Shown here: positions 1 to 18,316 of the stretch, piece by piece | Layout: each line of letters starts with the position of its first letter | How positions within the stretch are numbered: position 1 is the stretch's first letter | Assembly: GCA_036229005.1 (NCBI GenBank) | Contig: JAZAMN010000015.1 | Location: 1 to 18,316, forward strand | DNA length: 18,316 nt | Direction of reading: 5' to 3' | Source of the DNA: Myxococcota bacterium | GTDB lineage: Bacteria > Myxococcota_A > UBA796 > CAJQPC01 | Program-made: the position numbers and the translations under genes | The notes under the pieces: model-generated | The model's input: only the letters and a program-made list of their open reading frames with translations | What the model was told of the DNA's origin: nothing | Databases searched by the model: none

Positions 1-133
1 AGGGAAAGCCAGCCAAGGTCGCGATCGTGGCCTGCATGCGGAAGCTCCTCATCCACCTCAACAGCACGATGAGGAGCTACCTTGCGCAGCCGACTGCGCC
101 GGCCGTTCAAACAACTTGAAGAAGACGGTTGCT
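1..133 (+). mobile_element. Right end of an IS110-family insertion sequence (truncated by the window edge)
   Basis: Transposase C-terminus ends at 119, followed by a very short non-coding end (…TTGAAGAAGACGGTTGCT) ending in a CT dinucleotide at 132-133. The ACGGTTG-CT string resembles the donor/core layout of IS621-like elements, and TTGAAG (116-121) is a -35-like hexamer. The exact boundary is uncertain. Confidence 0.75.
3..119 (+). CDS. IS110-family transposase/recombinase, C-terminal 38 aa (partial)
   Basis: Frame 3 reads GKPAKVAIVACMRKLLIHLNSTMRSYLAQPTAPAVQTT*. GKPxKVAxVACMRKLL is the characteristic IS110/IS116/IS902 C-terminal motif. Not in the supplied ORF track. Confidence 0.88.
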   Translation, partial: GKPAKVAIVACMRKLLIHLNSTMRSYLAQPTAPAVQTT

Positions 134-182
134 CACTCAGCCCCCGTAGCCTCGCACCCGCGCTCATTCGGACCCCGTAGCC
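131..182 (+). repeat. Two REP-like units (consensus cgctcaYTcRgaccccGTAGcc), 31-nt period
   Basis: gctcactcagcccccgtagcc (131-151) and cgctcattcggaccccgtagcc (161-182). The same unit recurs six times at 6753-7008. Confidence 0.85.
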
Positions 183-189
183 CCTCAAA

Positions 190-975
190 TCACCGCCCCA
201 GAACGTCCCAGTGCCCGACCGCCAGCGCGACCTCCCCCCGCGCGATGGCCGCCAGCTTGTCCGCCAGCCACCCGTCCACCTCGGCCCCACACTCCCCAGC
301 TGCCTGGGCGATGCCCCGCGCCATCTCCGCCAGCATGGGCCCATCGGAGGCCGGGATCTGCCAGGTCGTCGGCAGCATCTCCACCTGATAGCCGGCCTCG
401 ACCAGCCGATCGCGCAGGTACTCCGAGGCCCCGACCCCCAGGCTCGGACCGAAGCCCCGGTCCAGCAGCTGGTGCGCCCGAAAAGCGGCATGCACCGCCG
501 AGTCCCGCGGGTCCGAAGGCGTCCATTCAATCCGCCCATCCACCGTCAGCGAGGCCAGCAGCGGCCTGCCCGCCAGCCACGCCACCAGCGCGTCCACAAA
601 GCCGGCGTCGACCAGATCCAGCAGCGCCGTGGTCACGACCAGATCGCAGTCCAGCGCCGGAAAGCCCGCCCGCAGGTCCGCCTGCAGCGTGCCCACGCGG
701 TGCGCTCCCCAGTCCACCGCCTCGCCATCGTGTTGCCCAGTCGGCAGCCCCAGCCGCTCTCGCGCCGCGTCCAGCAGCCGGGCGTCGTGGTCCACCAGGG
801 TCCAGTGCTGGCGCCCCGGCATCCGCGGACTCAGGAAGCGCAGGTTGGACCCCGTCCCACACGCCAAGTCCACCACCCGGGCCCCCGGGATCGCCGGAAT
901 CAGCCCCAGACTCTCCCCGCGGGAGAGGTGATCGTAGCCCTCCCGCATCGCCAACCACTCGGGATCAAAGCCCAT
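190..975 (-). CDS. Class I SAM-dependent methyltransferase
   Basis: Motif I VVDLACGTGSNLRFL, acidic motif II WTLVDHD, DLVVTTALLDLV. Last gene of the operon; overlaps the GT4 stop by 11 nt. Confidence 0.88.
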   Translation of the reverse strand: MGFDPEWLAMREGYDHLSRGESLGLIPAIPGARVVDLACGTGSNLRFLSPRMPGRQHWTLVDHDARLLDAARERLGLPTGQHDGEAVDWGAHRVGTLQADLRAGFPALDCDLVVTTALLDLVDAGFVDALVAWLAGRPLLASLTVDGRIEWTPSDPRDSAVHAAFRAHQLLDRGFGPSLGVGASEYLRDRLVEAGYQVEMLPTTWQIPASDGPMLAEMARGIAQAAGECGAEVDGWLADKLAAIARGEVALAVGHWDVLGR

Positions 976-1888
976 CCAGCACCTCCATGACCGTGTCCGC
1001 TGCCTGCGCCCAGGTGGGCAGCTCCGCCCCCTGCGCCGCTACCCACATGCGCTCGCGCAGCGCCGCATCGCCCAGGTAGGCGGCCAGCCCCACGCGCAGG
1101 TCCCCCAGCTCCAGCGCCGCCCCGACGGGCAGCACCTCCAGGGCGCCCGCCGGGGTCGAGAGCACCGGCCGCCCGTGGGCCACCGCCTCCGCGAGCACCA
1201 TGCCGAAGGCCTCGTGGTGGGCCGCGTGCACCAGGGCGTGGGCCCGGTGGTAGTGGGGCGTCATGTCGGCCTGCTCGCCAAGGATGCGCACGCGGTCTTC
1301 CAAGCCCAGCGCGCCGATCAGCCCCCGGATGCGCGCCGCGGTCTGAGGCTCCCGCTGGGTCGAGCCGACCAGGTCCAGCGTCCAGCCCTCCAGACCCGAG
1401 AGGGCCTCCAGCAGCCGCGCGTGTCCCTTGCGGGCCGTCAGGGTGGCGGCGCAGAGCAGGTGAACCGGACCGTTTGGCTTTGGGCCCAGCCGCACCTCGA
1501 CGCCGGGCAGAGCCAGCGAGGAGTCCAGCCCCGCCAAGGTGAGAAGGCGGTGGACCGGCCCACCCGTACACACCAAGGCCTCCGCTCTCCTCAGAGCCTC
1601 CAGCTCCCGCTCCAGGGTGCCCTCCGGCGCGCCCGGCTCCCACGCCGCGAAGCTGTGGACCAGCACGACCGCACGCGAAATCGATGGGAGATCCATCCAC
1701 ATCAGCCCATCAACCAGCACGGGCTCGGGGAAGGAGAGGTGGGGGCCCGCCCCCGATGCCCAGGGCCACCGCAGGGCCTGGATCTGCGCCGGGACCCCCT
1801 TGGACTGGAGCGCCGAGACGAGGTGCTTGTTGTAGAGATAGCCCCCCGTGCGCTGCTCCGGATCGCCAGGGCTGAGCAGGCGAATCAC
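965..1888 (-). CDS. Glycosyltransferase family 4 (GT-B)
   Basis: Likely start is GTG at 1888 (GTGA overlap with the upstream stop). N-terminal TGGYLYN, RKGH, and the EX7E motif EAFGMVLAE. The track's extension to 3217 is out-of-frame shadow over the upstream gene. Confidence 0.9.
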   Translation of the reverse strand: MIRLLSPGDPEQRTGGYLYNKHLVSALQSKGVPAQIQALRWPWASGAGPHLSFPEPVLVDGLMWMDLPSISRAVVLVHSFAAWEPGAPEGTLERELEALRRAEALVCTGGPVHRLLTLAGLDSSLALPGVEVRLGPKPNGPVHLLCAATLTARKGHARLLEALSGLEGWTLDLVGSTQREPQTAARIRGLIGALGLEDRVRILGEQADMTPHYHRAHALVHAAHHEAFGMVLAEAVAHGRPVLSTPAGALEVLPVGAALELGDLRVGLAAYLGDAALRERMWVAAQGAELPTWAQAADTVMEVLDGL

Positions 1889-3609
1889 GGCTTGACGCCC
1901 TGCGTGTGGAGCTGCGGGGCGGGCTGGCCGTCGTAGCGCGCGAGGCTGCGGATCAGGGCGGAGAACATGGCCTGGTGGGAGAGCTCGGCGGGGCCCCTGT
2001 CGGGGGGGACCAGGCCGGGCTGGAAGCCGCGGGACTCGAACTCGCGGAGCAGCGCGGGGTCGGTGGCGAGCACGTGGACGGGCACCGAGAAGCTCATGCG
2101 CTTGGACAGAAAGGGAGGCTGGTGGTCGCCCATGATGATCACCAGGGTGGGGCGCTCGGTCTCGTGGTCCAGGTGCTGGGCGATGGCCTCCAGGTCGTAG
2201 TGGAGGAGCTGGAGGTAGGCGCCCAGGGTCTCGTCGCGCACGCTGCCCTGGCCGCCGTGCTGCATGCCGGCCTCGCGCTTGTAGCGGCCCAGGCGACGGG
2301 TGGCCTCGGTGCGCTCGTCGGGGGTGCGCTTGGTGGTGGCGGCCTTGCGCTTGGCGGCCTTGTCGTGGTCTTCGGCCAGGGGCTCCTGGTCCAGGGTGCG
2401 CCAGTCGGCTACCAGCGGCGGCGGGCTGCGCCAGGGCACGTGCGAGGCGACCATGTGGAAGCTCAGGAACACCGGCTGGCTGCGGTCGGCGGCGGGGGCC
2501 AGGGCGTTCTCGCGCAGCCAGCCCAGGGTGTACTGGTCGGGGATCAGCCCCCAGCCCCACTCGGGGCCCTGCCAGTCCAGGTCGGCGTAGAACACCGTCT
2601 GGTCGAAGTTGAACTCGTTCTCCAGCTCCACGCCGGGGCGCGCGCGGTCCTTGGGCTCGACCACGACCGTGTGGTAGCCGGCGTCGTGGAGCACCGCGGG
2701 GAGCGTGCGGTTGGTGCCAAAGCCCGGCTTGAGGTGCTGGAAGACGCTCTCGTAGGAGACCTCGACCCCTGAGTAGAGCGTGGCGTCCGCGATCCACGAG
2801 CGGCCCCCGCTCACCGGCGCGACCGAGCGGCCCGAGAGGCTGTACCAGCCCTGCTCCCCCAGGGCGGCCTCTAGCTCGCGGAGGTGTGCGCGCAGGGGCT
2901 CGGCGCTGCCTTTCTCGGTGAACGCCAGCTCGCCGTAGGACTCGACGATGAAGATGCGGACCTCGGGCGCCTGGCTCAGGGGCTGCAGGCGCATCTGGGC
3001 GTAGGGATCCTGGGTCTGGGTGCGGGTGACCGAGCGGTAGACGCGCACGGACTCGCTCAGGTTCTCGACCATGTGCGGCAGGATGAAGCGCGCCGGCCAG
3101 CGGGTGGCCCCGGGGTGGATGCGCCCCAGGAAGCTCAGGGCGAACACCAGGACGGCGAGACCGCTGAGCCAGGGCGCCTTGTCGCCCCAGGTGGGCGAGG
3201 CCCGGTGGATCGCCCACGCGGCGCCAGTCGCGAGCAGCACCGGCAGCAGGCAGACGCCGACCACGCCGAGCCAGTCCCAGAGCGTGCCGATGTCCATGAG
3301 CAGGACCACCGCGTGGCGCAGCAGGAAGGCCAGGTCGTAGAGCAGCGGGTCCTGGCCCATGGCGAACACGCCGACCAGGCGCATGATCTCGAAGACCAGC
3401 AGCGCGAGCACCACCAGTCCGCCCAGGGCCGCCCCCGCCTTGCGCAGGCCCAGGCGCGCCATCCAGGCCACCAGCGCCGCGAGACTGAGCAGGTCCACCG
3501 ACAGGCCGAGTGCAAGCCAGGGCGCGGGGGTGTCCAGGCCCAGGGTTCCGGGCAGCAGCACGACGACGTTGAGGACCGCCAGCAGGATCCAGGCGCGGCG
3601 GGGGCTCAT
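1885..3609 (-). CDS. Membrane-anchored alkaline-phosphatase-superfamily (sulfatase/LtaS-like) protein
   Basis: About five N-terminal hydrophobic helices, then a soluble domain with IFIVESYG, PVSGGRSW, SHVPW and IMGDHQP metal-site motifs. ATGA overlap with the upstream gene. Confidence 0.78.
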   Translation of the reverse strand: MSPRRAWILLAVLNVVVLLPGTLGLDTPAPWLALGLSVDLLSLAALVAWMARLGLRKAGAALGGLVVLALLVFEIMRLVGVFAMGQDPLLYDLAFLLRHAVVLLMDIGTLWDWLGVVGVCLLPVLLATGAAWAIHRASPTWGDKAPWLSGLAVLVFALSFLGRIHPGATRWPARFILPHMVENLSESVRVYRSVTRTQTQDPYAQMRLQPLSQAPEVRIFIVESYGELAFTEKGSAEPLRAHLRELEAALGEQGWYSLSGRSVAPVSGGRSWIADATLYSGVEVSYESVFQHLKPGFGTNRTLPAVLHDAGYHTVVVEPKDRARPGVELENEFNFDQTVFYADLDWQGPEWGWGLIPDQYTLGWLRENALAPAADRSQPVFLSFHMVASHVPWRSPPPLVADWRTLDQEPLAEDHDKAAKRKAATTKRTPDERTEATRRLGRYKREAGMQHGGQGSVRDETLGAYLQLLHYDLEAIAQHLDHETERPTLVIIMGDHQPPFLSKRMSFSVPVHVLATDPALLREFESRGFQPGLVPPDRGPAELSHQAMFSALIRSLARYDGQPAPQLHTQGVKP

Positions 3610-4478
3610 GCGGGCGCTCCGGGTTCAGCGCGGAGCAGGGGCACCAAGGCGCCGGGCAGGGCGCCGAGCAGCACGCTCAGGCCGTAGGTGATCGACAGGG
3701 CCAGCGCGGCCTCCTGGGCCAGGCCAAGGGCGGGGAGGAGGAGGGTGGCGGTGGCCTCTCGCAGACCCCAGCCCCCAACGCTCAGGGGGACGGACATGGC
3801 CAACAGCAGCATGGGCATCGCGCCCACCAGCGAGGTGCTCAGTGGCAGCCCCAGAGCCAGCAGGCACAGCACCAGGCCCCCCACAAAGCTCGCCAGCAGC
3901 AGCGCGCTGATGCCCCAGATGGGCCAGGCTTGGGCGCGCAGCAGGCTGCGGCGGGCGTCGCGGGCGAAGGGCCCCACCGCGGGCAGGCCGGCGGGCGCGA
4001 GCAGCCCCAGAGCGGCCACGGCGACCAGCCCCAGCACTGCGGGGACCATCCCAGCCGGCGCCACGCCCCAGAGGGGGATGAGCAGCAGGGCGCAGAGTCC
4101 GCAGAGCAGCAGGTGCCCGGAGAAGCGCTCCACGACCGCCGCGTGCAGAGCCGCCCGCATGGCCTGGCTGCGCTTGCCGTGGCGGTAGATGCGCAGGCCC
4201 TCGCCGGCGATGCCCGAGGGCACGAGCTGGTTCACCAGTGTCGCCAGGTACTGCTCGCCGAAGGCCTGCCGGGCGCTCAGGGGCAGCTCCAGGGTCAGGC
4301 TCACCCGGCGCCAGCGCAGCGCGGCCAACCCCACCTGCAGCGGACCCAGTGATGCCGCCGCGACCAGCCAGGGCCAGCGCAGCCCGCTCAGAGTGGCCTC
4401 CAGGCCCGCGCGGTCCACCCGGGACAGCGCCCACGCCAGCAGCGCGCCGGTCACCGCGAGGGTGCCCAGGGCCTTCAA
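3606..4478 (-). CDS. Lysylphosphatidylglycerol synthase TM-domain (UPF0104, flippase-like) membrane protein
   Basis: Polytopic hydrophobic protein with ALRW, NQLVPSGIAGEGLR and PLSVGGWGLREA motifs typical of the LPG_synthase_TM family. TTG start is uncertain. Confidence 0.85.
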   Translation of the reverse strand: MKALGTLAVTGALLAWALSRVDRAGLEATLSGLRWPWLVAAASLGPLQVGLAALRWRRVSLTLELPLSARQAFGEQYLATLVNQLVPSGIAGEGLRIYRHGKRSQAMRAALHAAVVERFSGHLLLCGLCALLLIPLWGVAPAGMVPAVLGLVAVAALGLLAPAGLPAVGPFARDARRSLLRAQAWPIWGISALLLASFVGGLVLCLLALGLPLSTSLVGAMPMLLLAMSVPLSVGGWGLREATATLLLPALGLAQEAALALSITYGLSVLLGALPGALVPLLRAEPGAPA

Positions 4479-4503
4479 CCCGCGCTGGAGGCGCCCGCTC
4501 AGC

Positions 4504-4917
4504 TCAGGCCTCGGGCAGCGGGGCTTCGAAGGAGGCCCAGGCCACGTCGGACTCGCGCAGGGTCACGCCGATGGCGCTCAGCCCGCCCGCGTGCACGCCC
4601 AGCGAGCCGTCGGCCACCTTGGCGCAGAGGCGGCGCCAGATCTCCTGGGCCAGGAACTCGGTGGTGGTGTTGACGCCGGCGAACTCGGGCAGCTCGTCCA
4701 GGTTCTTGTAGTTGAAGGCGGCCAGCACGGCGTCCACCGCCTGGTGCGCCAGCCCGATGTCCACCACCAGGCCATCGGGGTCCAGGCCCGCGCGCGAGAA
4801 GGCCACGTCCACCACGTAGGTGGCCCCGTGGAGCTGCTGCGCGGGTCCGAAGATCTCTCCGCGGAAGCTGTGGGCGATCATCATGCGGCCGCGGACGGCG
4901 AGCTTGAACATGGGCAT
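4504..4917 (-). CDS. 6-pyruvoyl-tetrahydropterin synthase-like T-fold protein (COG0720), non-QueD subtype
   Basis: MIAHSF…FGPAQQLHGATY…NYKNLD…NTTTEFLA…LRES. Lacks the CxxxHGH signature of QueD. ATG at 4917 (TGATG overlap) or 4911. Confidence 0.88.
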   Translation of the reverse strand: MPMFKLAVRGRMMIAHSFRGEIFGPAQQLHGATYVVDVAFSRAGLDPDGLVVDIGLAHQAVDAVLAAFNYKNLDELPEFAGVNTTTEFLAQEIWRRLCAKVADGSLGVHAGGLSAIGVTLRESDVAWASFEAPLPEA

Positions 4918-5891
4918 CAATCCTGGTCTTTGGGGTAGTCGATCACCTGGCAGAGCCGCCCCGGCGCGCCCAGGATCCCGGGCAGGGCGGCGGGCAGGCG
5001 CTCAAAGGGGATGCCCGGCTCCAGCAGGGCGTCCAGGGCGGGGTCGGCCAGCAGCGCCATGACGGTCTGCATGCGCCGCGCGTAGCTCCAGCGGGCCGCC
5101 CGGTGCGCGGGGATGCGCCCCACCTGCGAGCCGACGATGGACAGCCGCTTGCTGTGGAAGGCGCCGCCCAGGGGGACCGAGGGGCTCTGGGTGCCGTACC
5201 AGCTCAGCTCCACCACCCTGGCCTCGACGGCGCACAGAGCCAGTGAGAGGCTGAGTCCCGCCGACGAGGCACTGCTGTGGATCACCAGATCCTGGCCACC
5301 CTCAGCCTCCTCCGTCCCCCTGAACTCGGTCCCGAAGGACTCGGCCAGGGCCCGCCGCTCGGGGTTGAGGTCCACGACCTGCACGGTGGTCTGGGGGAGC
5401 TGGGCGCAGAGCCACGCCACCAGCGCGCCGACCACCCCGCAGCCCACCACGCTGATGCGGTCTCCGGGGCCGGGCTGGGCGTCCCACACGGCGTTCAGGG
5501 CGGTCTCCACGTTGGCGGCGAGCACCGCGCGGCGGGAGGGGACTTCGCCGGGGATGGCGGTCAGGGCCGCCGCGGGCACCTGGTAGCGGTCCTGGTGCGG
5601 GTACAGGCAGAACACCCGCTGGCCGACGGGCAGGCTGGGCTCGGGGCTGGCGAGCACGCGGCCCACGCTGCAGTAGCCGTACTTGACCGCGCCGCTGAAC
5701 GCTCCCTGTTGGAAGGGGGCCCGCATCTCCTGGTGCAGCGCGGGGGGCACCTGGGCCCGCCAGACCAGGGACTCGGTGCCGCGGGAGATCGCGGAGTGCA
5801 GGCTCTGGACCTGGACCTGGGCGGGGTCGGGGCGCCAGGGCTGGGTGCGCAGCTCGGCCTGCTGGGGGCCGGTGTACCAGAGGGCCTTCAC
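4917..5891 (-). CDS. Medium-chain dehydrogenase/reductase (zinc-binding alcohol dehydrogenase superfamily)
   Basis: GTG at 5891 in GTGA overlap with the RibD-like stop. SAISRGTE, KYGYCSVG, Rossmann VVGCGVVG, ELSWYG. Confidence 0.88.
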   Translation of the reverse strand: MKALWYTGPQQAELRTQPWRPDPAQVQVQSLHSAISRGTESLVWRAQVPPALHQEMRAPFQQGAFSGAVKYGYCSVGRVLASPEPSLPVGQRVFCLYPHQDRYQVPAAALTAIPGEVPSRRAVLAANVETALNAVWDAQPGPGDRISVVGCGVVGALVAWLCAQLPQTTVQVVDLNPERRALAESFGTEFRGTEEAEGGQDLVIHSSASSAGLSLSLALCAVEARVVELSWYGTQSPSVPLGGAFHSKRLSIVGSQVGRIPAHRAARWSYARRMQTVMALLADPALDALLEPGIPFERLPAALPGILGAPGRLCQVIDYPKDQD

Positions 5892-6649
5892 AGGCTGAGC
5901 TCGTAGAGCGTGTCCTGCCCCAGGGGGAAGCAGCGCGTGTCCGGGCGCAGGGCCTGGGACAGGGAGCGGATGCCGGGCAGGCTCAGGCTGGGGCGTCCGC
6001 TGCCCAGGATCACGGGGGCGACCACCAAGTGCAGGCGGTCCAGGCAGCCCTGCTCGATGAAGCGGGAGACGGTCAGGCCGCCACCCTCCACGAACACGCG
6101 GTGCAGGCCGCGCTCGCCGAGCAGGCGCAGGAGCGTGGGCACGGGGAAGGGGCCGGGGCCGGGGAGCACCACGCGCTCGACGTGGGCCGGGAGCGTGTCG
6201 GTGGCGGGGGCCTCCGAGGAGACCAGCCACAGGGTGGGCGCCCCATCGTCCTGGAGGACCTGGTGCGTCAGGGGGATGCGCCCCTGGCTGTCCAGCAGCA
6301 CCCGCGTGGGGCTGGGACCGCGCACCCGCCGCGTGGTCAGCGCGGGGTCGTCCAGCAGCACGGTCGAGGCGCCCACGACCACCGCGTCGGACAGGGCGCG
6401 CAGGCGGTGAGTGTGTACCAGGTCGGCCGGCCCGGAGATCCACTGGGAGCTGCCGCAGTCCATCGCGATGCGGCCATCCAGCGACTGCGCCAGGTGGCCC
6501 ACGCACCAGCGCTCCTGGCGGGCCAGGGGGGCGAGCAGGGACCACGTTGCGAGCTGGGTGGGGCTCCACTGGGTCGCCTTCCCGGTGTCCTCGCCGGCGC
6601 GCAGACGCATCAGGGCGTCCCAGCAGGGGTCGGTCTCGGAGTGGTGCAC
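5888..6649 (-). CDS. RibD C-terminal-type (pyrimidine reductase/DHFR-like) protein, no deaminase domain
   Basis: AQSLDGRIA…SQWISG…HRLRA…DAVVVGASTVLLDDPALTTR…VFVEGGG…VAPVILGSG. Confidence 0.9.
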   Translation of the reverse strand: MHHSETDPCWDALMRLRAGEDTGKATQWSPTQLATWSLLAPLARQERWCVGHLAQSLDGRIAMDCGSSQWISGPADLVHTHRLRALSDAVVVGASTVLLDDPALTTRRVRGPSPTRVLLDSQGRIPLTHQVLQDDGAPTLWLVSSEAPATDTLPAHVERVVLPGPGPFPVPTLLRLLGERGLHRVFVEGGGLTVSRFIEQGCLDRLHLVVAPVILGSGRPSLSLPGIRSLSQALRPDTRCFPLGQDTLYELSL

Positions 6650-6752
6650 GGGGGTGTCTCGGGGCTGGTCGGGCCCTCGTATACCTCACTCAACCCGGGC
6701 TGGGGGATCGGCCGAGGGCGCGTTTAAGTCGGGATAAGCCTGGGCTGGCGGC

Positions 6753-7008
6753 GGCTACGGGGGGTGAATGAGCGCGGGGTGGGGGCTACCGGGTCTGAAT
6801 GAGCGGGTCTCTGAGGCTACGCCCCACCGGTGAGCGATCCGGCCACCGATCCGGCGTGTTTTGGGGCCAGATCGCCGTCATGGGGGCCAAACAGGGTCCT
6901 TTTCGCCTGAATCGGTGGGCCTTTCGCTCATTGGTGGCGGGTAGCCTCTGACGGTCGCTCACTCAGACCCCGTAGCCTCGGGCGGTCGCTCATTCAGAGG
7001 CCCTGGCC
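6753..7008. repeat. Mirror-symmetric REP/REPIN- or MITE-like element: three inverted plus three direct 22-nt units around an 88-nt partly self-complementary core
   Basis: Reverse units start at 6753, 6784 and 6815 (ggctac…tgagcg). Forward units start at 6925, 6956 and 6987 (cgctca…gtagcc; the last is degenerate). The period is exactly 31 nt in both arms. Confidence 0.88.
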
Positions 7009-7031
7009 CCGCCCCCAGCCCCTCCGAGCGC

Positions 7032-7040
7032 TGCTATAGG
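7032..7040 (+). promoter_or_regulatory. Putative extended -10 element (TGcTATAGG), possibly driving a leaderless transcript
   Basis: AT-rich hexamer in GC-rich DNA, 6 nt before the GTG at 7047, with no strong SD. Confidence 0.4.
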
Positions 7041-7046
7041 GCCAAG

Positions 7047-7760
7047 GTGCCCGCCATCCCCCATCGCCTCCTGCTCGCCGCGGCGGGGGCTGCGCTCGCG
7101 TCCACCCTCTTGGGCCTCTGGCTGGCCCCACCTGGGCTGCCCCTCTCCGCCCTCGCCCTCTCGGCCCTTGGCGGCATCGCTGTGCCCATCGGCGGCTTCG
7201 GGTTGGCCTGGCCCGAGCGCTCCAGCGCCGCGATGAACGCCGCGAACGCGGTGACCTTGGCCCGCGCCTCCCTTGGCTCGGTCGCCGGCAGCGTGGGGGT
7301 CTGGGCCTTCTGGACCGCCCCGGAGCCCCGCACCCTCTGGCTCGTCCTGGCGCTGGGCACTCTGGCCCTGGCCTTGGACGGGGTGGACGGCGCCATCGCC
7401 CGGCGCACGAACAGCGCCAGCGCCTTCGGGGGCCGCCTGGACATGGAGAGTGACGGCACCTTCACCGCCGCCCTCTGCCTGCTGGCCTGGAGCAGTGGCG
7501 CCGCGGGCCCGTGGATCCTGCTCTCCGGGGCCCTGCGTCCCCTGTTCATCCTGGCGGGCAAGGCGCTGCCCTGGATGAACGCCCCCCTCTACCCCTCCCA
7601 GCGCCGGCGGGTGGTCTGCGTCCTCCAGATCGCCAGCCTGCTGCTCGCCCTCGCCCCGCCCTTGGCTCCGGTGAGCGCCTGGATCGCCGGCCTGGGCCTG
7701 GCCACCTTGCTCTACAGCTTTGGCCGCGACACCCTCTGGCTCTACCGGGAGCGCCCGTGA
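7047..7760 (+). CDS. CDP-alcohol phosphatidyltransferase family protein
   Basis: ANAVTLAR and the full signature DGVDGAIARRTNSASAFGGRLDMESD; multiple TM helices. Confidence 0.93.
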   Translation: MPAIPHRLLLAAAGAALASTLLGLWLAPPGLPLSALALSALGGIAVPIGGFGLAWPERSSAAMNAANAVTLARASLGSVAGSVGVWAFWTAPEPRTLWLVLALGTLALALDGVDGAIARRTNSASAFGGRLDMESDGTFTAALCLLAWSSGAAGPWILLSGALRPLFILAGKALPWMNAPLYPSQRRRVVCVLQIASLLLALAPPLAPVSAWIAGLGLATLLYSFGRDTLWLYRERP

Positions 7761-9199
7761 TCCCCTTGCTGTTGGCCTGCACCCGCGCCCCCGCGCCCCC
7801 CGCCGAGCTCCCCGGTCCCGACCTGCTGGTCTACACCGTGGACACCCTGCGCCACGACCGCCTGGGGTTCGCCGGGCACGCGGACGCCCAGACCCCGCAC
7901 ATGGACGCGCTCGCCACTCGGGGCGTGGTCTTCGAGCAGGCCACCACCCCCTTCCCGCGCACCACGCCTGCCCTCGCCAGCATGCTGACCGGCTTGCGGC
8001 CCGCGCACCACGGGAGCCTGGAGGTGGGCCAGCCCATCACGCACGGCACGGTCCTCGCCCACCGCCTGCAGCAGCTCGGGTGGGCCACGCTCGGCCTCAG
8101 TGGGACCCCGGTCGCGGGCGCAGAGCAGGGCTTGGACGCCGGGTTTCAGGTCTTTGTCTCCCAGGAGGATCCCCGCGCATCCGCCCTGGTCGAGCGCGCC
8201 CTGAGCGAGCTGCGGGCCCAGGACCCCGAGCAGCCCGTGATGATGTGGGTGCACGTGGTCGACCCCCACTTTCCCTACCTGCCGCCGGACGCCAGCGAGG
8301 GCCCCTGCAAGGAGCTGGGCTGGGCCGTGAAGGAGGGGCGGATCAAGCGCGCCGCGCTGTTCGTGGACCACCAACACAAGGCCTCGGCCGCCCTGGACCA
8401 CTGCCTGGAGCTCTACGACGGCGAGGTCACCGAGGCCGACACCGCCCTGGGGGATCTGCTCGCCGGCTTCGAGGCTGCTGGGCGCGACCCCATCGTGGTG
8501 CTGAGCTCCGACCACGGCGAGCACTTCGGCGAGGGGGGCCTCTACTTCGAGCACGGCCCGCGCGTGGACGACGCGGTGGTGCGGGTGCCCCTGGTCGTCG
8601 CGGGACCGGGCGTGCGCGCGGGGCGGGATGCGGGGGTGGCGCGCCTGGAGGACATCGCGGCGACCCTGCTGGGCCGGGCGGGCATTCAGGACGTCGCCCT
8701 GGACGGGGTGGACCTCTGGCCGCGCCTCTCGGAGGGGGTCTCCGCCAGCCCGGACCTGGAGGCCTGGGTGCTCTCGGGCAGCGCGCTGCACAACCTGTTG
8801 GTGGACTTCGTGGTCAGCGGGCGGCAGGGGCGGCGGGTCTGTCACCACGGCACCGAGTGGACGCGCTGCGTGGGCAAGAACCGGGCGCCCAGCTTCTTCC
8901 ACCACGCCGTGGACCCGCTGCTCAAGTCGGCCGCCACCCCCAGCGAGGAGACCCGCGTGCTCTTGGAGAGCCAGGCCCAGCGTTGGCCGGTGGGTCAGGC
9001 CCGGCAGGTCCTCGTTCGCACCCCCAGTGCACAGCTGCGCGCGCTGCCCCAGATCGAGGGGGGGTTTGCCCGGGAGGGGGACCAGGCCCTCACCGCTTCC
9101 CTCGATAGGCTGGCCGCCGAGCTGGAGGTGCCCACCTGGGTGAGCTCCCAGGAGGCCGAGGTCATCGAGGGGCTCAAGGCGATGGGGTACGTGGAGTAG
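7757..9199 (+). CDS. Sulfatase-fold hydrolase/transferase, probable lipoprotein
   Basis: GTG at 7757 (GTGA overlap), MIPLLLAC lipobox-like start, VDTLRHD, TTPALASMLTG, DPHFPY, YDGEV, SSDHGE, EHG, RVPL, and C-terminal LKAMGYVE. Confidence 0.88.
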   Translation: MIPLLLACTRAPAPPAELPGPDLLVYTVDTLRHDRLGFAGHADAQTPHMDALATRGVVFEQATTPFPRTTPALASMLTGLRPAHHGSLEVGQPITHGTVLAHRLQQLGWATLGLSGTPVAGAEQGLDAGFQVFVSQEDPRASALVERALSELRAQDPEQPVMMWVHVVDPHFPYLPPDASEGPCKELGWAVKEGRIKRAALFVDHQHKASAALDHCLELYDGEVTEADTALGDLLAGFEAAGRDPIVVLSSDHGEHFGEGGLYFEHGPRVDDAVVRVPLVVAGPGVRAGRDAGVARLEDIAATLLGRAGIQDVALDGVDLWPRLSEGVSASPDLEAWVLSGSALHNLLVDFVVSGRQGRRVCHHGTEWTRCVGKNRAPSFFHHAVDPLLKSAATPSEETRVLLESQAQRWPVGQARQVLVRTPSAQLRALPQIEGGFAREGDQALTASLDRLAAELEVPTWVSSQEAEVIEGLKAMGYVE

Positions 9200-9202
9200 C
9201 GC

Positions 9203-9937
9203 TCACGCCCGCCGCCGAACCCCCGTCCCACACCCCGGGTACACCCGCCGGTTCGCCCCGGCCAGCGTGTAGCCCTGCAGGAAGAGCCGGCGCGGCTGGG
9301 TGCCTCGGTTCGGCGCGCTGCCGTGGATCAGGAAGGGCCCGAAGAAGGCGGCGTCGCCGGGCTCCAGCAGCAGGTCCACGGCCTGGGATTCGTCGACCAG
9401 GCCCTCCGGGAGCGCGCCCGTCTTGGGGTCCGCGACGAAGCCCAGCTTGTGGGTGCCGGGGAGCACGCGGATGGGGCCGTTCTCGGCGGTCATGGGGTCC
9501 ACGGCCACGACCATCTGCAGGAAGGAGCCGCGCCCGTTGACGTCGGTCCACAGCTCGGAGCCGTAGCGCCGGTTGGACGCGTCCTGGTGCCAGCGGAAGT
9601 CCACGCCGTCGCCGGGGAACTTGAAGTGCGCCTGCTGGATGATCTGCACCAGCGCGTCGCTCCCCAGGGCCTGGGTGGCCTGCGCCAGGAAGCGGGGATC
9701 CGAGCCCAGAGCGGCGATCTCGGGCTGGGCCGCGCCGCACCACACCACCCGATGCAGGCGGAAGGGGTCCTGCTGGACGACGAAGCGGGCGCCGTCGAGC
9801 TCGGCGGTCTCGGACAGGCCGCGCGCCTGCTGGGCCAGGGCGTCGAAGCCCTCGCGCAGGGTCTGGATCTCCGAGGGGGTCAAGAGGCCCCTGTGGACGG
9901 CGTATCCACACCGCTCGAGCTGGGTCTGCGTATCCAT
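9203..9937 (-). CDS. Phytanoyl-CoA dioxygenase (PhyH) family Fe(II)/2-oxoglutarate dioxygenase
   Basis: GYAV N-terminus, WHQD, ENGPIRVLPGTH, HGSAPN…R. Start most likely ATG 9937 (alternative 9958). Confidence 0.9.
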   Translation of the reverse strand: MDTQTQLERCGYAVHRGLLTPSEIQTLREGFDALAQQARGLSETAELDGARFVVQQDPFRLHRVVWCGAAQPEIAALGSDPRFLAQATQALGSDALVQIIQQAHFKFPGDGVDFRWHQDASNRRYGSELWTDVNGRGSFLQMVVAVDPMTAENGPIRVLPGTHKLGFVADPKTGALPEGLVDESQAVDLLLEPGDAAFFGPFLIHGSAPNRGTQPRRLFLQGYTLAGANRRVYPGCGTGVRRRA

Positions 9938-10066
9938 GGTCTCAGCATGGATCGGCATCGGCGAGGTCAGCAAGAGGCAAACTGGCGCAACACCGGCGGC
10001 CTCACGGGGGTTCACTGTCAGGCGATGCAACTGACACAGGCGGGTGCGGCGGCTATGGTCTCTGGG

Positions 10067-12634
10067 ATGCTGAAACGGCTGCCCTCCGGGCTTCGAATCC
10101 TTGGCGCCACGGTGATCCTGGGAGCCCTCTGGGGCCAGCCGGCGGTCGCTGAGGCCCCCGACCTCTACCTCTCCGCGCTCTCGCGGATCGAGGGGCTCTA
10201 CCTGGAGCGGGACCTGGTGGAGCCCGTGGCCATGCTGCGCTCCGCCGGGGAGGCCCTGGAGGACGAGATCGAGTGGGTGCTGGCCGAGCCCGTCGAGGGC
10301 GGCGTGCGCCTCCGCGCCGGCGATGGGCGGGAGCTGGGAAGCGTGCGCGTGCAGGGCTGGGACGACCTGGACGAGAGCCTGCGCGCCCTGGAGGCGCTGG
10401 TCCGCGACGCCGGCCTGCCCCTGGACGACCCCGAGCTGGACGTCATCGTCATGGGCGGGGCCACCAACGCCCTGGACCGGCACTCGCGGCTGCTCTACGG
10501 GGAGCGGCTGCAGGCCTTCGACAAGCGCCTGCGGGGCACCTACTCAGGCGTGGGGGCGCGCCTCGCCGAGCGGGATCAGGAGCTGATCCTGGACGAGGTC
10601 TTCGCGGGCAACCCCGCCTGGCAGGCCGGCCTCAAGTCCGGGGACGTGCTGGTCTCCGTGGACGGCAGCGCGGTGCTGGGCATGCGCACCTCGGACGCCG
10701 CCTCGCTGATGCAGGGCGAGGCCGGCACCCAGGTGGTGCTGGTGGTGCGTCGCCAGACCCCAGAGGGCGAGCGCGAGATGGAGTTCGTGGTCACCCGCGC
10801 CCAGGTGCGGGAGCCCAACGTGAGCTGGAAGGTGCTGGCCGACGGCATCGGCTACGTGCGCATCGACCACTTCTCCGAGCTGACCGAGGACTACCTGCTC
10901 CAGGGCCTGGAGGAGCTGGACGAGCAGTCGGCGCTTGAGCGCGGCCTGGTCATCGACCTGCGGAACAACACCGGCGGCTCGATGATGCAGTCGGCGCGCT
11001 CCGCGGACGCCTTCGTGGAGTCCGGGGACCTGGTGCGCACGGTGGGACCGGACGGCGGCAAGGTCCGCGGGCTGGTGGAGCACCTCTGGGCCGAGGACGA
11101 CGGCACCGAGCCCGACATCCCCATCGTCGTGCTCCAGAACCACCGCACCGCCAGCGGCTCGGAGATCCTGGCCGGCTCCCTGCGCGAGCTGGACCGCGCC
11201 GTGCTCATCGGCACGCGCAGCTACGGCAAGGGGACCGTCCAGAAGGTCTACACCCTGCGCGACGACGTCCGCCTCAAGCTTACCGTGGCCCAGTACCTGC
11301 TCTCCGGCGGCTTGAGCATCCACGACGAGCACGGCGTGCCCGCGGACCTGCCCATCGGGCGCGTGCGCTTTGACGAGGCGGGCGTGCTGTTCATCCACGA
11401 CTACCGCGAGCCCGGCGGGCCCGAGCCCCTGCTGTTCGTGGACGACCCCCAGCAGGACGGCGCCGACCGCGAGGGCTATTGGGAGGAGCTCGCCGTTCGG
11501 GTGCTCGCCCAGGCCGGCAACCAGTCCGACCGCGTCGCCGTCCTGGACGCCGCTGGGCAGGTCCGCGAGCTGGTCCGGGTGGAGGAGGAGCAGCGCCTGG
11601 TCGCCGCCTTCGCCGCGCGCGGGGTGGACTGGCGGGCCGCCGGCACGCTGGGCCCGGCCCCCAAGGTCCAGGTGGAGCTGCGCACCGAGGGCGAGGCCCG
11701 CGCCGGACAGGCCGTGGAGCTGGTCGCCCGTGTGACCAACCTCGGCGATGAGCCCATCCACCGGGTGGTCGTGCGCCTGGACTCCGGCGACCGCACCTGG
11801 ACCCGCTACGTGCTGCCGGTGGGCTTCCTGACCCCCGGCCAGACCGGCGAGGCCCGCGCGGAGATCGTGCTGCCCTTCGACCTGCAGGGCCGCGAGAGCT
11901 CCGTGGGCATGGTGGTGCAGTCGGACGGCCGGCCCGAGGTCGACGCCGGCACCGCGGTGCTCGGCTACCAGGGCATCCCCCAGCCCGAGCTGGGCCTCAA
12001 GATGGCGCTGGTCCAGGAGCCCACCGGCACCTACGCCGAGCTGCGCCTGCAGAACCAGGCCACCCACCCCCTCCAGGGTGTGCGCGCGCGCTTCGAGGTC
12101 GCCCCCTCCAGCGGCATCCAGCTCACCGAGTACGAGGCCGTCGTCCCCTCGGTCGCGGCGGAGGGCAGCGTGTCCCTGCGCCTTGGCCTGGACCTCACCC
12201 AGGTCCCCGCTGGCAGCGAGACGCTCCCCCTGGAGCTGGTCGTCGAGACCAACCGCTTCGGCACCATCGCCCGCTACCCCGTCTCCCTTCCCACCGACGG
12301 CAGCGCCGTTCACTTGCGGGCCCCGCGCATCAGCCTGGAGGCCCCCCTCGCCGCCGACGTCGGCCCCCTCACCCTCAGCGCCCAGGTCCAGGACGAGCGC
12401 GCGCTGGACCACGTGGTGATCTGGCACGAGGGCACCAAGCTGGCCTGGCACGCCGGGTCGGGGCGGAGCTGGTCCGAGAGCTTCGTGGTGGACCTGGAGG
12501 CCGGTCGCAACGCCATCGTCATCCTGGCCGAGGACGACCAGGGGCTGCGGAGATGGGAGAAGGTCTACGTGCGGGGCGTGCCCGCGCCGGTGGTCGGGGA
12601 CAGCCCCAGCGAGGAGCTCCCCGCCGAGCCCTGA
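10067..12634 (+). CDS. S41A (CtpA/Prc-like) C-terminal processing peptidase with PDZ domain and long beta-rich C-terminal extension
   Basis: Signal peptide MLKRLPSG…AVA; LDRHS, YSGVGA PDZ loop, IDLRNNTGG, catalytic TASGSEI and SYGKGTVQ. Start could instead be 10025 or 10055. Confidence 0.9.
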   Translation: MLKRLPSGLRILGATVILGALWGQPAVAEAPDLYLSALSRIEGLYLERDLVEPVAMLRSAGEALEDEIEWVLAEPVEGGVRLRAGDGRELGSVRVQGWDDLDESLRALEALVRDAGLPLDDPELDVIVMGGATNALDRHSRLLYGERLQAFDKRLRGTYSGVGARLAERDQELILDEVFAGNPAWQAGLKSGDVLVSVDGSAVLGMRTSDAASLMQGEAGTQVVLVVRRQTPEGEREMEFVVTRAQVREPNVSWKVLADGIGYVRIDHFSELTEDYLLQGLEELDEQSALERGLVIDLRNNTGGSMMQSARSADAFVESGDLVRTVGPDGGKVRGLVEHLWAEDDGTEPDIPIVVLQNHRTASGSEILAGSLRELDRAVLIGTRSYGKGTVQKVYTLRDDVRLKLTVAQYLLSGGLSIHDEHGVPADLPIGRVRFDEAGVLFIHDYREPGGPEPLLFVDDPQQDGADREGYWEELAVRVLAQAGNQSDRVAVLDAAGQVRELVRVEEEQRLVAAFAARGVDWRAAGTLGPAPKVQVELRTEGEARAGQAVELVARVTNLGDEPIHRVVVRLDSGDRTWTRYVLPVGFLTPGQTGEARAEIVLPFDLQGRESSVGMVVQSDGRPEVDAGTAVLGYQGIPQPELGLKMALVQEPTGTYAELRLQNQATHPLQGVRARFEVAPSSGIQLTEYEAVVPSVAAEGSVSLRLGLDLTQVPAGSETLPLELVVETNRFGTIARYPVSLPTDGSAVHLRAPRISLEAPLAADVGPLTLSAQVQDERALDHVVIWHEGTKLAWHAGSGRSWSESFVVDLEAGRNAIVILAEDDQGLRRWEKVYVRGVPAPVVGDSPSEELPAEP

Positions 12635-12656
12635 GCCTCCCGGACAGAGGCGCCGC

Positions 12657-14441
12657 TCAGGGGGCGATCATCACGACCTGGGAGGCCACGGTGCTGCCCA
12701 GGATGACCACCAGCACGGTGTCGCCGGCGTCCTGCGTCACCAGGGTGACCTCGCTGGCGCTGTAGCTGAGATCGAAGCTGCTGGTCACAAAGCCCGAGGT
12801 GGTGTCCCCATAGGCGAAGGTCACCGACCCGTCGCTGTCCACCCAGCTCATGTAGAGCGTGCCGGTCACCGGGTTCCGGTCCCAGGACATCTGCTCGGGG
12901 GCCACCGCCGGGGTCTCTACCCAGGAGGCGGTGGCGTCCGTGATGTTGATGGTTCCGGTGCTGTCGTCGATCCAGGCGCGGGTCTCGGAGCCGTCCTTGG
13001 GCCAGTCCAGGTCCTGGAGCTCCACGGTGGCGTCGCGGTCCAGCTCGACCCAGGAGATCTCGGAGGTCGTGGTGTCCCAGCCCCAGGTCACGTACTCGCC
13101 GGTGCCCGCGTCCGCGAAGCCCAGCACGCCGGTGCCGCTGCCGTCCAGGTAGAGCTGGCAGAGCTCGGCGGGCTGACCGGGGGTGTAGTCGCTCAGGGTG
13201 ATGGTCGCGGAGCTCAAATCGTCCACGCGCATGTACTGCACGCCGTCGGTGCCGCAGCCCACCATGTGGACGCTGCCGTCGGTGTCCACGGCGATCGCGG
13301 TGTCCCGGAAGGAGTTGCTCAGCCCCGCCTCGGTCGCGGTCCAGGTGTTCGGCGTGTCGGTCGTGTACTGCTTGAGGTAGAGGGAGCGGCCCGTGGTGGT
13401 CTTCAACCCGGCCACACCGACCCAGCTCCCGTCCGCCTGGGAGATCTCCAGACCCTCGTCCAAAGCCGAGGTGCTCAGCAGCGAGCCGGTGCCCGTGGGG
13501 CCGAGCTCGGGGGCCTGGTCGTACTCGAAGAGCACCGCGGCGTCGCCCAGGCTCAGGGAGCCGCCGTCGCTCGCGCTCACGGCCAGGAAGGCCACCGCGG
13601 CGGTGCCGGTGCTGCCGCGCGTGACGGTGAGGCTGCGCGGATCCACCAGGGTCAGGCCCATGTCGGTGGTCGCCGCTACGTCCGCGCCGCCCACGCAGTC
13701 CAGGTCGCGGGCGTCGGTGACGTCCTCCAGAGCGCCCGGGAAGGCCTCGGCGTCGACATCGTCGCAGTCCACGGGCTCGGTGCCGGCGTCGACGTGGTAG
13801 GCCCCGTCGGCGTCCTGGTCGTAGTCGCCCAGCTCGTCGATCTCGTCGCAGTTGGAGTTGATCCCGTCGTACCAGGTCTCCGTCGCGCCGACGTAGATAG
13901 TGGCGTCGGTGTCGTCGCAGTCGGTGCCCTCGGGCTCCCGGGCCTGGCCGTCCAGGTCGGCGTCGTAGTCGTCGCCGCCGTCGCAGTTCTGGTCGACGCC
14001 GTCGTACCAGACCTCGATCGCGGTGGGGTTGATGCCGACGTCGGTGTCGTCGCAGTCGTCGCCCTCGGGCTCGCGCATCACGCCGTCGCCGTCGGCGTCG
14101 AAGTCGTTGGCCCCGTCGCAGTCCGAGTCGATGTTGTCGTACCAGGTCTCGGTGGCCGCCGGGTTGATGTCCGGGTTGTTGTCGTTGCAGTCGGCGTCGG
14201 GGCCGTCCTGCTGACCCAGGTAGCCGTCGCCGTCCGCGTCGAAGTCCTCTTCGTCGCCGCAGTCCTGGTTCACGCCGTCGTACCAGACCTCCTCGGCGCC
14301 GGGGTAGCTGTCCGCGTCGTTGTCGTCGCAGTCGCCGTCGTTCAGCGTGAACCCGTCGCCGTCGTCGTCGACAAAGTCCAGGCGCTCTTCGACGTCGGCG
14401 TCCGAGATCCAGGTGCAGGCCAGGCTCAACAGCAGCAGCAC
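12657..14441 (-). CDS. Acidic lipoprotein with five MopE-type putative metal-binding repeats and an unknown beta-rich C-terminal domain
   Basis: GGAGGA RBS, MLLLLSLAC lipobox, five repeats of the form DCDDxDxxxxPxAxExWYDGxDxxC (the fifth degenerate) separated by DxDxDG loops. Confidence 0.85.
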   Translation of the reverse strand: MLLLLSLACTWISDADVEERLDFVDDDGDGFTLNDGDCDDNDADSYPGAEEVWYDGVNQDCGDEEDFDADGDGYLGQQDGPDADCNDNNPDINPAATETWYDNIDSDCDGANDFDADGDGVMREPEGDDCDDTDVGINPTAIEVWYDGVDQNCDGGDDYDADLDGQAREPEGTDCDDTDATIYVGATETWYDGINSNCDEIDELGDYDQDADGAYHVDAGTEPVDCDDVDAEAFPGALEDVTDARDLDCVGGADVAATTDMGLTLVDPRSLTVTRGSTGTAAVAFLAVSASDGGSLSLGDAAVLFEYDQAPELGPTGTGSLLSTSALDEGLEISQADGSWVGVAGLKTTTGRSLYLKQYTTDTPNTWTATEAGLSNSFRDTAIAVDTDGSVHMVGCGTDGVQYMRVDDLSSATITLSDYTPGQPAELCQLYLDGSGTGVLGFADAGTGEYVTWGWDTTTSEISWVELDRDATVELQDLDWPKDGSETRAWIDDSTGTINITDATASWVETPAVAPEQMSWDRNPVTGTLYMSWVDSDGSVTFAYGDTTSGFVTSSFDLSYSASEVTLVTQDAGDTVLVVILGSTVASQVVMIAP

Positions 14442-14457
14442 AGCTTCCTCCGAGCGT

Positions 14458-15213
14458 TCAGGGTATCACCGCAGGCAGCCGCAGGTGGGCGAGGTACTCG
14501 ACGTTGCCGCTCTTTGCGCCCGTGATGGGGCTCTCCACGCAGCCCAGCACCTGAAAGTGCAGGGCCCGGGCCTGATCCAGCACGCCCTCCACCGCCTGCT
14601 CGCGCAGGGCCTCGTCCTTGACCAGGCCGCCCTTGGCCAGGTTCTCGGGGCCCACCTCGAACTGGGGCTTGATGAGGAAGATGCAGTCGGCCCCCGGGGC
14701 CGCGATCCGCACCACCGCCGGCAGGATCTTGCCCAGACCGATGAAGGAGAGATCCCCGACCACCAGCGAGGGCGCCTCGGGCAGGGACTCCAGGTGGCGC
14801 GCGTTGGTGCGCTCCATGACCACCACCCGGGGGTCCTGCCGCAGCTTCCAGGCGAGCTGGTTGTGGCCCACGTCGATCGCGTAGACCTTGGTCGCGCCGC
14901 CCTGCAGCAGGCAGTCGGTGAACCCGCCGGTGGATGCGCCCAGATCAGCGCACACCTTCTGCGCCACGGTGACCTCGCCGAAGGCCTGCAGCGCTCCCTG
15001 CAGCTTGAGTCCACCCCGGCTGACAAAAGGTAGGAGCTCGCCCTTGAGGCGGATCGCCGCATCCTCCCGCACCTTGGTCCCGGCCTTGGTGCAGGGCACG
15101 TCGTCGAGCAGGATGCGCCCGGTCATGATGAGGCTCTGGGCCTGCTGTCGGCTGGGGGCCAGGCCCTTGGCGACGACCAGCAGATCCAGGCGCTGCTTGG
15201 GGGCCTTGGACAC
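14458..15213 (-). CDS. tlyA: TlyA family rRNA (cytidine-2'-O)-methyltransferase
   Basis: S4 domain RLDLLV…SR, FVSRGGLKL, DLGASTGGFTDCLLQ, DVGHNQL, DLSFI, LIKPQFE, SPITG…GNVEY. Confidence 0.95.
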   Translation of the reverse strand: MSKAPKQRLDLLVVAKGLAPSRQQAQSLIMTGRILLDDVPCTKAGTKVREDAAIRLKGELLPFVSRGGLKLQGALQAFGEVTVAQKVCADLGASTGGFTDCLLQGGATKVYAIDVGHNQLAWKLRQDPRVVVMERTNARHLESLPEAPSLVVGDLSFIGLGKILPAVVRIAAPGADCIFLIKPQFEVGPENLAKGGLVKDEALREQAVEGVLDQARALHFQVLGCVESPITGAKSGNVEYLAHLRLPAVIP

Positions 15214-16059
15214 CTAGAGATCCCGCTCCACGGTGTAGAGCGCCAGGGCCTCCAGGGCGTCGGCGTTGGGCACGGCCTCCAGGGAGGCGCGGGCCTGGTC
15301 GGCGAGCTCCCGCGCCCGGCGGCGGGTCTCGTCCACTCCCAGCAGCTTCACGAAGCTGGGCGGACCGTCCTCCCCCTTGTCCTCGTCAGCGTCGAGGATG
15401 TCGTCGGCGAGCTGGAATGCAAGGCCCACCGCTTCGGCAAAGCGGGTGAGCGCCTGCAACTGCATGGGCTTGGCTCCCCCGGCGAGGGCACCCATCCGCA
15501 CGGCGCAGCGGATCAGCGCGCCGGTCTTGCCGCGGTGCAGCCGGGTGAGGGTCTCGATGTCGGTGACGGGGCCCTCGGCGCCCAGGTCGCTGGCCTGACC
15601 GCCCACCATGCCCAGGTAGCCGGCGGCGCTGGAGAGCTCGCGGAGCTGGGCCACGGCGAGCTCGGCGGGGAGCGCTGCGTCGGCGATGCGCCGGAAGGCC
15701 TCGGTCAGCAGGGCGTCGCCCACCAGCAGGGCCATGTCCTCGCCGTAGAGCACGTGGGTGGTGGGCTTGCCGCGGCGCTCGCTGTCGTCGTCCATGCAGG
15801 GCATGTCGTCGTGCACCAGCGAGTAGGTGTGCACCAGCTCGATGGCCAGCGCGGCCGGCAGCGCGCGCTCGGTGTCCTGTCCCCCGACGGCCTCGTAGGC
15901 GGCCAGGGTCAGCAGGGGCCGCATGCGCTTGCCCCCGGTCTGCAGGGGGTGCAGGCACATGGGGGCGAAGGGGGCAGGCCAGGCGTCGGCAAAGAGCCCG
16001 TCCAGGCGCTGCTGCAGCAGCTCGCGGCGGGGCTCGGCCCAGGCGTTCAGGTCGAACAC
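15214..16059 (-). CDS. ispA: Polyprenyl (farnesyl/geranylgeranyl) diphosphate synthase
   Basis: [62 protein letters not shown]. Confidence 0.92.
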
Positions 16060-16083
16060 AGGCTCTCCTTTGAGGGAGCCCCT

Positions 16084-16587
16084 CTATTCGGCGGGGGCTG
16101 CCGGTGCAGCATCTGCTGCGCGCTTGGGGCCCTCGTCCTTGAGGCGGGCCAGGCCCACGCGCACCTTCTTGCCGCCCGCGGAGGGGTCACCGACGGTGCC
16201 GGCGTCCTTGACCAGGTCCATCACCTCCACCACCCGGCCGTACTCCAGGTCGGGATGGGCGTCGATGTAGACCACGCGCTTGTCCGCCTCGCGGGCGTCC
16301 AGGCGGCGGCGGAGCTGGTCGAAGAGCTCGGGGCCCTCCATGGGGACCAGGTTCAGCGCGGTCGTGCCGTCGTCGTAGACGGCCACCACGAGCTGCTTGG
16401 GCTTGTCGGGGTCGTCCTTGGGCTTGGGCTTCTCGGTGCGGGGACCGGGCACCTGGGAGGGGAGCTCCTGGACCATCTGGGGCGTGAGCACCATGAAGAT
16501 GATCAGGAGCACCAGGACGACGTCGATGAGGGGGGTGACGTTGATGTCGCCTTGGACATCGCCGCCGCCGCCGAGCTTGGCGCCCAT
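16084..16587 (-). CDS. exbD: Biopolymer transporter ExbD/TolR family protein (copy 2)
   Basis: INVTPLIDVVLVLLIIFM transmembrane motif with conserved Asp; YIDAH…YGRVVEVMD. Confidence 0.9.
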   Translation of the reverse strand: MGAKLGGGGDVQGDINVTPLIDVVLVLLIIFMVLTPQMVQELPSQVPGPRTEKPKPKDDPDKPKQLVVAVYDDGTTALNLVPMEGPELFDQLRRRLDAREADKRVVYIDAHPDLEYGRVVEVMDLVKDAGTVGDPSAGGKKVRVGLARLKDEGPKRAADAAPAAPAE

Positions 16588-17007
16588 TCACTCCCCCTTG
16601 GGGCGGTCGACCGCCAGTTGGATGTTGGGCATGCCGCTCTCACCCAGGATGTCCATGACGGCGCGCACCTGCCCGTAGTGCAGGCTGCTGTCGCCGCGGA
16701 TCAGGACGGCCTGGTAGGCGTTCTCCTGGTAGGCCAGGTTGACCCGCTCGATGACCTCGTCCTCGGTGATCTGGTCCTTGCCCATGAAGATGTCGCCGTT
16801 GGCGTCGATGCTGATCACGATGTTGTCGCCCTTGTCGGTGTGGGGCACCGGGCTGCCGGCCTTGGGCAGGTTCAAGGGGACGTTGTTGGACAGCATGGGC
16901 GTGACGACCATGAAGATGATCAGCAGCACCAGCACGACGTCGATGAGGGGCGTGACGTTGATGTCGCCTACGGCGCCACCTTCGCCTCCGCCGAGCTTCG
17001 CACCCAT
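16588..17007 (-). CDS. exbD: Biopolymer transporter ExbD/TolR family protein (copy 1)
   Basis: INVTPLIDVVLVLLIIFMVVTP…LPKA…IRGD…YGQVRAVMD. Confidence 0.92.
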   Translation of the reverse strand: MGAKLGGGEGGAVGDINVTPLIDVVLVLLIIFMVVTPMLSNNVPLNLPKAGSPVPHTDKGDNIVISIDANGDIFMGKDQITEDEVIERVNLAYQENAYQAVLIRGDSSLHYGQVRAVMDILGESGMPNIQLAVDRPKGE

Positions 17008-17010
17008 GGA

Positions 17011-17721
17011 CTACTTGCCCTTGGTGGCGAGGGCCTGCTCGGTGGGATCGTCGGCGCCGCCGGCCAGCAGCTGCTTCTCGCACCAGTCGCGGAACTCCTG
17101 CACGGACACGCTGATGTCGTTGTCGATGCCCTGGAGCTTGGCGGTGAAGAAGTTGAAGATCCACACGCCCAGGATGGCCACGAAGATGCCGATCGCGGTG
17201 GCGATCAGCGCCTCGGCGATACCGCCGGAGACCGCAGCCAGGCCGCTCTCAGCGCCGGGCTTGGCCATGGCGGAGAAGGCGTTGATGATGCCGAAGATGG
17301 TGCCGACCAGCCCGACGAAGGGGGCGGTGGAGCCCACGGTGGCCAGGATGTTCATGCCGCGGCGCAGGTCCATGGACTGCTGCGTGTTGCTGCGCTCGAT
17401 GGCGCGCATGGCCGCTTCCACGTGGTCGCGGTTGAAGCCGCCGCTCAGCTCGCCCAGGCCGGCCTTGAGGATGGCTCCCAGGTAGCTGGCCTTGTACTGC
17501 TCGTCGCTGCAGACCTTGAGGCTCTGGTCCACGTCCACGTTGGCCAGGGGCTTGGCCAGGGCCTCGGCGAGGTCCCGGGACTGGTTGCGGGCCTTGCCCA
17601 GGGAGACGGCCCGCTCGATGCCCACGTAGAGGCTCATGATGCCCATGATGAAGAGCATCGAGAGGATGAACAGGGTCGCGGGGGTGGAGGCTTCCCAGAT
17701 GTGCTGGAGGTCAAAAGACAT
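17011..17721 (-). CDS. exbB: MotA/TolQ/ExbB proton channel family protein
   Basis: LATVGSTAPFVGLVGTIFGIINAF…VSGGIAEALIATAIG. Confidence 0.92.
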   Translation of the reverse strand: MSFDLQHIWEASTPATLFILSMLFIMGIMSLYVGIERAVSLGKARNQSRDLAEALAKPLANVDVDQSLKVCSDEQYKASYLGAILKAGLGELSGGFNRDHVEAAMRAIERSNTQQSMDLRRGMNILATVGSTAPFVGLVGTIFGIINAFSAMAKPGAESGLAAVSGGIAEALIATAIGIFVAILGVWIFNFFTAKLQGIDNDISVSVQEFRDWCEKQLLAGGADDPTEQALATKGK

Positions 17722-17763
17722 GAGTGCGGGGGATCCTGCGTCAGCGTTTGGGGGAAAGTGGGA

Positions 17764-18316
17764 TCAGCCGGAGAGCTGGAAACGGTAGACGTAGACGAAG
17801 GTCGCGGCCACCTTCTGGCCGTCGCTCTTCATGGGGTAGAAGCTGCTCTTCCAGGCGGCTTCCTTGGCTACGTCGTGAAAGATGGCGGGGCAGCTCTCGA
17901 CCTTGACGTCGTAGACCTTGCCCTTGTCGTCGACGAACAAGCGGACGCTGCAGTCGGCCTCCAGGTTCATCTCCCGGGCCGCGGGCGGGTACTTGGGCTG
18001 GACCTTGCGCTTGGCGGTGATCTGCGTCCAGTGCACGGACTTGACGTTGCCGGTGCCGCCGAGCTGGCCGCCCAACACGCCGCCCTCGACGCCGCCGATC
18101 ACGCCGCCGACCACGCCGCCCTCGACACCGCCCTCGACGCCGCCTTCCATGCCGCCCTTGGGGGCAGCCTCCTCGACGGGCTCGGGGATGTCCTCTTCGA
18201 GCTCTTCAGGCTCGATCTCCTCTTCCTCTTCTTCCTCCTCCTCTTCTTCCTCTTCCTCCTCCTCTTCTTCTTCCTCCTCTTCCTCTTCTTCCTGCGTGGT
18301 CGAAGAGGCGGGGGGC
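17764..18316 (-). CDS. tonB: Energy transducer TonB (partial; N-terminus lies beyond the window)
   Basis: The frame stays open from the window edge: PPASSTTQ-E25-IEPEELEEDIPEPVEEAAPK, GGVxGG repeats, then a TonB_C domain (PKYPPAAR…VDDKGKV…FYP). The track's ATG at 18150 is internal. Confidence 0.87.
   Translation of the reverse strand, partial: PPASSTTQEEEEEEEEEEEEEEEEEEEEEEEEEIEPEELEEDIPEPVEEAAPKGGMEGGVEGGVEGGVVGGVIGGVEGGVLGGQLGGTGNVKSVHWTQITAKRKVQPKYPPAAREMNLEADCSVRLFVDDKGKVYDVKVESCPAIFHDVAKEAAWKSSFYPMKSDGQKVAATFVYVYRFQLSG
18217..18291 (-). repeat. Poly-glutamate tract: 25 consecutive GAA/GAG codons in tonB
   Basis: Counted directly: 75 nt of ctc/ttc triplets on the + strand. Confidence 0.92.

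Follow-up and report, generated by a model that had tools for sequence, protein, structure and literature searches.

Among the insertion sequences of the IS110 group, the closest described system is IS621 of E. coli, whose bridge RNA possesses a target loop with left and right guides, core included (PMC11208160; PMC11208158). In Pseudomonas putida, ISPpu9 (10.1101/2025.01.17.633520) and ISPpu10 (10.64898/2026.03.19.712850) are IS110 elements inserted in REP sequences, and ISPpu10 shows in addition a CT core, a junction promoter and a U-G wobble in its left guide. Both the mechanism and the targeting of REP sequences by IS110 elements are therefore already published (IS621, ISPpu9/10). For Myxococcota, our literature search returned no related report on IS110, bioRxiv supplements being outside its scope, and we found no report on a REP-associated tyrosine transposase.

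The element studied here resembles these systems in several respects and, by analogy, may work like IS621. It shares with IS621 a DEDD + Ser recombinase of similar size, a CT core, a long left and a short right end, a target located in an intergenic repeat family, and a predicted target loop whose left and right guides include the core. Its donor (ACGGTTG-CT-TGTGT) is identical to that of IS621 (ACAGTAT-CT-TGTAT) at 10/14 positions. On the contrary, its target is different, consisting of 31-bp phased arrays instead of E. coli REP sequences; its right guide is predicted to pair 5 nt beyond the core, another difference from IS621; and its right end is of 12 nt only, without the TTGAC that many relatives carry at this position. 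As in ISPpu10, we observed a CT core, a U-G wobble in the left guide and insertion in repeats, the junction promoter being only a candidate here, but the host phylum and the repeat differ from those of ISPpu9 and ISPpu10. In the natural data sets of PMC11208160, the donor 9-mer ACGGTTGCT occurs in at least 112 places (file 4) and in 159 (file 5), and the target 12-mer GAAGCGCTCACT was not found in the searched portions of seven supplementary files of this paper.

The window, i.e., the whole stretch of 18,316 bases that we analysed, forms the start of contig C15 in a genome of 6.4 Mb (70% GC, 94% complete, 74 contigs), so that the 2 kb upstream of the element lie outside the contig. The host is probably a marine Myxococcota, judging in part by the habitats of the sequencing runs. 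We hold with high confidence that its first bases (Table 1) contain the right junction of an IS621-like IS110 element of about 1.22 kb, placed exactly on the CT of CGAAGCG-CT-CACTC within a repeat whose period is 31 bp, and that a bridge RNA predicted in the left end likely steers the element to this site by base pairing.

Table 1. Features of the window that bear on the IS110 junction and its target repeat
Feature	Position	Strand	Remark
IS110 transposase gene, 3' end	1..119	+	last 38 codons, frame from position 3, TGA 117-119
Short non-coding right end of the IS110 element	120..131	+	identical in 5/5 copies
Left-donor arm ACGGTTG	125-131	+	same 7-mer plus CT terminates many relatives
CT core, recombination point, right junction	132..133	+	empty allele departs from the IS just before the core
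Right-target arm CACTC	134..138	+	complementary to predicted right target guide GAGTG(AG); common to 5/5 right flanks
Interrupted repeat unit	132..151	+	second unit, right arm of inverted-repeat element; left part at the end of C29
Last 31-bp-period unit of interrupted repeat element	161..182	+	CT at 163
Methyltransferase-like host gene	190..975	-	converges on repeat; anchors empty allele
Intact repeat-family member	6753..7008	.	3 units on -, spacer, 3 units on +
ACGGTCG-CT-CACTC site, formerly proposed as empty target	6951..6964	+	right arm matches; left arm 2/7 vs guide

The preliminary description of this DNA, made from the letters alone, had read a transposase stop followed shortly by ACGGTTG-CT, a near-duplicate of the fifth unit of the intact repeat and a second unit 31 nt downstream. 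All of this was confirmed: 12 nt separate the stop codon from the core, window positions 132-154 and 6958-6980 share 22/23 bases, and the next unit has its CT at 163. It had also taken the "tg" preceding this CT as consistent with a junction there, the seven other units of the window reading CG. The seven units do read CG, but the dinucleotide is only suggestive. Indeed, among the 273 CT-core units of the genome, the dinucleotide before CT is CG in 267, TG in 5 and AG in 1, and since two of the five TG units are IS junctions, "tg" alone is not a proof. The placement of the junction at the CT nevertheless proved right, as five right ends agree up to CT-CACTC and then diverge, and an empty allele is found in three of four public sequencing runs (see below).

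The body of the element is missing from the genome bin and all its copies are located at contig ends, with five right ends (C15, C27, C29, C48 and C50) and four left ends (C22, C29, C58 and C71). The right ends are identical up to ACGGTTG-CT-CACTC, save two substitutions in C50. The left ends start with CT-TGTGT (CT-TGTGTCTGCC), are identical to each other, and follow in each case the right arm of one of the repeat elements. The predicted CT core is observed at 4/4 left and 5/5 right junctions, i.e., a 2-nt core at both ends, and the donor arm ACGGTTG is as first stated. The donor reads ACGGTTG-CT-TGTGT and the target (C)GAAGCG-CT-CACTC. As for the left end, at least 135 nt are assembled, vs 12 nt for the right end. 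Features of the IS1111 group (long right end with the guide RNA, long subterminal inverted repeats) were not found, the predicted guides being in the left end and the right end being of 12 nt.

The longer copy, on C48, encodes a C-terminal fragment of 61 aa. A search with this fragment retrieved P0002, a full-length protein of 320 aa carrying PF01548 and PF02371, to which it is identical at 60/61 positions. P0002 scores 179 bits against NF033542 (cut-off 140), and its catalytic residues D10, E54, D96, D99 and S237 align to IS621 (E 1e-31). The N-terminal DEDD domain anticipated for an IS110-group recombinase is present together with the Ser, as read from this near-identical protein, the N-terminal part being absent from the host-genome assembly. 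Furthermore, an intact sister element, L113 (83% protein identity), has both ends on one contig and measures 1,222 nt from CT to CT, with 245 nt from CT to ATG. Its left end is 89% identical to our four left ends and the donor arm of its right end is identical. As L113 carries both ends together, the left and right ends can be linked as one element. In the sequencing runs X1-X3 described below, the IS contigs measure 1,227-1,237 nt. Judging from its sequence, the element is assigned to the IS110 group, with a size of about 1.22 kb and with those membership features that could be assessed. In the JGI metagenomes, the exact left-end pattern gave 0 matches, and an alignment scan gave, among the matches listed, only relatives of at most 51% identity.

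The contigs of four runs (X1-X4) were aligned to window positions 1-900. Those of X2, X3 and X4, which come from two studies, match from 131 on, and to the left of this point they show, instead of the IS, a repeat unit with the terminal sequence CTCAGCGAAGC; hence, the empty site is CGAAGCG-CT-CACTC, with a single CT. X1 contains the filled allele, on a contig that spans the junction (112-767). In principle, the end of an IS could have been fused with a repeat unit through collapsed repeats, or the left ends could be those of another element, and the position of all copies at contig ends and the missing body are what such an assembly artefact would leave. We give this explanation next to no probability: the X1 contig crosses the junction, the empty allele of the other runs breaks exactly at the core, and L113 has both ends on one contig.

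The loose end of the X3 and X4 contigs matches the left flank on C29 at 29/30 positions, vs 25, 22 and 5 for the three other left flanks and 27 for the best unrelated site. The window copy thus split an element of 3+3 units, the left part of which is found where C29 ends. Comparison of gene order with genus relatives revealed no contig-end partner for the window or for C50, so that the pairings other than C29-C15 are given as proposals: C22 and C71 would pair with C27 and C29-left, C58 would pair with C50, and the left flank of the C48 copy would be unassembled. The C50 right flank falls at a stop codon and possibly represents the outer border of the C58 element. In X1 and X2, additional right flanks pass through CT-CACTC, some entering repeat units and some not. 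Contig depths of the runs were left out as copy numbers. Two RNA runs contain the stretch (shares of 0.13 and 0.05). The host gene that anchors the empty allele has weak methyltransferase matches, all below cut-off, and orthologues in 3/3 genus relatives.

A long non-coding left end with guide loops had been expected, and the assembled left end agrees with it. Its 135 nt are predicted to form a long stem that closes an internal loop, with a small hairpin enclosed in the latter (centroid structure; z -2.9). The 5' side of this loop, TGAAGCGCT, corresponds to the left target plus the core, with one U-G wobble, and its 3' side, GAGTGAG, is the reverse complement of CT-CACTC, an arrangement also reported for IS621 (PMC11208160; PMC11208158). 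Both guides occur in this order and spacing in 4 of 200,000 shuffles. Because the guides match the landing site on both sides, RNA-guided homing is likely. An Rfam search gave no match at the gathering threshold. The assembly stops 2 nt (AC) into the expected left donor guide, which would be ACGGTTG, directly after GCAGCTCGA. Relatives ending in ACGGTTG-CT repeat ACGGTTG as donor guide in their left ends, and L113 and the L014/G001 relative present ACGGTTG and GCACAAG at the homologous place; the donor loop would thus lie just beyond the assembly, to judge by the sister L113.

Guides and targets were then compared across 18 elements that share the donor, i.e., 16 of the 25 listed loci plus G000 and G001, for which a donor guide and a right end were needed (L150 was excluded as having the same junction and left end as L090, and L192 as being the same as L113). 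The best right guide of each element matches its own right target at 84/90 bases in total, perfectly in 12 elements. Permuted pairings match at 43 bases on average and 0 of 100,000 reach 84, a figure that overstates independence since the elements are related and some of them share targets (L052/L088). Left matches are looser than right matches. The occupied left arms match the left guide at 6, 6, 5 and 4 of 7 positions, each with one additional wobble, the weakest being GAGAGCG on C58, and the one readable left target of L113 matches its own guide at 3/7 positions in register. Insertion at half-matches is reported for IS621 (10.64898/2026.08.31.748434).

The target repeat forms a family of 31-bp units restricted to the species. 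A loose scan, with a few sister-family members among its matches, recovered 60 elements and 360 units, about 0.24% of the genome. The elements consist of two inverted arms, mostly of 2-4 units, and the spacing between units of the same strand is 31 nt in 226/243 cases. The exact two-unit pattern is found 92 times in the host genome and in 0/21 other genomes of the family. In agreement with the expectation that the missing part of the repeat would lie to the left of the IS, the left flank is repeat-derived and ends in GCG-CT; the same origin holds for all four left flanks, and all five right flanks share CT-CACTC, so that neither of the findings held in advance to speak against the insertion was made. 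Three of the five right flanks continue as units of the 31-bp family. The C48 copy is located inside a second, long tandem repeat family, in which the equivalent position often reads TGAAGCG, CGAAGCG or CGAGGCG. Tandem repeats of about 230-240 bp, in many copies, are present in G000 at C73:77667-93712 and C57:89661-91665 and on C30, C31, C44 and C4; the C48 copy sits in one of them.

The left target falls within the variable spacer, and consequently only some units fit. Among the 273 CT-core units, 9 unoccupied ones combine at least 6/7 left matches with a perfect right arm. Of the 329 CT-CACTC sites, 9 within repeat units, which make up 0.24% of the genome, match on the left at 6/7 or more positions, vs 3 outside them. 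Site choice thus appears to be set by the 14-mer and not by the whole repeat; most good sites are supplied by the 31-bp family, and the second repeat family, in which this left arm recurs, is also used. Hence, the idea that the element is programmed for this repeat can be retained insofar as the targets match the guides, but it has to be narrowed to a subset of units and extended to a second family. On the other hand, the proposal that the fifth unit of the intact repeat (6958) is a usable empty target has to be abandoned, its left arm ACGGTCG matching the left guide TGAAGCG at only 2/7 positions. As the real left target is CGAAGCG, the formerly proposed "...tcg/CT/cact" would lead to an incorrect left guide. 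The ACGGTCG at 6951 was also considered as an old IS footprint, given its 6/7 likeness to the donor arm, and rejected, 0.5 such units being expected by chance among 271.

Could the protein choose the site, or a host factor that binds the repeat, such as a RAYT-like protein, the guide match being incidental? Most copies are in one repeat family, one of them in the array beside a RAYT-like gene, as such a choice would produce. We nevertheless regard it as very improbable: among 18 elements with different targets, the guide varies together with the target, the second repeat family is entered at the same 14-mer, and no insertion is present in many units whose left arm matches poorly.

A DNA structure could also take part in RNA-guided targeting. 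In the left flanks on C22, C29 and C71, the left target and the G before it form the sequence GCGNAGC, an unusually stable DNA mini-hairpin motif that may or may not bear on targeting. The same three flanks can fold with the core a stem of 4 bp and a 3-nt loop (AGCG-NNN-CGCT, across left arm and core), C58 giving a variant of 3 bp and a 4-nt loop, and the palindromic spacer is present in only 29/273 units yet in 3/4 occupied left flanks. A dual match, in which the RNA and a required hairpin of the repeat would both be needed, has a precedent in ISPpu10 (10.64898/2026.03.19.712850). However, the guide itself selects GAAGCG and thereby creates the stem, which makes stem and guide inseparable here; the folding energies are weak (-2.5 to -4.8 kcal/mol), and the four copies of the sister element of G120 are in unrelated DNA. 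A required hairpin thus seems unlikely to us, and we retain guidance by the RNA.

As inferred from IS621, the element would excise, or be copied, as a circle joining ACGGTTG-CT-TGTGT. The circle junction would switch on the RNA, perhaps via a weak promoter, TTGCTT-18-TAGCCT, with its -35 spanning the core; the donor loop would then read the circle, and the DEDD/Ser recombinase would exchange strands at the CT. Each hexamer of this candidate promoter matches the sigma-70 consensus at 3/6 positions. A TA 17-18 nt after the junction TTGCTT is present in 7/11 elements with a candidate left junction, the match to the consensus being weak. In the left end of L113 as integrated, i.e., outside the circle form, a scan for consensus promoters found none. 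The circle junction (right end joined to left end) was not found among the contig loose ends of the four runs, contigs being prone to drop rare forms.

The repeat family also recalls REP/RAYT systems (REPtrons; E. coli TnpA-REP, PDB 4ER8), by its GTAG-containing intergenic units in inverted arrays and by an array directly upstream of an HUH/Tyr transposase-like gene, on C27. It differs from them in that this gene is below the family cut-offs and the units are 31 bp apart in two arms. The C27 gene carries PNHVH and YIHLNP motifs, scores 37 bits against NF047646 (cut-off 80), has no PF01797 match and matches 4ER8 weakly (E 0.028). It is flanked by the 31-bp units on a single side, directly upstream, in an array that also contains the C27 copy of the IS. 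Homologues, below Pfam/NCBIfam cut-offs, were detected in 52/154 genomes of the order. Using NF047646 at a loose threshold, we identified in G000 five RAYT-like paralogues, all below the family cut-off (C27:37209-37985, C52:40968-41768, C21:19780-20646, C32:32302-33330 and C24:38089-39177), each adjoining a different-looking tandem repeat set; the PF01797 profile and a strict HUH pattern missed them.

Related elements use other targets. In G120, 4/4 right ends of the sister run into CT-CAGTC and then into unrelated DNA, in agreement with its own guide, GACTGAG; the predicted 12-mer has two matches, neither in an evident repeat. The left ends of our element and of the 83%-identical sister show 15 differences, 4 of which fall within the 12 guide bases (by eye from the alignment); the direction of this change is unrooted. 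The relative in G001 has the same donor and a different guide, with two copies that share downstream sequence. A recent natural reprogramming can be tentatively, and with some doubt, put forward: an IS110 lineage with a fixed donor may have rewritten its target guides, leaving dispersed CT-CAGTC sites for a RAYT-associated, species-restricted 31-bp repeat and reaching even the array beside the RAYT-like gene, with its RNA made from a promoter whose -35 lies across the CT core. The element and its sister form a testable pair for the evolution of bridge-RNA guides toward safe intergenic sites, and the present case shows that an IS110 can follow a family of repeats confined to a single species within its family. 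The locus also offers a fully readable target and its guide as they occur in nature, with the target seen both filled and empty, in a marine lineage of high GC content; P0002 is a compact recombinase candidate of 320 aa.

Two other IS110 elements were noticed in the same genome. The first (L003; G000, C4:147350-148860) is multi-copy, with further copies at the ends of C5, C22, C42, C19, C21 and C64. Its left ends start with (C/G)T-TGTATGACC, four right ends share ...CCGGTATCTCAGA, and its flanks look unrelated to the 31-bp repeat. The second, of about 440 aa (L004; G000, C52:176000-177520), is also found at the ends of C7, C16, C57, C13, C45 and C66; all four of its right ends enter a different family of repeats, in which GGTCGCC and CCGATAC units abound, which makes it a second repeat-targeting IS110 in this genome. 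Elsewhere in the window, translations examined by eye suggest a cluster of RibD-like, alcohol dehydrogenase-like, 6-pyruvoyl-tetrahydropterin synthase-like, GTP cyclohydrolase II-like, glycosyltransferase and methyltransferase genes (190-6689). A predicted lipoprotein contains four repeats of 135-141 nt (13770-14337), and a poly-Glu-coding tract lies in a TonB-like gene at the contig end (18191-18293).
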